Of a stretch of DNA of 64,000 nt, positions 1 to 64,000 are shown in pieces. The stretch covers positions 37,071 through 101,070 of the IMG/VR virus record IMGVR_UViG_2889388703_000001. One strand, written 5' to 3'. The notes beneath the pieces are model-generated. The model was given only the letters and a program-made list of their open reading frames with translations. It did no database searches and was not told the origin of the DNA. The position numbers and the translations under genes were made by a program. Position 1 is the first letter of the stretch; the number at the start of each line of letters is the position of its first letter. Source of the DNA: a virus (taxonomy: Duplodnaviria > Caudoviricetes).

Positions 1-415
1 TGTTAACTTCCGTACCGAAAGTAGGGTCGTACACTACGTAATAACCTCCTGACGGGTTTTCTGCAAAGAAAATAGCGTCACCACGGTTTTTCAGGATGCG
101 GAGCACATGAGCTGCGTTTTCCACGTCCTTGTCTATGGTAAACATCAGCTGTACGTTGTATCCTTTCGCCCCTTCGTTACCAGTTGAAGAAATCTGTCCG
201 CTCTGTTTCTTAATACGGAACTTCCAGGCTCCTTTACTGGCCTTGAAAGTAAATGCTCCTGAAGAAAAAGCCGCTTTACTCTCATCGTATGTGGGAGGTG
301 CTTTCAAATCTTCCGGATAGGCTACATATATCTGATTACCGATACCGGCAAACTGTTCTTCGCAACCGGCAGCAGCCTGACCAATATCCATTAAGTCGCA
401 TGATAATTCTGCCAT
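1..415 (-). CDS. probable major tail (tube) protein, runs off the window edge
   Basis: Open frame from ATG 415 (MAELSCDLMDIGQAAAGCEEQFAGIGNQIYVAY...) with no stop before position 1; follows the capsid gene; CA-rich leader; beta-rich sequence. Confidence 0.6.
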   Translation of the reverse strand, partial: MAELSCDLMDIGQAAAGCEEQFAGIGNQIYVAYPEDLKAPPTYDESKAAFSSGAFTFKASKGAWKFRIKKQSGQISSTGNEGAKGYNVQLMFTIDKDVENAAHVLRILKNRGDAIFFAENPSGGYYVVYDPTFGTEVN

Positions 416-452
416 AATTGTCTAGTTTTAAAAGTTTGTGTTTGTGTTGTGA

Positions 453-474
453 AGGCTGCCAAACTTGGCAGCCT
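453..474. terminator. hairpin between capsid and tail genes (attenuator or mRNA stabiliser)
   Basis: AGGCTGCCAA-ac-TTGGCAGCCT; no U-tract on the minus strand. Confidence 0.45.
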
Positions 475-494
475 GTTTTATCTCAGCGGGCGGG

Positions 495-1751
495 TTACTC
501 TTTGTCTTCCGGCTCGAAGATGGCCTGAAGGTAGGTCGGGTATCCGTTGTAAACGATGTCACGCGGAGAGATTGTTGCACCGTCGCTCCATGCCTTGAAC
601 TTGTATCCAGATTCAGAAGCAGGAGTCAGTTTCACAGTTTCGTCCTTCGTATATACATCCTTTTGCGGAGACAGCGTTACCTTACCCCATTCTTCGTTGT
701 TGGAAGTAACGGTCAGGGTATTCTTCTGGTAGTCACCGTTCAGCTGTTCAATCTGTTCGATAGTACCGTCGCTCACACAGAACTTGGATGGTGCGATGTC
801 CAGAATACGTGCGCCTACGGTAGACTGTACCTGGAAAATCAGCACATTCAAGTCGTTCGGGTCGTGACTCATCATCACCGAGTTCCAGTCGCTTGCACGG
901 TCAAGACCGAACTGCAGGTTTTCAGGGAGAGTTGCAATCATACGATTACCCTTACCAATAATACCGTCGGTTACAATCTTGATGTTTTCCATTCCCACGA
1001 ATGAGAATCCTTCACCGCCTGCACTTGTAGTCTGCAATCCGGTAAACTTACGCATGTAGCTGTGGGTAATGAGTCGCTTCTGCTTCGGCGACATGTAAAC
1101 GATTACTTCCTGAGCGTTACGCAACAGCGGATGCCATCCTTCCACCCATTCTACAAATGCGTCGAAGTGTTCTCCATCCTGAGTTTCAGGACCTTCGTTA
1201 ATCGGGTCGCAAGCCACAAGGTTTCCTTCCTTGGAAGAAATCTTACCCTGATTAATAAGGTTGTTAATGATAGTCCAGTAACCGTTGTACAGACTGAGCG
1301 GGTCGTCTTCTCCCAATTCAATGTTACCGAAGAACAGGTTGCTCAGGTTGTCGCCGGCAAACTGCTTACCAATCTGACGAAGGATAAATTCTGTGACCGG
1401 TGCATTGTAGGTTCCGTTTGAACCCAGGATGCTGAACGGCTGTTTTTCGCGGAAGTTCTGAAGGTTTTCGTAGTAACGTGACCAAATCTGGTTCATCACC
1501 AGTTTGCTTTCGTCCATGAAACCAAGGGTTGACTTCAGCGTAGAACCTTCCTTGTAACGGCGGGCTTCACCACCCTTACGACGGAAAATGATTTGAGTCT
1601 GTGCGTATTCAATATCTTCGATAACCTTGATGCGAAGTTTGTTGAACACTGCCATGTTATCGAGAACCGGGCTTTCGATGATGTCCGGAGCAAGAATGTC
1701 TTTTACATGCGATACATTCTCTTCACTGAGTGCGTATAACTTTGTAGCCAT
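495..1751 (-). CDS. major capsid protein with C-terminal Ig-like/InlB-B-repeat-like domain
   Basis: 418 aa directly after protease/scaffold; C-terminal TLTVTSNNEEWGKV...GYKFKAWSDG...LQAIFEP repeat-domain signature. Confidence 0.75.
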   Translation of the reverse strand: MATKLYALSEENVSHVKDILAPDIIESPVLDNMAVFNKLRIKVIEDIEYAQTQIIFRRKGGEARRYKEGSTLKSTLGFMDESKLVMNQIWSRYYENLQNFREKQPFSILGSNGTYNAPVTEFILRQIGKQFAGDNLSNLFFGNIELGEDDPLSLYNGYWTIINNLINQGKISSKEGNLVACDPINEGPETQDGEHFDAFVEWVEGWHPLLRNAQEVIVYMSPKQKRLITHSYMRKFTGLQTTSAGGEGFSFVGMENIKIVTDGIIGKGNRMIATLPENLQFGLDRASDWNSVMMSHDPNDLNVLIFQVQSTVGARILDIAPSKFCVSDGTIEQIEQLNGDYQKNTLTVTSNNEEWGKVTLSPQKDVYTKDETVKLTPASESGYKFKAWSDGATISPRDIVYNGYPTYLQAIFEPEDKE

Positions 1752-1794
1752 ATTGTTTGTGTCTGGTTTAGTTTTTGTGTCGTGTTCTTATCTC

Positions 1795-2325
1795 TTATCG
1801 TGCTTTGCTGATTTCAACATCACGCTTGCGGCGGGCTTCAGCTTTTTCGCCCCAGCTCATGTTTTCACCGCATACGCTCTGCACATGGAACTGTCCGCTT
1901 TCCTGACCTCCGTTGTTGTCTTTCGGCGGGTCCTGCGGAGTAGGTTCCAGCTGTGCCGTTTCGCTCAGCTCCTTGATTTCCGCATCCTTCTGTTCGATGC
2001 TCTTCTGAGCTTCATTCAGCTTCGCTGTCAGGTCTTCCGATTCCTTCTTATGAGCGTCCTTCAATGAAGAAACCTCTTTTTCGTGTTCCGCTTTCAGGTT
2101 GGCCAGTGCTTCCGCATGGTCTTTCTTCATCTGTTCGATGGTTGCGTTAAGCTGTTCTACTTCCGTGAGTTTTGCAGCCAGCGTAGATTCCGTCTGTTTA
2201 GCTTTCATGACGAACTCTTCTACATTGTCCGCCATGGTTTCCACCATGTAGAAACCGCCGTTTTCTTCGACTACCAGGGAGTTTACCTTTGCAGCCGACT
2301 GAATAAATGGATAGCTTTTTGCCAT
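1795..2325 (-). CDS. putative nested scaffold protein (internal in-frame start)
   Basis: In-frame ATG (MAKSYPFIQ) preceded by CACAAACTCAAAAACAAGCAACT, the same CA-rich leader seen before other late genes. Confidence 0.5.
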   Translation of the reverse strand: MAKSYPFIQSAAKVNSLVVEENGGFYMVETMADNVEEFVMKAKQTESTLAAKLTEVEQLNATIEQMKKDHAEALANLKAEHEKEVSSLKDAHKKESEDLTAKLNEAQKSIEQKDAEIKELSETAQLEPTPQDPPKDNNGGQESGQFHVQSVCGENMSWGEKAEARRKRDVEISKAR

Positions 2326-3369
2326 AGTTGCTTGTTTTTGAGTTTGTGATTCTGTTTTATCTGATGCCGGCTGCTCCACAGAAGCCTGTTCCTGTGTTCC
2401 CGGCTGCTTTTCTTCCTTGATTCCTGATGGTTTGCTGTCTTCGCGTGAGGCTCCGGACGAATTTCCTTTCTGACTCTGACTCACTCCGGCCAGCTGCTGC
2501 ACGCGGTTCACGCAGAACTTGAAGTCGCCATGACCGTCGACCATGGTACCCACCACATCGCCCGCATCGAAAGTTTTTCCGGTCATCTGGTCATCCGTCA
2601 CTCTGGGACGGCGCTCGCGTACCATCTGCTGGAAATCGGCACAAAGCCGGTTCAGCTCTTCCTTGATGCCGTCATAGTTCCCCTCGGCCGCGTCGCGGTA
2701 CTCCTTGTTCTTATAAGGAGATCCGTCGGCGTAAATCTCGGCGTACCGTTCCTGAGTCACGGTGTTCACATCGCCGTCCTTGTTAGTGAGCATCGCGCAC
2801 ATTGTACCGATACATCCCACCGTGTCGTGCGGATTGGTGAAATACACTTCGTCGCACAGAGCCATCAGCGCATAACCGGCACTGCAGGCCATCCCGTCGA
2901 TGTGACCCACAATCTTCTTTCCTTTTGATCGGGCGTAGTTGAGGGCCATCTCATAGTCGTACTTCGCCATGCTGCTACCGCCCGGGCTGTCCATCTCGAT
3001 AATAAATCCGATGGTATGCGCATCGTCAGAAGCACGCATGATGATGTCCTTGTGTTCCTTGCTTCCGTAGGAACACAGGTCGCCATTACGAAGAATGGGG
3101 CCCTGTACGTCGATAACCGAAATGATGCGGTCGTCTTCCCCTATATCGTTCCATCCGGTTACATCATCGTAATCTCCGATGTAAGTCTTTTCAGCATATC
3201 CGGTACGCGAAGAAAGGAAGTAAGGTCGGTCGGTCCGCTCGTCCGGCTTCTCGTAAGGACGGTGTGAGGCAATGTTGTCAAGAATCGTTCTCCGGTAAGC
3301 ATGCAGAGACTCCGGGTAAAAGTCCCAGAATCGCGTAGACATGATTTCGTGAAATGCTCTTGTTGCCAT
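1795..3369 (-). CDS. S49 (SppA/ClpP-like) head maturation protease fused to coiled-coil scaffold
   Basis: DSPGG and GMACSAGYALMA motifs, VGCIG; C-terminal heptad-rich region; upstream of capsid gene. Confidence 0.85.
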   Translation of the reverse strand: MATRAFHEIMSTRFWDFYPESLHAYRRTILDNIASHRPYEKPDERTDRPYFLSSRTGYAEKTYIGDYDDVTGWNDIGEDDRIISVIDVQGPILRNGDLCSYGSKEHKDIIMRASDDAHTIGFIIEMDSPGGSSMAKYDYEMALNYARSKGKKIVGHIDGMACSAGYALMALCDEVYFTNPHDTVGCIGTMCAMLTNKDGDVNTVTQERYAEIYADGSPYKNKEYRDAAEGNYDGIKEELNRLCADFQQMVRERRPRVTDDQMTGKTFDAGDVVGTMVDGHGDFKFCVNRVQQLAGVSQSQKGNSSGASREDSKPSGIKEEKQPGTQEQASVEQPASDKTESQTQKQATMAKSYPFIQSAAKVNSLVVEENGGFYMVETMADNVEEFVMKAKQTESTLAAKLTEVEQLNATIEQMKKDHAEALANLKAEHEKEVSSLKDAHKKESEDLTAKLNEAQKSIEQKDAEIKELSETAQLEPTPQDPPKDNNGGQESGQFHVQSVCGENMSWGEKAEARRKRDVEISKAR

Positions 3370-3398
3370 TTTCGTTTGATAATTAATTGATTACATCA

Positions 3399-3440
3399 CG
3401 AAATTACGCACGCGAAATGCGGTAATGAAGGACACAAAAA
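3399..3440 (-). promoter_or_regulatory. late promoter motif, copy 1 (head operon)
   Basis: TGTCCTTCA-N19-TAATTTCG on the minus strand. Confidence 0.75.
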
Positions 3441-3743
3441 ATGACTAAATGCGTGAATTACAGAAATATGCGGATGCTCAAACGGATTTTCTCTGCAAAT
3501 AAAAACCTGCTAAGAATGAGCATGTTGTAAAACACACGGAGTTTGTGCGAAAAAAAGAAATTTGCGGCGGACGCAAAGAAATTGAAGAATGTCACAAAGA
3601 AGATAATGAAGATTTACCTGCATGACGAAAGAAAAACGCGCACAAAAAGAAAGGCCCAAAGAAAAAATGCCGCCCCACACACGTATGCAGGAACGGCATT
3701 CCAACGGAAAGAAAAAAGCAATATATATAATAAGGTGTAGATG

Positions 3744-4184
3744 TCAGACCACACGCTGTGCGCCGGTCACGTTGCGGATGGTGAGTGTGCACGAAATCAC
3801 GCCGTCGTCTTCCTCATACTGAAATTCATAACCGTCGCTCACGGCACGCACAAACATTTCACCGTCGCCAAATGTTCTTACAATCAAATGGTTAGTGCTG
3901 TTTTTCAGCGTTTCAAGCTGTAAATAGGTTTCCTGCGTCACCATCTCTACCTCCCAACTCACCGTCACTTCGTAAGAATCGCCGGCCACGCTGGTTTCCG
4001 CGCTCTCCTTCAGGCTCCCCGATTTCGGTTTCATCTGAATGGAAATCTTACGGTCGCCCGACACAGAAAAATCAGGTTTGTCACTTTTCTTCTCAATATT
4101 GAACGGGCGGGAAAACGTAACCGCGTCGTCCGGATAAGCTTCAATGCTGCCTATCAACTCGTAATAATTCTCGCTGCAATTCAT
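3744..4184 (-). CDS. probable virion/tail-completion-type protein
   Basis: 146 aa, beta-rich, CA-rich leader, adjacent to head operon. Confidence 0.5.
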   Translation of the reverse strand: MNCSENYYELIGSIEAYPDDAVTFSRPFNIEKKSDKPDFSVSGDRKISIQMKPKSGSLKESAETSVAGDSYEVTVSWEVEMVTQETYLQLETLKNSTNHLIVRTFGDGEMFVRAVSDGYEFQYEEDDGVISCTLTIRNVTGAQRVV

Positions 4185-4294
4185 GATTTATGTGTTGTTT
4201 TGTGGTTGAAAATGGCGACTGACAAAGTTACTGACAAATCGCACCAACTTTCTTCGTTTCTTTAACTTTTATTTATTGCTATTCATGTATAAAT

Positions 4295-4930
4295 TTATGG
4301 CGTGTATATACAGATTCTTCCGGTTCTCGACTCAAGCTCTTCTTTTCTCACTTTGATGTCAGACTTCATTCTGGATTTGATTCTCCACCAATATCGCATC
4401 ATGCTCTCAAATCTTTTCATGTCTATATCGTACAAAACAATGAAATCAGACATGACATCTTCGGAAGTAACATGTTCGCCCATTCTATTTGCCCGGAAAA
4501 TACAGTCATCATGAAATCTGGCGAAATCATACCAGAACTCACGTTTCAATTCATTCCTTATCTTCTTACTTCCGTTGATATTCAGGTGAAAAAACTTATC
4601 CACTTTCACCTCACCGCTAAATTTGCAGACGCTTTCAGGCATTTCCAACTCCAGGTAATCTTCTTTCTCTTTTTCAGTCAACATTTTAAACTGAGCGGTA
4701 AATAATGATTTCTGAGGTTTCAAATGAAAGGCTACTTCATTATAGGAAAAATCTGTTATACCCGAAAAATCTGCATCTCTGAACAAGTGAGTCTTCATAT
4801 ATACACCCAGAAGGCTGTTCTGAGGAAACCTGACCGGAGTTCCATACTTTATTTCGAAGTATTTCTTATAATAATCACTCACTTTAAGGAAGCATGAGTG
4901 ACGCTGCTCATTCATTGAATTTTTTGGCAT
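4295..4930 (-). CDS. hypothetical protein (possible DNA-binding regulator)
   Basis: ORF 4295..4957; likely ATG at 4930 (MPKNSMNEQ); basic C-terminal helices. Confidence 0.55.
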   Translation of the reverse strand: MPKNSMNEQRHSCFLKVSDYYKKYFEIKYGTPVRFPQNSLLGVYMKTHLFRDADFSGITDFSYNEVAFHLKPQKSLFTAQFKMLTEKEKEDYLELEMPESVCKFSGEVKVDKFFHLNINGSKKIRNELKREFWYDFARFHDDCIFRANRMGEHVTSEDVMSDFIVLYDIDMKRFESMMRYWWRIKSRMKSDIKVRKEELESRTGRICIYTP

Positions 4931-5054
4931 AGTAGTAAGATAAAGTCTGTAAATCAATTAATCAACAGCAAGTTACGGACGATTCAACACCAATCGGAAT
5001 TTCATTCAACAAAAAAAGGTTAAGCGACTGGGGCCTTATTTTGCGTGTTTTTCA

Positions 5055-5680
5055 CTATTTTGCAAAGCTGTGCAATTTTCTTGCAAAACACTTCTCAATA
5101 CTTATTTATTTAATTATCAATTATTTATAGTGTATAATAAATAATAAATAAATAGTTATTGCCGATTGTTCATTGATTTTGAAGTGAAGAAAACGTATTT
5201 TTTCGGTAAAGAACAGATTTCAGGCTGTCCGGCTTTTTCTCTTATGTCCATTGCGTAGCTCTCTCTGTTACACGGTGAAGTTGGATATAAAGGAAGTAGA
5301 ACGAAAGGGGAAAGGCGAGCTTTGTCGTCCCGCGTTCCGCAGGCCGACCTTTCCCTCCTTTCGTTCTTTCAGGTTTCCCTTCGGATTCCTTCCCCATTCG
5401 GACGCTCACAGGAAGAAATGATTCGACTGATGTACACCCTTCTCTACCCTACGAAAAATTTTTATTTTAAAGATTTTGTAAACTCGTTTTTCGTGAAAAA
5501 TCGGCAAAATATCAAAAAGTACAATACTTTTAATTGATTATCAGATAGTTATTCATTGCAAAAATTTCGCCAACGCTTCGCAATCTTTGCAAAATTGCTT
5601 ACAAATGATACTTAACTAACTGATTATCAAATTGCAAAATGTTTTGCAAAGGGTGTGTAAAACTTGTAATATTTGATACT
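5055..5680. other. candidate replication origin
   Basis: Within the largest non-coding gap; phased TGCAA-like repeats at 5061-5086 and 5557-5669; TGATTATCA motifs; AT-rich tract 5095-5160; downstream of the primase operon. Confidence 0.45.
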
Positions 5681-5740
5681 GAATTGATTTTATAAGCGAT
5701 TTTCTCTTTGTGCCGGAATGATTTTCTGAAAGTCTCGTTC

Positions 5741-5775
5741 CTATTAAGCGCGGTCGCAGTGGCGATACTACGCCA
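5741..5775 (+). repeat. REP-like palindromic element, copy 1
   Basis: CTATTAAGCGCG-N5-AGTGGCGATACTACGCCA, also at 61754-61788. Confidence 0.75.
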
Positions 5776-5816
5776 GTTTGGGATTTATGTAACTAAATAC
5801 TGCTTTCGTTGACAGA

Positions 5817-5860
5817 AAGAAGGCGTAAAAGTGCAATTACATACACTCATACGCCTTCTT
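5817..5860 (-). terminator. terminator of the leftward accessory operon
   Basis: AAGAAGGCGTA...TACGCCTTCTT inverted repeat. Confidence 0.55.
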
Positions 5861-5950
5861 AAAAATGAATCAGATTGTGATTAATTATCGTTTTAATTCG
5901 ACCAGTAGATAAAACTTATTGTACAGGCTTCGTTTATGAAGGGCTAAAAA

Positions 5951-6346
5951 TCATCCTTCTTTCGTGTCTCCTTTCTTCTGGTTATATTCTTTGTTTATTG
6001 AGTCTTTGAAAAGTTCTGCTTCCTTTTCTTTCATGCGGCGTTTCATTTCTTCGAGTACAGCAGCTTCTACCAACTGCCGGTTTTTCTTGACGATGGAAGC
6101 CCGCTCATAATCTTCATCTTTCACAAGCTGTTCGATTAGCCTGTTCTGTGCGTCGATGTAAACCGCGTCAATGGTGTGAGAGCTGAATTTTATGTAGTCG
6201 TCAATTTTGAGAACGGCGTGCTCCAGGTTGTCTATTTTCTTCTCGTTTCGTGTCATCCATCGCGAGATTGCCCGGTAGATCAGGAATAGCGCGGTGGAGT
6301 TAATGCAAACAAAAACGATGCTGATTATTAAGTCTGCGGTATTCAT
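5951..6346 (-). CDS. membrane-anchored protein with UVR-like motif
   Basis: N-terminal TM helix; LVKDEDYERASIVK resembles the UvrB/C coiled-coil motif. Confidence 0.6.
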   Translation of the reverse strand: MNTADLIISIVFVCINSTALFLIYRAISRWMTRNEKKIDNLEHAVLKIDDYIKFSSHTIDAVYIDAQNRLIEQLVKDEDYERASIVKKNRQLVEAAVLEEMKRRMKEKEAELFKDSINKEYNQKKGDTKEG

Positions 6347-6348
6347 AA

Positions 6349-6957
6349 TTAAAATTTGTTGTTCCCGTGCATGCGTGGACGGGTGCGGTTATACTTCATT
6401 TTTTGTTCGATGTGCCAGAGGAGGTCGAATCCTTTGATTTTGGACATGATAAATACTTCTTGTAATATGTCTACAAAGAATTGAAGAGTGGTAATATGAC
6501 ACACATTATACGATGCGATAAATCTTGTCAGATTGTAGCACCACTCTGTAAAAGTATTCTGGCTTTTATCTTTGTATGTCTCCTCCTTTATCTCAAGCGG
6601 GAATTTTACCCCTAAGAAACTAACTCCCAGCAAACCTGCCAGGTCAAGCATACGGATGCAGACATCAGAAAGTTCGTCTTCCACACTATCTTTTATATAC
6701 GCTTCAAAATCTTCCTGAAATCTTCTTACTCGGGTTTCTTCGCTAAATGGGATATTGTTTCCTTGCCATTCATTAAACTTTGCCACATCGGACCGTTTAC
6801 CTTTTCTTTCGGCCTGCACAGCTTCCATCAGCTCGCTAATGACCAGACAAAGGAAATGCTCGGTACTTAAATCCTCGTCGTGCCATCCGTGTTCTACGGC
6901 GTTCTGGTAGGCTTCATCTCTCAGTTTGTTCAGGTTTATCGCTTCAATTGTTTTCAT
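6349..6957 (-). CDS. MazG-like all-alpha NTP pyrophosphohydrolase
   Basis: LVISELMEAVQA and VEDELSDVCIR motifs; KMKYNRTR...HG tail. Confidence 0.75.
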   Translation of the reverse strand: MKTIEAINLNKLRDEAYQNAVEHGWHDEDLSTEHFLCLVISELMEAVQAERKGKRSDVAKFNEWQGNNIPFSEETRVRRFQEDFEAYIKDSVEDELSDVCIRMLDLAGLLGVSFLGVKFPLEIKEETYKDKSQNTFTEWCYNLTRFIASYNVCHITTLQFFVDILQEVFIMSKIKGFDLLWHIEQKMKYNRTRPRMHGNNKF

Positions 6958-7120
6958 CTATTACGTCTCCTTTCTTTAGTTTTCTTGCTTCTTTTTCATT
7001 TCTATAATACAGCGTGATAACACATGCCAGGCCATTCTTTTCGGCCACAGCCTGCACCTCGTATTTATTGGTACGTGCCCGGTAAAGTACGCTCACTATT
7101 CGCTTGATTGTGGTTGGCAT
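6944..7120 (-). CDS. small hypothetical protein (58 aa, not in ORF track)
   Basis: MPTTIKRIVSVLYRARTNKYEV...GDVIDENN; fills the gap and overlaps both neighbours. Confidence 0.6.
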   Translation of the reverse strand: MPTTIKRIVSVLYRARTNKYEVQAVAEKNGLACVITLYYRNEKEARKLKKGDVIDENN

Positions 7121-7542
7121 AGGCTATTCTCTCCGTTAATTATTTTAATTGCTTCCTCTAAAGTAATTTTACCAAAAATGTAATCCATTTTTACCTCTTT
7201 TAATTTCTCCTCTAATGTCTTTTCGTAGGTTATACATTTATTTTTTTCTATATCTGTTACCTCCCCAGATATTTCTCTGGCTTTATGCAATAAGTAATTC
7301 TCCGATTCTAACCGTTGAAGTTCTGTTTCTTTATCGGAAAGGAACTTTTCTTCCACCATCCGGATGGCTGAAATTGCATCCTCCAGGGTGACGTATGCTG
7401 TATGGCCTTCGCGCCTGTGCAGCCGGCCTTGGTCATCCGTGAAATCTCCACTGGGGAGAAGGTAAAGATTTTCTCTCTCCCATCTTACCCGGCTTCTGCA
7501 CCATACTTTCATGCGTCCCTTTAAAAATCGTATTGCGTCCAT
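7096..7542 (-). CDS. hypothetical protein
   Basis: Likely start MDAIRFLKG; tightly packed in operon. Confidence 0.6.
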   Translation of the reverse strand: MDAIRFLKGRMKVWCRSRVRWERENLYLLPSGDFTDDQGRLHRREGHTAYVTLEDAISAIRMVEEKFLSDKETELQRLESENYLLHKAREISGEVTDIEKNKCITYEKTLEEKLKEVKMDYIFGKITLEEAIKIINGENSLCQPQSSE

Positions 7543-7946
7543 TTTACTCTTTTTTCTATTAGTTCCAACATACGGTTGATTTTCATCCTTTGGCAGAGCT
7601 GCCACCAGTGTAAATCACGTTTTTGCTTCTTTATCTGAAGGTAAACGTCTTTAAGCACTCTTTCATTTACCTTTAAATCGCTGTTCTCTTGCTCTTCTAC
7701 ATTTAACCTTGTTTCTAAATAATGAATGTAGTCGGTTAATGAATTGTGAAAGAACAGGATGTGAGGTACATTTACATATTCATTGTTACCGATGTGTTTA
7801 TTATATATTTTCTCCCACCTACATTCTTTCCCATTTAAGGAAGTTTCCTCCCTACGTTTATTCATTCTGGTAAGGTCAGAAATCTTCTTTTCCATCCTTC
7901 TATATTCTGACAGAGGAATGATTATTTGTTTTTTATCTTCTTCCAT
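7521..7946 (-). CDS. hypothetical coiled-coil protein
   Basis: 141 aa ORF in packed operon. Confidence 0.6.
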   Translation of the reverse strand: MEEDKKQIIIPLSEYRRMEKKISDLTRMNKRREETSLNGKECRWEKIYNKHIGNNEYVNVPHILFFHNSLTDYIHYLETRLNVEEQENSDLKVNERVLKDVYLQIKKQKRDLHWWQLCQRMKINRMLELIEKRVKWTQYDF

Positions 7947-7951
7947 AGGCT

Positions 7952-8434
7952 TTAGTCTTTAGATTTCCAATCATTGCATAAATAATGGCTGTACGCCGTG
8001 TCAGAATAGAGCTTGCATTCACCCGCATCTGAATCCTCCGATGGAAGAAAATGAAGGCACGTGAGGCATTCTCTTTCTTCCTTTTTGTAGTCCTTGCACC
8101 CGGGAAGGAAGAAACCTGTATCTTCCCCATTGTATCCATTCCCTACCCTGAACCTGAGAGGACGGACAAACTCGCAAAGCTGACTGTTTGGCTTTTGTTT
8201 CTCTCCTTCTTTCAGCGGGCGGAAATGGATGCAGTCGTCGCAGAAATTCACGGTGCGTAGTTTTTCTTCCCTTGCAATGGGTTTCTTCCGGTTGAGCCAG
8301 TTGCTTGTGTCGTTTAACGGGCAGGCTCCGCAGTAGTAATCGTCTTTGTAGTAAAGACAATATCCTTCACAGAACACTCCTTTGATTTCTTTCAGCAGAC
8401 TGGCCTTTATCTTTTCGACGTTAGCATTTGGCAT
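7952..8434 (-). CDS. Cys-rich protein with three CxxC-type modules
   Basis: CEGYC..CGACP, CDDCIHF..C..C, CLTCLHF..C..C. Confidence 0.65.
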   Translation of the reverse strand: MPNANVEKIKASLLKEIKGVFCEGYCLYYKDDYYCGACPLNDTSNWLNRKKPIAREEKLRTVNFCDDCIHFRPLKEGEKQKPNSQLCEFVRPLRFRVGNGYNGEDTGFFLPGCKDYKKEERECLTCLHFLPSEDSDAGECKLYSDTAYSHYLCNDWKSKD

Positions 8435-8757
8435 GATTCTATCAGGTATTTGTCTATTTCAAACCGGAGATAAAAGAATACGGTCCAACCCAAACGGTCT
8501 ATATGCTCGAAGTATTTTACATACTGGAATCCTTTTATATTCAGGTATCTTTTGAATATCTTGAATCCAGCTGACATTTCCTTGTATTCTATATTATAGT
8601 CATCCGGGCGCCATGGTGCGCACTGACTGAGTAACATCTCCCTATATTCTTTGGGACATTTCTTTATCTCTCTTATGGCTCCTTCCATAAGGCGCTTTGC
8701 CACGATGTTGGTCTTTTTAATGTGGTTGAATTTGAAATCTTCTGGTATGAATATCAT
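8407..8757 (-). CDS. hypothetical protein
   Basis: 116 aa, ATGA overlap with upstream gene. Confidence 0.6.
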   Translation of the reverse strand: MIFIPEDFKFNHIKKTNIVAKRLMEGAIREIKKCPKEYREMLLSQCAPWRPDDYNIEYKEMSAGFKIFKRYLNIKGFQYVKYFEHIDRLGWTVFFYLRFEIDKYLIESCQMLTSKR

Positions 8758-8969
8758 GGCTTTTCCTCCACTTTTTCAAACACTATATCCGTTTTATCTT
8801 CTCTGTCAGCATGGTAACAACTGCCAATAAATTCTTGTACAGCTGTACAATATTCCAACCCATTCAAAGCGCATCCTGTACAAGTTCCAATCTTTTCTTG
8901 TTTTACTACTTTAAGCTTTACAAGTCCACATTGAAAAACTTCTCCTATTTCAAATTCTTTCTTTGCCAT
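8754..8969 (-). CDS. small Cys protein, MAKKEF family copy 1
   Basis: Paralogous to 53983 and 54542 (GExFQCGLVKL...REDKT.VIF.KVEE). Confidence 0.75.
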   Translation of the reverse strand: MAKKEFEIGEVFQCGLVKLKVVKQEKIGTCTGCALNGLEYCTAVQEFIGSCYHADREDKTDIVFEKVEEKP

Positions 8970-8972
8970 AAT

Positions 8973-9235
8973 TCAATCTATTATTCCTAATTTTGAAAGT
9001 AAATATCGAAATCTAAGTGTTGCTACTATCCCTGCTTGCTTTATATACTCGTCTTTTACGGAAAAAGTTTATCATACAAACTCATGTAATCATCACTTTT
9101 ATTTAGATCCATGCCGAAAACAAACATGTCCCACGCCTGCATATCCATTTCATTGCTCAGAATAATATCGCAGACTTTTTTATTGTTGCCGTTATTTAAG
9201 GCTTTAGCTAATTGTCCTTTTGTTTCCCATTTCAT
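8973..9235 (-). pseudogene. frameshifted hypothetical gene
   Basis: MKWETKGQLAK...LYDKLF; adding one T to the T5 run near 9062-9066 restores an 87-aa ORF ending ...LSKLGIID. Confidence 0.6.
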
Positions 9236-9280
9236 AATAAGTCCTCTATTTCAGGCGTTAAATCTTCAATGTAAGCAAAT

Positions 9281-9718
9281 CTATCTGTCTTTTATATTAA
9301 AATGTTCAATAAGTTCCTGGACGGTGGCTTTGTGAGACCACATAGGGCTATTTATGACGCATTCATCGTAACCTATAAATTTCATCCAATCTCCTCTCTT
9401 TAAGGTTAAAAATGATTCTGCATCAAAAATAAACCATTGGCCATAATCTGTGTCGTCACGTAATGATGCTATTGCCAAGAACAGGTTTTCATTGGTCCCG
9501 CAGTCAATAAATTTGATTTCATTTTGAAACATCTTGACATATTCGTGAATATATATCACAGCGTAAAATATTGGATTTCCACGAGGAGATTCCATCGCTA
9601 CCAGCGTAGGAGCTTTCTCCAATAGTAGATTCATTGTCAATGGTATATATCCGAGTTCCTCCAGTTTCTTTCTTAGTTCCGGTGTGTTCTTCCGGATAAA
9701 ACAAGGTTGTGTAAACAT
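9281..9718 (-). CDS. hypothetical protein, MFTQPCFIR family copy 2
   Basis: Tandem paralog of 9722..10138. Confidence 0.75.
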   Translation of the reverse strand: MFTQPCFIRKNTPELRKKLEELGYIPLTMNLLLEKAPTLVAMESPRGNPIFYAVIYIHEYVKMFQNEIKFIDCGTNENLFLAIASLRDDTDYGQWFIFDAESFLTLKRGDWMKFIGYDECVINSPMWSHKATVQELIEHFNIKDR

Positions 9719-9721
9719 AGT

Positions 9722-10138
9722 CTATCTATCCTTTATGTTAAAATGTTCGATTAGTTCCTGTACAGTGGCTTTGTGGTATAAGATTGAAATGTCTTTCTCC
9801 TCATAAGATCCGGATTCATTTATCCAGGTATAAAATACAAACTTATTATCCACACATTGCAGCCAAACATTTTCATCATTTTCCACGAACCATTGTCCTC
9901 TATCCGTATCGTCACGTAAAGCTGCTATTGCCAGGAACAGGTCCTCGTTTGCACCGCAGTCAATACAGTGTGGATGATTGTCCGAGTCTGTAAAATGCCA
10001 GGTATCTCCTTCTAAAACGAGGTGATTCCCTTCTATATTGTTCCGGAAAACCATGTACATTGCAGTGTAGCCTAATGCTGCCACATTGAATGCCAATTCT
10101 TTTCTCGCATTCCTTATAAAACAAGGTTGTGTAAACAT
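9722..10138 (-). CDS. hypothetical protein, MFTQPCFIR family copy 1
   Basis: Shares N-terminus, IDCGxNE.LFLAIA.LRDDTD and HKATVQELIEHFNIKDR with its neighbour. Confidence 0.75.
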   Translation of the reverse strand: MFTQPCFIRNARKELAFNVAALGYTAMYMVFRNNIEGNHLVLEGDTWHFTDSDNHPHCIDCGANEDLFLAIAALRDDTDRGQWFVENDENVWLQCVDNKFVFYTWINESGSYEEKDISILYHKATVQELIEHFNIKDR

Positions 10139-10148
10139 AAGCTGATTC

Positions 10149-10553
10149 TTATAGGTAGGTTAATGACACTTTTATCCCATCGTTCAAAGCTTTCTCGAAT
10201 GTATCGGTATATCCATCCATCTGCGATATGAGAGACAGATCCTCCATGTCGTACAGGCGGTAGTACCAGCCGTGTTTGTTGAGGTCGACAACGATGTGGA
10301 TCTTTCCTTTTGTGCGGACCCATTTTTGCGCGGCGTATAGCGTGGGAGCCAGGTATTCACCCTGGTATCTTGTATATCTTAACAGATGACGGAACTTCCT
10401 CACGTGGAACGTTAATACGCTTAGCACCGACCGTCCTGTTTCATCCGTTATGTAACTGGCACGACAGTCTTCTCTATATCCTTTGTCCTGAAGAAGTTTG
10501 GATACTTCAAAAGTGACAAAATCTTCATTTATCATATTATGTTCTGCTGACAT
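10149..10553 (-). CDS. hypothetical protein (paralog of 13610..13999)
   Basis: EDFVTFEV..LL..KG and PTLY.AQ.W motifs. Confidence 0.7.
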   Translation of the reverse strand: MSAEHNMINEDFVTFEVSKLLQDKGYREDCRASYITDETGRSVLSVLTFHVRKFRHLLRYTRYQGEYLAPTLYAAQKWVRTKGKIHIVVDLNKHGWYYRLYDMEDLSLISQMDGYTDTFEKALNDGIKVSLTYL

Positions 10554-10557
10554 AGTG

Positions 10558-10893
10558 CTATGCTTTTAATGGTTTTAAAAAGTTTCTTGTAAAGCCTAAA
10601 TCCAGTCCTCTATCGTGGTAGAATTTCAATACTGCATCGTAGCTGTGCCGGGTATAGAAACCTATATCGTCAAGAGAATTGATTATTTCCAAAGCTGTGT
10701 ATCTCCGGTAATCTTCAATCGTAAAGTAAGTATTTGGAGAGTATTTGGAACCACCGGAAAACTTAAAGTGAAGGCTACCTTCATGCTCCTGTACCTGAAC
10801 TACAGGCCAACGGTAACTGTCCTTAAATTTAGGAATATCCTTCCATTTAAGTTTTGACTTCCGGCTTTCGTGGATTCTAATTTTATTTTCCAA
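10558..10893 (-). CDS. hypothetical protein
   Basis: 111 aa in packed operon. Confidence 0.6.
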   Translation of the reverse strand: MENKIRIHESRKSKLKWKDIPKFKDSYRWPVVQVQEHEGSLHFKFSGGSKYSPNTYFTIEDYRRYTALEIINSLDDIGFYTRHSYDAVLKFYHDRGLDLGFTRNFLKPLKA

Positions 10894-11149
10894 GACAAGT
10901 TATATTAAAATTGTTACCATTTGAACAATAACTGCACATTGATGTGAACGGAGAATAAACCCTTCCGCACTTTGGACATATCCAACCTTGCTGTCCAAAT
11001 ATCCCCGAATTTAATTTTGTTGAATTTTCCTTTTCCTCCCTTGCCATTTCTATAGCTTTTAAGGCAGTTTCTTCCGATACAATGTAACAAAGTTGTCCTC
11101 CAGGATAATCTTCACGTCTTTTTGATTTTATGTATTCTTCCGGTGTCAT
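10883..11149 (-). CDS. zinc-ribbon protein
   Basis: GWICPKCGRVYSP...CSYC. Confidence 0.7.
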   Translation of the reverse strand: MTPEEYIKSKRREDYPGGQLCYIVSEETALKAIEMAREEKENSTKLNSGIFGQQGWICPKCGRVYSPFTSMCSYCSNGNNFNITCLGK

Positions 11150-11151
11150 AA

Positions 11152-11628
11152 TTATTGTATGTTAAGTAAAACCCATATTAAGCAGACAAACATAATGAAG
11201 GCGACAATCCCTGCACAAATGGCCGGGGTTAGCATTCTCTTCCACAATATATCTGCCTTGTGGCATCGTTCATTGATATAATTGATTTTTGACATGTGCT
11301 CACCAAACTGAAGCTCCATCATGTGACGTGCCCATCCAGTAAGCATCTTATCAAATCTTTGTCTGGCTTCTTCTTTGATAGTGAACTTACCTGAAGGGTT
11401 TAGCAGGTATGAATCTGTCCTGAACTCAAACTCTTCTGAATCCAGAATATCACGTCCACCACTACTTCGTATCTCCATGGAGACTTTAAGCCATGGAATT
11501 GCTTTTGTTTCCCACATTTCGAGGGCACGTTTCTCTATTTCTTCTGCGTTGGCGTTGGCCAGCTCTTTCATCTTTTCGTACTCGTCTTTCGGAACGAATA
11601 CGACTGCTTTTTTATCGTCGATATACAT
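11152..11628 (-). CDS. hypothetical protein with C-terminal TM helix
   Basis: 158 aa; hydrophobic C-terminus. Confidence 0.65.
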   Translation of the reverse strand: MYIDDKKAVVFVPKDEYEKMKELANANAEEIEKRALEMWETKAIPWLKVSMEIRSSGGRDILDSEEFEFRTDSYLLNPSGKFTIKEEARQRFDKMLTGWARHMMELQFGEHMSKINYINERCHKADILWKRMLTPAICAGIVAFIMFVCLIWVLLNIQ

Positions 11629-11644
11629 AGTTCCTGATTTTAGA

Positions 11645-12274
11645 TTATTCTTTACTTTCCTGACTTTCTTCGATCAGCCTTTCCACTTCCTGAATGTCGC
11701 AGGTGAATTTGTTATAAAAACTATCGTACTGGGAACATTCTTCGTCGACATACTCTATCCATGCCGTTTTGGTCTCAAGGTTGATAATTATCATCTGCCT
11801 GTTGCAGGAATCGTCTTTCCCGGCCACCCTGCTTTTCATCTGCTGAATATCGAAGTTGCAAAATATACGATGTAACTCCCCGTTATAATAATCGAATATC
11901 GGACCGGTGTAGATAATGTTTTTCGTTTTCATACCTGGGTATTTAAGTTCAATCATTGGTTTATGGTATAATATCGGCCGTTTTATTTCGCTCCATGCGA
12001 TTGGCCTTACATTGTAGGCCCATGTGCCGTCTGACATAATGAAGGAATTGGTGTATCTTCCGTCTTCGAGCATGACGTTCACGCATTGTCCTTTCGGAGG
12101 GAGTGAAGCTTGTACGCTTTTCCATTGTGAAAAAAACGACGCATCCCACGCTTGCCACATTGCTTCGGTTATATCGCCGATGTAGAAATGTACGTTTTCA
12201 TTGCTGCCTGAGTCCTTATTACGTTCGTTAAACAGCTGCGTGGCGTATCGGTGTATATATTCTTTCTTATCCAT
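11645..12274 (-). CDS. DUF551-like phage protein
   Basis: WKSVQASLPPKGQCVNV...IAW pattern. Confidence 0.55.
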   Translation of the reverse strand: MDKKEYIHRYATQLFNERNKDSGSNENVHFYIGDITEAMWQAWDASFFSQWKSVQASLPPKGQCVNVMLEDGRYTNSFIMSDGTWAYNVRPIAWSEIKRPILYHKPMIELKYPGMKTKNIIYTGPIFDYYNGELHRIFCNFDIQQMKSRVAGKDDSCNRQMIIINLETKTAWIEYVDEECSQYDSFYNKFTCDIQEVERLIEESQESKE

Positions 12275-12653
12275 GGTTTACTTCAATTAGTTTAGGTTTC
12301 GGAAACCAGTAGTCACATTCATAATCTCCGTAGTCCTCAAAATGAAAATCGGGAGAAGTGGCAACTTTGTATTTCCCGTCTTCCTGGTAGATGTATCCGC
12401 TTACGAATGCTCCGTTTGACACCATACGGCAGACAACTTCCTCGTTCGGGTCAGGTTGCCGTTCTTTTACGTTTGTCAAAAGGCCGCCGAGCATGGCATC
12501 CCATCCGTCCAGATATGCCTGTTCAACATAGTATATATCAAAATCGGACATTCGTTTTGCTCGTTCCATCCCGTATTTCTCCACATAATACGATTTAACT
12601 GAGTTCATAAGCCCATCGGCGTATTCTCTTGCTTTTTCTTCTTTCTTATTCAT
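12267..12653 (-). CDS. DUF551-like phage protein
   Basis: AYLDGW, VKERQPDPNEEV, DYWFPKP. Confidence 0.55.
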   Translation of the reverse strand: MNKKEEKAREYADGLMNSVKSYYVEKYGMERAKRMSDFDIYYVEQAYLDGWDAMLGGLLTNVKERQPDPNEEVVCRMVSNGAFVSGYIYQEDGKYKVATSPDFHFEDYGDYECDYWFPKPKLIEVNHG

Positions 12654-12656
12654 GGC

Positions 12657-13007
12657 CTACTTCAATTCTATATGTAATTCCTTATCTATCATCTTTGCGA
12701 GCTCTGGTATGCTCTTGTTTTGCCATTCCACGCATATATCATCTATTTCATCGTCATAGTGATTGTCGTGAACGTATTCGTTTATCCAGGTAGCAAAATC
12801 ATCTTCTGATATCCCTTCTTCATCATAGTCATCTATTTCGGATGCTATATTCAGACAGTGCAGATGCGATTTCCAGGTGTAAACTGTGCCATCAAACTCC
12901 AAGGTGGCATTGTCGTACTTCTCTCCTTTCTCTATTATCCCTCCGCAGAAATTGCACTTGTGCTGTTTTCTTGCTATGGGTTTTCTTCTGTTTATTTCTT
13001 TTGGCAT
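12657..13007 (-). CDS. zinc-binding hypothetical protein
   Basis: ARKQHKCNFCG..I.KGE.Y...HLHC. Confidence 0.7.
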   Translation of the reverse strand: MPKEINRRKPIARKQHKCNFCGGIIEKGEKYDNATLEFDGTVYTWKSHLHCLNIASEIDDYDEEGISEDDFATWINEYVHDNHYDDEIDDICVEWQNKSIPELAKMIDKELHIELK

Positions 13008-13010
13008 AAG

Positions 13011-13277
13011 TTATTCCTCCTTGTTTAAACATGCTCCTTTCAGAGCGGCTTCTATTGCTTCTTCTATATTGTTGAAGTCATCGTAATAGTCCACATCATA
13101 TATTCCGTCATCACCCATTACGCTCAGGTAGAATCGGGTTTTACCGGGCTCCTTCGCTTTACCATAACCTTGATTTGATGTTATGTAAAACTCACGCTTT
13201 TTGTAGTGAGCCAGGAATGTGGCCCTGGTGTATTCACGTATTTCCGATTTCCGGAATATGCAGCCTGCTATTTTCAT
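13011..13277 (-). CDS. hypothetical protein
   Basis: 88 aa in packed operon. Confidence 0.6.
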   Translation of the reverse strand: MKIAGCIFRKSEIREYTRATFLAHYKKREFYITSNQGYGKAKEPGKTRFYLSVMGDDGIYDVDYYDDFNNIEEAIEAALKGACLNKEE

Positions 13278-13283
13278 ATCCTG

Positions 13284-13613
13284 CTATTTTACGGATACTA
13301 CATTCGGGTAAAATTCTACAAAAGGAATTTCAACCCCCATGGTACGAAATGTATAAGTACTGTCTATCTTAATTCTTCCCAGCAGCTCCGGATGTGCAAG
13401 GAAACCATGTATGCTGAGTCTCATGGTCCCTTTGGAGGTGAAAAGTAGATAATAAACTTCGGTAGTCGTATTACCTTCACTTGAGGTTACATTTTCTATT
13501 TTCTCTATCCGGTTTACAGTGGCTATTACTTCAGTTCGGTTAGAGAATGTAGTTATTGCAGCTAGGATAGATATAACAATAGCAATAGCTATCATAAATG
13601 GTATTTTCTTCAT
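13284..13613 (-). CDS. membrane-anchored small beta protein
   Basis: N-terminal TM/signal; TYTFRTMG.EIPF..FYPNV. Confidence 0.65.
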   Translation of the reverse strand: MKKIPFMIAIAIVISILAAITTFSNRTEVIATVNRIEKIENVTSSEGNTTTEVYYLLFTSKGTMRLSIHGFLAHPELLGRIKIDSTYTFRTMGVEIPFVEFYPNVVSVK

Positions 13614-13999
13614 AATCTTCTTTCTTTAATCAGTTCACATGACTCACGGATTCCTTCATTCAGCACTTTTTCATAGCTCCGATATACCTTAGTTTCTCTG
13701 TATTCCTTTGAATTTAAAGAGTGAATATCACAGATAAAATCAGATTTTCTTGTAGGAGCATGGAAACAAATAATCTTTATGTCTAAATGAATATCATAAT
13801 TTTCACGTAACCATCTCTGAGCTTCATATAAAGTTGGTCTGGAAAAGCAACAATCAACCGATTCGTTGAAGTTTTCGGGTTCCTGGCACACCCATACTGT
13901 CCCTGTCTTAGTATATTGGGAATGCACAGGTTCATTAAACCCTATTTCTTTCAAAAGCAATCCTACATCGTGTGTTACATAATCTTCCGGTCTAAACAT
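13610..13999 (-). CDS. hypothetical protein (paralog of 10149..10553)
   Basis: EDYVTHDVGLLLKEIGF, RPTLYEAQRWLRE. Confidence 0.7.
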   Translation of the reverse strand: MFRPEDYVTHDVGLLLKEIGFNEPVHSQYTKTGTVWVCQEPENFNESVDCCFSRPTLYEAQRWLRENYDIHLDIKIICFHAPTRKSDFICDIHSLNSKEYRETKVYRSYEKVLNEGIRESCELIKERRL

Positions 14000-14007
14000 G
14001 GCTATTT

Positions 14008-14613
14008 TTATTTATAAGGGTTATTATCCAAAACTAAAGCAGAAACGGCCAGCCCTTGTGCGATCAGGTTGCGGTAGTCTATGTGACACTGATGCAGCAC
14101 GTGAAAGACTTGCTGGAAATGGCGAAGGCCCAATTGAGTGCTGTTATGCTTCCCTTCTTCCGGTGTAATAAAGAAGCTCTGCAAGCTCATTTCGCACACC
14201 TTACCTCCCCAGGCGAAGAACTCCACGCATTCTCTTTCTTCGTCGAAATTCCAGGTGGTATAAAGGCCCATATACCCGTCGAAATCGAATGCTTCTGCCA
14301 GGTACTTCATCGGGCAAATTTCCGAGCCGTTCACAAAGATTTCTTCTGTGATTGAAGACAGCGGATAGAGTATCGGTTTTATATCTCCCAATCTGAACCC
14401 TTTCCCGAGACATCTTTCGCCTTTTAATGTTTCGGCATTCAGGCCAATTTCGTTAGCATGCTTGTCTTTTTTCTTATAAGCCCATACCTTATATCTGTCG
14501 GCTAAGTTTATAACGTCCATTCCGATCATTCCTTGTTTAGTGATAAACGCCAAGCCAAACGGTAATCTGGCTGAAATATCTTCCAGTAACAGTAGTTTTT
14601 CTTCTTCTTTCAT
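14008..14613 (-). CDS. hypothetical protein
   Basis: Likely start MKEEEKLLLLEDISARLPFG; KPILYPLS motif. Confidence 0.65.
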   Translation of the reverse strand: MKEEEKLLLLEDISARLPFGLAFITKQGMIGMDVINLADRYKVWAYKKKDKHANEIGLNAETLKGERCLGKGFRLGDIKPILYPLSSITEEIFVNGSEICPMKYLAEAFDFDGYMGLYTTWNFDEERECVEFFAWGGKVCEMSLQSFFITPEEGKHNSTQLGLRHFQQVFHVLHQCHIDYRNLIAQGLAVSALVLDNNPYK

Positions 14614-14617
14614 GATG

Positions 14618-15205
14618 TTATTCTTTATTTTTACAAAACTCTTCAAATTCAGATAAAGCATTTTTTATGGAATCAGCTAATAATCTCGAATACGAGTCTC
14701 CACATTTTGCGAAGGAAGGCATGGTCGTTTGCGACCAAATCCGGTCGCCTGTTTTTTGTGGCCTAGGATCATCCATGAAAAATGTAATTGTATGCGTTTC
14801 GTAGTTATCCATATTTATTTGGATCTCTACTGTCTTACCATGTATTTTCTTTGCTGCATAAAGTACCATCTGATTAGAAATCGTACTTTCAAGCACTCTA
14901 TTGACAAGGCCGACGTATTCTAATGGACGTATGTACTTTTCCCAATATTTGTTCTCTTCCTCACTTCTTATATTAGACAAGTAGTTTCTATTTTGGTAGT
15001 TATTACATCTGTGAAATCTTCCTAGTACGTCACCAGATAGCCTACAATAAAAAGTGGTGCACACTTCCCCATTTCTGGCTCTATTCAGATTCCAAGCGAA
15101 ACGTTTACAATTGACACAAACTTCAACTGGTCCCCATTCTGATTCGGATTTTCTTATTCTATCCGACAATTCACGTAGTTTTTTCTTTTCTTCCTCTGAA
15201 ATCAT
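14618..15205 (-). CDS. hypothetical protein with CxxC
   Basis: 195 aa, ATGA-coupled. Confidence 0.6.
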   Translation of the reverse strand: MISEEEKKKLRELSDRIRKSESEWGPVEVCVNCKRFAWNLNRARNGEVCTTFYCRLSGDVLGRFHRCNNYQNRNYLSNIRSEEENKYWEKYIRPLEYVGLVNRVLESTISNQMVLYAAKKIHGKTVEIQINMDNYETHTITFFMDDPRPQKTGDRIWSQTTMPSFAKCGDSYSRLLADSIKNALSEFEEFCKNKE

Positions 15206-15498
15206 TGTCCATCTAATTTAGTGATAACATAATCGGCTTTGTTCCATCCTGTACAAAAGGAAACGGCTGCAATCCTGGCTTTTAAAACCTTTTCCGGGAA
15301 ATCTTCATTTAACAGCTTCCCTTTCCGGTAGTGTGCAACGTGTGAAGTTGCATCTACGACGAAGGAACCGCTAATAGCCGGGTACTTTTTCAGGATTTCT
15401 TCGATAAACTCTCCGACGGTATATTGCCTGTCAAAATCCACATATCCTCCAACATAGGGAGAAGCATGGTTGGGAAAGACTCTAATTAGTTCAAACAT
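15202..15498 (-). CDS. hypothetical protein
   Basis: 98 aa in packed operon. Confidence 0.6.
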   Translation of the reverse strand: MFELIRVFPNHASPYVGGYVDFDRQYTVGEFIEEILKKYPAISGSFVVDATSHVAHYRKGKLLNEDFPEKVLKARIAAVSFCTGWNKADYVITKLDGQ

Positions 15499-15523
15499 AG
15501 GCTATGTACTTCGATTTATGGTT

Positions 15524-15748
15524 TTATTCAACTATCAAGTGATTATGAATTTCCATAATTTTCAGAATCCGAACTTCGCATCTCATAATCCCTAAATCCT
15601 TTGCTATGGCTCCTTTTGCAGCCTGATGAAGGGTTGAATGATCCGTCTGTTCTTCTTCTGTACGGACCGGAAGGAGGTATTCTTCACGGAATCTAACCGG
15701 AGGTGTACCGGCTTCAAAAACCACGGAAAAGTTCTTTTTTATTAGCAT
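15524..15748 (-). CDS. hypothetical protein
   Basis: 74 aa in packed operon. Confidence 0.55.
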   Translation of the reverse strand: MLIKKNFSVVFEAGTPPVRFREEYLLPVRTEEEQTDHSTLHQAAKGAIAKDLGIMRCEVRILKIMEIHNHLIVE

Positions 15749-15751
15749 TTG

Positions 15752-16066
15752 TCATTCTCCTCTCAACTTCTTATCCAGCATGATCTGCAGTGCTTCATCG
15801 CCGCGTCCCATCTTATTCATCATTTCGCCGACCTGCTTATCGAAATCGCTGCTTTGCAGGCTTACAAGGGCTATCATGGCGAGTGTCTGTATCTGGCTTG
15901 ACTGAATGGCTGTTACTTCTATTACTTTTTCAAGCATACCGGCATCCGAGAATCCTCTTTCTTTCATCGAAAGAAGACCTTTTGAATTTTTCGTGCTGGA
16001 CTCTATTGTCTGAAGTATGTATTTCAATACTCCTCTTTTATCTTTCAATAAATCTGCAATATCCAT
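15752..16066 (-). CDS. hypothetical helical protein
   Basis: 104 aa in packed operon. Confidence 0.6.
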   Translation of the reverse strand: MDIADLLKDKRGVLKYILQTIESSTKNSKGLLSMKERGFSDAGMLEKVIEVTAIQSSQIQTLAMIALVSLQSSDFDKQVGEMMNKMGRGDEALQIMLDKKLRGE

Positions 16067-16077
16067 GATTTAGAGGT

Positions 16078-16401
16078 TTACGATTTTCTATTTTTCTCTT
16101 CTTTCAAAGCCTGAAGCTTCGCAAAAAGTCCGCTCTTCTTACTTCCACATTTCCTGGATGATATGTTTCTAAAAGCCATTCCGATTGCTATCATTGAGAT
16201 TGCTGATTTTATCTGCTGTATTTCTGCGCTATCTGTCCCGAAATCACGTAATACCTCCTCATTGATAACTACATTATTTATTTCATCTTTTACATCTTCA
16301 AATGACACCATATCGAATCCGGATACAAGCATCACGGCTTTGATAAATTCTTTTTCCACTTCAAAAGTGATACTCACTTTTTCATTCTGATTGTTTCCCA
16401 T
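16078..16401 (-). CDS. hypothetical protein
   Basis: Likely start MGNNQNEK at 16401. Confidence 0.6.
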   Translation of the reverse strand: MGNNQNEKVSITFEVEKEFIKAVMLVSGFDMVSFEDVKDEINNVVINEEVLRDFGTDSAEIQQIKSAISMIAIGMAFRNISSRKCGSKKSGLFAKLQALKEEKNRKS

Positions 16402-16414
16402 ATCTCCCACTATT

Positions 16415-16711
16415 TTAAATTCCTTCATAAATCGGCATCGGAACAGAAGTGTCCACAAACAAATGCCCTACAAACGAACCGTTGAAAAGTATAAAAGTCC
16501 CTATATACATCATGTAAGGCTCAAGGTTTATCTCTTCACCGGTCATTACCATACGGAACTTTACTCCCCGCTGTGGCTTTGATTCATCTTCCAATGCCCA
16601 GATATATGCTTTCTCGTTTACCACATCAAGTTTCAGCAGCTTGCTTCCCTCGTGAAGCGGGAGCGTAAACTCTGACGCTGCCGGGATTTTATGTTTTAAA
16701 ATTCTTGCCAT
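16415..16711 (-). CDS. phage hypothetical protein
   Basis: IWAL...TGEEI...YIGT...FVGHLF pattern. Confidence 0.65.
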   Translation of the reverse strand: MARILKHKIPAASEFTLPLHEGSKLLKLDVVNEKAYIWALEDESKPQRGVKFRMVMTGEEINLEPYMMYIGTFILFNGSFVGHLFVDTSVPMPIYEGI

Positions 16712-16732
16712 ATTCTTTTCTTTTTAAGGTTA

Positions 16733-19700
16733 TTAATCATCTTCAAAGCGATACTTTTCTTCCCACTCTTCGTCGGTTTCCGGGCAGGAAAGTATCTCCT
16801 TGGAGTCTTTGGGTTCCTCACCCAGCTTGTAGAAAAAGCACACACGGGTAAATTTACGGGTGCGTTCCTCACGACGGATCGTGTCGTTCATAAACTCCTG
16901 CTCCCAGGCGTAGTGACGGGGATATTTGGAGCCTTTGTCCGAGCGGTAGACGATGGAAGGGTTCATGGTGTACTGCATATTGAAGCAGTAAGCCTGCATC
17001 TTTTCTATCATTTCGTTCTTCACGGATTTCACGCTCTGCAATGTCACCGCGTCGCCCCGGTGTTCCAGATAGCTGATGGCCATTTCACTGATGGACACCG
17101 GCCTTTTCCAGTGCCACTGGTTCGCAAAGAAATGGTTGGCCCAGTCAATGAATACCTGGTCCTTGATGGCGGAGTAAAGGATTCGCATCTGCCCGTCCTG
17201 CGACATGGGCGGTATCAGGCTTTCCTGCAGGCCGAGGTAAAACTGACAGCTTTGCAGCATCATGTACACCGCTTCGTCGCGTTCCTCTTCGGTGGCTTCC
17301 AGGAAGATGTCTTTCCCGAACTTTGTCTGCGGCGTGCGTTTCTTGAACTGACCGGCGTAGTCCTCGTCGTGGTAGTAATCGCTCTGCATGGCCAGGAATA
17401 TACGGCGTGAGGTGCTTCCTTCGGTCATGTCGAACGGCATCTTGTTCATGGTAATGAATATCTTCGGGGTTGCCTCGCGCGGCAGTGTCATTTCATCGTG
17501 ATACAGGGTCTTTACCGTAATGTTGTCCGTAATGTTGTAGAACTCGCTTCCCATCATGTCGGGACGAAGGTCGTCTATCAGACACATGCTGTCCACGGTA
17601 TAATGGAACTTGTCGAAGTTCTTGGCCATGTTTTCCTTCTTCTTCAAGGTCTGACCGGGGATGTAGCACACCTTCCGAACCAGCTCGAAGAAAGAGCGGA
17701 AGAAACTTTTTCCGGTACCTCCGCTGTTCTTCCCTTCATCGGCCACGGTGTACTCCGTCACGACTCCCATCTTCTGCATGGTGCCTGTACGGTATCGCGA
17801 AAGCATGTAGCCCATGAGCGCTACCTTGCAAATGAAGTGCATGTCCTGTCGTTGCTTTTCCAGCTCGGTAAGCGGATAGCCTTCGGCTTCCTTTCGCCAG
17901 TGTATGCGGCTGGTGTCGTACAGCCACTGCACGCAGACAGGCATCTGGTCAATATCTTTCGGCATTTTCAGCAGGAAGCGGTACAGACGCTGGTAGGCGA
18001 TGAACTCTGCATCCTCACGGCGGCGCTCGTTCTCGTTCATCCGCTTGTCGGCCATTCGCTGATCGTTCAGCTCCTTACGTGCGGCATATTCCGGATTCTC
18101 CTCGATAGTGAAAAGCGAAGACTTCATCGGATGGTAATCGGCGTCAATAATCGCTTTTCGGTTCACATGGAAAGGCAGATCCACGTAGTCCACCGGCTCG
18201 ATGCTGTCGGCCGTCACCTTCACGGCGCAGTTGCGGAAGAAGAAATAATCGAAATCCTTCCCCCACGACATGAAGTTCAGGTCTACTTTCTTGATTCCGG
18301 ACATGGTGTCGCGTCCGATTTTCTTCTGGGTACTGATGGCGTTGCTCAGTTCCTCGGAGTAATACTGTGAGTTGTATATCAGGAAGTCTTTCATGATTTC
18401 CTTCGCTTCGCTCAGTGCCTGGCTCTCTTCCACCACATCGACAATGTTGTTGCTGATGTGCACAAACTTGGTGGTATCCGCTTCGTCGGTGTATTTGTAG
18501 AATCCGTTGGCCGAAAGGAACTGGGCCATATTGTCGAAGTTCAGGGTGTATTTTCGTACCACTACCTTACTTTCGTCTTCCTGCTTTTTGGTCTGGTACT
18601 GCACATCCCAGAAGCGCATCCGTCGGGCGGTCTTGAGCAGGTCGTCAAAGTAGCGGTTTACGTTGGTGTGCATGAGCTTTTCATTGCGGCGCATCACTGC
18701 CGGGTAGAAGTTGAAGAACTCTTCGGCATCCTTGCACGTTTTCCCGCTGCGGGGATTGTACTGGGTGGAGAGGTCTTCGGGCAGATAGAGCACTTTCAGT
18801 TCCACGTGTTTCAGGGCCAGCCGGTTCATGGCGCGTATGCCGGTGCGGTCGATGTCATACAGCACAAACACTTCCATGGAGATGTCCAGCAGGCGACGGA
18901 TCGTTTTCGACGAAATCTCCACACTCTCGGAGTGGGGAAACACCACATGAGCGTCGCTATGGAAGTACACATTGATGGCATCGCGCGGTCCGGAACAGAT
19001 CACAATCCGGCGGAACACGTCGGCAAAAGCACGGGTACGCCGTCCCTGCTCGTCCACCCGGGTTTTCTCTATATTGATAATGGGATGTCCTTCCTTGTCG
19101 GAGGTTTCCACACGTCCGGTCTGCAGGGCACGCATCACGTCTGCATCGCCGTAGATTTCCTTGTGGAATCCTTCCGGACGGCTTCCTCCCTGGTACCACC
19201 AGGTAAACTTGTAGTTGGGCTGGCGGCGGCCGTCCGAATCGGTCGTCTCGCGGAAATAAGGCTCATATTTTCGTGCCCACCATCCGTTTTCGTCTTCGTA
19301 ACGAAAAAGAAAAATCGGGTAAGAAGGCGTAGACTTCACTTCGTAGCTGGTCAGTACGCCGTCAGCATCGGCCTTCTCGGGCGTAACGTAGCTTTCCAGC
19401 GGATAGAGGTTGAAAATGGTGCTTAGCTGGGTGCTGTCGAAGGGAGCGGGCATGTCGCCACGGTAAAAATCGGGATTGAACGAACAGCGCAACAGGTTGT
19501 TTCCGTCGGCATCGGTCACGGCTGTCTGCTCGGGGCCTTCGCTTGTGTTTTTCCCGGTGCGGAACACGGGGAGCACCTGGCATCCCAGCGCACGGAGCTC
19601 AGCGGGTGTAAACTCGCCCTTACGGATGCGGAAATCCACTTCCGGCTGCGGGGCGGTCTTGCGTGCCCGGTGGAAGAATCCGTTCTTGTAATCTCCTTCA

Positions 19701-20032
19701 ATAATCAGGTTGAAGTCTTTTGCCAGCCGGTTCACCGCGTCCGGAAAGTCGTGTTTCTCTCCTGCGCGTTCCAGAAGGCGCTGCTGCAGCATGATGGCCC
19801 CTACCCCTTTGCTCCGGTTCTGCTCGCCGCATACGAAGCAATTGAAGGCTGCATAGCGTTCGCCCTTTGGCGGGAACTTGCTCACACAGAAACTTCCGTT
19901 CTTCTCTTCGTGAAACGGGCAGCGGTAGAATACGCTGCGTGCGGTCTGCGATGCGGGAAGGTATCCGTTGTTGCGCATCACGTCGGGAAGCGGGAGCGCA
20001 TTGAGTTTATCAACTGTTTTGTCAGAAATCAT
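16733..20032 (-). CDS. DNA primase-helicase (CHC2 zinc finger, Toprim, P-loop)
   Basis: CPFHEE...CFVCG; SGPRD and YDID Toprim motifs; GGTGKS Walker A; CLIDD Walker B. Confidence 0.85.
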   Translation of the reverse strand: MISDKTVDKLNALPLPDVMRNNGYLPASQTARSVFYRCPFHEEKNGSFCVSKFPPKGERYAAFNCFVCGEQNRSKGVGAIMLQQRLLERAGEKHDFPDAVNRLAKDFNLIIEGDYKNGFFHRARKTAPQPEVDFRIRKGEFTPAELRALGCQVLPVFRTGKNTSEGPEQTAVTDADGNNLLRCSFNPDFYRGDMPAPFDSTQLSTIFNLYPLESYVTPEKADADGVLTSYEVKSTPSYPIFLFRYEDENGWWARKYEPYFRETTDSDGRRQPNYKFTWWYQGGSRPEGFHKEIYGDADVMRALQTGRVETSDKEGHPIINIEKTRVDEQGRRTRAFADVFRRIVICSGPRDAINVYFHSDAHVVFPHSESVEISSKTIRRLLDISMEVFVLYDIDRTGIRAMNRLALKHVELKVLYLPEDLSTQYNPRSGKTCKDAEEFFNFYPAVMRRNEKLMHTNVNRYFDDLLKTARRMRFWDVQYQTKKQEDESKVVVRKYTLNFDNMAQFLSANGFYKYTDEADTTKFVHISNNIVDVVEESQALSEAKEIMKDFLIYNSQYYSEELSNAISTQKKIGRDTMSGIKKVDLNFMSWGKDFDYFFFRNCAVKVTADSIEPVDYVDLPFHVNRKAIIDADYHPMKSSLFTIEENPEYAARKELNDQRMADKRMNENERRREDAEFIAYQRLYRFLLKMPKDIDQMPVCVQWLYDTSRIHWRKEAEGYPLTELEKQRQDMHFICKVALMGYMLSRYRTGTMQKMGVVTEYTVADEGKNSGGTGKSFFRSFFELVRKVCYIPGQTLKKKENMAKNFDKFHYTVDSMCLIDDLRPDMMGSEFYNITDNITVKTLYHDEMTLPREATPKIFITMNKMPFDMTEGSTSRRIFLAMQSDYYHDEDYAGQFKKRTPQTKFGKDIFLEATEEERDEAVYMMLQSCQFYLGLQESLIPPMSQDGQMRILYSAIKDQVFIDWANHFFANQWHWKRPVSISEMAISYLEHRGDAVTLQSVKSVKNEMIEKMQAYCFNMQYTMNPSIVYRSDKGSKYPRHYAWEQEFMNDTIRREERTRKFTRVCFFYKLGEEPKDSKEILSCPETDEEWEEKYRFEDD

Positions 20033-20043
20033 TTCAGGGAATT

Positions 20044-20337
20044 TTAAGAGAGGAATTTCACCTCGTAGTTCATGCTTTCCATTTTGGCTTGTATCATTTC
20101 TTTCAGGCTATCGGGCAGGCACATCATAGGGTCTGGCTCATGCAGGTAAATCGTATCTTCCTGCACGCTTCCTGTGGCAGAATATCCGTCGTACACCAGC
20201 TCGTTCATGAGCTTCTGCATGCACGACTTCGACAGGTTGCTGCAAGCTATGCTCACGCTACCTTCCGGATAGCCTATCGCTATTTCTGTGTGACGCACAT
20301 GGAAACGCTGTTCATATACCGCTCTGCTTCGTTTCAT
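20044..20337 (-). CDS. hypothetical protein
   Basis: 97 aa, coupled to the LuxR-like gene. Confidence 0.6.
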   Translation of the reverse strand: MKRSRAVYEQRFHVRHTEIAIGYPEGSVSIACSNLSKSCMQKLMNELVYDGYSATGSVQEDTIYLHEPDPMMCLPDSLKEMIQAKMESMNYEVKFLS

Positions 20338-20969
20338 ACCAGCCGCTTTCCTTTTAGTGTCAACATAAGCTCAGGACGTGTAGCCACACCCAACTTCGCA
20401 AAAATACGTTTCCGCATGTTGTCTATATTGGAATAGCTGCATCCCATTTCGTCGGCAATCTCTTCGTAGGTGAGCGAAGTATTTACCAGCATGTTCGCTA
20501 CAGCAGCTTGAGTGGGAGTCAGCCCGCACTCGTACACCGGATTGCAGCACACCTCCTTTTTATCCTTGAAGGCTGGGTTGAATCCGTTGAACGGACAGTT
20601 ATATCGCATAGGGCAGTGTGTGTGCTCGGTATTGAAGTCTTCCGGACCTTCATGGTCGGGAATATCGTCCTCGCGTCCGAAACAACAGTTCAGGCTTACC
20701 AGCGCAAGCTCTGACAGATAGCGGCTGCGAAGGTTCCGTATGGTCTTATAAGAACGTCCAAGTCGCATCTGCAGAAGCTGGTCGGCTGCCACCAGGTGTG
20801 AAGGATAGTTTTTCTTCATCTCGTCGAGGTATTCCTCTACGAAGTCAATTCCCGTCTTCCCGTCGTTCTTTACCGTAATTTCCTCTCCGTCTTCAAAAAC
20901 AATTCTTGAGAATCCGTCCTGAAGGCGTGTATATGCTTCCCATTGTCTTTCCAGCATGTATCCCATCAC
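20334..20969 (-). CDS. LuxR-type HTH regulator with Cys cluster
   Basis: LTPTQAAVANML...TYEEIADEMGCSYSNIDNMRKRIFAKLGV; CPMRYNCP..CCNP. Confidence 0.8.
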   Translation of the reverse strand: MMGYMLERQWEAYTRLQDGFSRIVFEDGEEITVKNDGKTGIDFVEEYLDEMKKNYPSHLVAADQLLQMRLGRSYKTIRNLRSRYLSELALVSLNCCFGREDDIPDHEGPEDFNTEHTHCPMRYNCPFNGFNPAFKDKKEVCCNPVYECGLTPTQAAVANMLVNTSLTYEEIADEMGCSYSNIDNMRKRIFAKLGVATRPELMLTLKGKRLV

Positions 20970-21346
20970 ATTTCCTCCATTTGTTTCTTATACTCCTTAT
21001 AAATAGATTCCAGCCCGCGAAGCTCTACTTCCGTGAAGTCGAAGTTACGGAAATGCGCACGCAGCGCATGTTCGCCCATACCTCGTTCTTTCATGAACTC
21101 GATAAATTCTCCCTTCTTTCTCACACCGGAAAAGAAGTCTTTCAGTTCCCCTTCGTAGTCAGGATCAAAATCTCTCAGGCATTTTTCCACGCCTTCCGCC
21201 TCCCACCGGCGCACGCGGTTCAACCTGATCTTCTGGTACGCCGTGCTCATGCTCATTCCGTAATGTTCCACCAGGTAGCGGCTAAATCCCAGCCGCATGG
21301 GGCTCAACTTTTTTTCGGATAATGCTTCAATGATGCTCATTTTCAT
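20966..21346 (-). CDS. Cro-like early regulator (two HTH-like repeats)
   Basis: First gene divergent from the repressor; likely start MKMSII; two similar halves (GMSMSTAYQKIR / GMGEHALRAHFR). Confidence 0.55.
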   Translation of the reverse strand: MKMSIIEALSEKKLSPMRLGFSRYLVEHYGMSMSTAYQKIRLNRVRRWEAEGVEKCLRDFDPDYEGELKDFFSGVRKKGEFIEFMKERGMGEHALRAHFRNFDFTEVELRGLESIYKEYKKQMEEM

Positions 21347-21417
21347 ACTTCTGATATATATTGTCGTTTCTCGCTTTTGCGGTTTCGGTCGTTTTTTGTT
21401 ATTTTTACCCTGCAAAG

Positions 21418-21473
21418 TAACAATTTTAATTTGACAATCGCATTATAATTGTTACGGAAATAACAATTTTAAA
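21418..21473. promoter_or_regulatory. operator O1 in repressor/Cro divergent region
   Basis: TAACAATTTTAA-N13-TTATAATTGTTA plus a third half-site at 21461. Confidence 0.7.
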
Positions 21474-21483
21474 CTGATTTTTT

Positions 21484-22773
21484 ATGTACTATTTCAATTC
21501 TTTCCTGTTCAATAATCTTCCCAAGCTCTTCGGCCTGAGCGAAAAAGGCGTGTCGGAGAAGGTGTACGGAAAATCATACATGTATAAAAGAAAGGTTGAT
21601 AATCAAGACAATATACTCGTGCATGACATCGTAATGGTGTGCAACACATTCCACATAAGCCTGTCAAACTTCATTATGTCGGCTCCTCCTGAAAATTTAC
21701 TCGGTAATCGCTTCAAATATGTCATACCGGATGAAGATTTTAAAGAGGTGAGATTCATACCCGAAAACTTGCGCTGGCTCTACGGTCCGCAGGGACTTAC
21801 CAAAATTCCTTCGCTTGCTGAATTTTCGCGTCAGAGCGGAATATCAGTCACCAGTATCGTAAGGTGGCAGAATCCGAAGATAGGAGGGTGTACGGTTAAC
21901 TGGCTTATCGGAATATGCAACCGTTTCGGAATCGACATAGACGTGTTCATGGAAGACGAGAATGAGAAGCTTGAAAAGTACGCGGCCACCGAGACGGAAA
22001 TATCGCCGCGCGTGTGGCAGGAAATTTCGGAACTCAAAGAGGCTATAAGACAATACCGGCAGGAACGAATATCACTTCTGGATGAAAACCGCAAGCTGAA
22101 AGCAAGAATCAAGGAAACGGAGCTTGTGGCAGAAGAAAGCACCGAATACACCTACGCAGACAGGAAAGTCAGGGAATGGAAGGCTAACTGGGGATTGCTG
22201 GAGAACTTTCATATCGTCGTGGGAGTGTCCAGGCGGAAAGTGATTCAGGATGCCGGCATGCAGAATTTCAGCGAACTGTTCATCGAAGGAAACATGCTGA
22301 TTACCTCGCTGGTGAAACTTTGCAACAAATACCATATCAGCACAAGACATATATTCTATCGGGATAACGGCATTGTTCCGGAAGTAAATGTGTACGACTA
22401 TTACCGGTCGGACAACTGGAAGACGGTAGTTTTCCATCCGGAATATGTGAATGATTTTTTCGGGAAGGAGAGCGTGACGGGTATAAACCGCTCGGAACTG
22501 CTTGAACGTATGAATATTAGCGAATGGAAACTTCGTGCATGGCGAAAAGAAAACAGCACCATGCGAATAAAAGACATGCTGGAGATATGCAACCGGTTGG
22601 AAGTAACACCTTACTATCTTATTTCGGATCAGAATCGCATGGATATTTCATTTGGTGTAACCAGTGCGGAAATCCTGCTGGAAGAGAACCGTATGCTCCG
22701 CCAGCAGGTTATCCGGTTGAAAGAAAAACTACAGAAGAAAAACGGAGAAGGATTCCTTCCGTTAGACGAATGA
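21484..22773 (+). CDS. CI-like repressor with four XRE-type HTH domains
   Basis: Four motifs (VCNTFHIS, ICNRFGID, LCNKYHIS, ICNRLEVT); two ENR.L coiled coils; no S24 peptidase domain. Confidence 0.7.
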   Translation: MYYFNSFLFNNLPKLFGLSEKGVSEKVYGKSYMYKRKVDNQDNILVHDIVMVCNTFHISLSNFIMSAPPENLLGNRFKYVIPDEDFKEVRFIPENLRWLYGPQGLTKIPSLAEFSRQSGISVTSIVRWQNPKIGGCTVNWLIGICNRFGIDIDVFMEDENEKLEKYAATETEISPRVWQEISELKEAIRQYRQERISLLDENRKLKARIKETELVAEESTEYTYADRKVREWKANWGLLENFHIVVGVSRRKVIQDAGMQNFSELFIEGNMLITSLVKLCNKYHISTRHIFYRDNGIVPEVNVYDYYRSDNWKTVVFHPEYVNDFFGKESVTGINRSELLERMNISEWKLRAWRKENSTMRIKDMLEICNRLEVTPYYLISDQNRMDISFGVTSAEILLEENRMLRQQVIRLKEKLQKKNGEGFLPLDE

Positions 22774-23883
22774 GTTCATAGTACTTCCTGAGAATCCATA
22801 CCGCACACTGAAATTCACGGAAATAAGACCTGGTTTAGCGCGGTCATAAAGTTTGTTCGTCTCTTCTGGTATGATGGCGACGGGTATGTATGTGCCGTTA
22901 TCGTACATCCATGCCTTTCGCGTCACCACAAATTCCGTGAGCCACCATTCGGCCCACTCTCTGTTTACAAATCCGCTGCTCATGGAAAAAGTTCCTGAAG
23001 GCGTCTGTGCATAGCTGGCAGTGCGCGTGGTAGCACGGTAGGAAATGTCAGCAGGAAGCGTGTAAAGCTCACTCTGTATGTCATACTCCAGCGCATCGCG
23101 CGTAAAAGCGACTACACTTTCCATCAAACCGAACCCGTTCAGGAATATGAAGTGGCGCATGAGCGGGTTTGTCTTTACCGCATAGCGCTTCTTCCCGGTT
23201 TCAAATCCGGTGTTCACTGTAAGCTCACCTTCCTTCAACGATGATGTGATTATTTGCAATGAATCCGGGACCAGCGCACCACGTGTGTATTCGGAATATT
23301 CTTTCGATTCTTCTCCCTGCACTACGCTGTAGGTAATGGTGTCCGATCGGGTACTTACTGCAGGAATACACAGTATCCATCCCAATGGAACAATATCTCC
23401 CTCCGGTTTACGGCTCAAGATACGTCCCTCACCTAAAATCTCTGTGGTATCTACATTGGATGTGGTAAGGCGTTCAAACTCCGTGAGCCTTCCGGGTATG
23501 GCATTGTACTGCTCAGAAGTGGTTTCACCTTCTTCTATCTCTACCATCCCGTCAAGATACGATTCCTTGTAGGTAATGGTGTATCGTGCAGCGTATATCA
23601 TCTGTGAAAGGGTTTGCGTTCCGTTCACATCAAACGTCATCTTTCGTGACAGCGTAGTTTTTATGGTTTCTCCAATATTGAAAACGGCTATTCCGTCAGC
23701 TCCTACCTCAAATGAGTAACTTTCTGAATAAGGAAACTCTTCAGATCCGGCAAATGCGGTGGCATTGACCGTAATCTTTATGCGGAGAAACGTTTTTCCG
23801 CTCAGCGTGGTTTTTGCCTTAACCACTATGGGGTCGCCTGCAAATGCTATCTGTGGCGGCTGCTGTAATACCTGTATTGCCAT
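22762..23883 (-). CDS. tail/baseplate protein (Dit-like)
   Basis: In the tape-measure operon; FIFLNGFGLMES...SSGF..EW..W pattern. Confidence 0.6.
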   Translation of the reverse strand: MAIQVLQQPPQIAFAGDPIVVKAKTTLSGKTFLRIKITVNATAFAGSEEFPYSESYSFEVGADGIAVFNIGETIKTTLSRKMTFDVNGTQTLSQMIYAARYTITYKESYLDGMVEIEEGETTSEQYNAIPGRLTEFERLTTSNVDTTEILGEGRILSRKPEGDIVPLGWILCIPAVSTRSDTITYSVVQGEESKEYSEYTRGALVPDSLQIITSSLKEGELTVNTGFETGKKRYAVKTNPLMRHFIFLNGFGLMESVVAFTRDALEYDIQSELYTLPADISYRATTRTASYAQTPSGTFSMSSGFVNREWAEWWLTEFVVTRKAWMYDNGTYIPVAIIPEETNKLYDRAKPGLISVNFSVRYGFSGSTMNSFV

Positions 23884-23897
23884 GTTTTAGTTCTTCA

Positions 23898-26027
23898 TTA
23901 AATGGTATATAGTTCGATTGTTACCTCCGTAATCCCGCTACGGCCAATGCTGTAGGATAACTTATTGATGAATCCCACATAGTTACCTATCTGGTAGCGC
24001 TTGAGCATGTCCAGTCCTGCAATCTGCGATATGGTCATTCTTACTGTCAGTATCACGGTCTTCCGGTTGTAAAGGAAGTAAAGATACTCCGAAAGGAATT
24101 TTGACACCAGCCCACGGTCCTGGTATGCCTGAGAAGCGGGATACTTGTCTTTCCCGGCCACCAGCTTGAGCGAGAATCGTCCGGGCTGGTCTACTCCACC
24201 CTGCTCCGTGCCGTTGTAATCAAAGAACCGTCCAAAGTTATCGCAGCTGTCGGCTGTGAAAGCACTGTTGGCTACCGTATGTACCCACGAGTCGTTTCCT
24301 TCACCGTCGTAGTTTTCGGTGTAGTCTATCCCTGATTCGCTACCGGGTCCGCGCATGATTCCAAGGCAATATCCGGCATCGTAAGTACGCATGGGTGATT
24401 CTTCTGCTGATTCTTTGTCATAATTTTCATCGGAAAGATAGCTCAGCGTTATCTCATGCTTGTATCTCATCATGTGAGAAGGTGCTACGCCCAATATCCC
24501 GGGAATAAGACTGAAACTTGCATTCCTTTCCGACAGAAGTTCCTGATCGGCAAATACAGCCAGAATCTGCTGACCTTCTTTACCAGACATAGCCTCTGAA
24601 ACTACTGTCTGACCGTTTACATCATTTATCATCACCGGAGCAAAGTTGATAGATATTTCATCTTCCTCTTCTTCCGTCGATGTGCCTCCGATTAAATAAT
24701 CACGGAATCCACCAACCTCAAACAACGAAGGATTTCCTCCAGTATTCTCGTCCACTTTTATACGATAGGAGTTCCCTGTAAGTTTATCCTGATAGCATGT
24801 AGTGTCATTGGATGCTTGTCCCTGCTGAAGAATCTCCATGTAATTATTCTTTTCCTTCACATTGGAATAATCATCATAATTGAATGCAGTATCATCTTCC
24901 TGGCCGTATGTAAGGCGTATGGTCTTTTCTTTTGATTTTTTCAACTGCATCCCCACTATTTCCACATCAAGAATGGATGTTTCATCCGATTTCAGAATGT
25001 CTTTTATATATATGACATCCATCGTATTTTTTGCACTGTCGTACAAGAACCGAATACCAAAAGCATTTTGCAGGTCTTCAATCAAATCTTCCATTTCTAC
25101 ATCCGGGAAATTCTGATTGGTAGCAAAAACATTCACCGCGCTATAAGAAAAGTTCTGGGTAAGAAATGTCGCAATTGTTCTGTATGAATTAGCACCTGGA
25201 ATTACATTATACTTTAAGTCATAATGAAGAGAAAATGATGAACCCATAAAATTATTCATCATAATATCTGTCCATGATACAGAAAATGAATCTCCCTTTT
25301 CTTCCGTATGACACTGCGTGCTGAAAAATGCCAGACGGCACATGTCTTCCATTGTGGACAAATCGTTCTTTTGTACGCCGATATTCAGATATTTGAAGAA
25401 ACAATCAAGAAGATACATTACGTAGAAGCATACACCGCTGTACGGTCTTCTGGGTTCCAATATATTATAGCTTCCTGCATCGTTTGGTGTACATACCCTT
25501 ACATTGCAATATGGCTTTATAGGATAAGGGTCCGATTCGTTGCTCTCGGTGTAATTCATCACTCCATCGTTAAGGTATATGGTTATAAATAAATTATCAT
25601 CCGTATTGGAATATTGTGTGGAAGCTGATTTTACCCTATATCCCAGTTTTATCTCCCTGTCGAGCGGAATATCCCTTGCATTCATCCCCTCTATATGGGC
25701 CATGAAATCGCTGTTACCGGAAATGAATGTGACGGGAAGTGTATCTTCGAACTCCACTTCATCGTCCGTTTCTATCACACCACGGTATATCATCACGCCG
25801 TCCACCCAAAGCTCTGCGGGCATACGGTCAATGTCCTTCAGATTAATGTCTCCCCACGGATCGGCAATGTTCTTGAAAATTTCGCGGTTGGGTTCCAGCG
25901 GAATTTCGAAAGGGAACGAGAATGTTCCCTGGTCATTGAAAAGTGGGTTCGACTGCTCCAGTGTAATGGAAAAATCTTCCGACAGCTTTACCCACTGGCT
26001 GTTAATCTTTATCTGTAGTCCTTTCAT
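23898..26027 (-). CDS. baseplate hub/Tal-like tail protein
   Basis: SITLEQSNPLF..GTFSFPFEIP N-terminus; directly after tape measure. Confidence 0.65.
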   Translation of the reverse strand: MKGLQIKINSQWVKLSEDFSITLEQSNPLFNDQGTFSFPFEIPLEPNREIFKNIADPWGDINLKDIDRMPAELWVDGVMIYRGVIETDDEVEFEDTLPVTFISGNSDFMAHIEGMNARDIPLDREIKLGYRVKSASTQYSNTDDNLFITIYLNDGVMNYTESNESDPYPIKPYCNVRVCTPNDAGSYNILEPRRPYSGVCFYVMYLLDCFFKYLNIGVQKNDLSTMEDMCRLAFFSTQCHTEEKGDSFSVSWTDIMMNNFMGSSFSLHYDLKYNVIPGANSYRTIATFLTQNFSYSAVNVFATNQNFPDVEMEDLIEDLQNAFGIRFLYDSAKNTMDVIYIKDILKSDETSILDVEIVGMQLKKSKEKTIRLTYGQEDDTAFNYDDYSNVKEKNNYMEILQQGQASNDTTCYQDKLTGNSYRIKVDENTGGNPSLFEVGGFRDYLIGGTSTEEEEDEISINFAPVMINDVNGQTVVSEAMSGKEGQQILAVFADQELLSERNASFSLIPGILGVAPSHMMRYKHEITLSYLSDENYDKESAEESPMRTYDAGYCLGIMRGPGSESGIDYTENYDGEGNDSWVHTVANSAFTADSCDNFGRFFDYNGTEQGGVDQPGRFSLKLVAGKDKYPASQAYQDRGLVSKFLSEYLYFLYNRKTVILTVRMTISQIAGLDMLKRYQIGNYVGFINKLSYSIGRSGITEVTIELYTI

Positions 26028-26034
26028 CGTGTCA

Positions 26035-29000
26035 TTATTTTATCAGTCCGCGTTTAGTCATGAAATTGCTGGCTTTGTTCAACTGGTTTACCGCACCCTT
26101 GCTCCCGTATGGGTCTACGGTGGCGCTAATCGGCTTGCTCAGACGCTCGTTCAGTGTGGAAAGTGCTTCGGCCACACTCCCGAGCATTTGTGTCATCTGC
26201 TCGTTCTGCATGGTCATATCCGTAGCTCCGGATGCTACCTGTGTAATCTGCGCCGGCATAGAAGGATAGTTCCCGCTGGCAAATGTAGGCATGGCGGCCG
26301 ATTTGAGCTGCCCGTGCCGCGCAATGGTAAGAATGCTTTCGTAGATGTGTGGATAGTTCAGAATAAGTTTCTGTGTAGTATCGCCGTCCACAATCATTTC
26401 AGGCTTCTTTTCAGAGAAGATTCCGAAATGCGCACCTCTGCCGTACACTCCAGTTTTAAGTTCCTTCTGGTAGCGTGCGTTGTATATCTGTCCGTCGTTT
26501 CCCAGTACCGGATAGTCACCCTCTGCGTAGGTAAGCATTCCGGCTGCTACACGGCCCTTGCTGCTTGATGATGCTCCAGTTACTGCCGCAACTTCCTGTT
26601 TTGACTTTGTAAATGCGCCCATAGCAAGTCCCATAAGTCCATTTAACGCAGCAGAAATTACGGCTATCAGAGGAATACCCCACCAGCCCAACTCTTCTAT
26701 AATTTTAGCAGAACCGCCGGCAATAGCGCCCGTTATTTTACCGCCCATTCCTTTTTCGCTCGCTGCAAGCCCGGAAATGATCGTACTTCCGGCGCTTTGC
26801 ACAATTGACTGGTTTCCAGACTGCTCAATAGCCACTTCCTGTTTTTTAAGCGCCTTCTTGGTTAGAAGTTCCTGAATCTTCTGCATAATAAGTTGCTTTG
26901 TAAGATTCATGGTTGTCTGAATAAGCTGTTGGGCAGCCTGTTTTCTGTCTTCCACTTCTCCAAAAGCCGCTTCACCCATTTGCCCGCTGAAATCTACAAT
27001 GGCATCGGTATATTCCTTCAATGTATTCAGTTTACGTTCCTGAATTTCCATCTCCTGATTATCTAGGTCATTCATGGCTTCATTCAATTTTTGCCGGGCA
27101 TCGAGCGTCATTTGCATCTGTGCGCGCTTTGCTGCTTCGTATGCCGCATTTGCTTCAAGCGATCTGTCCCTGTAATCCGCTTCAAGGTCTGTGCCCTCAA
27201 CTTCCTCCAGTTTTGCGTCTGCCAGCAGCTTTTCCTGATAAGCTTTGTCAACTTCCATCTGCATTTCCTGCTCCATCTGTTCAAGATAAGCCTTCGATGC
27301 TTCTATCCGCAGCTTGTAGTATTCCAGTTTCGCATCCTCCACCATGCTGTCTGAAGCAAGACCAAGTCCGCTTGCGGTTTGCATCAAGTCAACGTTTGCC
27401 TGAGATTCATCGGTCCTTGTCTGCCAGTCTTCCTTCTGTCCGCTCTTTTCCCATTTCTTTTCGGCAATCTTTTTCCTGCGCTCGATGGCACGGTTTTCTG
27501 CTGCTTCGTAATCATCATTATACTTCTGAAGCATGTAAAGAAGCGCCTGATAGTCTTCCGTAGTCTTGTCTTTTCTCCATTCGGAAAATTCAGTCTGCGC
27601 TTCAATTCTTTTCCTGAACTCCTCCACATCAATAAGATATGCTTCCTGAGACATGGAACGGAGAATGTTCATACGCCGAATACCGGATTCCTCTGTCATT
27701 TCTTCCTGCTTCCCGAAAAGGAGTTCAAGTTTGTCTATTGCAGACATAAATTCCTTGTCTACCTGTCCGGTATAGTCATTGTCAAGAAGAATTTTCCGTA
27801 TGGCTTCCTGGTGCTTCAGCAGGTCTTCACGCATCTTCAGTTCGTCTTCTACCAGTTTAAGCCTTATTCCGTCTTGCATGGCCTGACCTTTATCCAGAAG
27901 GTACTTTGACAGTTTTTCCAAGTCTTTACCATCAAGACCGTAAGTTTTCATCTCTTCCTTACTAAGCGATTCCATGTCACCAAGGAATGACCTGCGAAGT
28001 TTTATCCGTGCGTTAAGATGCTCAAATTCGTTAGCCTCGAGCTGACGGTTCATTTCCTGCTCGGTAATTTCCTCATTTGCACGCCGTTCCTTTATCAGCG
28101 TCTCACGGGATACGAAATATGCCTCAAGTGCAGAAAGCGCAGCGGTCATTTCATCATTCATTTCTCTTTTTTCGCCCCTGGAGCCGGACTTGTCGTTCAA
28201 CAGCTCTCCACTGGTATTATACCCCATCTTGTTAAGCTGTGCTTCAATTTCTTTCAGTTTCTTCATGTACCAGTCCATAGCTTCTGCCCTATCCTTAAAC
28301 TCTTTGGCGTATGCAGTAGAATAGTCGGCATCTTTTCGCATACTTGTTCTTTCAGCAAAAAATTGCTTGTATTTAGCTACAAGCTGGTCTACACTTGCAT
28401 CGTCTATTGTGCGTCCATATCCCCATATATTCGGTTCTTTTTGCTTGGAAGTCTTTTCTACCTGCGAAATGGCTTTCTCATAGAAATCCACATAGCTTTG
28501 CAACTGCTGCTTCTCTTCGCCAGAAAGAAGAGAAATCTGCTGTTTGGCTATTTTGATATATTCATTGGCTGCCTTTTTCAGCTTCTCATTGTGTTCTAAA
28601 AGCTGGTTTTCATTCAATGAATCTGTTTTTACCTTCTGCAATTCGTTCCATTCGGATGTAATGGCATTCAGCATTTTAGTATTTGCCGCCTTTACATCCT
28701 GATTTGCTGCGTTTATTTTCTCTTCCGTTTCAGTTACAGCCGAATCAACTGCCTTGTCGTAATCTTTCAGCACATTGATATAATCGCGAACCCCTTCACT
28801 TACTTTGAAAAAATCCTGATAAGTGTAGGCATTCCCTTCCGTGGAGAACTTTTCACGCAAGGTAGCGTAAACCTGCTTTACAATTTCATCTACCGGCTTT
28901 TTAATATCACGGTTTACTATCTGCTGCACTACGCGCAACGCTTCATCTGACCGTACATCTGAAATACCCTGTGTTTCTTGAAGTCCTTGTTTTATATTAC

Positions 29001-31809
29001 CAAGTGCTGTACTTACTCCTGATGCGGTCTTTTCAGCCGCTTGTTCCTGAAGTTTTTCCTTTAAAAGCAACGATAGCCTTTCACGTATTTTAGCGTTTAC
29101 AAGTTCCTGTGCAGCAGAAAGTTTTTCGTTACTGTCAGCTTCCGTAAGGAGGAATCCTATATAATCTCCATATCGGTCATTTATCTGGTTGATAAGTTTC
29201 AGTTTTACATCCTTTTCCTGATTCTCTTTCTTTGCCCCTTCAAAAAGCGCATCTACACGAAGCCTTTCACGCTCAAGTTCCTTGTTGTAATCATTGGTGG
29301 CTTTTGTAATATCGCTAACTTTTGTCAACAAATCATATACAGCATAACCAAGCGTAGTTATTCCGGCAACCACAAGTCCAATTACATTTTTTTTCATGGC
29401 TGTATTCAATGCAGAAAATCCTTCCTTCCACAACGTTGTATATGTACTTGCTGTGAATATTGCCGCACCTGCCGCTTTTGCTGCAACCGTAAAAGATGCA
29501 AGCCCAAGAACAAGTGAAGTAACTGAAGTTTTAAATACTTCTGCTCCGTCAGATCCGCTTTTTAACCATTTTACAAAATCAAGTAGCGTGGATAGAAACT
29601 CTTTTAGTCTTTCTACGGCATTTGAATTAACGAATGTTTCCTTTATTTCGTTGCCAAGTCGGTTTACTATACCAATGGCACTTTCCTGTTTAATATTTGC
29701 TTCATTGGTCACACTAGTGGCTTCAGCGTACGCCTGGCGTGATAATTCTACACGAGAACGAAGTACATCAGTGTTCTGTGAAAGCGTAGTGATAACTCGG
29801 TTCATACGCTCTCCCTCGCTCCCAAATTCTTTCATTATAGGAGCTAATGCCTTCAATCCATCCTCTTCACTCATCCCCTTCAACTTACCCAGAACAACCA
29901 GCATAGCATCCATGGTTTTACCTGCGCTTATCATGTCTTCAAGGACTTTATCATCTATACCTACAGCCATAGCGATTGACCTTGTATTAGTCTGTAATGC
30001 AGATATAAATGAGGTAAGAGCCGTACCTGCCACTTCCGCGCTTTCAGCATTTTCATCCATAACCGCACCGAGAGCTGCCATTTCCGCCATAGTAATCTTG
30101 GATACGCTTGCCACAGAGCCAATACGGTTAATAATATCGGTAATAGGTCCGGCTGTGGCAGAACTTGCAGCAGACAATTCATTGATAGAACTACCAATAG
30201 CCAATAAAGCTTTTTCTGTTCCCAGAAGTTTACCTTCTCCTGTAAGATTGCTGATTTTTAGAAGGGTGTTTACACCTTCATTACCAAGTTCATTTAATGC
30301 AATAGTAAGCTGATCTGCCGCACGCACAAATCCAAGCACATCTTCCTCCGTTTTCAGACCTGCCTGTCCAGCCGAAGCCGCAAGACTATAAAGCTGTTCC
30401 TGCGCCGTTCGTGTGTCTATCTTATCTATGTTTTTTGTAAGATTCGCAATCTCTTCACTGGAAAGCCCGGTTGTTTTCTGGATGTCAGCCATGCTGTCGC
30501 TAAGTTCAAAATTCGCCTGAGCCATTTGCTTTATACGCCCGACGATTTCATTGAATCCGGCGTAAACCAGCACATACGATGTAAGTCTTTTCGCTGTAGC
30601 TACAATCTGGTTGTCGTGCTCCTGCCAGCTTTTTTTCACATCGTCTATCTGTGCACTTACCTGACGAAGCTTAGCTGATGTCTTTACATACTCCTCTGTA
30701 CGTCTGGTTGACTCCGTTAGTTCTTTCTGCAATTGTGCGGCAGCCTGTTGCAATTCTTCAAGCGGAGCCGTACGCAAGCGTTTCATTACATCGTCTACAT
30801 TTACAAGCTTATTGGAGACCGCCTGCTCTGCAGATTCAATATCCTTAAAAGCATTCCTTATTTTATCCAGTTGCTTCGTGTCGCCCACTTTTAACTGGCT
30901 TTGATAGTCCTGCAATGTTTTTTTCAACTGCTGAAGGTCTTCGTACGTCCCGTCAAAAGTACCCATTCCAACTTTACCGGCCTTGTCGAGAGCTTCATCC
31001 AGACTTATAACTTCATCAGAAGTAGTCTTTATTTTCCCATTAAGCGTGGCAATAGCATCTTCGACCTCCTTTATTCCCTTTGTGTCGCTGATTTTAAGCT
31101 TCTGCTTGTATTCTTCAAGCAATTTGATAGCCTCTTTCGTCTGCCCGATAGTCCCGTCAAACGTCCCAGTCTGAACTTGTCCCAAAGTGGTTTTTGCCTG
31201 CTGAGTCACCCTCCTCGATTGCTCCATTTCCACCGTGCGAAGCTGTTCTGAGAATCTGGCCATTTCCTCAGTTCCTTCCTTGGTAGTTCCCATCACTTCC
31301 TGTAAACGCTGGCGAAGCGTTGAAAGTGCCTTGTCGGATGCATCGCGTATATTCCCGAATATTGTAGCGAAACCTTCTATATTCTTCTTACGACGCTCAA
31401 GCTCTTCCATGATTTTGTTCAGCATGGAAGCGTTATATTGCATTTTTTCAAGGTCTTTAGGGTCTGTTCGTGCAAGCTGCTGCTGATAATAATTACGGCT
31501 TGACTTTAAGTTACGTTCCGTTTCACCTGAAAGGTCGCTTAACTCCTTTGATATGTTGTATATCTGTCTTTCAGTATCCCTTATGACCTTATTCATGGAC
31601 TTGAAACGTTTCTCACTTTCCTGTATTTTTTTCCCAAGTTCATCATAAGCTTTCGGATCAAGTTCAAAAAGCTGCTGCTGCTTCATGGACTCTATCTCCT
31701 TCGACAGTTGAGCAGCTTCGTTCTTCATTTCCTGAAGCTGCTTTTTTGCCTGAGTAGTTCCGCCTATATATACGTCTATTCGTGCTTGTTGGTTCCTGTT
31801 GTATGCCAT
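26035..31809 (-). CDS. tail tape measure protein
   Basis: 1924 aa, helical; MADIQKTTGLS...AEVAGTA core; hydrophobic segments. Confidence 0.9.
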   Translation of the reverse strand: MAYNRNQQARIDVYIGGTTQAKKQLQEMKNEAAQLSKEIESMKQQQLFELDPKAYDELGKKIQESEKRFKSMNKVIRDTERQIYNISKELSDLSGETERNLKSSRNYYQQQLARTDPKDLEKMQYNASMLNKIMEELERRKKNIEGFATIFGNIRDASDKALSTLRQRLQEVMGTTKEGTEEMARFSEQLRTVEMEQSRRVTQQAKTTLGQVQTGTFDGTIGQTKEAIKLLEEYKQKLKISDTKGIKEVEDAIATLNGKIKTTSDEVISLDEALDKAGKVGMGTFDGTYEDLQQLKKTLQDYQSQLKVGDTKQLDKIRNAFKDIESAEQAVSNKLVNVDDVMKRLRTAPLEELQQAAAQLQKELTESTRRTEEYVKTSAKLRQVSAQIDDVKKSWQEHDNQIVATAKRLTSYVLVYAGFNEIVGRIKQMAQANFELSDSMADIQKTTGLSSEEIANLTKNIDKIDTRTAQEQLYSLAASAGQAGLKTEEDVLGFVRAADQLTIALNELGNEGVNTLLKISNLTGEGKLLGTEKALLAIGSSINELSAASSATAGPITDIINRIGSVASVSKITMAEMAALGAVMDENAESAEVAGTALTSFISALQTNTRSIAMAVGIDDKVLEDMISAGKTMDAMLVVLGKLKGMSEEDGLKALAPIMKEFGSEGERMNRVITTLSQNTDVLRSRVELSRQAYAEATSVTNEANIKQESAIGIVNRLGNEIKETFVNSNAVERLKEFLSTLLDFVKWLKSGSDGAEVFKTSVTSLVLGLASFTVAAKAAGAAIFTASTYTTLWKEGFSALNTAMKKNVIGLVVAGITTLGYAVYDLLTKVSDITKATNDYNKELERERLRVDALFEGAKKENQEKDVKLKLINQINDRYGDYIGFLLTEADSNEKLSAAQELVNAKIRERLSLLLKEKLQEQAAEKTASGVSTALGNIKQGLQETQGISDVRSDEALRVVQQIVNRDIKKPVDEIVKQVYATLREKFSTEGNAYTYQDFFKVSEGVRDYINVLKDYDKAVDSAVTETEEKINAANQDVKAANTKMLNAITSEWNELQKVKTDSLNENQLLEHNEKLKKAANEYIKIAKQQISLLSGEEKQQLQSYVDFYEKAISQVEKTSKQKEPNIWGYGRTIDDASVDQLVAKYKQFFAERTSMRKDADYSTAYAKEFKDRAEAMDWYMKKLKEIEAQLNKMGYNTSGELLNDKSGSRGEKREMNDEMTAALSALEAYFVSRETLIKERRANEEITEQEMNRQLEANEFEHLNARIKLRRSFLGDMESLSKEEMKTYGLDGKDLEKLSKYLLDKGQAMQDGIRLKLVEDELKMREDLLKHQEAIRKILLDNDYTGQVDKEFMSAIDKLELLFGKQEEMTEESGIRRMNILRSMSQEAYLIDVEEFRKRIEAQTEFSEWRKDKTTEDYQALLYMLQKYNDDYEAAENRAIERRKKIAEKKWEKSGQKEDWQTRTDESQANVDLMQTASGLGLASDSMVEDAKLEYYKLRIEASKAYLEQMEQEMQMEVDKAYQEKLLADAKLEEVEGTDLEADYRDRSLEANAAYEAAKRAQMQMTLDARQKLNEAMNDLDNQEMEIQERKLNTLKEYTDAIVDFSGQMGEAAFGEVEDRKQAAQQLIQTTMNLTKQLIMQKIQELLTKKALKKQEVAIEQSGNQSIVQSAGSTIISGLAASEKGMGGKITGAIAGGSAKIIEELGWWGIPLIAVISAALNGLMGLAMGAFTKSKQEVAAVTGASSSSKGRVAAGMLTYAEGDYPVLGNDGQIYNARYQKELKTGVYGRGAHFGIFSEKKPEMIVDGDTTQKLILNYPHIYESILTIARHGQLKSAAMPTFASGNYPSMPAQITQVASGATDMTMQNEQMTQMLGSVAEALSTLNERLSKPISATVDPYGSKGAVNQLNKASNFMTKRGLIK

Positions 31810-31828
31810 GCCTAGTTTGATTTTTACC

Positions 31829-31870
31829 CAAAGTTACCTATCGTAAAAAGCAAAATGAAGGACAAAAAAA
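31829..31870 (-). promoter_or_regulatory. late promoter motif, copy 2 (tape measure operon)
   Basis: TTTTTTGTCCTTCA-N19-TAACTTTG. Confidence 0.8.
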
Positions 31871-31927
31871 TATAGGCTCAACGCACTGGTTTTCAGAAAA
31901 TCACTATATTTGCAAAAACAAAATACC

Positions 31928-32434
31928 ATGCAGAAATCATTGGACGAAGCAAGGAAACAAAAATTCCTTGACTTGAAGAAATGGGCGCTGACCACAATAC
32001 AGAGCATACACAGAAACTACGGAACACAGAAAGTATGGCCAAGAGGGTATCCCGGTCCCTACATCGGATACCGCAACACACCCGCAGCCAAGCGAAGCAC
32101 TGGAGAATCTTTCAGCTACCGTAATTTCTATGCGAAGGTCTACAATATGGCAGAGGGCGATACGGAAAAAATTTCCTTCTTTTTCCGATATTATCTTTTC
32201 TTTGTGGACATGGGTGTGGGACGTGGAAGAAAATGGAGATTTGAAGGAGAGGATGCCAAATGGAACAAATTGTATGAGGAATGGAAGGGACAAGGTGACA
32301 GGCAGCAGCGTCCGTTCCTTACAATGGAAATCAGACACCAGATAACAAGACTTAGCGAAATGGTGCAGGCATACTACCATGACATCGTACAGATAGATGT
32401 GGTAGAAGCTCTTGAAGGGAAAAGCAAAAACTGA
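31928..32434 (+). CDS. probable neck/virion morphogenesis protein
   Basis: STG...FFRYYLFFVDMGVGRG...RPFL pattern; TATATTTG box upstream. Confidence 0.55.
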   Translation: MQKSLDEARKQKFLDLKKWALTTIQSIHRNYGTQKVWPRGYPGPYIGYRNTPAAKRSTGESFSYRNFYAKVYNMAEGDTEKISFFFRYYLFFVDMGVGRGRKWRFEGEDAKWNKLYEEWKGQGDRQQRPFLTMEIRHQITRLSEMVQAYYHDIVQIDVVEALEGKSKN

Positions 32435-32441
32435 ATATAAA

Positions 32442-32481
32442 AAACCATCCGGAAATATCATTAATTTCTTCCGGATGGTTT
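32442..32481. terminator. terminator between convergent genes
   Basis: AAACCATCCGGAA...TTCCGGATGGTTT. Confidence 0.7.
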
Positions 32482-32504
32482 ACCCTGTTCAACAAACGGG
32501 ACTT

Positions 32505-32867
32505 TCAATTTTTATCACCGGCTTTGTCAGCAGGACTTTCCCTGACTAATATCTCACAACCAAGAGCCTGTGAAATCCTTATCAGTGCAAGAATGCTTTC
32601 ATCCTTTCCGAGCATGATGCGGTGAAGCTCGTCGTAAGTCACAGCGGCCTGGCCTTCCATGTTGTGAATGTACATTCCGCACACTTTGGCTCTCTCTGCA
32701 AGAAAATTAGAAATATTTTTCGCACATTCCTCGGCTTCCTTTTCTCCGCAGTCGGCCTGCTTTGGAAGGTTCATCGCACGACGGACGCTGTACATTCTTG
32801 CTCTTTCCAAAATCACGCAGCAGGATACAATAAAAATTCCTGCCAGAACAATCGTCAGATTTGTCAT
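32505..32867 (-). CDS. TM-anchored XRE-like HTH protein
   Basis: N-terminal TM; ELHRIMLG..SILALIRISQALGC. Confidence 0.55.
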   Translation of the reverse strand: MTNLTIVLAGIFIVSCCVILERARMYSVRRAMNLPKQADCGEKEAEECAKNISNFLAERAKVCGMYIHNMEGQAAVTYDELHRIMLGKDESILALIRISQALGCEILVRESPADKAGDKN

Positions 32868-32939
32868 TTCTTTCTTTTTTAAAGGTTAATTTTATCTGTC
32901 TTTTTACTGTTGAAACAAAGATTTAAAAACTATTCGCCA

Positions 32940-33011
32940 GCAACCTCTAAAGTGGTTTGCGGCAAACCTCTCGAGCGATATGCAGCAAACCACTTGAGAG
33001 GTTTGCTGCAT
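32940..33011. repeat. three ~22-bp palindromic units (REP-like)
   Basis: GCAAACCTCTCAAGTGGTTTGC-like units; the last forms a 12-bp stem at 32980-33011. Confidence 0.6.
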
Positions 33012-33026
33012 TTGTTTTGACAGGCC

Positions 33027-33341
33027 CTACAGGCTATTGTGGAGGGGGTGCGCAGAAACGTAGTTTCCCATCATCATAAGAAGGGTTTTCTGGCCGCTCG
33101 TGTCGGACGAAAGAAAGTCCAGAATCTCCTTGAAAAGTGAGCGCGAGCACTCGCGTTTCACACTGACCAGATAACCGCTGCCGAGCAGACTTTCCAGTTC
33201 ACGTCGCACGGTGTGTTCGGGCATGAAGTCCTCATATTCCACATAGGCCAGCACGCCTTTCCGGGTGCTGGTAAACATAATGCTGTGTCTTACTTCTCCA
33301 AAATAGCCGTCTATTGCTTTTCTTGCTTCGCGCTTGTTCAT
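33027..33341 (-). CDS. hypothetical protein
   Basis: 104 aa, coupled to the ANT gene. Confidence 0.6.
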   Translation of the reverse strand: MNKREARKAIDGYFGEVRHSIMFTSTRKGVLAYVEYEDFMPEHTVRRELESLLGSGYLVSVKRECSRSLFKEILDFLSSDTSGQKTLLMMMGNYVSAHPLHNSL

Positions 33342-33784
33342 AAATGTCCTCCTTTCTGAATGATGATGCGTGAAAAGAACTCGTATCCTTCACGTGTAAT
33401 GTAAGGTGTGTAGTATTTTAGCCCCGCTCCCGTTGCTCCCGAATGTGCGGCAAGCATCAACCCGCGCCGTGTGCTTTCCTCGGAAGGGGCGTTGTAGCAT
33501 TCCGGCGACGAAAGCAGCCACCCTTCACGGCGAAGAAAATCAAAAACCTGTGCCGAGCGTACCAGTATGCCGTGCTCGCGGCTTATAAGTCTTGCCATCT
33601 GCCGCACAAGCATCGCATCGCGGTGGTGAATCCTTATTTCCCTTGCCGTAAGAAACGGAATCGGATTATCCCTGCATGGCAGCTTTGCGCATTCCGCTAC
33701 GGGTTGCACCGCTGACGGAAGAAGCGGAACTTCAGGCAATGCGGCCACCATCCTGGCTATTCGTAACCTCTCTTCTCTTTTCAT
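33338..33784 (-). CDS. phage antirepressor (ANT/KilA-C domain)
   Basis: LVRQMARLI...FDFLRREGWL...N.P.....RGL...TPYITREG. Confidence 0.7.
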   Translation of the reverse strand: MKREERLRIARMVAALPEVPLLPSAVQPVAECAKLPCRDNPIPFLTAREIRIHHRDAMLVRQMARLISREHGILVRSAQVFDFLRREGWLLSSPECYNAPSEESTRRGLMLAAHSGATGAGLKYYTPYITREGYEFFSRIIIQKGGHL

Positions 33785-34818
33785 GGCTGCACTCCTTCCA
33801 TCTTTATGGTTTCCATTATCCGGAGAAATCCCGCCTCGGTGAAAAGCGGACGGTAAGTAAGGATACCGCTTTCCTCGTCCTTGTCAGGTTCCATGGCGTA
33901 TGCGTATCCGTGCATACGTGAAAACTCCGTGGGCTTCATTCGCTCTTGCTCTTTTGCCTGAAGGAACTTGTGCTCATAAAGGAACTGCAATAGCGAAAAA
34001 GGGGATATTTCTATGCTAAGCTCTTTCCACAGACGTATCCGCAGGTCCTCCATATCCATGGCACGGTACATGACCGAAGGCGTAAGCACGGGGCTGCTTA
34101 TGTATATACACTCGGGATACTTTTTGTAAAATTCAGGCTTGTAGTACATGTCCGATACATCCTCCTTCTTCCACTCCTTCAATCCTTCCACATCGCCTGC
34201 AAATGCGGACACAATCTTTTCCAGACGCTCAACCCGCTTCAAAAGGCTGCTTTGCTCTTTTCCCTTCGGAAAAGCTGAGGGAATTGATACATGAAGGCTT
34301 TCTTCACGGCATTTTTCCATCTGCTCCAGACGGTACTTTAGCACGGCTACCTCTTCTTTCTTTCGTTCAAGCTGTTCAAGCGCATCTCCCAGTTCCTCGT
34401 CGCTTTCTATCAGAAGCAGGGCAAGTTCTTTCCTTCCGTACTTGCTCACGTCTATATCGTCCTGCTGCGGTTTCGTGACCTGCTCACGGAGCTTTTTCTC
34501 CATTCGGTTGAAGGCCGAAATGTAGGCTTCCTTAAACCGGGCTGCCTTGGCTCCCGTATATCCCATGACAAGGAAAGTGAATCCGTCCTTGGTCATGGTG
34601 TAATACTTTGTCTGTGTACTACCAACTCCTAACTGTTTGGTTTCCAGGCATAGCGCAAAATTTCGCTCATGAAACTCCTTGCTGCAATCCAAATTTCTTA
34701 TGTCACGCAATACGTCACTATTGCGTTTTCCAAACACTTCTGATACAATTTTGCTGTTTGTAAGAACCTGCTCGTTTTCTCCAACAAACACCAGTTCACT
34801 ATTCAACACTTCTTCCAT
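33781..34818 (-). CDS. rha: Rha family regulator with C-terminal ANT-like domain
   Basis: TNSKIVSEVFGKR...MTKDGFTFLVMGYTGAKAARFKEAYISAFNRME. Confidence 0.85.
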   Translation of the reverse strand: MEEVLNSELVFVGENEQVLTNSKIVSEVFGKRNSDVLRDIRNLDCSKEFHERNFALCLETKQLGVGSTQTKYYTMTKDGFTFLVMGYTGAKAARFKEAYISAFNRMEKKLREQVTKPQQDDIDVSKYGRKELALLLIESDEELGDALEQLERKKEEVAVLKYRLEQMEKCREESLHVSIPSAFPKGKEQSSLLKRVERLEKIVSAFAGDVEGLKEWKKEDVSDMYYKPEFYKKYPECIYISSPVLTPSVMYRAMDMEDLRIRLWKELSIEISPFSLLQFLYEHKFLQAKEQERMKPTEFSRMHGYAYAMEPDKDEESGILTYRPLFTEAGFLRIMETIKMEGVQP

Positions 34819-34823
34819 AATTA

Positions 34824-35288
34824 CTAATCCTCGCCTTTAAATTCATTTTCCATTTTATCCAAATCTTTACACCCTGTGACACCCTGCATAATGCGGACAA
34901 ACGATACAAGCATGCACCATGCAGTGAATAGTCCCAAAGGAACTATGAGAATTACTTTTGCCACAGCAGGAATAAATCCCGAAAACACAACGCAAGGAAT
35001 AAAAACCGCCATGCTTGCAAAGGTTATCACATGAATGTACCAGAGTTTCTTTCCTTTTACCTTACTCCGCGTATGTACTCCATCGCACGCTCGTGCTGGC
35101 TTTGTGGCATTAGGTCGGCGTAGTCCACGTACAAATACTCTCTTACACCATCCGGCCACACGCAAAATGCTGTCGCTCCATCTTCCGAATAATTCACTGA
35201 TACGAATGGCGCACCGCTCAGTTTGCGGTGAATAAACTCCGAAGCCATTATCCGAAGTTCCGATGCTGGTTTTTTCTTCATAATTCAT
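34824..35288 (-). CDS. membrane protein (two C-terminal TM helices; 5' half overlaps another ORF)
   Basis: Hydrophobic C-terminal half; start uncertain. Confidence 0.45.
   Translation of the reverse strand: MNYEEKTSIGTSDNGFGVYSPQTERCAIRISELFGRWSDSILRVAGWCKRVFVRGLRRPNATKPARACDGVHTRSKVKGKKLWYIHVITFASMAVFIPCVVFSGFIPAVAKVILIVPLGLFTAWCMLVSFVRIMQGVTGCKDLDKMENEFKGED
35057..35281 (-). CDS. hypothetical protein (74 aa)
   Basis: MKKKPASELR...; globular composition, more protein-like than the overlapping frame. Confidence 0.55.
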   Translation of the reverse strand: MKKKPASELRIMASEFIHRKLSGAPFVSVNYSEDGATAFCVWPDGVREYLYVDYADLMPQSQHERAMEYIRGVR

Positions 35289-35308
35289 ATTCTATATTTA
35301 TAAGGTTA

Positions 35309-35572
35309 TTAATATCTGTATTTGCGTCCGTAATCCATGACCCAGTCATTCTTACCGAAAACCACGTGCTGATACATGCGTGCATTGCGCTGGTCGGCCT
35401 TGCTGCTTTTCATGGAAGCCATTCGCTTTTCTGATTCCTCACGCTGTGCGGCTTCTTTCTTTGCTCTGCGCCATGCTTCTTTTAATGCCTGGCTCATGGT
35501 GCAGTTCCATGAATGGTTGCGGATTCTGTGAGCAGCTTTCATGATTTCGGATTTGTTGAATTTCTGTGTCAT
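35309..35572 (-). CDS. small basic protein, first gene of antirepressor operon
   Basis: Start MTQKFNKSEIMKAAH downstream of a TATATTTG box; SQALKEAW motif. Confidence 0.7.
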   Translation of the reverse strand: MTQKFNKSEIMKAAHRIRNHSWNCTMSQALKEAWRRAKKEAAQREESEKRMASMKSSKADQRNARMYQHVVFGKNDWVMDYGRKYRY

Positions 35573-35597
35573 ATATACTATTTGTTTATCTGTTTGA

Positions 35598-35715
35598 TGC
35601 AAATATATAGTAATAGTATATATATTACAACTTAAACAATAAATAAGTGATATATATTAACATCATTTAAGTGAAGTATTAGTTTATATATTAAAATCAA
35701 TGCCTAATTTTGCTT
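35598..35715. promoter_or_regulatory. divergent promoters with TATATATTA operator-like repeats
   Basis: TATATTTG (-) at 35600-35607; TAATTTTG (+) at 35705-35712; three TATATATTA copies between. Confidence 0.55.
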
Positions 35716-35742
35716 CAAATTAAATAAACCTATACGTTATAT

Positions 35743-36021
35743 ATGAATTACAGAATAAAAGAAATATGTGATTTGAAAGGAATAAAAGTAAAATCCATAA
35801 TAGATAAAGTAGGAATAAGCCTTCCTGCATTATACAACATCGTAAATGGAAAGATGTCTCCTAAAATGGAAACGCTTGAAAAAATAGCAGAAGCCCTTGA
35901 GGTTCCCATGTGGCAACTCTTTGCCAGCCCGGAAGAAGTGCGTAAAGAATCAGGTGCAAGCGTCTGCCCTTATTGCGGTGGCTTGCTCGATGTGGAAGTC
36001 AATCTGAGAAAGAAGAGCTAA
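35743..36021 (+). CDS. XRE-family HTH regulator with zinc ribbon
   Basis: RIKEIC...GISLPALYNIVNG..SP.METLEKIAEALEV; CPYCG. Confidence 0.85.
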   Translation: MNYRIKEICDLKGIKVKSIIDKVGISLPALYNIVNGKMSPKMETLEKIAEALEVPMWQLFASPEEVRKESGASVCPYCGGLLDVEVNLRKKS

Positions 36022-36040
36022 TTTTTTTTGCCCATACGCT

Positions 36041-36074
36041 AACAATTTTAATGCGACTCACGTTTAAAATTGTT
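36041..36074. promoter_or_regulatory. operator O2
   Basis: AACAATTTTAA-TGCGACTCACGT-TTAAAATTGTT. Confidence 0.7.
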
Positions 36075-36187
36075 TTGTTTTTTCATTTTTCCTCCGAAAA
36101 TCAGCACTTTTAAAATTTTCATCTCATAATCATATTTTTATTTTATGCTTATAGTTACATTTGCTTGAAATAAAAATTAATTAGTGT

Positions 36188-36973
36188 ATGAAAAAAATTT
36201 TAACAATGCTTATTGCTTGCGTTCTATTTTTCAGTTGCTCAAAGGACGAAGGCACAGAAGAAACGACACAGAACACGCTATCTGAGAAACTAACGAATGG
36301 ATATTTTATATCCGATGATGATGAAGCAATCAGATTTCGCACAGACGGCTATTTTGAATGGATGGAAAGAAACAGTTACAGGAAATATGATAGGCCTGAA
36401 ATGATGTCTGTTGCAAAATGGAAAATAGATGAAGATGGGAATGTAATAATAGTATGCGATGATGAAACCGGCTCAATGCCAGATGACGCACCTTCATTTA
36501 TATATAACATAAATTTCTCAGGAAACAAGCTTTATTTTACCAACCAGGAAGGTGAAAATAAAGTTATGGAAAACAAAGAAGTAAGCAATCTTCTACAGGA
36601 AGAAATGATAGGTCATACGTTTAAAGCCGGCATAGATTATCAATATGGTGGACAGAAATACAGAGCTGTTCATACCCTTACATTTGACAACGAAATAGGG
36701 ACAGCAGAATGGAGTGTGGAATGGAGTTATAAGGATTCAGGAACAGTTAGAAACACATATTCAGCACAAGGTTATTATTATACAAACATTTCAAGAGATG
36801 AAATATATTTCTACTGGTTTTACGACAATGGTGAAATACCTCCTCACAGCGCACTTTGCCCTCCCGAAAACATGGTCAATATGAGACACGAAATAAGCCC
36901 TTCTGGGGAATGGCTTATTTATTTTGACGGAGGATACACTAACTTTGGAAATGTAAATTTTGTCAGACAATGA
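36188..36973 (+). CDS. lipoprotein (moron; two beta-barrel-like halves)
   Basis: MKK..LFFS-C lipobox followed by SKDE; own TACATTTG box and terminator. Confidence 0.75.
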   Translation: MKKILTMLIACVLFFSCSKDEGTEETTQNTLSEKLTNGYFISDDDEAIRFRTDGYFEWMERNSYRKYDRPEMMSVAKWKIDEDGNVIIVCDDETGSMPDDAPSFIYNINFSGNKLYFTNQEGENKVMENKEVSNLLQEEMIGHTFKAGIDYQYGGQKYRAVHTLTFDNEIGTAEWSVEWSYKDSGTVRNTYSAQGYYYTNISRDEIYFYWFYDNGEIPPHSALCPPENMVNMRHEISPSGEWLIYFDGGYTNFGNVNFVRQ

Positions 36974-36998
36974 TATAATTTACTGATAATTAAAAAAC

Positions 36999-37037
36999 AA
37001 TGCAGCCGGGGAAGAAACGACAAAACCCGGCTGCATT
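36999..37037. terminator. bidirectional terminator
   Basis: AATGCAGCCGGG...CCCGGCTGCATT flanked by A and T runs. Confidence 0.75.
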
Positions 37038-37069
37038 TTCATTCATATAGGGTGGAAAGACAAACTACA

Positions 37070-37156
37070 TCATCTTTTTCTCATAATTATATCGCCCACC
37101 ACATTTGCCAGCACATTAGAGCCAAATCCTCTTATCCCGTCAAGTTGAGCTACCAT
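37070..37156 (-). CDS. small peptide, or +1 extension of the upstream gene
   Basis: MVAQLDGIRGFGSNVLANVVGDIIMRKR; frame stays open upstream across the previous stop. Confidence 0.4.
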   Translation of the reverse strand: MVAQLDGIRGFGSNVLANVVGDIIMRKR

Positions 37157-37193
37157 ACGTATAAGGAGGTCCAGCTTTTCTTCTATGCGGCTG

Positions 37194-37742
37194 TTACATG
37201 GCTGCCTGCTCTCCGTACATGCGCTTCTTGAAGTAACGGCGCACCTGAAAGTTCTTGTCCTTGTCTTTCAGGTAGGACACAGCTTTCTTGTAGCATGAAA
37301 GGGCCATCTTTTCGTTCGGCACTTCGGCAGGTGTCTTGTATCCCATGTCTTCAGCGATGCTGTATGCCATGTCGCTGTAAATCATGTTGGCTGTGACACA
37401 AAGTGCATACGAGTTGTACGAAGGTTTTTCTTCGGGAACTCCTCCGAGTTGTTTCACGGCAGACACGAAAGTGTCATGCCCCCAGTGGAATCCTTTCAAC
37501 CCATCTTCGTTGACCATGGTCTTACCGATATTCACGGCCTCTGTTTCCGACAAAAAATTATCCCAGCACATTGCTTCGAGGTGGCTCAGCCAGCTCATAG
37601 CCATTTCCGGGTGCATCTTTGCCATTTCCTTGAAATAATAGGTAGCAGCTTCGCCGAATATTTTCATATTCTTCACGTCCTTGCTGTCCTTCATCTTATC
37701 ATACAGCTCCTCGTAACGGGAGATCATTTGTTCTCTATCCAT
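37194..37742 (-). CDS. helical hypothetical protein of the Cys-rich operon
   Basis: 182 aa; NFLSETEA, YN.YAL.V..NM.YSD, YLKDKD. Confidence 0.75.
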   Translation of the reverse strand: MDREQMISRYEELYDKMKDSKDVKNMKIFGEAATYYFKEMAKMHPEMAMSWLSHLEAMCWDNFLSETEAVNIGKTMVNEDGLKGFHWGHDTFVSAVKQLGGVPEEKPSYNSYALCVTANMIYSDMAYSIAEDMGYKTPAEVPNEKMALSCYKKAVSYLKDKDKNFQVRRYFKKRMYGEQAAM

Positions 37743-37770
37743 ATCTCGATATTTTTAAATTAGTTTCTTC

Positions 37771-37799
37771 AAAAACTTCCCGCCCTCGCGGACGGGAAG
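37771..37799 (-). terminator. intrinsic terminator
   Basis: CTTCCCGTCC-gcga-GGGCGGGAAG-TTTTT. Confidence 0.75.
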
Positions 37800-37891
37800 C
37801 CACTCAAACATTTTTCCTTTTCCTTCGCTTTTTTACGGGTTCATCGGCAGATGCCAGACTGAAAGCGCTAAACGCGGCTGCCTGAACTTCG

Positions 37892-38308
37892 TTAAGCGGG
37901 AAAGGTAGCAGTAATCGTGACCGGGACTGCAATCAGTGCGCCGCAAGCAGAGCAACCGCAACCGTTCTCATTGTAAGAGAATACCTGCGGAACTAAAGTT
38001 GTAGCTACCACACTGGTAGGGGCTGTATTTGCCGCACCGATGAAGGTTACTGTAAACTGTTCGGTCCACTGAATAGTCTTTGCTGCACATCCGTTTTTCG
38101 GAGTGTAGGTCAGAGTTACAGCTGCGTTGATAAGCGCAATGTTCTGCGTGTTGTTGTTTGTGACGCTTGCTACACTGAATACGACGGTAGCAGTAGGTTG
38201 AACGCCGTTGTTCACGCAATAAGCCTGACGCAGTTTCTTAGTGATGTTTACCGTCAGTGGCTGAGCGGTAGCTGTCGGAACTCCAGACAAAGTAATTGAC
38301 TGAATCAT
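37892..38308 (-). CDS. Thr/Ala/Val-rich all-beta Cys protein
   Basis: 138 aa; YC, GC and GCGCSACG motifs; CA-rich leader. Confidence 0.75.
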   Translation of the reverse strand: MIQSITLSGVPTATAQPLTVNITKKLRQAYCVNNGVQPTATVVFSVASVTNNNTQNIALINAAVTLTYTPKNGCAAKTIQWTEQFTVTFIGAANTAPTSVVATTLVPQVFSYNENGCGCSACGALIAVPVTITATFPA

Positions 38309-38369
38309 AGTTGTGTTGTGTTTGTGTTATATATCTTTTACAGGACACCAGGCCGCCTGTATTCGGCAC

Positions 38370-38867
38370 TTATTTCTCTTCTTTTTCTCGTGTTTCATTC
38401 TTTGGTGCAGGCTGCGGTTGTGGGTGCGACGGCTGTGCGGGCTGCTGCGGAACCTTCACCACATATTCCTCGGGTTTCTGATACGGAAGGTTGCAGTCCA
38501 GGTATTTCTTCAGTTCCACCAGGTCATTGCGGTCGAAGGTGAAAAATCCGTCGATTATGGAAAGCTTTCCCTGCTGGATGGCAGAGTCAACATATCCGTG
38601 AGCCAGTTCCGGGATCATGTCGTCCGGAATGCGGGATACAAATCGTTCGAGGAACGGACGGATCATTTTTGTCCCTCCTAAAGATGCCAGCGAATTGATT
38701 TCATTGGAAATCTGCCATCCGGGACCTGCCAGTCCGATTGACTTGAATAACTTCTCCACCGGAAGCATACCGGCAGAAATACCGTTGAGCGTATTGCCCA
38801 TCATAACCGGAATGACCGGCTCACCCCATTTCAGGATGACAGCGGTCAGAATCTGTGCGTTTGTCAT
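38370..38867 (-). CDS. hypothetical protein with Pro/Gln tail
   Basis: 165 aa; CA-rich leader. Confidence 0.75.
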   Translation of the reverse strand: MTNAQILTAVILKWGEPVIPVMMGNTLNGISAGMLPVEKLFKSIGLAGPGWQISNEINSLASLGGTKMIRPFLERFVSRIPDDMIPELAHGYVDSAIQQGKLSIIDGFFTFDRNDLVELKKYLDCNLPYQKPEEYVVKVPQQPAQPSHPQPQPAPKNETREKEEK

Positions 38868-38957
38868 TGTGCTGCGTGTTTGAGTTGTTTGTGTAGAGTA
38901 TGAAAATCATAAGGGAAAGGGGAAGGCCGATGCCCTCCCCCGGATTTCAGCAGTTGA

Positions 38958-39470
38958 TTACTGAGCAGATACACATCCGCAGCAGTCAGACTGACATACA
39001 TTGCTTGACGGAATGTATGTCTTGGTGATAGCCTGCAAAGCGGCGATGCTGTTCTGCATACACTGCAGAGCAGCGGTGTTGGTACCGTTGTAAACGGCCT
39101 GCTGCATGTTGACAGCGGTCTGAGCGTCCTTGTTGGAGCGAACTTCCACTGAAAGTTCCTTGATCTGACCCTGCAAGTCCTTATAGGCTTCCACGATCTT
39201 CTGGTCAGTGTACTTGTCAGCCTTCAGCAAAGCGATTTCTGAATCCTTTGCGTTCAGTTGTTCCACCATGTTCAACTCATAACGGCTTACGGGCATGTTG
39301 TCTGAGCATACGCCTTCTGCGTTCCATCCCCAGCCATTGCGACCCAGGATGTTACCACCGTTGATACCCAAAAATGATGCGATGCCGGCTGCAGCCCCCA
39401 CCGTGTTGAAATTACCTTGTCCCTGGCCGGTTACATTGTAACTCTGGCCATCCATACCTTTGATTGTCAT
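38958..39470 (-). CDS. Gly/Asn-rich coiled-coil protein with CCGC tail
   Basis: Likely start MTIKGMDG (170 aa), downstream of a TACCTTTG box. Confidence 0.75.
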   Translation of the reverse strand: MTIKGMDGQSYNVTGQGQGNFNTVGAAAGIASFLGINGGNILGRNGWGWNAEGVCSDNMPVSRYELNMVEQLNAKDSEIALLKADKYTDQKIVEAYKDLQGQIKELSVEVRSNKDAQTAVNMQQAVYNGTNTAALQCMQNSIAALQAITKTYIPSSNVCQSDCCGCVSAQ

Positions 39471-39515
39471 ACTGTTTTGTGTTTGTGTTGTGTCGTGAAC
39501 TATTTCCCGACATGA

Positions 39516-39602
39516 CAAAGGTACGGACGAAGCATTACTCTGGGAATGAGTTATTTCCTAACCTCTTCCTGATTCTTTCGCAACTTATTCTGAATATTTT
39601 CT
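39516..39602 (-). promoter_or_regulatory. promoter with five 11-bp-phased GAA boxes
   Basis: TACCTTTG at 39523-39516; plus-strand TTC at 39555, 39566, 39577, 39588, 39599. Confidence 0.55.
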
Positions 39603-39840
39603 GTGTGCTGAAACGCTGGTCGAAATTGGTATGAATCTGGTTGACGGCACGCTCCGTCTTTCCGATTCGTGCAGCGATATACGACGGATTCAATCCGCTC
39701 TGAAAAAGGAAATGCACCAGCAGATAGCGTGCATCTACCGTTTCTGTGTCCTTCCTTCCGGAAAGGATCTGTGCGGACGGTATTTCCGTTTCCTCCGATA
39801 CCATGCGGAGGATGGTGTTAAAAATCTCACTCTTACTCAT
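39535..39840 (-). CDS. DnaA domain IV-like HTH regulator
   Basis: IL..VSEETEI...ILSGRK..E.VDARYL......G.....IA..IGKT.RAV. Confidence 0.65.
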   Translation of the reverse strand: MSKSEIFNTILRMVSEETEIPSAQILSGRKDTETVDARYLLVHFLFQSGLNPSYIAARIGKTERAVNQIHTNFDQRFSTQKIFRISCERIRKRLGNNSFPE

Positions 39841-39907
39841 CGTTTCTTTGTTTATCGGGCACGTCTGCCCTGTGTTTTTCTCTTGTGTTTAAAGAAACAA
39901 CCTGCCG

Positions 39908-40462
39908 CTACCATTGCAGCAGGTTGTAATTAAGCGTAACGCCCAGAAACGGTTCTGTCTTCCCTGAAAGCCCTATCCCGTATCCGGCGCTCAGTCCTAT
40001 CCCCCACCTCTTTTTTTTCGGTGCCGGTGCATTTACCACCCCCGTCTGTGTGCGTCGGTAAAACTCTGCCGACACCAGTTGCGGGCGGTACCCTGAAATG
40101 ACTATCCGGTAGTCGTCTGTGCGGTATTCCTTCTCTGTGAGAGGAATAATCACGTCTACGCTGTCTTTCCCTGTAGAAAGCGAATCAGAAACAACCGTAA
40201 CCGTATCCGCTATGCTGTCCGGGATGGAAGCTGACCCGGACAGTTTCTGCGGACGATATACCGGAAGGCGTGCGGTGTCTGTTCCTGCGGGACGTTCTGA
40301 CACGGGAGGAGCAACTGCCGTGTCGCGTATCGTATCTACCCTGACGGGAAGCCATACGGTATCACCCTGTCCAGACTGCGGCGACGCGCATCCACGGAAG
40401 AAAAGCGAAAAGAGGAGCGCGGCCGACAGCAAGCCTACCAGTATCCACGGAAGCTGTTTCAT
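39908..40462 (-). CDS. lysis accessory protein (spanin-like position)
   Basis: N-terminal TM; DT repeats; KKRWGIGLSAGYG C-terminal beta strands; follows the endolysin. Confidence 0.55.
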   Translation of the reverse strand: MKQLPWILVGLLSAALLFSLFFRGCASPQSGQGDTVWLPVRVDTIRDTAVAPPVSERPAGTDTARLPVYRPQKLSGSASIPDSIADTVTVVSDSLSTGKDSVDVIIPLTEKEYRTDDYRIVISGYRPQLVSAEFYRRTQTGVVNAPAPKKKRWGIGLSAGYGIGLSGKTEPFLGVTLNYNLLQW

Positions 40463-41031
40463 ACGCCCAGGTATTTACAGATTCCCTGCACATGCAGCGT
40501 GACAATCTTCTGGCGGCCTTCATCCGACAGAAGGAAGTCCACATCTTCGCGATTGTCCTGGAAAAGGTTTTCCGTCAGCACAGCCGGGCATACAGTGTGC
40601 TTCAGAATATAGAAACCGCTTTCCTTGTCGCTGTCGCCGTCGGCGGTGTCCTTGCGAAGCTTCATGCCTTTCAGCACCTGCTCCGCACTCTGATACAGAC
40701 ATTCGGCCAGTTTGTCGGCCTTGGTCTGACCTACGCTGGTCCATGCCTCCCATCCGCGTGCGGTCATCCACTGCGTGCCGCTTCCGGCAGCGTTACAATG
40801 GACGGATACCAGGATGCTGTCTTTCACCCGGTTGGCGCGTGCGCACCGTTCCTGAAGCGAAATGTCTTCCTCTTCCGGAACGAGCAGCTGCGCGTCGAGC
40901 CCTTTCTTCTTCAGCGCATCCACCACGCGGCGTGCAATGTCGCGTGCATAGGCATATTCACGCAACCGTCCGTCGGGCGACTGCTTCCCATTGGTGTCTG
41001 CACCATGACCGTTATCAATCCAGATTCTCAT
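40459..41031 (-). CDS. endolysin, N-acetylmuramoyl-L-alanine amidase (Amidase_3)
   Basis: IDNGHG, E, SVHCNA and PAVLTENLF zinc-amidase motifs. Confidence 0.92.
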   Translation of the reverse strand: MRIWIDNGHGADTNGKQSPDGRLREYAYARDIARRVVDALKKKGLDAQLLVPEEEDISLQERCARANRVKDSILVSVHCNAAGSGTQWMTARGWEAWTSVGQTKADKLAECLYQSAEQVLKGMKLRKDTADGDSDKESGFYILKHTVCPAVLTENLFQDNREDVDFLLSDEGRQKIVTLHVQGICKYLGV

Positions 41032-41067
41032 GTCGTGTCTAGTTTAGTTTGTGTGTTGTGACTGTGG

Positions 41068-41643
41068 TTATGCAGAAGCCAGAACCCCGGCCTTTTCAAG
41101 CTCGTCAATCAGCTTGTTCAGTACGGTATGTGCATCTTCCGAACCTGTAGCATCTGTTACATGGGCACCCTGCTTTACAATTCCGGGCTTTGCTGTTGTA
41201 GCATTGGTATATGTGGTGTCTGTCCAGTTTACCGTGACATACGCTTTACCTGCTCCGTCTACTCTTACAGCATAGTTCTTTCCGCTTTCTGAAAATCCGG
41301 TCTGGATTCCTCCCAAAGCAGAGTCGCTGGCTTTCGGGAGCACATAGCTTTCACCTCCTCCGCCACCACCGGCTGCTGCGGTATCCTTGATGACCAATGC
41401 CTTGACTTTTTTCACCTCCACATCGCTCAGAAGCCGTACCTTCATGCCGGCAGGTACATTGATTTCAATTACTGAATTTGTGAAATTCACCGTATCCATT
41501 GCGACGGGTTCCATGGTGTCAATAAACTGGGAGATTGAAAGCCTTCCGCTTTTCACACCCTGAATCTGCACCATTGTACGTCCTTCGGAAGTATATTCGG
41601 CCACATAGCCTTCAGCTCCCTTCTTAAAACTGATTTCGTCCAT
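41068..41643 (-). CDS. head-fibre-like virion protein
   Basis: YVLPKAS.SALGGI, ATT...GIVKQ and LN.LI..L..AGVLA motifs; Gly linker. Confidence 0.55.
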   Translation of the reverse strand: MDEISFKKGAEGYVAEYTSEGRTMVQIQGVKSGRLSISQFIDTMEPVAMDTVNFTNSVIEINVPAGMKVRLLSDVEVKKVKALVIKDTAAAGGGGGGESYVLPKASDSALGGIQTGFSESGKNYAVRVDGAGKAYVTVNWTDTTYTNATTAKPGIVKQGAHVTDATGSEDAHTVLNKLIDELEKAGVLASA

Positions 41644-41672
41644 TGTTTGTGTTGTGTTTTTGGTTTGTAACT

Positions 41673-42305
41673 CTATTTATAGGGATTCTCCCGGTATTCC
41701 GGAAGAATGAACTGTATGTTCACCGCTGCATCGTGCAGCACCTTGTGGGTTTGTTCCTCACTTACCTCCATTTCGTCGGTAAACTCGCAGAAGATGTTTC
41801 CTACCCAGTCGGAAGCGCTGTTCAGCCTCTTTATGGCTACGGCGCGACAGCCATTGGTTATAAACAGGGATTTGGCCATCTTGTCCTTCACTTGAGAGTC
41901 TATATCCGTATAGCAGAGAAAAAGGTTTTCGGCCAGTCCTCTGCTGAATACTGCCATTTCGCTCATGGGGAGCCGCTGCACGTTGTCCTTCATGCCCGAC
42001 ACCCCCTTGCGTTTCACTTCGAAATAGATGGAAAGGAAGGCTGCGTTACCCAGCGGGTGCGGCTGTACGATGTACACCCTGTCGGCCTTTGTTTCGTAGA
42101 GCACCTTCCACAGCTCACCAAATACCTTAGCCGTGTTTTCGCTTCGCTTGAAGCTAAGACGTTCGGTTTCCTGCTTGTACCGTTCCAACTTCATATCGTT
42201 CATCTTGTCACGATACTTCTGCGTCATTTTGTTGTACTGAGTAAAAATCAAGGTACCCACAGAAACAACAGCTGCGCTTATGGCCGTCACCATTTCTGCG
42301 TCCAT
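41673..42305 (-). CDS. TM plus GAF-like protein in lysis cassette (holin candidate)
   Basis: N-terminal hydrophobic helix, coiled coil, ADRVYI...G.RAVAI..L...WVGNI. Confidence 0.55.
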   Translation of the reverse strand: MDAEMVTAISAAVVSVGTLIFTQYNKMTQKYRDKMNDMKLERYKQETERLSFKRSENTAKVFGELWKVLYETKADRVYIVQPHPLGNAAFLSIYFEVKRKGVSGMKDNVQRLPMSEMAVFSRGLAENLFLCYTDIDSQVKDKMAKSLFITNGCRAVAIKRLNSASDWVGNIFCEFTDEMEVSEEQTHKVLHDAAVNIQFILPEYRENPYK

Positions 42306-42329
42306 TCCGTGCCTCCTTCCGATTTCCCG

Positions 42330-42728
42330 TTATTCCATCTCTTCCGTATTATCCTTAAAAAGAGCGGCAATAGCTTTTACCACATCGTAGAAACCGCATC
42401 CGCTAAGGCCGGCAGCCAGTCCGTAAATAAGCGTTCCCCACCATTGGTATCCTTCGAGCAGAGGAGTAAGCTGAAGCGCCCATGCCAGCACGCACACCAC
42501 CATACCTACCGCCACGCTCACACCGATTTTTGCGAGCTTGCTTTCTGAAATGGCAGGAATGACTTTCAGAATCTGTGTCACGATGGCCGAAATAAGTGCT
42601 ACGATTCCGGTAAACGTGCCCAGGTCGATTACGAATCCGGCAGTAGAAGGTTCAGAGGTTACAGCTCCCTGTGCGAAAACGGTCACTGCAGAGATCAGCA
42701 TTGCAAACATTAAAATCATCTTTTTCAT
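42330..42728 (-). CDS. holin-like multi-TM protein
   Basis: Signal-like N-terminus plus three TM helices; GLAAGLSGCGFYD. Confidence 0.7.
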   Translation of the reverse strand: MKKMILMFAMLISAVTVFAQGAVTSEPSTAGFVIDLGTFTGIVALISAIVTQILKVIPAISESKLAKIGVSVAVGMVVCVLAWALQLTPLLEGYQWWGTLIYGLAAGLSGCGFYDVVKAIAALFKDNTEEME

Positions 42729-42771
42729 TTTGTCGTCGTTTTTAGTTAAACATTTGGTTTTAGTTGCAATA

Positions 42772-42813
42772 CAAAGTTACGAAGAGCACATTGGAGAATG
42801 AAGGACAAAAAAA
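42772..42813 (-). promoter_or_regulatory. late promoter motif, copy 3 (lysis operon)
   Basis: TTTTTTGTCCTTCA-N19-TAACTTTG. Confidence 0.8.
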
Positions 42814-42831
42814 CGACGGTTTCTCGGCGGA

Positions 42832-42919
42832 CAAAAACAAGAAAGGAGACAATCGCTTGTCTCCTTTCTGTGTTGATAAAACTCTCATCGAAGAAGGGAA
42901 TCCCTGTTTTCCCTATCAC
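42832..42919 (-). ncRNA. candidate sRNA 1
   Basis: TAATTTAG -7-like box at 42931-42924; 13-bp terminator stem 42840-42869 with U-rich tail; no substantial ORF. Confidence 0.4.
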
Positions 42920-43004
42920 GCCGCTAAATTACAAAAAATATTTATATCCGAATAAAATGGGTATGTTTTTTTGATAATTGAATGCTTATTTGCATTTTGA
43001 AACA

Positions 43005-43080
43005 ATAAAAAGAAGGACGGATGCGCAACACTTTGCTCCGCCCTTCAAGCCAAATAAAACAAACCTGCAATTAGGTTTAT
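43005..43080 (-). ncRNA. candidate sRNA 2, complementary to the recombinase 5' UTR
   Basis: TATATTTG box at 43094-43087; terminator 43012-43046 plus U5; 43048-43066 repeats 43148-43166 (18/19). Confidence 0.5.
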
Positions 43081-43169
43081 TTATTACAAATATAACTATT
43101 TCTTTTACAGATATTGCTTTTTATGTAATTTTTTTCTAACTTGTGATAGCCAAATAAAATAAACCTTCT

Positions 43170-44309
43170 ATGAACAAAATCAAGTATTCTATCTGCGTCA
43201 AAGAATTTGATTCAGGTATGTTCAGCGTATATGTGCGCTGCGAACAGTTCGGTAAAAGTATCTTAATTGATACAAACGTACATGTGTTTCACGATGAATG
43301 GGATGGTGAAAACGGACTTATTATCCGTAACCCAAATGCAAGGAAACTTAATCTGTTTATCCGTAAAACGCTTTATCAGCTTGAAGAGTATGAGCTTGAT
43401 TACGACGGAGAGTTTACACTTTCAAAGCTGAAGGAAATATGGGATGGGCGTGAGTCATCTAATGACTTCTATTCGATGATGGAATATCAGATAGAACACC
43501 GCGATATTCGCGAAGGAACAAAAGGAATACACCGGCGTGTGCTAAAGCATCTCAGGAAATTCTGTAAAGAATGTTCAGTTTCCGATATTACGGAAGATTA
43601 TGCAAAGGGATTTATACGCTATATGCGTGAAGCCGGTCTGAATCAAACTACAATAGGTATGCAGATACATGTGCTTAGGTGTTATTATAATATTGCCAGG
43701 AAATTGTTTGGCAACAAGGTCCCTTCCGGTAGTTTCGACTTTTATCATGAAAAACTTTCAGACCGTCTGAAATATAAAATGAAGTCGCTAACTGACGATG
43801 ATATTCGTAAAATTGAAAATTACATAGCACGTACCGACACTCCATCACGATTCATTGTTACACTTGACAGATTCCTTTTTATGGCTTACACCGGAGCAAG
43901 AATATCAGACTTTGCTTCATTCTCCCCGAAAAATTTCACCATAGAAAATGGGAAAATGTGGCTTACCTATACTTCCATAAAGACAAATACAGGCGTTAGG
44001 ATACCTATTTCTTCTATATTCGACGGAAGAGCAGAGCAGATAATAAATAAATATCTTTACAGGCTTGATGATTTTTTCGGTATAAAAAAGGAATTGTTCA
44101 ATGCCAGATTAAAAACTGCTATAAAACATGCAGGTATAGATAAGAATGTTTCAGCTCATGTGGCTCGACATACTTGTGCGTCAAGACTTGTAAACAAAGA
44201 TGTTCCTGTTACTACAATACAAAAGGTAATAGGTCATAGAAGCTTAAAAATGACAATGGTATATGCACAGACAAGTGAAAGCACTCTGATACGACAACTG
44301 TCTATTTAA
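43170..44309 (+). CDS. tyrosine recombinase (probable DNA invertase)
   Basis: YTGARISD, HVARHT, IGHRS and MVYA catalytic motifs; arm-binding/SAM-like N-terminus; adjacent to IR-flanked segment. Confidence 0.9.
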   Translation: MNKIKYSICVKEFDSGMFSVYVRCEQFGKSILIDTNVHVFHDEWDGENGLIIRNPNARKLNLFIRKTLYQLEEYELDYDGEFTLSKLKEIWDGRESSNDFYSMMEYQIEHRDIREGTKGIHRRVLKHLRKFCKECSVSDITEDYAKGFIRYMREAGLNQTTIGMQIHVLRCYYNIARKLFGNKVPSGSFDFYHEKLSDRLKYKMKSLTDDDIRKIENYIARTDTPSRFIVTLDRFLFMAYTGARISDFASFSPKNFTIENGKMWLTYTSIKTNTGVRIPISSIFDGRAEQIINKYLYRLDDFFGIKKELFNARLKTAIKHAGIDKNVSAHVARHTCASRLVNKDVPVTTIQKVIGHRSLKMTMVYAQTSESTLIRQLSI

Positions 44310-44312
44310 TTA

Positions 44313-44361
44313 GAACAAAAGAAAAGTGAAGATTATTTTTATCTTCACTTTCCTTTTGTTC
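44313..44361 (+). terminator. hairpin after the recombinase, insulating the silent cassette
   Basis: GAACAAAAGAAAAGTGAAGAT...ATCTTCACTTTCCTTTTGTTC. Confidence 0.65.
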
Positions 44362-44362
44362 A

Positions 44363-44773
44363 GTGGGAGGACTTATATGGAATATAGATATAAAACGAGC
44401 TTTCGGAAGAAACTCTGTAGGGAAAGGATATATATGTCAACTATTTACGTTTAAAGGTTCATACGGGTATTCTTCTATAATTTTTAGAACAGTATTAGGT
44501 GGGTATTATGGCTCACAAATAACGAGAAGTGTCACAATTACATGCACTGCAAATGGTGCTTTTAAAATTGAAGGTAATGGCAGTGATACAACAAATGCCG
44601 GACTTAGTTTATTTTATAATAAAAATGATGACGGCATAACATTCTATGTTGGAGGAAATAAATCTTCTCTTATCACACCATTTTCATGCGAAATTCTACA
44701 ATATGACGGTAATGTTAGCATACAAAATAAAATTATTGAGAGTGATACTACAAGTTTAACACCTTTAATATAG
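44363..44773 (+). CDS. silent alternative C-terminal cassette of the tail-tip protein
   Basis: Frame begins exactly at the IR (VGGLIWNID...); no ATG start or leader. Confidence 0.75.
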   Translation: MGGLIWNIDIKRAFGRNSVGKGYICQLFTFKGSYGYSSIIFRTVLGGYYGSQITRSVTITCTANGAFKIEGNGSDTTNAGLSLFYNKNDDGITFYVGGNKSSLITPFSCEILQYDGNVSIQNKIIESDTTSLTPLI

Positions 44774-44779
44774 GATTTT

Positions 44780-44801
44780 TTCCACCTCGGCTGAGGTGGA
44801 A
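44780..44801. terminator. hairpin between the two convergent cassettes
   Basis: TTCCACCTC-ggct-GAGGTGGAA. Confidence 0.7.
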
Positions 44802-44815
44802 GGAATATTATACCT

Positions 44816-45160
44816 TTATACCCATCTACCCCATGCAGATCCTGAATTTATTCTAACCAACTTATTACCTTTTGTATCATAAAAACGCTGAATTCTATAT
44901 CCGTATGCCAAATTAATGTCTACAAACAATACTCCGGTTGAACTTCCTGGTATATTATCATTTCCTGCTCCAACGGAGTATATTCCTGCTTCCAAGTCAT
45001 CTATAGTTTGACTTGGAGACACAGTCCCACCTTTGGGGAAGCACCAGTCTTTAGATGCTAAACCGTTCTTCGTTGAGGTGGCCACTCCAATAAGTCCTCC
45101 CACAACTGATATTATCTCCGGATTTTGAATCGCTTCCTTTAAACTTTTTTTCTGTATCAT
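44816..45160 (-). CDS. tail-tip/receptor-binding protein, expressed variant (knob-like C-terminus)
   Basis: Start MIQKKSLKEA; IR inside the gene; GIYSV..NIP...GVLFV...IQRFY...W..W; last gene of the tail operon. Confidence 0.7.
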   Translation of the reverse strand: MIQKKSLKEAIQNPEIISVVGGLIGVATSTKNGLASKDWCFPKGGTVSPSQTIDDLEAGIYSVGAGNDNIPGSSTGVLFVDINLAYGYRIQRFYDTKGNKLVRINSGSAWGRWV

Positions 45161-45200
45161 AATCGTAATTTTTAAGTTTTTCAAATTTATATATTAAATA

Positions 45201-46115
45201 TTATCCATTAGGATATATGTCTTCATATTCTCCTACTCCAAGTATTTGTTCTTTATTGATTGCAATGACAGTCCATAATGTTCCACCAGTCCTCGTTGCT
45301 GGTGATGCAAAAAAAATTCCTACTGACATAGCCGGTATAACCAATTCACCTGGTGCTGTTTTAAGAGATAAGTTATTGTAATTAAAATTATATACATATA
45401 AAAACTGACCATTCCATCCTTCTCCTGCAGGCATAACAAATGCGTCTTTATTGGTTTGTGTCGGTATGGTAACATAATTAGAATATCTAACACCTTTTCT
45501 GGAGATATAAAATAAATTACTACCATCAGATTGTCTTTTTATTATAGGGCCCATATAATAATGGCTCTCAAATCCAAGATATTCTACATTAGCTCCCAGT
45601 CTTACATTTCCTTCTGAATCAAAAGTAATTCCTTCTTTTAAAAGGCTATCTTGTTTCGCGATAGATCCACTTCCATCCTCGTTAAAAGCAATTTTCCCAT
45701 TTGCGATATTCACACTTCCTTTAAACGAACCAGTAGCTGCTTTTAATTCTCCAGAGAACGTGCCATCTGCACCATCTAAATGCTTAACATATAAACTGTC
45801 AACATCTATTTGGTCTGCATTTATTTTTTCAGCAAGCAATAGTTTCGTTGCAATAAAAACCCACTCTTGTGCGATTTCCCAAAATCCCTTTTGCTGAGAA
45901 ACAGATGTAATAGGATCATTAACACCAGATATAGATGTATGAGATACAAGGCACAGATATAATTTACTCTTATACAACACAACATCGTAAAATAATTCAT
46001 CTTTCTCTCCAGATAAATATTTCACGTTTACATCCCAGTCTCGCATACGGAGCTTAGCTCCTTTGTTCCCTTTTTGGATATATTTAACCTCTGCCGTTTT
46101 GCTTGCTAATGTCAT
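45201..46115 (-). CDS. tail fibre protein
   Basis: DVVLY...YLCLVSHTS, FIATKLLLAEKI.A..I, GTFSGEL..ATGSF.G; AT-rich variable C-terminus. Confidence 0.65.
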   Translation of the reverse strand: MTLASKTAEVKYIQKGNKGAKLRMRDWDVNVKYLSGEKDELFYDVVLYKSKLYLCLVSHTSISGVNDPITSVSQQKGFWEIAQEWVFIATKLLLAEKINADQIDVDSLYVKHLDGADGTFSGELKAATGSFKGSVNIANGKIAFNEDGSGSIAKQDSLLKEGITFDSEGNVRLGANVEYLGFESHYYMGPIIKRQSDGSNLFYISRKGVRYSNYVTIPTQTNKDAFVMPAGEGWNGQFLYVYNFNYNNLSLKTAPGELVIPAMSVGIFFASPATRTGGTLWTVIAINKEQILGVGEYEDIYPNG

Positions 46116-46117
46116 AC

Positions 46118-47173
46118 CTACTCCTCCGTAGTTATTGTTACAGCCACATTACCGGATGCCTGTTCACACATAGCTTCAGTTACGGTTCCGGTTGCAGCTG
46201 GCGTAGTTGACGTACTGGTATTAAGTATATTTCCTGCACTGTCCGTGAAGACGAAATAGAACCTCATTTCTTTGTACTTAGTTGTACTCCCCCTCTTCAC
46301 AAGGATAGGCGAATAGACTACAGTACCACCGCTTCCCTGCTCAATCGTTTCACTCTCTGGATTGGGGTTGGTAATAATATCGAACGGGTCAGAAGCATCT
46401 ACTACCGTCTGAACATCCATTCCGATAAGACTCCCATCCTGGAACACCTCGACCTTGAATTGACCTGTGGTATCTACCATGTCATTGGTAACAGTAAGAT
46501 TCTGGCTTGTCTGTCCACCAATCTGCTGCCAGCTGCCAGACTGTAACGTGTACCACTTGTATGTCAACGAAGTGTTCAGCTGTTCGCTGCCCACGTAAGC
46601 CATAGCCTTGAGTATACAGGAGTCTCCCTTATCAGTCAGTGTAAAGAACTTGTTGTCACCGGCCATAATGGTAACGCGCTTACTGTTACCCACACCTACA
46701 GTGACAGGTATGCTGTAAACGCACTGTATCTTGTCGCTGGTATTACCGACTGCAATAGTCGCTTCTGCTTTAATGTTACATGCAGCACCTGCAGATGCCT
46801 TCACCAGGTTCTTCTTTATCTTCAGTGCAAAATAATTTTGTGTTCCGGAAGAATACGGTACGTTTTCAAAATGGCCTGTTTCGCCACCAAAAGTATTCGT
46901 AGAAAGTTTGTTGCTTCCAAACGTAAGCTCCGTATCATTGAAAAACCATTTAACTGACGAAGGAACCACAATCCCGGTAGCAGCTAAAGAAGAGGTGATG
47001 ATGTAACTCAACATCGGCGTCAGCGTAGTGAAATCCGGAGTGATATTTGTCGGATTATCTGCCGTACCCTGGTACTCCTGATATAAGTCTCCCATGTTTG
47101 ACTGAAGGAAAGGCATATACACGCTACCCTTCCGCACATACACTACTTGTCGTGATACACTTGCTTCACTCAT
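46118..47173 (-). CDS. Ig-like repeat tail protein
   Basis: Beta-rich; TYKWY, LTVT.DMVD; in the tail operon. Confidence 0.6.
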   Translation of the reverse strand: MSEASVSRQVVYVRKGSVYMPFLQSNMGDLYQEYQGTADNPTNITPDFTTLTPMLSYIITSSLAATGIVVPSSVKWFFNDTELTFGSNKLSTNTFGGETGHFENVPYSSGTQNYFALKIKKNLVKASAGAACNIKAEATIAVGNTSDKIQCVYSIPVTVGVGNSKRVTIMAGDNKFFTLTDKGDSCILKAMAYVGSEQLNTSLTYKWYTLQSGSWQQIGGQTSQNLTVTNDMVDTTGQFKVEVFQDGSLIGMDVQTVVDASDPFDIITNPNPESETIEQGSGGTVVYSPILVKRGSTTKYKEMRFYFVFTDSAGNILNTSTSTTPAATGTVTEAMCEQASGNVAVTITTEE

Positions 47174-47187
47174 AATGTACCTCCTTC

Positions 47188-47490
47188 CTATGCTTCAGTA
47201 GATACGGTGTCATTTGATATCTCCGGCAAGACGGTAGGCGTATCTTCCTTATATTCGTCAGGTGTATATACTTCGGCAGTATTTTCTGTACCGTCTGTTT
47301 CAGCCTTGGCCTCCTGAGCTGTAATAGCCTTTCCGCCTATCCGCTCTGCGCGTTCAAATATGGTATCACCTTCAATTCTATTTAAATCTGCCTGCCACAG
47401 CAGCACGTTTCCATCTGCCGTTTTATTACGAATAGGCGTAAGGCCCAGCTTATCCGAAACTTCTCTAGTCACTTTAATGTAAAAAGCCAT
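47188..47490 (-). CDS. small tail-associated protein
   Basis: 100 aa in the tail operon. Confidence 0.6.
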   Translation of the reverse strand: MAFYIKVTREVSDKLGLTPIRNKTADGNVLLWQADLNRIEGDTIFERAERIGGKAITAQEAKAETDGTENTAEVYTPDEYKEDTPTVLPEISNDTVSTEA

Positions 47491-47502
47491 AGTCGTATAT
47501 TA

Positions 47503-48663
47503 TTAATTATTAATTCTGTCAAATAAAACATTACCATCAGCATCCTGCAGTACGGTGCCATCCGTATCATCTATCAGTATTGCCTGTGGCCCTCTATCCT
47601 GTACCTCCAGTTCCAGCATCATTCCAGGAATAAATGTGATTGTCGGCTTTACTCCGATAGCCTGTCTGCTGTAACTCTGCGAATAAGGCGATTTTACGTT
47701 CCACACAAACCGGAGCCATTCATCTGCATTAGGGATAATGCCCATGCCGTCCATCACAAACGCTTCCGGAGTAAATTTGGTGGTGCCGCCTGGAAGCTGC
47801 GAAGGAACTCCTTTCCAGTCTGCTTCCACATCAGGAATACGTCGTCGGATGGTGGTACTTACTACAGGTGCATTGTCCGATGGTGATCCAGGAAGATTAC
47901 CGTCTGCTGCATAGGCCAGCTTGCAGACATAGGTCTGTTCATCCCCGATATAATCCTGATTAATGGTCAGCGTATTGTGGTCTATACTATCTACCTCCCA
48001 GTCATTATCTCCGTTCCCATCTGTAATGGCTTCCAATGCTCCGGTGTCCAGTTTTCGGTACCAGAAAAATTTACACTTCTGCTTATCCGATGCGATATCG
48101 CTTCCTCCTACAAAGACAAATGCCTTGATTGTACGTGTCAGTGGATTGCGAAGCGGATTCCATATTACGCTGGAAGGGCTGTCCAGCTTCAGTACCGGAC
48201 TTGGAAGAGTTGCATCTGATACAGGTATTACCGTACTCATTCTGAAGGGAAATACCTGATTTGTTCGTGTGTCTACGTATTCAGCATAGAACTCAAGGGC
48301 TAATGGTGTTGTAACGCTAGAGTTACGTTTAATTTTAATCTGCCCCTTTGCATCACCCTCGTTGGTTATCTCGTAATTAGCATCACCTGAATCAATCAGT
48401 GTGCGCTTCGTGCCCAGTATCTCATACCACTTCATATTGGTAAGAGAAGCGTTTACCACTCCAGACTTGGTGTACTGGTCCGGATCTGTTGCATTGCAAC
48501 GTGGAAACAGCACAAGTGGAGTCAGCGTGTAGTCCGGGATATATTCCTTGGTGTCGGCGGAGTATATCTGTCGGTCAGGTACACTTCCCACGGTTTCTAT
48601 ATCCCCACTGCATTGCAATGGGGTATAATTCACATCCAGCCTTTTTTTTCTTGTAGTTATCAT
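47503..48663 (-). CDS. Ig-like tail protein
   Basis: PDYTLTPLVLFP, similar to PDFTTLTP in 46118..47173. Confidence 0.6.
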   Translation of the reverse strand: MITTRKKRLDVNYTPLQCSGDIETVGSVPDRQIYSADTKEYIPDYTLTPLVLFPRCNATDPDQYTKSGVVNASLTNMKWYEILGTKRTLIDSGDANYEITNEGDAKGQIKIKRNSSVTTPLALEFYAEYVDTRTNQVFPFRMSTVIPVSDATLPSPVLKLDSPSSVIWNPLRNPLTRTIKAFVFVGGSDIASDKQKCKFFWYRKLDTGALEAITDGNGDNDWEVDSIDHNTLTINQDYIGDEQTYVCKLAYAADGNLPGSPSDNAPVVSTTIRRRIPDVEADWKGVPSQLPGGTTKFTPEAFVMDGMGIIPNADEWLRFVWNVKSPYSQSYSRQAIGVKPTITFIPGMMLELEVQDRGPQAILIDDTDGTVLQDADGNVLFDRINN

Positions 48664-48667
48664 ATCT

Positions 48668-50629
48668 TTAAAATGTTATTTCATTCTCTGCAACTTCGAA
48701 TGTCTGACCGTCACGTAATAAGGCGCGAGCCTTGAACGTGCAAACAGTCTTCGTGCGGCCAAATTCAATCCCCAAATCGTCTACTGTCAGCGTAAGAGAC
48801 TTACCAGCATCTGCTCTCTTTATAGCCCAGGCATTATCTTCAGACACATTGCCCGTATCGCGTGTCCATGTCACGTCCGTATCAAGTATGCTGTCTGTCA
48901 CGTCACGGTTATAGAGCTGTCCGGTTACATGAAGAGTCGTAAAGACTATACCTTCCTGTAGCTGGCTTCCGTCAAACTGCCAACCGTTTTCGCTATCAAT
49001 ATCTATCGTAAAGGCTGGATTACCTTCAATCATCGCCCAGCCTGTGCTGGCATAGCGAGGTTCATCCGTCGTTCCGGAAACAAGGCACTTCCAGCGACAG
49101 CCGTAATGCCATACCGTATCGACCGTATCTTTCCCAACCTTATAAGGATTCTCGCTCTGGGCAACCTCCAGCGACCAGAACCCACGGTCGTTAAGCTGTA
49201 CGATAACCACACCCTGATAGTCTATCCGCATCAAGTCCTGGATAGCGATACCACGGCAATACACATAACTCTGTCGGTAGTTGATTGGGAGGTTATCGAA
49301 CAGTTCCAATCGCTTTAGTTTTCCGATAATGATACTGTAATTAGATTCTTCCAGCACGGGCTTTGTTACGCCATCCAGCATACAGATGCAGCCCTCATAC
49401 GATGAGATATACCAGAATCCTTGCCGTTCTTCGTCTACCGCATTGCCACGACGTGTAATCACCATACCGACAGCTGGAGGATAGTTCTTGCCCCCAGGAA
49501 CTTCTTCATCCGGATAGAGCACTACATTAATCTTATTCTCAGCCTGCATGACACTAAGGACGCGGAACCAGCTGTCATAATACTCTCCCTTTGAATTAAG
49601 GTTATTTACTGAGCCATAACTTACGTCCTGTTCCTTGATTGCCGTGATATCATTATCCCATCTGCGGCGGAGATACAAGTCATACGTGCCGTCTTCAAGA
49701 AGTTCAATCCGTTCGATTGTGCCGGCTTCTGAATAAGTAACGTTACCTTCCTGCGCGAACCAGCGATTATAAATAAGCTCCTTCACAATCATTGCGCTGC
49801 GCACCTCGAGCTTCTCGAACTGCCCACGACCGTCGGGGAATATACCAGCACCCTTCCCGGCGATCATGCTGTCAATAAACTCGCCAAACTTGAGAAGAAA
49901 TTTTGTCTGGTCCTCACGGTCTTTACTTAAAAGTCTTTTCCTAAGTTCATCAAGATATTTACCCATCAACAGTTTTGTTGTGGGCAAATTTTCATCGCTT
50001 TCTACAAAACTACCATCATCTCCCTGGCGTGCCACATCCGTAATCTGCTTGTCGTTGATAACCAGTTTCCCGATAATGGAAAGCGTGCCCTGCACAATAA
50101 AGGAAGTGAAACGTTTCAGCGGACGGATCAATCCTTCTGCGGTCAGTTCGAACAGTTCCTTCCATCCGGCTGCATCCTGGTCATTACCTGCAGGAGTAGA
50201 AAGCTTACCGTAGTCCAGTGTAATTTCACGGTCGAGGGTGGCAGCTTCCAGACTGTCGGTGGCGGTAATGCTTCCGATACGTATGTAATAGAAATCTTTG
50301 CTGGGATTCTCTCCGCCGATGCTTCCGTCAGTAGCATAGTCGTTCACGGAAAACAGCACCATGGCATCGCCCGAATCACGTTCCAGACGGGCATAGATGT
50401 AGTGTGCCTCCGTGCGGTTCAGACGGGTGTTGTATCCCGTCAGCGTCCAGCTTCGGTATTCTCCGTTGGGCAGATAATCTATGCCGTAGCTTTTCTGCGG
50501 AACCACCATGATGGTACAGCCCGGAACCACCCCCACCTGAATCAGGTTGGGGTTTCCCAGTGCGTTTTCTGTCATGGACACGCCCTGGTAAGAAATTCGG
50601 TATGCGTTACTCTGGTAATCGGTTATCAT
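48668..50629 (-). CDS. large tail/fibre base protein
   Basis: G.F..LEVRS...V.EL.YNR; RRGN.....RQ; V.H.GC.W.C...T..EP; WTRDTG. Confidence 0.65.
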   Translation of the reverse strand: MITDYQSNAYRISYQGVSMTENALGNPNLIQVGVVPGCTIMVVPQKSYGIDYLPNGEYRSWTLTGYNTRLNRTEAHYIYARLERDSGDAMVLFSVNDYATDGSIGGENPSKDFYYIRIGSITATDSLEAATLDREITLDYGKLSTPAGNDQDAAGWKELFELTAEGLIRPLKRFTSFIVQGTLSIIGKLVINDKQITDVARQGDDGSFVESDENLPTTKLLMGKYLDELRKRLLSKDREDQTKFLLKFGEFIDSMIAGKGAGIFPDGRGQFEKLEVRSAMIVKELIYNRWFAQEGNVTYSEAGTIERIELLEDGTYDLYLRRRWDNDITAIKEQDVSYGSVNNLNSKGEYYDSWFRVLSVMQAENKINVVLYPDEEVPGGKNYPPAVGMVITRRGNAVDEERQGFWYISSYEGCICMLDGVTKPVLEESNYSIIIGKLKRLELFDNLPINYRQSYVYCRGIAIQDLMRIDYQGVVIVQLNDRGFWSLEVAQSENPYKVGKDTVDTVWHYGCRWKCLVSGTTDEPRYASTGWAMIEGNPAFTIDIDSENGWQFDGSQLQEGIVFTTLHVTGQLYNRDVTDSILDTDVTWTRDTGNVSEDNAWAIKRADAGKSLTLTVDDLGIEFGRTKTVCTFKARALLRDGQTFEVAENEITF

Positions 50630-51627
50630 TTCCCTTTTCTGTATTTCTGATTCATTTTCTCAATTTCCTTGGCTTCCTTAGCCATGGCATTCATAATTCC
50701 CAGAATACGTACAGCCTCACTATCATATACTGCATCGTAGTCATCAAATCCCTGGTACTTCATAATATTATTTATCATCTCTACCTCTATCTTTATTGGA
50801 CTATAGATGCCGTTCTTTTTACCGTTTGAAGTAAACAGTTCAGGATACATACGAGCATAGGCTTCTTGCACACTTTGAAAATACTGAACCATGACGGGGA
50901 ACATGCGGGCTTCTACCATGCTAAACCAGCGGGCGTTTCTCTGTATCTGCCCGGAGTTGAACGACCACACGCGGCGCTTACACTTGCGCAGGTAGCGTCC
51001 TTCGCGTATCTCTCCCGTCTCGCGCACGGATTCATTAAACAGCGTGGCCAGAAACCGGCATCGTGCCTGCTTCATGCGGCGCAACTGCATCCGGATGGCG
51101 GCATGTGTCGATTTTCGCCTTACAAGTGTCTGTAGAACCTTCTGTGCATCCCAGTACATGATAAGCAGGTTCTGTGCGGACTGGTACTGCGCAAAGCTGA
51201 CATCGGACATCACATCTTTCGGTGCTTTCAGACGAAGGGTCCCCATACGAAGGCGGATAATTCCGTAGGGAGTGACGGTGCGTGCAAAAGGATTGTCCAG
51301 GAAACCGAGCTTCTGGTCAATCCACTGGTCCACCTGCCATGCCCGCATGGGAATGCGCTCAAACAGGTGGCGAATCCCTTTGCGCCGGAAAAGAAAAACC
51401 GTTTCACCATTTTCATCGGTCACGGTGCGCCGCACGATTTTCAGTCCGAGAAAAAGCATGAAGCACTTCAGTTTGAAAATACGGTCGGCACGTTCTTCTT
51501 CTCCTGCCGCAGCCATAGCCTCCTTACGCTTGTAAAGTCTGTTCACCTCTTCCAGCTCTTCGGTCGACAGCCGGTTCCAACTGTCGGGAAGTGCCGGAAG
51601 ATGTATCTGGTAGTTTGTCGTATCCAT
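50626..51627 (-). CDS. tail-assembly protein (chaperone-like)
   Basis: LPDSWN.LS N-terminus; first gene after a late promoter. Confidence 0.5.
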   Translation of the reverse strand: MDTTNYQIHLPALPDSWNRLSTEELEEVNRLYKRKEAMAAAGEEERADRIFKLKCFMLFLGLKIVRRTVTDENGETVFLFRRKGIRHLFERIPMRAWQVDQWIDQKLGFLDNPFARTVTPYGIIRLRMGTLRLKAPKDVMSDVSFAQYQSAQNLLIMYWDAQKVLQTLVRRKSTHAAIRMQLRRMKQARCRFLATLFNESVRETGEIREGRYLRKCKRRVWSFNSGQIQRNARWFSMVEARMFPVMVQYFQSVQEAYARMYPELFTSNGKKNGIYSPIKIEVEMINNIMKYQGFDDYDAVYDSEAVRILGIMNAMAKEAKEIEKMNQKYRKGK

Positions 51628-51646
51628 TTGTCGTTTCTTTATACTC

Positions 51647-51687
51647 CAAAGTTAGGTATATGACAACTGAGAATGAAGGACAAAAAA
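51647..51687 (-). promoter_or_regulatory. late promoter motif, copy 4 (tail fibre operon)
   Basis: TTTTTGTCCTTCA-N19-TAACTTTG. Confidence 0.8.
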
Positions 51688-52713
51688 TCAGTGCCGGTTG
51701 AAGGCTTGCGGACGAAGCACAAAGAGGGAGTTATCCTGGTTGTCATAGTCGAATATGGGCTGCTTGTCCGGTCCGGTTGTTTCAGTGAGCGGCGGCACAT
51801 ACAGCGGAGAATCCTTGATAAACTCTCCGAAAGAATCCTGATGGTTGGAGATAAATTTGCGTGCCTTTGTCATGGAATAAGCTGCCTCGTTTTCGCTGTA
51901 CTTGCGCTGTTTTTCCGGACGGCGCGACTCGATGTACAATGCCAGCGCCATGCGCAGATAGTCCACAGCCTTCTGCCACACCGCATTTATGGCATCCTTG
52001 TCTTCTCCCGTGAAAAGGTCGGACTTTAGCGAGCGCGTGCACCATTTCACCAGCGCATCGGTCAGCTCCTCCCCTATCTCCGGCTCTATGTAGGCACTTT
52101 GGCAATAGCGAATGTCAGGCAACATGGCGATGAACTTCTCCCGGCTTTCGTTGATGTCCAGAAAACGGTTCATCTCGATGGCGGTAGTAAACAGCAAATC
52201 TCCCTGTAGGTAGAAATACCGGCTTTCGCGCCACAAATCGGCAAACACGGGGGCCTGACTGCACGCATCCTCTTCCAGGAATACCAGCAGACGGTCCACT
52301 CCGCGACGGCCCTTGAAATACGCATCGCGTTCAAACCGGCTCACGGATTTCTCGTCGGCCTTGTCGTACCCGTCGGTGTACACCTGATTCAGTCCACCTC
52401 CGTCGTTCAGACTCACCGTGAGAATGCCGGTGCTGTTGGCCAGCGACAAGTAGACCACCGGAAGCTGGCAGGCACGTATCAGACGGATTTCGGGTGTAAG
52501 GTTTTCTTTTCCCACGTAGGCCGCCGTCACTCCGCCATACTCTTCCATAGCCTTATCGTATTCTCCGCATACCTTTTCGTAGAGTTTACGCCCAAGTATC
52601 GGCACAAGAATGTTCTCTTCTGTTTCTTCCATGATTGTGAGAAGTGACTGGTCGCCGCTGTACACGCTGGTGGGCACGTATGCCCTGATTTCTTCGGTTT
52701 TCGTTACTAACAT
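51688..52713 (-). CDS. probable head-tail adaptor protein
   Basis: Start MLVTKTEE; duplicated I.P.LG..L motif; under a late promoter. Confidence 0.55.
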   Translation of the reverse strand: MLVTKTEEIRAYVPTSVYSGDQSLLTIMEETEENILVPILGRKLYEKVCGEYDKAMEEYGGVTAAYVGKENLTPEIRLIRACQLPVVYLSLANSTGILTVSLNDGGGLNQVYTDGYDKADEKSVSRFERDAYFKGRRGVDRLLVFLEEDACSQAPVFADLWRESRYFYLQGDLLFTTAIEMNRFLDINESREKFIAMLPDIRYCQSAYIEPEIGEELTDALVKWCTRSLKSDLFTGEDKDAINAVWQKAVDYLRMALALYIESRRPEKQRKYSENEAAYSMTKARKFISNHQDSFGEFIKDSPLYVPPLTETTGPDKQPIFDYDNQDNSLFVLRPQAFNRH

Positions 52714-52731
52714 AGTCTTTGTGTTTTTCCT

Positions 52732-52772
52732 CAAAGTTAGCGGTCTGATTCGGTAGTTTGAAGGACAAAAAA
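52732..52772 (-). promoter_or_regulatory. late promoter motif, copy 5
   Basis: TTTTTGTCCTTCA-N19-TAACTTTG. Confidence 0.8.
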
Positions 52773-52802
52773 CGAAAAATCGGAGGTTTTATGAAATTTA
52801 GA

Positions 52803-52843
52803 AACAATTTTAATGCGATTTCGGTTTAAAATTGCTATTTTTG
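52803..52843 (+). promoter_or_regulatory. operator O3 abutting the early rightward promoter
   Basis: AACAATTTTAA-TGCGATTTCGGT-TTAAAATTGCT, then TATTTTTG at 52836-52843. Confidence 0.7.
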
Positions 52844-52867
52844 CGGTAGGTAAAATGTAATAAAACG

Positions 52868-53350
52868 ATGAACATGAAATCTAAAAAAGTTATGAAAAAG
52901 ACTTACGTGCTCATGCTTTCGCAATCTTTCCCGACCAAACATCCCCGGTCGGGAAACCCTACCGGATTCCGTAAGAAATTCCTTTCCGGCGAAAAACGAC
53001 ACACCATCCGGACCAACTTCCCGCTCTGGGCAAAACGCATACACGAGGTGCAGCAAGGTGAAGCGGTTATCTCCGTCCGTCAGTGGGAAGCCCGTCCGTA
53101 TTTCAGCAGACAAATAACAATAGGCTGTCTGACTGCGGAATCTGGAACAGGTATTCAGAAACTTACCTTCCAGCTGGATCGCGACGGATGTGCCTCTTTC
53201 AATTTCTTTGACATCGACGGTAAATATCCGGAACTGAAAGAACTTGCGGCCAACGATGGTCTGTCGGTAGACGACTGGAAAGAGTGGTTCCGAGGTTATG
53301 ATTTTAGCAAGCCAATGGCAGTAATTCAATTCGGTAAATTCAGGTATTAA
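52868..53350 (+). CDS. ASCH/PUA-like protein
   Basis: GEKRHTIR, W..RPY.S.Q, LAANDGL...DWKEWF. Confidence 0.6.
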   Translation: MNMKSKKVMKKTYVLMLSQSFPTKHPRSGNPTGFRKKFLSGEKRHTIRTNFPLWAKRIHEVQQGEAVISVRQWEARPYFSRQITIGCLTAESGTGIQKLTFQLDRDGCASFNFFDIDGKYPELKELAANDGLSVDDWKEWFRGYDFSKPMAVIQFGKFRY

Positions 53351-53523
53351 TGATGAAAGAGTATTTTATTGCTACTGCAATTTTTGTAGGTCTTGTGGCT
53401 TTCGTTATGGCAATGAGCTATTTCTCCGGTTTGGATTACGACATCCTTTTCATAGAATTTATGCTTACATACCTAGTGATTAATAAATTATCTGAAATAC
53501 AAAACGATAAAAAAGAAGAATAA
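53350..53523 (+). CDS. small two-TM membrane protein (57 aa, not in ORF track)
   Basis: MMKEYFIATAIFVGLVAF...; TAATG coupling. Confidence 0.6.
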   Translation: MMKEYFIATAIFVGLVAFVMAMSYFSGLDYDILFIEFMLTYLVINKLSEIQNDKKEE

Positions 53524-53524
53524 T

Positions 53525-53725
53525 ATGGCAGCGTATGACGTAAACGGGCGGTGCGAAGACTGCACATTTGCTGACGCATTTGGAAGAAGTTGCCAGCATG
53601 GGATGCTATTCCCTGTCATGGTACTAATTGCGTTTGGAGATGTATATCAGTGTCCGAACTTTCAGAAAAAGAATGCTGAACAGCTTTAGGAACAAATTCG
53701 GTTAAAGAACAAAGAAAATAAATAG
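53525..53725 (+). pseudogene. small Cys protein with internal TAG
   Basis: MAAYDVNGRCEDC...EQL*EQIRLKNKENK*; TAG at 53687; second stop abuts the next gene. Confidence 0.45.
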
Positions 53726-53728
53726 GAT

Positions 53729-53980
53729 ATGGATTTTAAGAAATTAAAATTACTCACAGAACTGATTGATCAATATGAATGGCAAATGGGCCATGGTCTT
53801 GCGGTATGGATAGAATATTCTAATTGCACGACTGTTTTTGATAAGATATTGGAAATAGATACTGAACGATTCCCTAATTGTTTAACAGAAAGAACAGGTA
53901 TTTATATTGATCATTTTGAAGATATACTGAGCTTTTATACCAACGATATTGAGAAGTTGTTCCCTAAAGACGAAGATTGA
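53729..53980 (+). CDS. hypothetical protein
   Basis: 83 aa in packed operon. Confidence 0.6.
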   Translation: MDFKKLKLLTELIDQYEWQMGHGLAVWIEYSNCTTVFDKILEIDTERFPNCLTERTGIYIDHFEDILSFYTNDIEKLFPKDED

Positions 53981-53982
53981 TT

Positions 53983-54201
53983 ATGGCGAAGAAAGAATTT
54001 AAAGTCGGAGAAACCTTTCAGTGCGGACTGGTAAAGCTGAGAGTAGAGGAAGGTAAAGGATGCTGTAAATGTATATTCTATAATCCATATTGTTTTGATT
54101 GCGACATTATGTTACCCGCATTAAAGAAAATTTGCGGTGGATGCAGTAAAAATGAGAGGGAAGATAAAACCAATGTAATTTTTGTAGAAGTAGAGGAATA
54201 A
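53983..54201 (+). CDS. MAKKEF family copy 2
   Basis: Paralog of 8754..8969. Confidence 0.75.
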   Translation: MAKKEFKVGETFQCGLVKLRVEEGKGCCKCIFYNPYCFDCDIMLPALKKICGGCSKNEREDKTNVIFVEVEE

Positions 54202-54204
54202 AAC

Positions 54205-54540
54205 ATGAAAGCAAAAGTTTTATATACCGGGAAAATTGTTGAAGTTAAGTTGAACCTTAACTCTCAACCTACTGCAAATTCTGGTGCAAAAAGTGTATAT
54301 GAAGGCTCTGACGGGAATACGTATTTTGATACCGAACTGGATTTCAAAAATGTTTATCCAGATTGGCAGCAAGTACGTATACAGTCTGCAATTGCAATAT
54401 TACAAGGAATATATTCAAGTAAGGATATAGCTCTCCATGCAAGTAAAACAGCCTATAACCCACTTGAATCAATGGCTGAGTTAGCTACAAGACAGGCAGA
54501 TGTACTTGTTAGTGAACTTCAAAAATCAATGGAATTATAA
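54205..54540 (+). CDS. hypothetical protein
   Basis: DWQQVRIQSAIA...ADVLVSEL motif. Confidence 0.65.
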   Translation: MKAKVLYTGKIVEVKLNLNSQPTANSGAKSVYEGSDGNTYFDTELDFKNVYPDWQQVRIQSAIAILQGIYSSKDIALHASKTAYNPLESMAELATRQADVLVSELQKSMEL

Positions 54541-54541
54541 T

Positions 54542-54756
54542 ATGGCAAAGAAAGAATTTAATGTCGGAGAAACATTTCAGTGCGGGCTTGTGAAGCTGAG
54601 AGTTGAACCATCTAAAAAGCCTACATCGTGTGTAGGATGTTTTTTCTGGAACGAGAATTTCCCGATGTGTGACGATTTTGTATCGCATTTGTAGGTAAAT
54701 GCGATACAAGTAGAAAGGATAAAACTAGTGTAATCTTTGTAAAAGTGGAGGAATAA
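54542..54756 (+). pseudogene. MAKKEF family copy 3, frameshifted
   Basis: Family C-terminus (RKDKTSVIFVKVEE) lies in the -1 frame. Confidence 0.7.
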
Positions 54757-54759
54757 TAT

Positions 54760-55287
54760 ATGGACTTCAAATCACAAATAGCAACTACACGCGACCAGTC
54801 GGAAATACTTCTTTCGCTGGGGCTGAAACCGGAAACGGCCGACATGGTGTATCACTACACCAACAGCCGGGTAAAATCATGGGAATGGGAACTTCAAACA
54901 AAACCTCCCACATTGAGAGGGAAGTATTGGACACCGGAAAGAATCGCAAAACTAAAAAGCCCTTTCCATAAGCACCCGGACGGCACCCTGATGACCGGAG
55001 AGGAGATTTTCGACGCTCTCTGGGGAAAAGATGTTCCTGCATGGAGTCTGACACGTATTCAGAAGATAATGCCTAAAGATATAGTTTTAGGGAACAATCG
55101 TTGGGGATTGTTTATATCCACAGATGATATTGCCTATTTCTCATTCAATGAAGACAAGACGATAAATTATCTTACTGGATTTGATACGGGTGATGATGGA
55201 AGCATATTTAACGCGGCCATCGGAATGTTTGAATGGCTTATAGAAAACAATCACCTGAATAAAGAATACTTAAAAGAAAAACCATGA
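54760..55287 (+). CDS. hypothetical protein
   Basis: QIATT..QS..LL.LGL.PETADM, PAWSL. Confidence 0.65.
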   Translation: MDFKSQIATTRDQSEILLSLGLKPETADMVYHYTNSRVKSWEWELQTKPPTLRGKYWTPERIAKLKSPFHKHPDGTLMTGEEIFDALWGKDVPAWSLTRIQKIMPKDIVLGNNRWGLFISTDDIAYFSFNEDKTINYLTGFDTGDDGSIFNAAIGMFEWLIENNHLNKEYLKEKP

Positions 55288-55616
55288 AAAGAGAAGATAT
55301 AGAAAACGCAGCTAAAAAGGAGGCTGAAGAACTGGCATGCTTAGTTTATTACGGAGGAAGCGCAATTTCACAGGAAGATGTTGAGAATGCTTGTGTAAAT
55401 GTCGCAGAATGGAGAATAGACAGCGTGTGGCATGGTGTAAAAGAAGAGCCTAATTATGAAGAATATTTCCTTTATGAAAACGCTGTACATGCTTATCATG
55501 TCGATGGTATATACCCTTCCGAAGATGAACCTTTTGCATGGGATGATTATGTTAAAGATTGGGGACTTATAAGATGGGCTTACATAAAAGACTTAATACC
55601 TAATACGGAAAAATAA
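55284..55616 (+). CDS. hypothetical protein (DUF551-related)
   Basis: AEWRIDSVWH...EP, RWAYIKDLIP. Confidence 0.65.
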   Translation: MKREDIENAAKKEAEELACLVYYGGSAISQEDVENACVNVAEWRIDSVWHGVKEEPNYEEYFLYENAVHAYHVDGIYPSEDEPFAWDDYVKDWGLIRWAYIKDLIPNTEK

Positions 55617-55627
55617 AAATAACTGAT

Positions 55628-56008
55628 ATGAAAATATATGAGACACCTAATCCATTCTTTTTAAGCGACATATTTGTCTTTGCAGAAGTAGAGAAAATCG
55701 GGCTATGTTACATAAAAGTGAATTGTTTTAACAGAATCGAAGAAATTGGTTTTGATATTCAACGAAGAATGTGCCGGCCTATCGAAGACATTATGCAATA
55801 CGCTAAAAAAGCTGCAAAAATTCGCAGGCATATTTTCAACAGTATTGATATTGAATATTGGGGGAAAATCCGTAATCAACGGTTGCGGTCCGTGAAGACT
55901 CAAACATACATAGAAAATAATTCTGGAACCATTATAAGGAAAATACGGTTGGCCAGTTCATCGGGAGAAAAGATAAGGACAAAACGGAAATCTACGACGG
56001 AGACATAA
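55628..56008 (+). CDS. hypothetical protein with chimeric 3' end
   Basis: 3' end reads out of frame through a YopX remnant. Confidence 0.5.
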   Translation: MKIYETPNPFFLSDIFVFAEVEKIGLCYIKVNCFNRIEEIGFDIQRRMCRPIEDIMQYAKKAAKIRRHIFNSIDIEYWGKIRNQRLRSVKTQTYIENNSGTIIRKIRLASSSGEKIRTKRKSTTET

Positions 56009-56214
56009 TAACTGTCAACGTAGACTTTCCAAAATTGGTGAAATTTATCCCAGAGAGAGCAGCCTTTTGTATCGCCAATATTTGTGATTTGAACAATCAG
56101 GACCAATTGGATATTTGGATGCAACCTCCTATATCATGGTGGGAGAAAATGGATATAGATGTAATAGGTAATATTCACGATAACCCCGAACTTCTAAATA
56201 TAAATTTATTATGA
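55921..56214 (+). pseudogene. headless YopX-family 3' half
   Basis: TVGQFIGRKDKDKTEIYDGDI...VIGNIHDNPELL; no start codon before the conserved motifs; TGA overlaps the next ATG. Confidence 0.7.
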
Positions 56215-56861
56215 AAGCAATAGAAATATACGAAACAAATGATGGTAGCCGATTCGACAAAAAAGCAGAAGCTATTAAATATGAAGAACTGTGCGATAAA
56301 TGCAATTCGATAAATCTAAAACTCGGAATATTAGCACGTGACTTAGAATCAAATGAGTATATACAGCATGATCCGGAAGTCATAAAAAACACATTTAGAG
56401 AGTTTATGGGTATTGTAGCAGATTCAATACCTGATTATTCCAGCATGGCTATTGAATGTGGTAACGGGGAAAGGCACATGAGTCATATATATCGAGTCAT
56501 CTCTGATTATAACATTATATGCCTTAGCAATTTAATGTTTAGATTTTACTGTATCGACTTTAAAAATGGAAAAGAGTTTCAGCAACCTTACTTCACTTCA
56601 CATCAAGAAAAAGTGACAGTCAGAGTGAAATTAGACAACTGCGAAAACTTCTCCCCCACCTGCGCAACATGCAACAGCTATGGCGACGGGAAATGTACCA
56701 ATTTCGGGAAGGAAGTAAAAACGGAAAATTCCTGCAAATACTATCAGTCGGACGTGATTGAATATACCTGCCAGCAGTGCGGTCGTAAATACGAAATCAC
56801 TGATTCCGATGCTGGAAATCGTGAGAAATTTTGCTGCAAAGCATGTGAAAACGGATATTAA
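56211..56861 (+). CDS. Cys-rich modular hypothetical protein
   Basis: YETNDG..F, KEFQQPYF, CATC, CQQCG..FCCKAC. Confidence 0.65.
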   Translation: MKAIEIYETNDGSRFDKKAEAIKYEELCDKCNSINLKLGILARDLESNEYIQHDPEVIKNTFREFMGIVADSIPDYSSMAIECGNGERHMSHIYRVISDYNIICLSNLMFRFYCIDFKNGKEFQQPYFTSHQEKVTVRVKLDNCENFSPTCATCNSYGDGKCTNFGKEVKTENSCKYYQSDVIEYTCQQCGRKYEITDSDAGNREKFCCKACENGY

Positions 56862-56876
56862 TCAAAACTAAAAAAC

Positions 56877-56936
56877 ATGAGTAAAACCAAATTATATTAT
56901 CTGTTTTTGGCAGCCATGTATGTGGTGTTGTCGTAA
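56877..56936 (+). CDS. 19-aa hydrophobic peptide
   Basis: MSKTKLYYLFLAAMYVVLS with an A-rich leader; fills the intergenic gap. Confidence 0.4.
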   Translation: MSKTKLYYLFLAAMYVVLS

Positions 56937-56947
56937 CCTGTAACAAT

Positions 56948-57169
56948 ATGATTGAAATTATCAAAGAAGGGAAATACAAAAAGAAAATAGCGACCTGCCA
57001 GTTCTGCGGGTGCGAGTTTACTTTCGATAAAAGGGACGTGCAATCCAGGAGTGATGGGGAGTTCCCATTTACAAGAATAGAAAAAACATTGCTATATGTT
57101 TTGTGCCCCTGCTGTAATGCAGAGATAAGAGAGTGGAGTGATTACCAAGAAACCGAAAAACAGAAATAA
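56948..57169 (+). CDS. zinc-ribbon protein
   Basis: CQFCGCEF...CPCC. Confidence 0.7.
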   Translation: MIEIIKEGKYKKKIATCQFCGCEFTFDKRDVQSRSDGEFPFTRIEKTLLYVLCPCCNAEIREWSDYQETEKQK

Positions 57170-57189
57170 ATCCCCAAAACAACATTGCT

Positions 57190-57720
57190 ATGGAATTTAA
57201 ACATCAGAAAGACCTCGGTCCAGACGCCATTCAGAAATGGTGTGAGGAACTGGATGGGAAATCAAAAATAGAAATAAATGATACACAAAGGAAACTACTT
57301 TCCATTTTCAAAATGAATCATGAGATTGTTGGTAATTTCCTGAATGCACATAAAGAACTTTCTTCGCAGTCTGATTACACTTCTTTCATGATAAATCTTG
57401 TCGCTGAAAATTTTCCTTACAAGATAGATTATCCTTCAGCACTTATAATAAGTACACTTATAGACCGTCCGGCCATCGCCGTAATGTATGCCAATTACCT
57501 CCAGTATAAATGTTTCCAGTACGGAGTCAAGGAAATAAACATTGATGCACTGAAACATATATTACTTTGGGAAGGAGTATTCAGTGAAGAAGTCTTGCAT
57601 GAAATGTGGGACAAACAGAAATTTATATCCAGCGACAACCGGCTTCTTAACATGCTTGACTATCCTCAGTACAGAGAGTCTATCAGAAATATTAATACAG
57701 GCGATTATGACGAAAAATAA
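57190..57720 (+). CDS. hypothetical protein
   Basis: 176 aa; WDKQK....NMLD. Confidence 0.65.
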   Translation: MEFKHQKDLGPDAIQKWCEELDGKSKIEINDTQRKLLSIFKMNHEIVGNFLNAHKELSSQSDYTSFMINLVAENFPYKIDYPSALIISTLIDRPAIAVMYANYLQYKCFQYGVKEINIDALKHILLWEGVFSEEVLHEMWDKQKFISSDNRLLNMLDYPQYRESIRNINTGDYDEK

Positions 57721-57807
57721 ATCAAAAAGGAATTTCCAAAATCTGTCAAAAAGCCTGGTCAAAACTCGTAGCAAAGATTAAAAAACTACTGGAATAACAT
57801 ATTTACC

Positions 57808-58470
57808 ATGACCGCAAACGATTACTCAATAGAAAAATGTGTGTCTGAATACCTGAAACCGCTGGAAGAGAAAGGAGCCATATACAGAATACGAATTTAC
57901 CCTAATCTGAATAGGATACGTTTCCAATTGAAGGAGCTGATAAAAGGACTTCCAATAAAAGCAGAAATAAACAAAAAAGACAACTCAAACACAATCAAGT
58001 TTACTTTGTTCTTTTCTGCGATTAGTTACCAGGTTTCATACGATGAACTAAAAAATATACTCTATTTCATTACAGATGCTAAAGAACGGTTAGAAGGTGA
58101 AATGAAATGGGTGAAACAGTATGATGAAAAGAGCTATCGAGTTGTTCTTGAGGAAGGAAATGAATATATCACCAAATACTTAAAACCGCTAAAAGAAAAA
58201 GGTCTTATAAAGGACGTTCATGAAGACTGTGAGAGAGATATTTGGTTTACGCTGGTAGAAAACATAAATGGGAAAGAAATATCCGCGCATTTAAAACCAG
58301 GTAAAAATGAAGACTGCGTATTCTTTTATCCCACTACTGGATTTTGCAAATACAGGCCATTGTACAGGGCCGGACTTCTAAACCCGAAGAACGACCCGCA
58401 TTACACAGAGACAATTGAACAATATATCCTTCAAGGAATAAAGTATATAAAAGAACAATTTATCAAATAG
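57808..58470 (+). CDS. two-repeat protein, MTANDYS family copy 1
   Basis: YLKPL.EKG occurs twice; paralog of the next gene. Confidence 0.75.
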   Translation: MTANDYSIEKCVSEYLKPLEEKGAIYRIRIYPNLNRIRFQLKELIKGLPIKAEINKKDNSNTIKFTLFFSAISYQVSYDELKNILYFITDAKERLEGEMKWVKQYDEKSYRVVLEEGNEYITKYLKPLKEKGLIKDVHEDCERDIWFTLVENINGKEISAHLKPGKNEDCVFFYPTTGFCKYRPLYRAGLLNPKNDPHYTETIEQYILQGIKYIKEQFIK

Positions 58471-58480
58471 AAATAAGCCT

Positions 58481-59122
58481 ATGACCGCAAACGATTATTC
58501 AATAGAAAAATATGTGTCTGAATACCTGAAACCGCTGGAAGAGAAAGGAATTATCACAGACTTGCGGGTTATTCCATGCAGATGTCGTATCATGTTCAGA
58601 CTGAATGAGCCGTCACGAGAAAACTCAATGAAAGTCATTATCGAAACAGAGGCCGATGAAGACCATATCACATTTTTTAAGTCCGATGTGTCAGCAGAGG
58701 AAACATTTAGATCACCAGAACGGAGGTTTATTTATCAAAGACTGATGGCTGCAAATAAATCCCTTAATGATGAACTAAACAGGATGTCAGTAAACACCGA
58801 TTTATACATTACGAAATACCTGAAACCACTGGAAGAGAAAGGACTGATAAAGGACCTCGCAACGTGCAAGAATCATAGCGTCTGGTTTATGATAGTGAAA
58901 GACATTAAAGGCGTGAGCATTACCGTCAATTTGATTCCAGGAACGACAGTAGATACTGTTGCGTTTTTCCCTCTCCCTCTTGACATAGGTCGTTACGGAG
59001 TAGAAACAACATTTATCCCCAATCCGATAAATGATGACCACTACACGGAAAACCTTGAAAAACGTATTCAGGAATCAATGAATAAACTGAAAGAAATATT
59101 TGATAACCCACTACCGGAATAA
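58481..59122 (+). CDS. two-repeat protein, MTANDYS family copy 2
   Basis: YLKPLEEKG occurs twice; NP.ND.HYTE shared. Confidence 0.75.
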   Translation: MTANDYSIEKYVSEYLKPLEEKGIITDLRVIPCRCRIMFRLNEPSRENSMKVIIETEADEDHITFFKSDVSAEETFRSPERRFIYQRLMAANKSLNDELNRMSVNTDLYITKYLKPLEEKGLIKDLATCKNHSVWFMIVKDIKGVSITVNLIPGTTVDTVAFFPLPLDIGRYGVETTFIPNPINDDHYTENLEKRIQESMNKLKEIFDNPLPE

Positions 59123-59133
59123 AAATAAGTAGT

Positions 59134-59436
59134 ATGGACAATAAAGTTAAACCCAGAATAAGTGCAGTTATTACCGACTGCCTGAAGTGTCCGCACTCAA
59201 AAAGGTACGACTCTTCTCAAGGCTCAACCGGTTCAGTGCTTGTATGCAAAGAAAAAGAACAAATAATCATTAGTGATGATTATATTTATCACACAGATAA
59301 GATAAATATGAGTAACTTTATCCCGGAATGGTGCCCGCTGGATTGCTACACCGGAGAGAATGAAATTTACGGGCTTAAAGAAAAAGACCTACGTGATTCA
59401 CAATGTGAAGTACCTATGGTGAGATATAATAACTAG
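59134..59436 (+). CDS. Cys protein, IP.WCPLD family copy 1
   Basis: CLKCPH...C...IPEWCPLD. Confidence 0.7.
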   Translation: MDNKVKPRISAVITDCLKCPHSKRYDSSQGSTGSVLVCKEKEQIIISDDYIYHTDKINMSNFIPEWCPLDCYTGENEIYGLKEKDLRDSQCEVPMVRYNN

Positions 59437-59441
59437 AACCT

Positions 59442-59684
59442 ATGGCAGGGAAAAAGAAAATCAGCACAATTGTTTCGCATTGCGAACAATGCGTTTCCCA
59501 TCGGAAATACAACTTGGAAGGCGCTAGTTTTGGATATATTATTCTATGTTCACCCATGAATAGGGTGGTAAAACGAAACGACGTAACCAAATTTCTTGAT
59601 GTACAAATAGAAATCCCAGACTGGTGCCCGCTGGATGACTATCAGGGCGATAATAAAACCTATGATATTTTAGATACAGAATAA
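59442..59684 (+). CDS. Cys protein, IP.WCPLD family copy 2
   Basis: CEQCVSH...C...IPDWCPLD. Confidence 0.7.
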   Translation: MAGKKKISTIVSHCEQCVSHRKYNLEGASFGYIILCSPMNRVVKRNDVTKFLDVQIEIPDWCPLDDYQGDNKTYDILDTE

Positions 59685-59696
59685 AACGAATAAACC

Positions 59697-60179
59697 ATGA
59701 AAAAAGAATTTACAGAGGACCAGCTTGTATATATACGAGACATTTTCGCTCAGGAATGCGAGAAATATATAGATTTAGGCAAAAGAGATAATGCACAGGA
59801 AGCACTGGATATTGTAAACGTAGTACAGTCAAAATACGACTGTGACGAATACGCCGATCTGGAATCTTTTGTACTGGACGAAAGCGGGACTTATGGCTAC
59901 ATAGAAAAACGTGAATTGGAAGAAAGTGAAGAAAAAGCTGTCAGGCTGATGATTCAATTTGCCAAATCTTCGGAACAGGACCCATCTGAAGAACTGAAAG
60001 AAGCGGTAAATGAACATTTGTATTTAAACGATGCAAATCGAGGAAAAACAAAGCTGGATGTAGTAATGAATAGAAAAGTAAAGATAAACAGACTCATTAT
60101 TCTTTGCATAAATTCATGCGAGGAAAGCGAATTGATAAGACTTGATGACATAGCAGACTTGCTGGCCGAAAACATTTAA
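59697..60179 (+). CDS. acidic hypothetical protein
   Basis: 160 aa, Asp/Glu-rich. Confidence 0.65.
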   Translation: MKKEFTEDQLVYIRDIFAQECEKYIDLGKRDNAQEALDIVNVVQSKYDCDEYADLESFVLDESGTYGYIEKRELEESEEKAVRLMIQFAKSSEQDPSEELKEAVNEHLYLNDANRGKTKLDVVMNRKVKINRLIILCINSCEESELIRLDDIADLLAENI

Positions 60180-60191
60180 AACGAAAAAACC

Positions 60192-60929
60192 ATGGAAGAA
60201 AGAAAAATAAACTTTAAAAAGAACGATGATAATACTCCGGTTCTTGATCCGGACGGAACATTGCACGGAATGTTGTGTGTAAAAATGGAGACGTTGGTCA
60301 AAAATTTCTCATTATTGCTTTATTTGCTTCAAAAAGGGGAACTAAACGAAGGTACAAAAGAGTCAAGTGCAGAATTGTTTGAACAAAATTCTATAGAAAT
60401 TCTGAACAGCCTCGGATATGAAGGTGACATCAACAAAAAATACAATGAATACATCCAGGAAATACGCTCACTCAACCATGAGAACCTGGAACTAAGAAAA
60501 CAGCTTGGGATGAAAGTATCAAACGAGGATGCAAGAGAACGGCTAAAACTTATCTGTGAATCCTTCTATGAATGGTGGCACAATGAAGGAACCGGGAACA
60601 TAGAAAGCATTACATTCAATGAATACGGAATGACTGCCACTCTGAGAGGATATATCCATCCTTTCAGACATGTGAGAAAAGCAGAAGAGCAGGTGTCCAT
60701 GTTGAAACATAAAGGATTCGATGTATCTTCTTTAGTAAGATATGGACAACACCTTACTGCATCCGAAAAAAACTTCAATATGCTGAAAGAACTCTTTGAA
60801 AACTCTTTCCCACATTCTAATATTGACAAAATAAATACTACCACCTATCTGGGAAGTGAAAGCAAAGGAGAGTATATATACGTTATTAGCGAAATCATCG
60901 TTAATTTCAATAACCTTGACGACATTTAA
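60192..60929 (+). CDS. hypothetical protein
   Basis: 245 aa; EIRSLN.EN.ELRKQLG coiled coil. Confidence 0.65.
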   Translation: MEERKINFKKNDDNTPVLDPDGTLHGMLCVKMETLVKNFSLLLYLLQKGELNEGTKESSAELFEQNSIEILNSLGYEGDINKKYNEYIQEIRSLNHENLELRKQLGMKVSNEDARERLKLICESFYEWWHNEGTGNIESITFNEYGMTATLRGYIHPFRHVRKAEEQVSMLKHKGFDVSSLVRYGQHLTASEKNFNMLKELFENSFPHSNIDKINTTTYLGSESKGEYIYVISEIIVNFNNLDDI

Positions 60930-60940
60930 ATCACAGAGCC

Positions 60941-61360
60941 ATGACCGAACTGAATACTGAAAATGTAGACCGAATTTTCGCCGACTGCATGTTTCGCAGC
61001 CACGAAGAATACGAAGAATGTAAAGGGAAAAACCTCTATCTGTTTGTGAACTCCATTCAGAACCCTACAGTAAAAGTCGGATTCCATCCGGAACGCATCG
61101 AGGTGCACCGGCACGAGATACGCGAAATGCTTTCACAACTGCCCGACGGATTCTTTCCCGGCTCAGGCGATGGAGCCTCTTTCCTTCAGGCGTGTTCTAC
61201 CAAAGACGGGCAACTATGGACAGGATTCCATACAGAGGTAGAAAAGCTTTGCCTGCTTGGACTCGCTTCAAAACAGATGCGGATGCTTACACCAGACGCG
61301 GAGATATGGCCAATGCTACCAGGTGGAATGCCCTATCTGAGTGTGGAAATAGAACAGTAA
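60941..61360 (+). CDS. phage hypothetical protein
   Basis: GFHPERI...L.QLP..F....G.SFL.AC..KDG..WTG...LPGGMPY. Confidence 0.7.
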   Translation: MTELNTENVDRIFADCMFRSHEEYEECKGKNLYLFVNSIQNPTVKVGFHPERIEVHRHEIREMLSQLPDGFFPGSGDGASFLQACSTKDGQLWTGFHTEVEKLCLLGLASKQMRMLTPDAEIWPMLPGGMPYLSVEIEQ

Positions 61361-61399
61361 TTTTATACATTTATTTATACATAAAAATACAAACAGATT

Positions 61400-61714
61400 A
61401 TGAAAGATAAAATCTTAAAAGCAATCAACTTTATTTTCCCTATTTTCGTATGTGCTCAAATAGCCTTTTCTGTTTTTTCATATTTTAACGGGACTGAAAC
61501 AAGGGACTTGTTGTACAATTTTTTCATCTCTATTATATTGATGCTTTCTTTCATCATTGCACAGATAGCCAAGACATGCACCCAGTTCCTGATGATAAAG
61601 CGGATTGAACACAGATTGATTATCAATCTTTTAAACGCCATTCAAGGGAGCATAAGCCATGAAAAACAACCGGAAAATAAAGATTCAAAAAGCAAAGATG
61701 AAGAAAAATCGTAG
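61400..61714 (+). CDS. two-TM membrane protein
   Basis: Two hydrophobic helices, charged tail. Confidence 0.65.
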   Translation: MKDKILKAINFIFPIFVCAQIAFSVFSYFNGTETRDLLYNFFISIILMLSFIIAQIAKTCTQFLMIKRIEHRLIINLLNAIQGSISHEKQPENKDSKSKDEEKS

Positions 61715-61723
61715 TTATGCGAG

Positions 61724-61804
61724 TTCAGTGGCGTAGTATCGCCACCAAAAAATCTATTAAGCGCGACTGGAGTGGCGATACTACGCCACTGAAAAATCTA
61801 TTAA
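61724..61804. repeat. REP-like doublet (22-bp inverted pair)
   Basis: TTCAGTGGCGTAGTATCGCCAC (61724-61745) / GTGGCGATACTACGCCACTGAA (61772-61793); AAAAATCTATTAA after each arm. Confidence 0.75.
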
Positions 61805-61827
61805 TAAACACTTGAGCCAAAATCAAC

Positions 61828-61865
61828 AAAAATCCCGACAAATCAGACGTTTTGCCGGGATTTTT
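61828..61865. terminator. bidirectional terminator
   Basis: AAAAATCCCGACAAA...TTTGCCGGGATTTTT between convergent operons. Confidence 0.7.
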
Positions 61866-61905
61866 TCTGTGAATAAAACCAAAAAAAGAAGAAGAAAAAT
61901 GTATG

Positions 61906-63639
61906 TTATAGCGTGGATTCTGTCTCTTCTGTGCCGGTTGCGCTACGGTCGAGCGTGGTAAATGTCTGCTGACGGATGACTATTTCTCCGTGCTTGTCCC
62001 ATTTATTGAATGTATAGATATTCTTCAGGAACCGCAGATAAATGCGCTGCCGGGTAGAAAGCTGGTTTTGCTTGAGCAACTGCAATTCGCGCATGTAGGT
62101 ACCTCCGGTGCTTCCGCTATTCCCGGGTGTGCTTCCAATCAAAGAAGGGTGAACCCCTATGGCAAAGAACACCACGCTTGAGATTTCGGACAACTCCTCT
62201 TTTAAATCCCTGGAATTTGTCAGCTGCGGCACATCCACAATTTCCACCGCATGCTGCATCGTCTTTCCGTCAGGGCCTACAAACGAGTCCAGACAGATAG
62301 TTTTCCCGTTGTTCTCGCGGCGTTGAAGGAACTCATTCACCTTCTTATAGATACTGTCACGTACAGCTTGTTTCGCTTCGGTAGTATCCGCTCCCATTTC
62401 ATCGAACATCGCACGAAGGTATTCGTTGTTGATGAAAATCATTTTCCCCCACATGGTTGCATTTTGTCGGGCCATGGCCTTGTCGGTAATCAATGTCGTG
62501 GCGTAATCGTAGGTCATCGACGGGAAGATACTCCACCAGGCTGGCTGCGGGTAATAAGGTTTCAGCATTGAAGGGTAATAGCTGGGACAGCAGAACCAGG
62601 TGGTACGTTTCTTCGGAGGACGGTTCTTACTCTTTTCCACCTGACGGCGAAGCTCCGTAAGCATGTTTTCCGGCATCAGTGTGGGATAGGCCACTACATC
62701 CTTTCTTTCCAGCTTTGGCGTGGCATCCTTTCGCCACTTCTCCGCATAATACACGTAGTTTATGCGCATCCGTTCGTCCATTTCCTCCATGCGGCAGCAC
62801 ACCGCCGGAATGCTTCCCAGCTTCACAATCTTCGGGTCCCACTCTTCGTCCTTCCGTCCGATGCTTAGCCCGATGGTCGGGAAATAAATGTCCATGTGCG
62901 CGTCGTCTGTCATGCACTTCAGGTAGTGAAGTTCCAGATTGTTATTTTCACAGAACTTGTCCCATTCCTTGTCTGTCTCTTCCCAGGTGCGATAGTCTTC
63001 ACGAAGCTGCTTCAGCTCGTATTCCGGTGTTCCAACCTGTGCGGTATCTTTCTGATCCTCTCCGGGCACGGCCTGCGACCAGGTGATTGTGCCTCCCCCA
63101 CCCTGCTCTTCGCCGCTTTCTGCTTTCTGCTGGTCAATCTGTGCCTGAATCTCCATGATGCGGTTGCGAATCAGTAGTCCGGCATCCTTGAAGGGAATCA
63201 GCTCAGTCTTTACCGTACCGTTTACATAGCGTGACCAGCGGTACATGAGCTGTGGCCCGAGCCCTACCGTCAGGTCGATAATATATTTGATGGCGGTTGC
63301 CGTGTACGGCAGACTTCCAACCAGCTTGTAGATGGTATTCGGCAGCATGTTGCCAGGTCCCCATGGAATGTAACCCAGACCGGGTGTTCCGGCATTGCTG
63401 ACCGGCACCGGGTTTGACTGCCGGCTGTCGAAAATATCAAACGTGCCCTGAATGGGAAGTCCGCCGATGGCCCCTCCCCCTTTCATCATTTCCGAGGAAG
63501 ATACAGACGGGATTTCCGACACGCGGGCCATGCCGATATACTGGTATCCACGGTCTACGAGTGAAGTCACTTTTCCTCTGAACTCCTTTATTCCCGGGTT
63601 TGACTTCTTACGGTTTATATTTTTTGTGTTTGTCGCCAT
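61906..63639 (-). CDS. portal protein
   Basis: 577 aa; YIPWG..N.LP, YYPQPAW, GVHPSLIG..PG..G..GG...REL. Confidence 0.75.
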   Translation of the reverse strand: MATNTKNINRKKSNPGIKEFRGKVTSLVDRGYQYIGMARVSEIPSVSSSEMMKGGGAIGGLPIQGTFDIFDSRQSNPVPVSNAGTPGLGYIPWGPGNMLPNTIYKLVGSLPYTATAIKYIIDLTVGLGPQLMYRWSRYVNGTVKTELIPFKDAGLLIRNRIMEIQAQIDQQKAESGEEQGGGGTITWSQAVPGEDQKDTAQVGTPEYELKQLREDYRTWEETDKEWDKFCENNNLELHYLKCMTDDAHMDIYFPTIGLSIGRKDEEWDPKIVKLGSIPAVCCRMEEMDERMRINYVYYAEKWRKDATPKLERKDVVAYPTLMPENMLTELRRQVEKSKNRPPKKRTTWFCCPSYYPSMLKPYYPQPAWWSIFPSMTYDYATTLITDKAMARQNATMWGKMIFINNEYLRAMFDEMGADTTEAKQAVRDSIYKKVNEFLQRRENNGKTICLDSFVGPDGKTMQHAVEIVDVPQLTNSRDLKEELSEISSVVFFAIGVHPSLIGSTPGNSGSTGGTYMRELQLLKQNQLSTRQRIYLRFLKNIYTFNKWDKHGEIVIRQQTFTTLDRSATGTEETESTL

Positions 63640-63643
63640 ATAA

Positions 63644-63907
63644 CTACTTAACCAATATCTTTGTGTCGTTAATCTGCAGAATAAGTACGTCGTACACGTA
63701 ACGGAAATCTCCGTTTTGCATTACCAGTTTACGGTATCCCTTTTCTCGGTTGTACGAAACGGCACGCTGCACGTTGTAACATTCGCTTATCGTTCCGTCC
63801 TTACACACAAAACGTATGTCGAACGGCTTGTTTTTCCCGTCCGGAGTGCGGGCGTTCATCAGCTTGTACGCCTCCGTCCAGAGCAGACGTTTGGTCGGTT
63901 TCTTCAT
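63644..63907 (-). CDS. small late protein upstream of portal
   Basis: Start MKKPTKR; PFDIRFV.KDG; first gene after a late promoter. Confidence 0.6.
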   Translation of the reverse strand: MKKPTKRLLWTEAYKLMNARTPDGKNKPFDIRFVCKDGTISECYNVQRAVSYNREKGYRKLVMQNGDFRYVYDVLILQINDTKILVK

Positions 63908-63925
63908 CTTGCGTTTGTTTTGGTA

Positions 63926-63963
63926 CAAAGATATACAAGGTTAATATGGTAATGAAGGACAAA
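63926..63963 (-). promoter_or_regulatory. late promoter motif, copy 6 (portal operon)
   Basis: TTTGTCCTTCA-N19-TATCTTTG. Confidence 0.8.
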
Positions 63964-64000
63964 TCGAGTAGGAGGAACGGGATTAATTCCCGTTCCGACC

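Follow-up and report, generated by a model that had tools for sequence, protein, structure and literature searches.

Morons of lambdoid phages, such as bor and lom of lambda and gp15 of HK97, typically consist of one gene that is expressed from the prophage and is often absent; they often encode an envelope protein. Among lysis proteins, the two-component spanins are represented by Rz/Rz1 of lambda and the signal-anchor-release proteins by RI of T4 and Lyz of P1. Such proteins combine an N-terminal membrane segment with a coiled coil whose cysteines matter for function, and are encoded next to holin and endolysin. The hallmark of a releasable anchor is a segment of weak hydrophobicity with many Gly, Ala and Ser residues. 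Finally, crAss-like and other gut Bacteroidales phages carry a cassette of catalogued families (phrog_16490 and DUF7841), which starts with a helix-turn-helix (HTH) gene of the Bac_DnaA_C type.

The cassette described here occupies positions 37070-39840, on the minus strand, of a 64,000-nucleotide stretch of DNA (the window) from a Bacteroides-type gut phage. It comprises five co-oriented genes, A to E, and a conserved small ORF, F. Like the lambdoid morons, it has a promoter and terminators and lies in a variable slot between conserved late-region genes; in effect, a -7 box, flanking terminators and replacement between flanks of ~90% identity were all found. In contrast to them, it has six genes with their own regulator, its slot is always filled and the evidence, which is indirect, leans to late and not to lysogenic expression.

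Like spanins and signal-anchor-release proteins, the lead protein B has an N-terminal putative membrane segment, a coiled coil, cysteines and lysis genes as neighbors; no sequence relation between B and these proteins was found. Unlike lambda Rz/Rz1, the cassette includes no lipoprotein partner and the phage already has a spanin-like DUF6808 protein. Moreover, unlike the spanins of double-membrane hosts, the B-C pair is also found in phages of single-membrane Firmicutes. The identification of B as the i-spanin of a two-component pair was rejected because of these monoderm hosts and the missing lipoprotein partner. The likeness to the phrog_16490 cassette, which also starts with an HTH gene, extends to the lead protein, which is Gly/Asn-rich in both and has a hydrophobic segment, a coiled coil and Cys clusters, and to the small beta and helical proteins that follow it. 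Nevertheless, the lead and middle proteins of that cassette are not detectably homologous to B, C and D.

Gene content and boundaries of the cassette

An earlier interpretation of this DNA, made without database searches (the sequence-only reading), had described a Cys/Gly-rich operon directly behind the lysis genes. The ORFs that it listed are all present on the minus strand, with the motifs CQSDCCGC in the tail of B and GCGCSACG in D, and the cassette does lie directly behind the holin (phrog_1299), Amidase_3 and DUF6808 genes. Stem-loops follow the DUF6808 gene, B, D and E/F (Table 1), and its view of a separately regulated, self-contained set of co-occurring genes is supported. A holin, an endolysin and a spanin-like protein are already present and no lysis step is missing, which counts against the envelope-directed role proposed below.

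Table 1. Features of the cassette and its boundaries (positions in the window).
Feature	Position	Strand	Basis or remark
Terminator-like stem-loop, upstream cassette boundary after DUF6808 gene	39897..39927	-	12-pair stem then T-run; listed only
Gene A, 101-aa stand-alone HTH	39535..39840	-	ORF and profile matches
Bacteroides-type -7 promoter box TACCTTTG	39516..39523	-	45 nt upstream of B start codon
Conserved stem-loop 5′ of B	39491..39512	-	Begins 3-6 nt past -7 box; fold and relatives
Gene B, 170-aa lead protein	38958..39470	-	ORF from ATG; 186 aa if begun at a TTG further upstream
Strong B-C intergenic stem-loop (attenuator or 3′ stabilizer)	38919..38941	-	Intergenic fold
Gene C, 165-aa helical protein	38370..38867	-	ORF and AlphaFold2
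Gene D, 138-aa all-beta sandwich	37892..38308	-	ORF and AlphaFold2
Terminator-like stem-loop after D	37774..37801	-	12-pair stem and U5, -22.9 kcal/mol, z -4.09
Gene E, 182-aa helical protein, DUF7841	37194..37742	-	Pfam PF25223
Small conserved ORF F behind E	37070..37186	-	Homologues; 28 aa from first ATG at 37156
Terminator closing cassette	36999..37037	-	12-pair stem and U6, -22.9 kcal/mol, z -5.35

The cassette genes co-occur widely in other phages, a point on which the sequence-only reading had made its own case depend. In effect, the order A(HTH)-B-C-(D)-E is kept in phages that are only 30-65% identical. As judged from this order in diverged phages and from the large families to which B, C, D and E belong, the cassette is a real six-gene unit, far beyond what chance would give. 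A B-C core preceded by a small HTH gene is also found in prophages of Oscillospiraceae and Bacilli, and B-C is found in Agathobaculum as well. In Spirochaetales, only B-C′ was seen, with neither the HTH nor DUF7841, and in contigs binned to Kiritimatiellaeota and Lentisphaeria, B alone was matched.

By inspection of their products, lysis genes (holin, endolysin, spanin-like) adjoin the cassette in nearly every architecture seen. The cassette follows them in the window and in loci L042, L051, L052, L071, L123 and L128, and L045, L068 and L127 have it ahead of them. In L133, its neighbors are small membrane-type proteins on one side and the terminase genes on the other. Such neighbors may just mark the end of a late operon, where cargo collects, an observation that weighs against an envelope role. 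In locus L183, A, B and C are missing and D and E are kept, so the parts may not act strictly together, which also speaks against that role.

A slot with alternative cassettes

In a sibling clade whose flanks are ~90% identical, the slot is filled in all 10 informative loci. Eight of these hold the phrog_16490-type cassette, one the window type and one a third type. The phrog_16490-type cassette sits in the same slot behind DUF6808, and HTH and DUF7841 bookends are common to all three types. DUF7841 proteins also close cassettes of other types, and in Bacteroides phage BS162P1 the DUF7841 gene is surrounded by unannotated genes. Homology of B to the sibling lead protein and of D to the sibling beta protein was considered and rejected (hhalign probability 0.5-0.9%). 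The sibling lead protein matches phrog_8119 weakly (E=4.6e-4), and B gives no match to this family at E<=0.1. Neither phrog_16490, which is unmatched at E<=10, nor phrog_21718 is present in the genome of the window.

In the loci compared, related phages always fill the slot with one of several apparently interchangeable cassettes. That it is never empty suits a function needed by the phage itself, and suggests that the slot serves a function retained by phages in nature even as its components are replaced, and not cargo. Keeping a function while exchanging the parts is a pattern usually tied to host interaction.

The lead protein B

The N-terminal half of B had been taken for low-complexity sequence; instead, this half forms a conserved head that contains a hydrophobic glycine-zipper segment and is followed by a coiled coil and a Cys-rich tail. 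The family comprises at least 1378 clusters at 90% identity, none of which is named or has a Pfam domain. C159 is invariant and C137 nearly so, and the number and spacing of the extra cysteines vary freely. The Firmicutes forms have a Thr-rich C-terminal tail with a single conserved Cys.

The head is joined to unrelated rods in different proteins. For instance, that of an Agathobaculum prophage is 59% identical over 49 aa to that of the Bacteroidales locus L215, and 41% identical over the first ~100 aa to that of L199. Thus compared, B is a portable glycine-zipper head with exchangeable coiled-coil rods that have cysteine-rich ends. The head is rich in Gly, Ala and Ser, its Kyte-Doolittle maxima over 19 residues are 1.0-1.8 and the Bacteroidales heads fall below the usual transmembrane threshold. 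B is probably an abundant rod-like protein that anchors in the membrane; its insertion is read from composition alone, a point against an envelope role. No longer or fused forms of B were found in the search, the ESM Atlas returned only unnamed viral clusters and the GenBank phage collection contained no annotated isolate carrying B.

The partner proteins and their families

The claim that these are not standard head, tail or lysis proteins holds, as no gene matches a characterized virion, lysis or enzyme family in profile and fold searches. Searches of Pfam, PHROGs, NCBIfam and PADLOC with A to D gave sub-threshold matches only, with no significant PHROG for B, C or D, and the PDB profile matches of B, C and E amounted to noise from coiled coils and helices. 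By contrast with the proposed likeness to spore coat and appendage proteins, no such family or fold is among the matches listed in the Pfam, NCBIfam, PDB profile and fold searches. A literature search on DUF7841, DUF6808, 'decoration protein gp6' and glycine-zipper or coiled-coil proteins of lysis cassettes found nothing relevant.

C, which always follows B, is helical, has a beta hairpin at its C-terminal end and a tail rich in Pro and Gln, and its family has 518 representatives at 50% identity. One long match, considered as a fused form, turned out to be a transposase insertion. Its AlphaFold2 model has a pLDDT of 90.7; against the PDB, the best Foldseek E is above 1 and the best VIA Z is 4.5, nothing above background, and the ESM Atlas gave no matches. 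D is an optional member that is missing from several cassettes. Its family has ~793 members with conserved cysteines, including those of GCGCSACG, and its model has a pLDDT of 81.9 and a pTM of 0.74. The top fold matches of D are sandwiches of the HSP20, alpha-crystallin and CS types, aligned over 77-84 residues at an rmsd of 3.3-4.5 Å with Z of 5.2-5.8, below the noise level of the tool (~8); no match above background was obtained with Foldseek (PDB, BFVD) or VIA-align. C and D have confident models, neither of which has a counterpart among solved folds.

E is the sole cassette protein with a family assignment, DUF7841 (PF25223), at E=6.6e-9 and 36.5 bits against a cut-off of 25.2 (37.7 bits in the genome search), and its family is also large. 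In F, an amphipathic stretch is followed by GFGSNVLANVVGDIIM, and the end is basic. L052, L183 and L199 have 60-aa homologues that overlap the end of E and, in the window, conservation reaches upstream of the first ATG. On inspection, neither a signal peptide nor a lipobox was seen in C, D, E or F. As C, D and E lack signal peptides, their cysteines are probably cytoplasmic until lysis.

Regulation and expression signals

Gene A matches Bac_DnaA_C of Pfam at E=0.0037 and 17.7 bits, below the family cut-off of 31.5, and its homologue in the sibling cassette reaches 24.4 bits. A profile of 10 A homologues matches the ComA DNA-binding domain at 1.2e-4 and DnaA at 0.084. The HTH ahead of B is A-like in Bacteroidales cassettes and of the GerE/sigma70_r4 type in Firmicutes cassettes. 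A is a candidate stand-alone HTH of the DnaA-domain-IV or LuxR-GerE type, and a candidate regulator of the B promoter.

The sequence-only reading had given the unit its own promoter. The -7 box is indeed present, but it sits between A and B and not ahead of A, and thus the regulator gene is not transcribed from it. All 20 unique upstream regions of the Bacteroidales type have a TAnnTTTG box ahead of B. Its distance from the ATG is mostly 45-49 nt, and 65-78 nt in six regions; a single value of 24 nt is an outlier that probably stems from a differently called B start. Inspection by eye of the sequence ahead of the -7 box of the cassette showed no -33 TTTG. A sigma-70 promoter scan, which is uninformative for Bacteroides, found no sites. 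The late box TGTCCTTCA occurs in 10 copies in the window, where 0.43 are expected, and a minus-strand copy is located upstream of the holin gene. No minus-strand copy lies upstream of A or B, as had been reported; the only one within the cassette is on the plus strand, at 37685-37693, inside E.

Just past the -7 box, the 5′ stem-loop of B has a folding energy of -6.7 kcal/mol (z -2.75) and an AAUAG loop in the window. A hairpin is found here in 20 of 20 unique upstream regions, with a mean MFE of -8.3 against -3.25 for shuffles; stem sequences vary among phages and compensatory changes are visible. This structure may form at the start of the B mRNA, or may be a palindromic operator. After B, the window has an intergenic hairpin of -25.5 kcal/mol (z -4.46), and unrelated hairpins occupy the same position in L042, L045, L051, L066 and L067 (z -2.3 to -6.7), six diverged cassettes in total.

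The CA-rich leaders ascribed to the unit are found on B, C and D, which rank 1, 4 and 3 among the 99 ORFs of the window, but not on A and E; two genes of the lysis region and two beside the head protease also have them. As to the high expression proposed for the unit, the promoter box, 5′ hairpin, CA-rich leader and post-B hairpin fit it for B, as an expectation from signals only. Perhaps B is made in excess, given the conserved 5′ hairpin and the hairpin that follows the gene, and the arrangement suggests that B exceeds its partners.

Proposed function and alternative explanations

We tentatively favor, at somewhat less than an even chance, the interpretation that the cassette is a mobile, self-activated, very late accessory system directed at the envelope, neither part of the core virion nor expressed from the prophage. 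A would turn on the promoter just downstream of its own gene, which has a host-type -7 box and no late box. The B transcript would begin with a stabilizing hairpin and a CA-rich leader, and the post-B hairpin would let B accumulate far above C to F. B would then insert into, or dock on, the cytoplasmic membrane through its weakly hydrophobic glycine-zipper head, which resembles signal-anchor-release segments, and oligomerize through its rod, with terminal cysteine clusters that may bind metal or form a staple. C (always present), E, the optional D and the small peptide F would be partners or assembly factors, and the site of action of the products would probably be the host cell envelope, as infection ends. 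We infer the regulation by A, the abundance of B, the membrane targeting and the lysis-linked role from these sequence features.

An accessory virion fiber or decoration set is unlikely. In this case, B would be a trimeric coiled-coil fiber with its head plugged into the capsid or tail and a cysteine knot locking the far end, D would supply a domain for the tip or for decoration, and C and E would be assembly chaperones. A single subunit in great excess over minor partners is what a structural polymer or virion fiber typically shows, which also counts against an envelope role, and the CA-rich leaders are held in common with genes beside the head protease. Tail-fiber genes adjoin the cassette in several loci, the exchangeable rods on a conserved head recall tail-fiber modularity and the D profile matches 'decoration protein gp6' (PDB 23sf), weakly, at E=0.0077 over 47 of 132 profile positions. 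Nevertheless, this protein is absent among the fold matches of D, and no fold match to fiber or decoration proteins was obtained. Analogous phrog_16490 proteins are annotated as 'outer capsid protein/viral fiber' in crAss-like records, although such annotations probably rest on coiled-coil resemblance only. A hydrophobic glycine zipper would be an unusual fiber anchor, and structural genes do not usually come with an HTH of their own and terminators on both sides. A decoration protein has to match the capsid of its own phage, whereas the same B head crosses phyla, phage types and phage sizes, an observation more in keeping with a membrane or in-cassette partner than with a scaffold specific to the virion. 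A partner shared by Bacteroidales, Oscillospiraceae, Bacilli and Spirochaetales would more probably be a membrane or a protein of the cassette than any one capsid.

Lysogenic conversion or superinfection exclusion of the moron type, in which a membrane-bound B expressed from the prophage would block other phages or alter the surface, had been put forward as equally possible; it is weakly disfavored here and appears distinctly unlikely. The promoter box and terminators, a replaceable slot between conserved flanks, non-homologous versions suggestive of an arms race, the membrane-type lead protein and the loss of parts in L183 are all in line with it. By contrast, a -33 TTTG was not recognized by eye ahead of the -7 box, all 10 informative loci have the slot filled and related cassettes are found in crAss-like phages and in one plaque-forming Bacteroides phage. 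Moreover, prophage BV01 is reported to be largely repressed in its lysogen, where the repressor gives the most abundant transcript (PMC8354205), and its host genome, that of Phocaeicola vulgatus ATCC 8482, carries a homologous cassette (L117).

The sequence-only reading had also proposed an extracellular fiber or matrix of B and D, cross-linked through vicinal cysteines after lysis or oxygen exposure, that would protect or aggregate virions. Conserved cysteine clusters at the ends of B and in D, the probable abundance of B, the adjoining lysis genes and products that, seen by inspection to lack signal peptides, would be freed only by lysis are consistent with such a matrix. Still, nothing matches spore-coat, appendage or other cross-linked polymer families, the freely varying extra cysteines and the Firmicutes tails with one conserved Cys do not suit it, and the conserved hydrophobic head would be given no role, so that we consider it very improbable.

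Significance

B, C and D represent hundreds to thousands of sequence clusters in gut-derived metagenomes and prophages with no name, Pfam domain or known fold, and the models of C and D, which lack a solved counterpart, make them worthwhile structural targets. Genetic tools have been published for Phocaeicola vulgatus ATCC 8482, the BV01 host (PMC8354205). As this strain carries a homologous cassette, its function is directly testable.

A broader proposition, which we regard as rather unlikely, is that gut phages of several phyla share, beside their lysis genes, a functional class that has gone unrecognized: polymorphic, self-activated cassettes, each encoding a rod that is abundant, docked on the membrane, capped by cysteines and built on a portable glycine-zipper head, and that every phage in nature keeps one version, swapped under diversifying pressure. 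One example of such a system would be a lysis-coupled device, freed on membrane depolarization, that would act on the envelope, debris or neighboring cells.

Genomic context of the cassette

The IMG/VR virus record that contains the window is 101 kb long. Behind its lysis genes, genes A to E and a small ORF, F, all lie on the minus strand, as expected from the five to six co-oriented genes that the sequence-only reading had described. F spans 28 aa from its first ATG, and its protein-level conservation begins upstream of that ATG. Its counterpart in three comparison loci from other genomes (L052, L183, L199) is a 60-aa ORF whose frame differs from that of E and which overlaps E at its end. F in the window may have a non-ATG start codon or be reached by frameshift from E.

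Directly upstream of the cassette are genes for a holin (phrog_1299), a 210-aa protein (phrog_38864), a 191-aa protein, an Amidase_3 endolysin and a DUF6808 protein. The 191-aa protein combines a phi29 head-fibre-like C-terminus (PF11133, E=1.9e-4) with a Gly run, and its CA-rich leader ranks second in the window. Judged by its position, the DUF6808 protein is a likely candidate spanin. A holin-lysin-spanin operon has been described for BV01 (PMC8354205), and a 2026 preprint on BV01-like phages mentions an inner-membrane spanin whose gene is not named (PMC13596623). At its N-terminus, the DUF6808 protein has a membrane segment, and at its C-terminus a Gly/aromatic stretch with Trp as the last residue, resembling an outer-membrane beta signal. 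It could represent a single-chain spanin. Immediately past the cassette is a convergent gene for a lipoprotein with a weak NCBIfam match to the BSAP-5i immunity family (E=0.0057, falling well short of the cut-off).

Features of the cassette, its surroundings and the comparison loci (L-numbers)
Feature	Coordinates	Strand	Remarks
Gene A	window 39840-39535	minus	101 aa
Gene B	window 39470-38958	minus	170 aa counted from ATG
Gene C	window 38867-38370	minus	165 aa
Gene D	window 38308-37892	minus	138 aa
Gene E	window 37742-37194	minus	182 aa
Small ORF F, behind E	window 37070-37267	minus	product ends in GFGSNVLANVVGDIIM and basic residues
5′ hairpin	window 39491-39512	minus	directly after -7 box; likewise upstream of B in L042, L044, L050, L051, L052, L115-L118
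Alternative cassette	L213:6801-10418		fills same slot; also in L207, L208, L209, L216, L218, L219, L220
Third cassette type	L215:7162-8933		Bacteroidales phage; lead protein with Firmicutes-type EYASKGVAG glycine-zipper head
191-aa protein	window 41068-41643	minus	inside lysis cassette
DUF6808 protein	window 39908-40462	minus	
Lipoprotein	window 36188-36973	plus	261 aa
Reverse transcriptase-like gene (by eye)	L050:3115-4317		400 aa; just upstream of cassette

One slot, interchangeable cassettes

The slot behind DUF6808 holds interchangeable cassettes of one architecture. For the comparison, 80 loci anchored on DUF6808 were fetched. The window's kind of cassette (B-type) is present in nearly all of L179-L205, the only loci scanned for this count; L142-L178, which fall outside it, are near-identical to the window. 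Within the scanned set, A, B and C have been lost from L183, which has kept D and E, and L199-L203 carry a variant B without D. A sibling clade (L206-L220) has a different insert between flanks about 90% identical to those of the B-type locus L214. Among the 10 sibling-clade loci with at least 4.5 kb downstream, eight have an alternative cassette, one has the B-type and one has a third type; every informative locus is filled and, thus, no empty slot occurs.

At the start of the alternative cassette is a Bac_DnaA_C-type HTH, toward its end a DUF7841 protein (E=8.4e-32), and in between are a lead protein, a beta protein and other small proteins. Its full content is the HTH, a phrog_16490 protein with a CCC motif, phrog_31654, phrog_28898, a 93-aa Arg/Gly-rich protein, DUF7841 and a 141-aa protein. 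The lead is a Gly/Asn-rich coiled coil of 321 aa (phrog_16490, E=1.4e-71; phrog_8119 weakly). The possibility that this lead is a homologue of B, and the beta protein one of D, was rejected, as homology is not detectable. By the comparisons made, B, C and D of the window form a type separate from the phrog_16490 cassettes. In the third type, the genes after the lead encode one coiled-coil protein and one C-like protein. Phages of the crAss-like group likewise encode phrog_16490 proteins, and in one case the gene sits behind a sigma-like gene, with the holin and structural genes on either side. Such proteins are present in a plaque-forming Bacteroides uniformis phage as well, following a 98-aa 'DnaA' HTH.

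Distribution and gene order

Clustered at 90% identity, the B family gives at least 1378 clusters, of which none is named. The D family has about 793 members, and clustering at 50% identity leaves 518 representatives for the C family. The order A-B-C-(D)-E is retained in viral contigs where B is merely 38-64% identical. D is optional, and some cassettes substitute a distant D relative and a small multi-pass membrane protein; E and a shorter form of 157 aa are both DUF7841. In reference genomes, prophage-like regions with B occur in Phocaeicola vulgatus ATCC 8482 (the BV01 host), Parabacteroides, Prevotella, Oscillospiraceae, Agathobaculum, Bacilli and Spirochaetales; contigs binned as Kiritimatiellaeota and as Lentisphaeria carry B too. 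In the Firmicutes loci inspected, a small GerE/sigma70_r4-type HTH is followed by B, a C of 104-112 aa, and DUF7841 or a helical protein of about 100 aa. The Spirochaetales locus L127 has only B and C′, without the HTH and DUF7841.

The cassette adjoins lysis genes in almost every architecture (gene products judged by inspection), downstream of them in most and upstream in L045, L068 and L127. In L133, it is flanked by small membrane-type proteins and terminase genes. The reverse transcriptase-like gene in L050 might possibly belong to a diversity-generating retroelement. By eye, a 353-aa protein from the search with C (P0298) seems to break off from C homology after about 87 residues and to continue as transposase-like sequence, as though an insertion sequence had hit the cassette.

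Features of the proteins

The profile of A homologues matches ComA in its LuxR-type DNA-binding domain (E=1.2e-4) and, weakly, DnaA; thus, the regulators of both phyla fall into one broad HTH class. B begins with a conserved head made up of MxIKGMxGxxYxVTGQGQGN and a Gly/Ala/Ser-rich segment with Kyte-Doolittle maxima of 1.0-1.8. The head is followed by a coiled coil with the conserved motifs PV(S/T)RYE, YTDQK and NMQQAVYNGTNTA, an invariant VC, and a tail that varies freely in cysteine number in Bacteroidales and is Thr-rich in Firmicutes. The parts of B can be combined differently: the B of L199 has only the first ~100 residues in common with that of the window (41% identity), and in L215 the Firmicutes-type head (59% over 49 aa) is joined to an unrelated rod. 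A search for longer fused forms of B found none.

C is modelled as a helical domain with a beta hairpin (pLDDT 90.7), for which no fold match was obtained (Foldseek E>1; best Z 4.5). D is modelled as a beta sandwich (pLDDT 81.9), and its best fold matches, alpha-crystallin/CS domains, score Z 5.2-5.8, under the tool's stated noise level. Its profile weakly matches 'decoration protein gp6' (E=0.0077 over 47 aa), a resemblance to be taken only as a lead. Residue 27 of D is Arg in the window and, in >90% of relatives, the first Cys of a CxxxC pair.

Expression signals

Terminator-like stem-loops sit 3′ of DUF6808, B, D and E/F, the three that were folded having z of -4.1 to -5.4 relative to shuffles; those after B and D agree with the internal terminators proposed earlier. 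The sole promoter-like element, TACCTTTG, is a -7 box of the Bacteroides type and precedes the B start by 45 nt. The cassette does have a promoter-like element of its own, as had been claimed, but it falls between A and B and not upstream of A. No -33 TTTG was seen by eye upstream of this box. The late box TGTCCTTCA occurs 10 times in the window (0.43 expected), and one minus-strand copy precedes the holin. Consistent with the claim of a promoter without the late box, no minus-strand copy lies upstream of A or B, and the only copy within the cassette is on the plus strand, inside E.

In 20 unique Bacteroidales-type regions upstream of B, a hairpin (mean MFE -8.3 vs -3.25 kcal/mol for shuffles) begins 3-6 nt past a TAnnTTTG box; its loop is mostly AAUAG and its stems vary among phages. 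This hairpin could be either an mRNA-stabilising 5′ stem-loop or an operator palindrome of the A protein. Another strong hairpin separates B from C in six diverged cassettes, where the hairpins are unrelated to each other; such a hairpin would allow B to exceed the downstream products. CA-rich leaders rank first for B, third for D and fourth for C among 99 ORFs. The sequence-only reading had otherwise placed such leaders on abundant virion genes; elsewhere, they are found only on two lysis-region genes and two genes adjoining the head protease. Given these signals, including the hairpin after B and the CA-rich leaders, high expression of B can reasonably be inferred.

Possible functions of the cassette

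A core part of the virion or of the lysis machinery is disfavoured, since the cassette can be swapped, can be deleted in part and has its own regulation. The main rival, although rather improbable, is a virion fibre or decoration set, for which one abundant subunit with minor partners is the strongest support. The head of B, however, is hydrophobic, portable and conserved across phyla, which favours a membrane or in-cassette partner and makes any given capsid unlikely as its common partner. Against a moron expressed from the prophage, the evidence is weaker than against a core virion or lysis part: the -7 box has no visible -33 TTTG, BV01 is reported to be largely repressed in the lysogen (PMC8354205), relatives are present in crAss-like and plaque-forming phages, and the slot is always filled. 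The disulfide-crosslinked matrix suggested earlier is possible but improbable, with nothing specific pointing to it.

The reading preferred here, albeit tentatively and at less than even odds, is a very late system that acts at the envelope. A would activate the cassette very late in infection, abundant B would dock on the membrane with C to F as its partners, and the products may act at the envelope at or around lysis.

Follow-up and report, generated by a model that had tools for sequence, protein, structure and literature searches.

Gut Bacteroidales phages owe their host range to tail-fibre switching, and a short intergenic region raises the question of how such a phage might restrain the enzyme that performs it. 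The region lies within the 64,000-nt stretch of DNA analysed here (the window), which makes up the right-hand 64 kb of a 101-kb virus record in IMG/VR (linear, estimated to be 93% complete). In the 441-bp gap between a minus-strand holin gene and a plus-strand recombinase gene, the nucleotides just ahead of the recombinase start codon are found a second time, inside what looks like a small divergent transcription unit. An earlier note on this DNA had taken the unit for a small RNA that could pair with the recombinase leader, and had named arm-type or operator DNA sites as the alternative. The issue is thus whether the duplicated segment works as RNA or as DNA, and to what end.

The record carries genes for a tape-measure protein, tail proteins, a head protease, a holin and an endolysin, as expected of a tailed phage. 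Its relatives come from human-gut metagenomes and from Bacteroides and Phocaeicola assemblies, and its source is a gut Bacteroidales phage; a blastn search against a phage database gave no match for the window. The recombinase is the sole PF00589 gene of the 101-kb record (E = 1.5e-22). The features of the locus are collected in Table 1.

Table 1. Features of the recombinase locus and its surroundings (positions counted from the first nucleotide of the window).
Feature	Position	Strand	Remarks
Endolysin gene	41031-40459	-	Same strand as the small RNA unit, downstream of it
Holin gene	42728-42330	-	Same strand as the small RNA unit, downstream of it
TAACTTTG box	42780-42773	-	Separate box ahead of the holin gene; from sequence
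Predicted small RNA, ~75 nt	43007..43081	-	Motif-predicted TSS about 5-6 nt past the box; 3' end U5; from fold
Intrinsic terminator	43007..43046	-	GC stem 43046-43012 and U5 43011-43007
Single-stranded linker, 10 nt	43047..43056	-	Likely seed; unpaired in the MFE fold; predicted to pair with the first bases of the recombinase mRNA
Repeat copy 1, AGCCAAATAAAACAAACCT	43048..43066	+	DNA template of the anti-leader
5' hairpin	43057..43082	-	5' arm is a mimic of the mRNA leader; 3' arm contributes to the anti-leader
-7 promoter box TATATTTG of the small RNA gene	43087..43094	-	From sequence; equivalent perfect TAnnTTTG box in 36/36 module-bearing distinct upstream sequences
Predicted recombinase promoter, -7-like box TAACTTGT	43137..43144	+	Imperfect; from motif
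Repeat copy 2, AGCCAAATAAAATAAACCT	43148..43166	+	Nucleotides 1-19 of the predicted recombinase 5' UTR (21-22 nt); putative target site
Tyrosine recombinase gene, 379 aa	43170..44309	+	Domains Arm-DNA-bind_5, SAM_5, Phage_integrase
21-7-21 hairpin	44313..44361	+	Straight after the recombinase stop; probably the recombinase terminator
Inverted-repeat site ATAAGTCCTCCCAC, proximal	44363..44376	-	54 nt past the recombinase stop
Inverted-repeat site ATAAGTCCTCCCAC, distal	45090..45103	+	Within the last ORF of the tail operon

The earlier note had called the enzyme an invertase, a label that its surroundings back: here and in most relatives, the gene for the tyrosine-recombinase domain adjoins cassettes flanked by inverted repeats. 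The perfect 14-bp repeat ATAAGTCCTCCCAC has exactly two occurrences, which are inverted and flank two convergent cassettes (44363-45103), and 34 of 43 relative loci have a site downstream of the recombinase. Most site-bearing relatives carry the forward site +31 to +87 past the stop codon and the inverted copy 576-1260 nt beyond it; some loci have three to four sites, and in a branch of the recombinase family at 31% identity the same type of site stands directly beside the gene. Between near-identical phages, collinearity extends to the first site, past which the cassettes differ, and several contigs end ~78 nt past the recombinase stop. Oppositely oriented isoforms of one cassette were not seen among the contigs. 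Judged by this arrangement, the enzyme is most likely a shufflon-type invertase acting on the tip of the tail fibre, and the adjacent tail-fibre cassette would be the segment that it inverts. Homology among relatives extends as far as the hairpin that follows the recombinase stop, and one metatranscriptome contig (run X13, n=1) ends within this hairpin with a fold-back and adapter sequence, which could reflect a transcript 3' end or an assembly artefact.

Upstream of the recombinase, the gap contains the signals of a compact minus-strand gene. The box from which the earlier note had started, TATATTTG, is present as the reverse complement of 43087-43094 and corresponds to the Bacteroides -7 consensus TAnnTTTG, and both the sequence and its fold place a GC stem with a U5 tail at the end of the ~75-nt non-coding unit proposed there. 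The minus strand folds with an energy of -27.9 kcal/mol (z = -3.8 against shuffles). The direct repeat also reads as had been described: its copies match at 18 of 19 positions and stand exactly 100 bp apart, copy 2 ends 3 nt ahead of the recombinase ATG, and the lone C/T mismatch would become a G-U pair in a duplex of small RNA and mRNA. To this description we add a third copy of the motif, inverted and located at 43073-43086, which makes up the 5' arm of the hairpin. A search of Rfam 15 gave no window match at gathering thresholds; the best matches by E-value in 42700-43250 reached 12-23 bits, against thresholds of 41-97.

The repeat is not a product of chance, since its leader-versus-upstream match (score 16) exceeds the maximum of 13 reached in 300 first-order Markov simulations of the intergenic region (mean 7.5, sd 1.4), since the 18-mer with up to three mismatches occurs 4 times in the window versus 0.22 expected, and since the corresponding match in six homologous loci devoid of the module is only 6-7, which is chance level. 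Matches to the seed motif with three mismatches also lie at 35714-35731 (plus strand) and 32883-32900 (minus strand), just upstream of ORF starts at 35743 and 32867; neither is among the top targets predicted by cofold ddG.

Recombinase homologues of 40-100% identity, collected from viral, genome and metagenome contigs, provided 42 distinct upstream sequences from lineages that are not all independent. The module is kept in 36 of these 42 regions, with its elements in a constant minus-strand order: a perfect TAnnTTTG box comes first, then, after a 5-nt spacer, a 7-16 bp hairpin; an open 8-12 nt linker separates this from a second, GC-rich hairpin, which a U run follows. About twenty sequence variants of this layout occur across the related phages. 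The sequences of the hairpin and the terminator are wholly replaced between lineages, while both structures are always kept; the hairpin varies freely in its loop (3-5 nt) and stem length, and MFE folds leave the linker unpaired in every lineage.

Which strand this structure serves can be read from the imperfections of its stems. As these are not alignable by sequence, RNAalifold on a MAFFT alignment of all lineages returned 0 pairs, and each sequence was instead folded separately, with stems counted in a strand-neutral way as ungapped inverted repeats with an equal penalty for all mismatches. (A covariance model of the TGCAT-type subfamily reached some distant lineages only, with weak E-values, and missed the window; its alignment was not used for pair counts.) Transition mismatches inside the hairpin become G-U pairs on the minus strand in 7 cases and on the plus strand in 0, and the corresponding numbers for the terminator are 11 and 1, giving 18 versus 1 for both stems pooled. 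In agreement, the minus-strand fold is at least as stable as the plus-strand fold (within 0.2 kcal/mol) in every lineage. This asymmetry points to selection acting at the RNA level on the minus strand; a DNA palindrome bound by a protein would not give rise to it. Together, the conserved layout, the strand asymmetry and the covariation of the repeat copies described below support the earlier proposal of a transcribed minus-strand small RNA, and we infer from these comparative patterns that a ~75-nt RNA is made. Assembled contigs from four metatranscriptome runs contain several variants of the module in RNA libraries from wastewater and animal gut, although assemblies of this kind cannot show strand, ends or level.

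We also considered that the hairpin might be the core site or attP of the recombinase, and the enzyme a plain prophage integrase. This idea had first been prompted by the arm domain and by tRNA genes that three relatives carry 400-800 nt upstream of the recombinase (Pro and Pro in L100:666-852, Pro in L195:1007-1082, Cys and Lys in L203:871-1030), which are ambiguous between phage-borne genes and host attachment sites. It was dropped, as the loop lengths (3-5 nt), the G-U asymmetry and the downstream inverted sites, which are conserved, all speak against it.

The module belongs to the recombinase and not to its left neighbour, as judged from how the sequences are arranged across lineages. The left neighbours vary and include an HTH gene, tRNA genes and other DNA. 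Conversely, other phages share the holin-side flank of the window and continue into a recombinase of 51% identity that has its own RNA and leader pair, the sequence switching at the terminator tail. One locus (L179:1320-1500) is a hybrid that joins a window-type left flank and terminator to a hairpin, seed and leader of the type seen in L178, both repeat copies being L178-type; it documents recombination inside the module. On the minus strand of the window, a second strong terminator-like hairpin of 13 bp (42869-42840) separates the small RNA terminator from the holin promoter box; it is part of the left flank common to window-type loci.

The covariation of the two copies in related phages, which the earlier note had put forward as a check, is extensive. 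At least 12 different seeds exist, among them GCCAAATAAAA, GCCAATTAAAAAT, GCACTAAAATAA, TGCATCTAATAAT, TGCTAAGTAAATA and TACTTATTATGTG, and the copies change together: in every module-bearing lineage, the bases just ahead of the recombinase ATG recur beside the terminator of the small unit. The complementarity to the recombinase leader extends over 18 of 19 nt in the window and elsewhere over 11-20 nt, depending on the lineage. Differences between the copies amount to two G-U, two A-C and two transversions, with no bias towards changes that preserve wobble pairing.

The position of copy 2 is equally regular. It starts 19-25 nt before the ATG across lineages, and in 25 of 25 distinct promoters a TAnnTTnn box is followed, after exactly 4 nt, by the repeat core, 17-22 nt ahead of the ATG. 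The repeat thus lies where the recombinase mRNA is predicted to begin. The resulting 5' UTR would measure 17-22 nt (with motif-predicted TSSs), close to the modal 5' UTR of 23 nt in B. thetaiotaomicron (PMC7366714), and in the window no nucleotide of it is predicted to be paired. Of the 25 recombinase promoters, 2 fit the full consensus and 23 are imperfect, versus an RNA promoter that is consensus in all lineages; such a combination fits a regulator made in excess of its target. The -7 boxes of the two genes are ~42 bp apart.

Predicted pairing energies single out the same target. Because energies of whole-RNA duplexes are misleading here (the GC-rich terminator pairs with random GC-rich DNA), we used cofold ddG, which averages -19.2 kcal/mol for cognate pairs of RNA and leader (range -13.7 to -24.7) and -7.0 kcal/mol for non-cognate pairs (sd 4.8). 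Among the 381 ORF starts of the 101-kb phage, the recombinase start region is the best predicted target, with a ddG of -17.4 against -10.0 for the next and a mean of -3.7 (sd 2.2), in line with the pairing that the earlier note had proposed. The window and L178 encode recombinases that are 100% identical and have seeds that differ after nt 11; cross-pairing between them is weaker (-11.3 and -8.0) than cognate pairing (-18.4 and -17.1).

On these grounds, we propose, with a probability of about 0.7, that the small RNA and the recombinase leader form a regulatory pair in which the RNA represses the recombinase and keeps tail-fibre inversion rare. The two genes would be transcribed divergently from back-to-back promoters, the small RNA from a perfect Bacteroides sigma-ABfr -7 box and the recombinase from an imperfect one. 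Linker and hairpin 3' arm together are complementary to +1 to +19 of the unstructured 21-22 nt recombinase 5' UTR. Pairing would begin between the open ~10-nt linker and the first bases of the mRNA, then invade the 3' arm of the hairpin and displace the leader-mimicking 5' arm, resulting in a 19-bp duplex that ends at position -4, 3 nt ahead of the AUG. Since initiation in Bacteroidales relies on an open A/U-rich leader, without Shine-Dalgarno pairing, such a duplex would be expected to block ribosome loading, and it may also expose the recombinase mRNA to decay. A strong constitutive RNA promoter facing a weak recombinase promoter would set a threshold and bring about multicopy inhibition as the phage genome is amplified, so that inversion would stay rare and insensitive to phage copy number. 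In several lineages the pairing runs from +1 no further than +12 of the UTR and leaves the last 7-8 nt before the AUG free, which makes a translational block less certain there.

The main competitor of this proposal at the DNA level is the alternative of the earlier note, according to which the repeats are operator or arm-type sites, one lying over the recombinase +1 and the other, palindromic, 100 bp upstream, for the N-terminal arm domain of the recombinase or another regulator, with the small transcript being incidental. The recombinase does bear an Arm-DNA-bind_5 domain, a site at +1 occupies the classic location of an operator, copy 1 and its inverted partner make a palindrome, and many lineages share the bases with which the repeat begins (GCC, GCA). 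We nevertheless find this improbable. The loci L024 and L193 share the same seed although their recombinases are 52% identical (53% over the N-terminal 95 residues), and the identical recombinases of the window and L178 face seeds that diverge past nt 11, so that seeds and recombinase N-domain are decoupled. The spacing of the copies ranges over 88-117 bp without helical phasing, and further copies are found neither near the inverted-repeat sites (44363-44376 and 45090-45103) nor elsewhere in the window. Binding sites would leave the constant consensus promoter and terminator around copy 1 unexplained, and they do not predict palindrome imperfections that are G-U on one strand only, nor freely varying loops of 3-5 nt and stems of 7-16 bp. 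The alternative is thereby weakened, chiefly for the arm domain of the recombinase itself and less so for a different DNA-binding regulator; the part of it that stands is that covariation of the copies is equally expected of two sites for one shared binding protein.

A second group of explanations accepts pairing of the RNA with the leader and departs from our proposal in its outcome, which would be protection of the mRNA 5' end and raised expression, or else competition between back-to-back promoters. FasX protects the 5' end of ska mRNA in this way and raises expression. The predicted duplex takes in the very first nucleotide of the mRNA, pairing stops 7-8 nt short of the AUG in several lineages, and the proximity of the two -7 boxes suits promoter competition. 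However, the window duplex reaches -4, which is within the ribosome footprint, the contrast between a consensus RNA promoter and a mostly imperfect recombinase promoter fits an excess repressor, and promoter competition alone has no need of a complementary RNA. We therefore judge repression to be likelier than either outcome, and both of them together to be quite unlikely. Far less plausible still is that a late or lysis transcript starts here and that the short unit is its terminated leader, comparable to lambda pR', 6S RNA and tR', with an antiterminator permitting read-through into the holin and endolysin genes. These genes do lie downstream on the same strand, and the hairpin at 42869-42840 would supply a second terminator. 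Yet the unit travels with the recombinase and not with the lysis genes: left neighbours change with the lineage, and an identical holin-side flank occurs with a different pair of RNA and recombinase, the terminator tail being the boundary. Moreover, the holin gene is preceded by its own TAACTTTG box, and complementarity to the recombinase leader would go unexplained. As the main role of the unit, a leader of the lysis operon resembling lambda 6S was rejected for the reason that the unit travels with the recombinase.

Several relatives depart from the common layout. In L047 (1270-1503), the recombinase promoter and leader with copy 2 are kept, and unrelated DNA takes the place of the whole region upstream of about -88, RNA gene included; this locus is a natural loss variant of the RNA gene. 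A relative at 60% identity (L097:1200-1503) has a divergent HTH gene, repressor-like, and two GTGAYATTATAWTATCAC-like boxes instead of the RNA module, an arrangement that looks like protein-based alternative control of the same recombinase. Three loci with recombinases of 44-47% identity (L213:1300-1503, L217 and L042) have no divergent RNA gene; in these, a consensus promoter on the plus strand drives a 5' UTR, structured and ~105 nt long, in which one hairpin loop (TGCAGAGTT) is complementary to AACTCTGCA, present twice just ahead of the ATG. This leader may be a cis-acting version of the same control.

If the small RNA represses the recombinase as proposed, it would be a phage-encoded regulatory RNA in a phylum whose small RNA biology is young, working without Hfq or Shine-Dalgarno pairing. 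The matched pairs of seed and leader, at least 12 in number and in some cases attached to identical recombinases, amount to a natural series of compensatory mutations, which makes the mechanism directly testable by reporters; the same pairs could serve as orthogonal RNA regulators in Bacteroides engineering. A more speculative extension is that the pairs define orthogonal specificity groups, within which phages of the same seed would silence each other's invertases in trans, a "switch immunity" akin to the heteroimmunity of P1/P7 c4 and to plasmid incompatibility. We put this forward tentatively and consider it unlikely. Were it true, phages with the same invertase and different seeds, such as the window and L178 types, would regulate switching independently, and the frequent swapping of seeds, including the L179 hybrid, would reflect diversifying selection on tail-fibre locking during co-infection or in polylysogens.

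Full-text literature searches revealed no tyrosine invertase or integrase, of phage or Bacteroides, with a described RNA regulator, and the small RNA has no known Rfam family or described equivalent in that literature. Its parts do resemble those of known systems. The closest analogy is IS10/Tn10, in which the stable small RNA-OUT, made from the stronger promoter, pairs with the 5' end and start region of the transposase mRNA (RNA-IN), resulting in scarce enzyme and multicopy inhibition. The predicted phage RNA would likewise be small and folded and come from the stronger promoter, and it is complementary to the predicted 5' end of the mRNA for its own recombination enzyme. Unlike RNA-OUT, which is an overlapping cis-antisense RNA, the phage units diverge without overlap, and their complementarity stems from a duplicated segment of 11-19 nt located ~100 bp away. 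The enzyme also differs, being a tyrosine recombinase, as does the host, since Bacteroidales possess neither Hfq nor Shine-Dalgarno-led initiation.

Complementarity through short repeated elements, without overlap, is a property of the phage small RNAs P1/P7 c4 and P4 CI, in which seed differences lead to heteroimmunity. The phage module shares this property, with its at least 12 seeds and with the different seeds of the window and L178 despite identical recombinases. The c4 and CI RNAs, however, are processed from a transcript that carries their targets and control anti-repressor or replication genes, whereas the phage RNA is predicted to have its own divergent consensus promoter and terminator and to target a recombinase.

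Among host RNAs, GibS and other intergenic small RNAs of Bacteroides combine a sigma-ABfr promoter, a Rho-independent terminator and an open seed, and act at the start regions of short A/U-rich leaders (PMC7366714). The phage unit is predicted to have the same type of promoter, a terminator and an open seed region; it differs from GibS in being phage-borne, in having a single adjacent target and much longer complementarity, and in lacking any relation by sequence or Rfam family. The putative target, finally, resembles R64 Rci and the Tsr-type invertases of Bacteroides, as it is a tyrosine recombinase beside inverted-repeat-flanked cassettes of the kind by which a surface or tail protein exchanges its C-terminus.

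Follow-up and report, generated by a model that had tools for sequence, protein, structure and literature searches.

A probable site-specific inversion switch at the end of a phage tail-gene cluster, with two short sites, two cassettes and an adjacent tyrosine recombinase

Does the short inverted repeat at the end of the tail-gene cluster in IMG/VR virus record IMGVR_UViG_2889388703_000001 belong to a DNA switch that exchanges one end of a tail protein, and which enzyme would operate it? We addressed this question in the window, i.e. the whole stretch of 64,000 nucleotides analysed here, and, where stated, in the phage record of 101 kb from which it comes (completeness 93% by CheckV estimate). 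The results make it probable that the locus is a phage-encoded, site-specific inversion switch exchanging the tip of a small tail protein.

Layout of the locus and its recombination sites

The features of the locus are as follows.

43170..44309, plus strand: 379-aa tyrosine recombinase composed of an arm-binding, a SAM-like and a catalytic domain
44313..44361, plus strand: terminator-like hairpin with 21-nt arms (repeat I3, 95% complementary), which ends the recombinase gene and abuts the distal site
44363..44376, plus strand: recombinase-proximal (distal) site, with centre GTGGGAG, right arm GACTTA and degenerate left arm TGTTCA
44363..44773, plus strand: silent cassette of 136 codons, an ORF in the phase of the site that starts VGGLIWNID and is predicted to be all-beta
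44782..44799, no strand: GC hairpin CCACCTC-GGCT-GAGGTGG (stem 44782-44788 / 44793-44799) between the convergent cassettes, the core of repeat I6
44816..45103, minus strand: active cassette of 95 codons plus stop, with the VGGLIG joint followed by a knob domain of ~75 aa
45090..45103, minus strand: head-proximal site, with left arm, TCAGTT-GTGGGAG-GACTTA (45109..45091, minus strand)
45104..45160, minus strand: constant head of 19 codons, MIQKKSLKEAIQNPEIISV
45201..46115, minus strand: upstream tail protein of 304 aa, of which the first ~170 residues are common to relatives and the C-terminal part is replaceable

The sequence GTGGGAGGACTTAT lies at 44363-44376 on the plus strand and recurs, as a perfect reverse complement, at 45090-45103 (inverted repeat I11: 14 nt, 100%, with 713 nt between the arms and 741 bp from outer end to outer end), and both copies encode V-G-G-L-I in the same codon phase. 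The 114-aa ORF at 45160..44816 on the minus strand (MIQKK...ISV-VGGLI-GVAT) is the present form of the switch gene, with which the tail cluster ends; neighbours in the cluster match the tail protein family phrog_3267. The sequence-only reading had described a perfect 14-bp inverted repeat around 741 bp, two convergent cassettes parted by a hairpin, and an inversion that would fuse the head in frame to the other cassette, giving 155 aa (19 + 136) instead of 114 aa. The coordinates, identity and span of the repeat, the two ORFs, the stem at 44782-44799 and both product lengths were all reproduced in the present analysis. The GC hairpin, which may act as a bidirectional stop, was not flagged by the terminator scan because no T-run follows it. 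The scan did match the recombinase-side hairpin at 44323-44351, followed by CCTTTTGTTC; this hairpin is the exact reverse complement of that in L005 and others, and occurs in flipped orientation in one contig of run X4.

The consensus of the site over 24 distinct contexts, YAGTT-GTGGGAG-RACTR, consists of inverted arms around an asymmetric centre, and has the form of a classic tyrosine-recombinase core. The left arm is retained even in non-coding contexts. At the distal site of the window, it is degenerate because of a 3-nt GTT deletion, with TGTTCA-GTGGGAG in the window vs TCAGTT-GTGGGAG at the distal site of L143 and L023, which have a near-identical backbone.

The 379-aa protein matched Phage_integrase (1.5e-22; PF00589, 80.6 bits vs a cut-off of 27.1), Phage_int_SAM_5 and Arm-DNA-bind_5 in Pfam, and R244, K271, H330, R333, H356 and Y365 were located as its catalytic set by motif inspection, without alignment to a solved enzyme. 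PF00589 occurs once in the 101-kb record, making this the sole site-specific recombinase found there; the serine recombinase domain PF00239, found in 12 of 14 control genomes, is absent from the record. The NCBIfam matches to the protein were all sub-threshold and of Xer, integron and FimB/E type, and the invertase models scored 21-25 bits vs cut-offs of about 220. The best solved relative is the Tn1549 integrase, and the best match in a phage isolate is in the cultured Bacteroides phage BS-TP2 (30.6%). When 185,579 species genomes were searched with the recombinase, the only match was an unrelated Patescibacteria fragment, and no prophage or host was identified thereby.

The island that holds the 304-aa gene and the switch has a GC content of 0.35, vs 0.45-0.51 in its flanks. 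The constant head is borne by 83 of 100 database proteins, with dozens of different C-termini, and it is preceded by at least five different upstream proteins (304 aa; 299 aa; 333 aa plus 88 aa; 286 aa; 307 aa), which share an N-terminal part at most. In X1, the region of the 304-aa gene is replaced by 1229 other bases, and in L023 and L143 by genes for 333 and 88 aa; residues 1-172 of the 304-aa protein are 52% identical to the 333-aa form. Pfam, PHROGs and NCBIfam gave only a sub-threshold CBM_5_12 match for the 304-aa protein. Since the upstream protein varies under a constant head, we dropped the earlier suggestion that the head docks onto the upstream fibre by binding to its C-terminus.

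Both orientations and both products in public data

Three independent assemblies carry a near-identical segment in flipped orientation, or both states on one backbone (X1; L023 vs L143). In an 11-kb contig of run X1, the sequence corresponding to window positions 44377-45104 lies on the strand opposite to both flanks, with 2 differences in 728 bases and with the joints inside the 14-bp repeat. L023 and L143 derive from two separate ENA samples and show the same gene layout; they differ by a clean 753-bp inversion (98.4% identity) between collinear flanks of 95.7% and 99.8% identity. The inversion breakpoints are inside the site in every case (X1; L023 vs L143). In the runs X2 and X3, the stretch is covered in short pieces only, and among the first 19 loci no pair had one cassette in both states. 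As these data are contigs, the two orientations are seen across different samples, not within one population.

The head joined to the silent cassette occurs in the protein database as 155-aa entries of 99% (P0001), 93% and 79% identity, and the current 114-aa form is also among the database proteins (P0006). The inversion of the segment proposed from the window alone has thus been found in public data, in both orientations and with both products. Its classification as a tyrosine-recombinase shufflon stands in one part, a C-terminus-exchanging inversion switch in the last tail gene, and falls in the other: with two sites and two cassettes, the locus is a simple invertible segment rather than a shufflon with multiple inversions.

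Neither cassette matched a family in Pfam, PHROGs or NCBIfam, similarity between the two was not found, and an ESM Atlas search returned only unnamed viral clusters. A scan of IMG/VR with a peptide pattern of the silent cassette yielded no relative, whereas the protein database did yield relatives. pN/pS was 0.20 for the active cassette and 0.23 for the silent cassette (vs L024), and purifying selection thus acts on both cassettes. The model of the 114-aa protein has a pLDDT of 80-95 across residues 40-114. The best structural match of the active cassette is the R2 pyocin fibre knob 6ct8 (Z 9.0, rmsd 2.4 A, 77 residues), with 6cl6 at Z 8.9 and the Mu tail fibre at Z 6.5, and each of the 14 best structural matches is a phage fibre, receptor-binding-protein or pyocin chain. 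The active cassette is thus predicted to fold as a pyocin/phage-fibre knob. No PDB entry was matched by Foldseek at E <=0.001, and the sequence profile matched an F2-pyocin side fibre at an E value of only 0.06, so the match to the knob is a moderate one. Given this fold, a role of the active cassette in receptor binding is plausible. The model of the 155-aa product is of low confidence (pLDDT 54).

We found the site in 104 IMG/VR stretches, where it forms arrays of 2 to 6 copies, with at least 41 unrelated cassette families or clusters, i.e. tip domains, behind the same short translated joint; the relatives that share the site have 3 to 6 sites. The module, in the order recombinase, hairpin, site, cassette, opposing cassette, site and head, is kept on at least three tail backbones, and in every relative that carries it the core of the site is at the same two places. 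Recombinases of 86-100% identity adjoin the same site and cassette layout in relatives, and nearly identical recombinases stand beside different tail backbones. L099 and L108 hold a single multi-cassette array in two permutations, and identical cassettes occupy different array positions in different phages. The heads on the same joint range from 16 to 100 aa. Metagenomic assemblies of such phages systematically break at the site: of the 19 loci whose contig ranges are known, 10 stop no more than about 120 nt from a site, and in the census a site lay within 130 nt of the locus end in 36 of 80 loci, with a sharp mode at 44 nt. A DNA search with positions 43000-46200 found no match in 50,697 phage records.

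Proposed mechanism and alternative explanations

We propose the following mechanism for the switch. The minus-strand tail cluster ends in a small gene with 19 constant codons, after which codons 20-24 (VGGLI) are the site itself. The second, inverted site, 727 bp off and straight after the recombinase terminator, heads a cassette that is in the same phase and has no promoter. The tyrosine recombinase next to it may bind the inverted arms YAGTT and RACTR and catalyse strand exchange within the asymmetric 7-bp centre GTGGGAG and, since the two sites are mutually inverted, the segment would flip. One orientation yields the 114-aa protein with a pyocin/phage-fibre knob at its C-terminus, and the other the 155-aa protein, whose beta-rich domain is unrelated to the knob. 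The switch would probably serve to vary which receptor-binding end is carried by a tail appendage attached to the virion, so that a phage population that switches within itself may cover hosts with variable surfaces, with a corresponding effect on host range.

The lineage may have a real switch that is frozen in this phage, the loss of GTT having disabled or strongly slowed inversion and locked the 114-aa state. As the distal site is without the left-arm GTT, inversion of the window copy may be inefficient or absent; GTT is kept in the left arm of nine of the ten other non-coding distal contexts, and L024 and L025, which have one site only, represent naturally locked relatives. However, the centre and right arm are intact, the two copies of the repeat agree at all 14 bp, the ORF of neither cassette is interrupted, and the same arm region varies in relatives as (AGTT)n, with n = 1, 3 or 4. 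Moreover, the sites of the R64 shufflon function with only one conserved arm. We consider a frozen copy rather unlikely. It is very improbable, on the other hand, that the recombinase is an integrase unrelated to the flip, with another enzyme or rare homologous recombination inverting the segment. Its integrase-like architecture with an arm-binding domain, its relationship to the Tn1549 integrase and its standing as the only recombinase found in the record suggest that it could be, or also be, an integrase. Nevertheless, its gene lies at a constant position within a few bases of a site across different phage backbones, a second recombinase clade (31-33% identical) occupies the equivalent place beside multi-site arrays, and BS-TP2 carries a second integrase besides the one that adjoins its array. 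The breakpoints always fall in the site, and a repeat of 14-17 bp is short for RecA-type recombination.

The second cassette may instead yield a free 136-aa protein, with its own GTG as the start codon and a read-through transcript of the recombinase gene as the template, in which case the two states would differ in which domain carries the head, not in which is made. The GTG is on the strand of the recombinase gene, 54 nt behind its stop codon, and gene callers predict headless forms of 136 aa and 94-95 aa, headless copies of both cassettes being among the database proteins. A gene finder would make such headless calls anyway; the GTG belongs to the conserved site and is not a selected start codon, and a strong terminator-like hairpin separates the recombinase gene from the cassette, so this explanation appears improbable. 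Finally, it is hardly conceivable that chance or an assembly artefact produced the repeat. A repeat of 14 bp is short, and with up to one mismatch the core matched three places in the 64-kb window (the two exact sites and a one-mismatch match at 30155) vs 1.41 expected by chance; 13 of 100 shuffles also reached three, so the count alone is not significant. The 11-nt core GTGGGAGRACT nevertheless has exactly two copies in the whole 101-kb record (GTGGGAGGACT at 44363 on the plus strand and 45093-45103 on the minus strand), mutually inverted, whereas the reversed control pattern has none there. The two copies share a codon phase, each heads a long ORF, they adjoin a recombinase, they are conserved in relatives and they are the exact inversion breakpoints in independent assemblies. 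Chance thus does not suffice to explain the pair.

The inversion switch proposed here may have a wider meaning. DNA inversion is a means by which gut Bacteroidales diversify their capsules and surface proteins, and a matching switch on the phage side would directly explain how phage and host can coexist over long periods. The system uses no fewer than two recombinase clades and two site variants. More tentatively, the recombinase, sites and knob cassettes could form a portable host-range module, which would pass among otherwise dissimilar Bacteroidales phage lineages and draw on a pool of dozens of unrelated tip domains shared by the community, and the single recombinase here could be both invertase and integrase; we regard this reading as possible but doubtful. 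The observations cited for it are the low-GC island, the near-identical recombinase on different backbones and the cassettes that shift array position. The range of heads on the joint, from 16 to 100 aa, and the record's single recombinase are cited as well.

Comparison with known systems

In the Gin/G segment of Mu, the Cin/C segment of P1 and Min of p15B, as proposed here, inversion exchanges the host-range-determining C-terminus of a fibre behind a constant N-terminus. However, Gin, Cin and Min, like Pin, are serine invertases, which are absent from the 101-kb record; the Mu, P1 and p15B segments carry the fibre chaperone genes U/U', whereas the segment in the window consists of two cassettes only, and the constant part, large in those systems, is 19 aa here. 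The R64/IncI1 shufflon uses the tyrosine recombinase Rci and short sites with a 7-bp centre and unequally conserved arms, and exchanges the C-terminus of the PilV adhesin. It differs in that it acts on the pilus of a plasmid and not on a phage tail, and in its four segments and seven sites; the recombinase of the window had no NCBIfam match at cut-off that would place it in the Rci family or another invertase family.

BS-TP2 (PQ571275.1) has related tail proteins, including a 653-aa tail protein that is 60% identical, and the same gene order (tail protein, 381, 103, 349, 325, 91 and 156 aa, recombinase, holin, lysin). Its gp85 has a 16-aa head with a comparable joint, and the interval from gp85 to the integrase gp3 contains four cassettes that are inverted and in frame. 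It differs in the centre of its sites (CTGGAAG vs GTGGGAG), in having five sites, and in its recombinase, which is only 31% identical; GTGGGAGNACT has no copy in BS-TP2. The clade of the window recombinase differs from that of the multi-site arrays. The paper on BS-TP2 does not mention the array, which could serve as a laboratory system for the mechanism.

The Rin shufflon of Bifidobacterium prophages and the shufflon of BV01-like phages are earlier descriptions of such systems that were absent from the sequence-only reading. In Rin, a phage tyrosine recombinase likewise adjoins the constant N-terminal part of a receptor-binding protein, and dissimilar C-terminal cassettes each stand behind a short asymmetric crossover site; the hosts are Actinobacteria, the rix site is TTCCCTAACCC, and there are five cassettes with multiple inversions (Mavrich et al., 2018; PMC6109161). 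BV01-like (Salyersviridae) phages of Phocaeicola vulgatus carry a read-confirmed tail-fibre shufflon with a directional core motif, TGGGAGAACT, and a recombinase alongside (Research Square preprint, September 2026; PMC13596623). That motif is contained in the window site GTGGGAG(G/A)ACT; TGGGAG(A/G)ACT, which stands at every cassette start and at the fibre-cassette junction in BV01, is also found at both sites of the window. In both cases, the recombinase is at the edge of the array, adjoining the distal site in the window, non-homologous cassettes swap the distal end of a tail gene, and the hosts are gut Bacteroidales. The BV01 array has three cassettes and six variants in 1.7 kb vs two sites and two cassettes here, so that multiple inversions among three or more cassettes are a feature of BV01 and not of the window's genome. 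The BV01 array ends an annotated carbohydrate-binding fibre gene, whereas here a separate 114-aa gene with a constant part of 19 aa is affected in a phage of ~101 kb, and switching was demonstrated at read level in BV01, whereas the phage of the window is known from contigs. With the 104 viral contig stretches, the system extends beyond BV01-like phages. As the core is shared with the BV01 shufflon, the kind of switch has already been described, and what is new here is its minimal two-cassette form.

Layout of the locus and inversion of the segment

The parent IMG/VR virus record (101 kb, completeness estimate 93%) carries the following features at the end of its tail-gene run, in window coordinates:

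52734 down to 44816, minus strand: tail-gene run, including two phrog_3267 tail proteins and a 653-aa tail protein
45160..44816, minus strand: 114-aa ORF, the last of the run; its active cassette is 44816..45103
44363..44773, plus strand: 136-codon ORF (silent cassette), converging on the 114-aa ORF
43170-44309, plus strand: tyrosine recombinase of 379 aa, upstream of the 136-codon ORF
44363-44376, with its reverse complement at 45090-45103: 14-nt repeat GTGGGAGGACTTAT

Among isolates, the closest relatives of the 653-aa protein come exclusively from Bacteroides phages (BS-TP2, 60%; F1/F2/F4, 40%). The repeat is translated as V-G-G-L-I in the identical phase in both ORFs, and exchange would therefore bring either cassette into frame behind the constant 19-aa head (MIQKK...ISV); the inverted repeat in shared phase and the joinable head were thus seen as the sequence-only reading had described them. 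The core GTGGGAGRACT has only two copies in the whole record, both at these positions. GC content is 0.32-0.41 across 43000-46100 and 0.45-0.51 around it, and this low-GC island spans the recombinase, both cassettes and a 304-aa upstream gene, the C-terminal two thirds of which are swapped out in close relatives. In the lysis region, a 191-aa ORF (41068-41643) shows sub-threshold similarity of its C-terminal stretch to the phi29-type head-fibre family (PF11133, E 1.9e-4).

Logan contigs of four sequencing runs were compared with the region. An 11,073-bp contig of run X1 carries window positions 44377-45104 inverted relative to the sequence on either side; the segment differs from the window at 2 of 728 bases, and the joints are inside the 14-bp repeat. 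Run X4 gave a contig in the window's orientation. The 155-aa database protein P0001 consists of the head and the silent cassette (99% identity), and the database also holds two more 155-aa relatives, two headless 136-aa copies of the silent cassette, and P0006, the 114-aa form. P0001 and P0006 are encoded on the related phage contigs L023 and L143, from separate ENA samples, which share the same gene layout (653, 386, 106, 351, 333 and 88 aa, the switch gene, and the recombinase at identical coordinates) and are set apart by a clean inversion of 753 bp (98.4% identity) between collinear flanks; they therefore represent one backbone seen in both states. The inversion is real: the flip and the 155-aa fusion that had been predicted were both found, confirming the first observation, and comparative data support the inversion mechanism well. 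In a related phage (L024, L025), the 155-aa form is accompanied by one site only and the recombinase beside it is a different one; this is a naturally locked version of the switch. In L024 (4001-8468), the recombinase, encoded on the same strand, belongs to the second clade; the lysis module differs, and a DDE transposase lies nearby.

Recombinase and recombination site

The recombinase is the sole tyrosine recombinase found in the record, in which no serine recombinase was found. It has arm-binding, SAM-like and catalytic domains, with the full catalytic residue set assigned by motif inspection; its closest solved relative is the Tn1549 integrase, and it reached no invertase family cut-off in NCBIfam. 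Because it keeps its place within a few bases of a site, it probably performs the flip, and it could conceivably serve as the phage integrase as well.

When aligned, the 24 distinct site contexts in the window and its relatives give YAGTT | GTGGGAG | RACTR, in which short inverted arms (CAGTT, AACTG) flank an asymmetric 7-bp centre. Core sites of tyrosine recombinases are typically built this way, and the asymmetry of the centre gives the site its directionality. At the head side the left arm encodes I-S-V; at the recombinase side it is non-coding, yet GTT is kept in nine of the ten contexts other than the window. The window's recombinase-side site is exceptional, reading TGTTCA|GTGGGAG compared to TCAGTT|GTGGGAG in the near-identical L143 and L023, a difference that amounts to a 3-nt deletion within the region 44356-44364 and that may make the window's copy flip less efficiently. 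In other relatives (L003, L005 and L008, around 6180-6210), the left arm is (AGTT)n, with n = 1, 3 or 4. Slippage or imprecise strand exchange may possibly account for this variation.

The recombinase's terminator hairpin (44313-44361) is present as its exact reverse complement in L005, L007 and others, has the stems of that group with the loop of the window in L012, and is flipped relative to the window in a contig of run X4. This small quasi-palindrome inverts on its own, separately from the main switch. Furthermore, a 100-bp direct duplication just upstream of the recombinase start (43048-43171) is polymorphic, with both copies in L023 and one copy absent from L143 and from the X1 and X2 contigs.

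Cassettes, head and module

Of 105 proteins matched by the 114-aa query, 100 allowed the joint to be located, and 83 of these carry the 19-aa head. The C-termini behind the joint form 41 clusters with no detectable similarity between clusters. Elsewhere, the window's active cassette is joined to heads measuring 16, 38, 61 or 100 aa, or has no head. The pN/pS values of the two cassettes (0.23 and 0.20) point to purifying selection on both. The structure model of the 114-aa protein, confident at residues 40-114, could be superposed over 77 residues on the fibre knob of R2 pyocin (Z 9.0, rmsd 2.4 A), and the 12 matches ranked next were fibres or receptor-binding proteins of phages (phi812, Pa193, P68, K gp144, Phi11, 80alpha, NF5, Mu, T4 gp34); a sequence profile of the active cassette matched the F2-pyocin side fibre at E 0.06. 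The assignment of a fibre-knob fold is moderate rather than strong, because Foldseek by itself gave no significant match for the model. The 155-aa form is predicted, with low confidence, to be all-beta. A role of the switch in host range is plausible.

The head had been proposed to dock onto the upstream fibre. The same head has at least five different proteins as its upstream neighbour (304; 299; 333 plus 88; 286; 307 aa), which, where similar at all, have only their first ~170 residues in common. Since these proteins differ under a constant head, docking on the variable end of the upstream fibre appears unlikely, and a conserved component of the tail is the more probable partner.

At least three tail backbones share this arrangement of hairpin, site and cassettes beside recombinases of 86-100% identity; the head types on them are MIQKK...EIISV, METIDF...ETISV and one of 100 aa. 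Arrays of three to six sites adjoin a second recombinase clade (31-32% identity). One multi-cassette array occurs in two permutations in L099 (3365-4815) and L108 (2304-3387), the cassette on the head in L108 being the recombinase-adjacent one in L099.

In 10 of the 19 loci whose contig ranges are known, a contig end lies within ~120 nt of a site. A site census by CAGTTGTGGGAGRACT gave 104 IMG/VR stretches; among the 80 examined, 36 loci end at most 130 nt from a site, 10 of these ends lying exactly 44 nt past the motif and six exactly at its end. Such a pattern would be expected from a de Bruijn assembler that met one cassette with two left contexts in the reads. Both ends of the near genome-length IMGVR_UViG_3300045988_164932 (109,941 bp; L009, L051, L058) lie 44 nt past a site, as if the invertible segment alone had failed to assemble.

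Comparison with known switches

The serine-invertase fibre switches of Mu, P1 and p15B act alike with another enzyme class. The cultured Bacteroides phage BS-TP2 (PQ571275.1; L133, L134) has the same gene order as the window and an unannotated five-site array with the variant centre CTGGAAGRACT (record 56724-57555 and 1-1700), of which the paper describing the phage makes no mention. Its gp85 (156 aa) has a 16-aa head, and four inverted in-frame cassettes follow the variant site, next to the integrase gp3. The linear record terminates exactly within a site.

The first tyrosine invertase of a phage to act on a receptor-binding protein was reportedly that of the Rin shufflon in Bifidobacterium prophages (PMC6109161). 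In addition, a read-confirmed three-cassette shufflon was described in BV01-like phages of Phocaeicola vulgatus in a September 2026 preprint (PMC13596623), which limits the novelty of the window's switch. The core of that shufflon, TGGGAGAACT, is contained in the window's site (PMC13596623), and the present locus therefore belongs to that kind of shufflon. The window's version is a minimal two-site form: the gene that it switches is separate and very small, the phage is larger, and the recombinase belongs to a clade distinct from the one beside the multi-site arrays.
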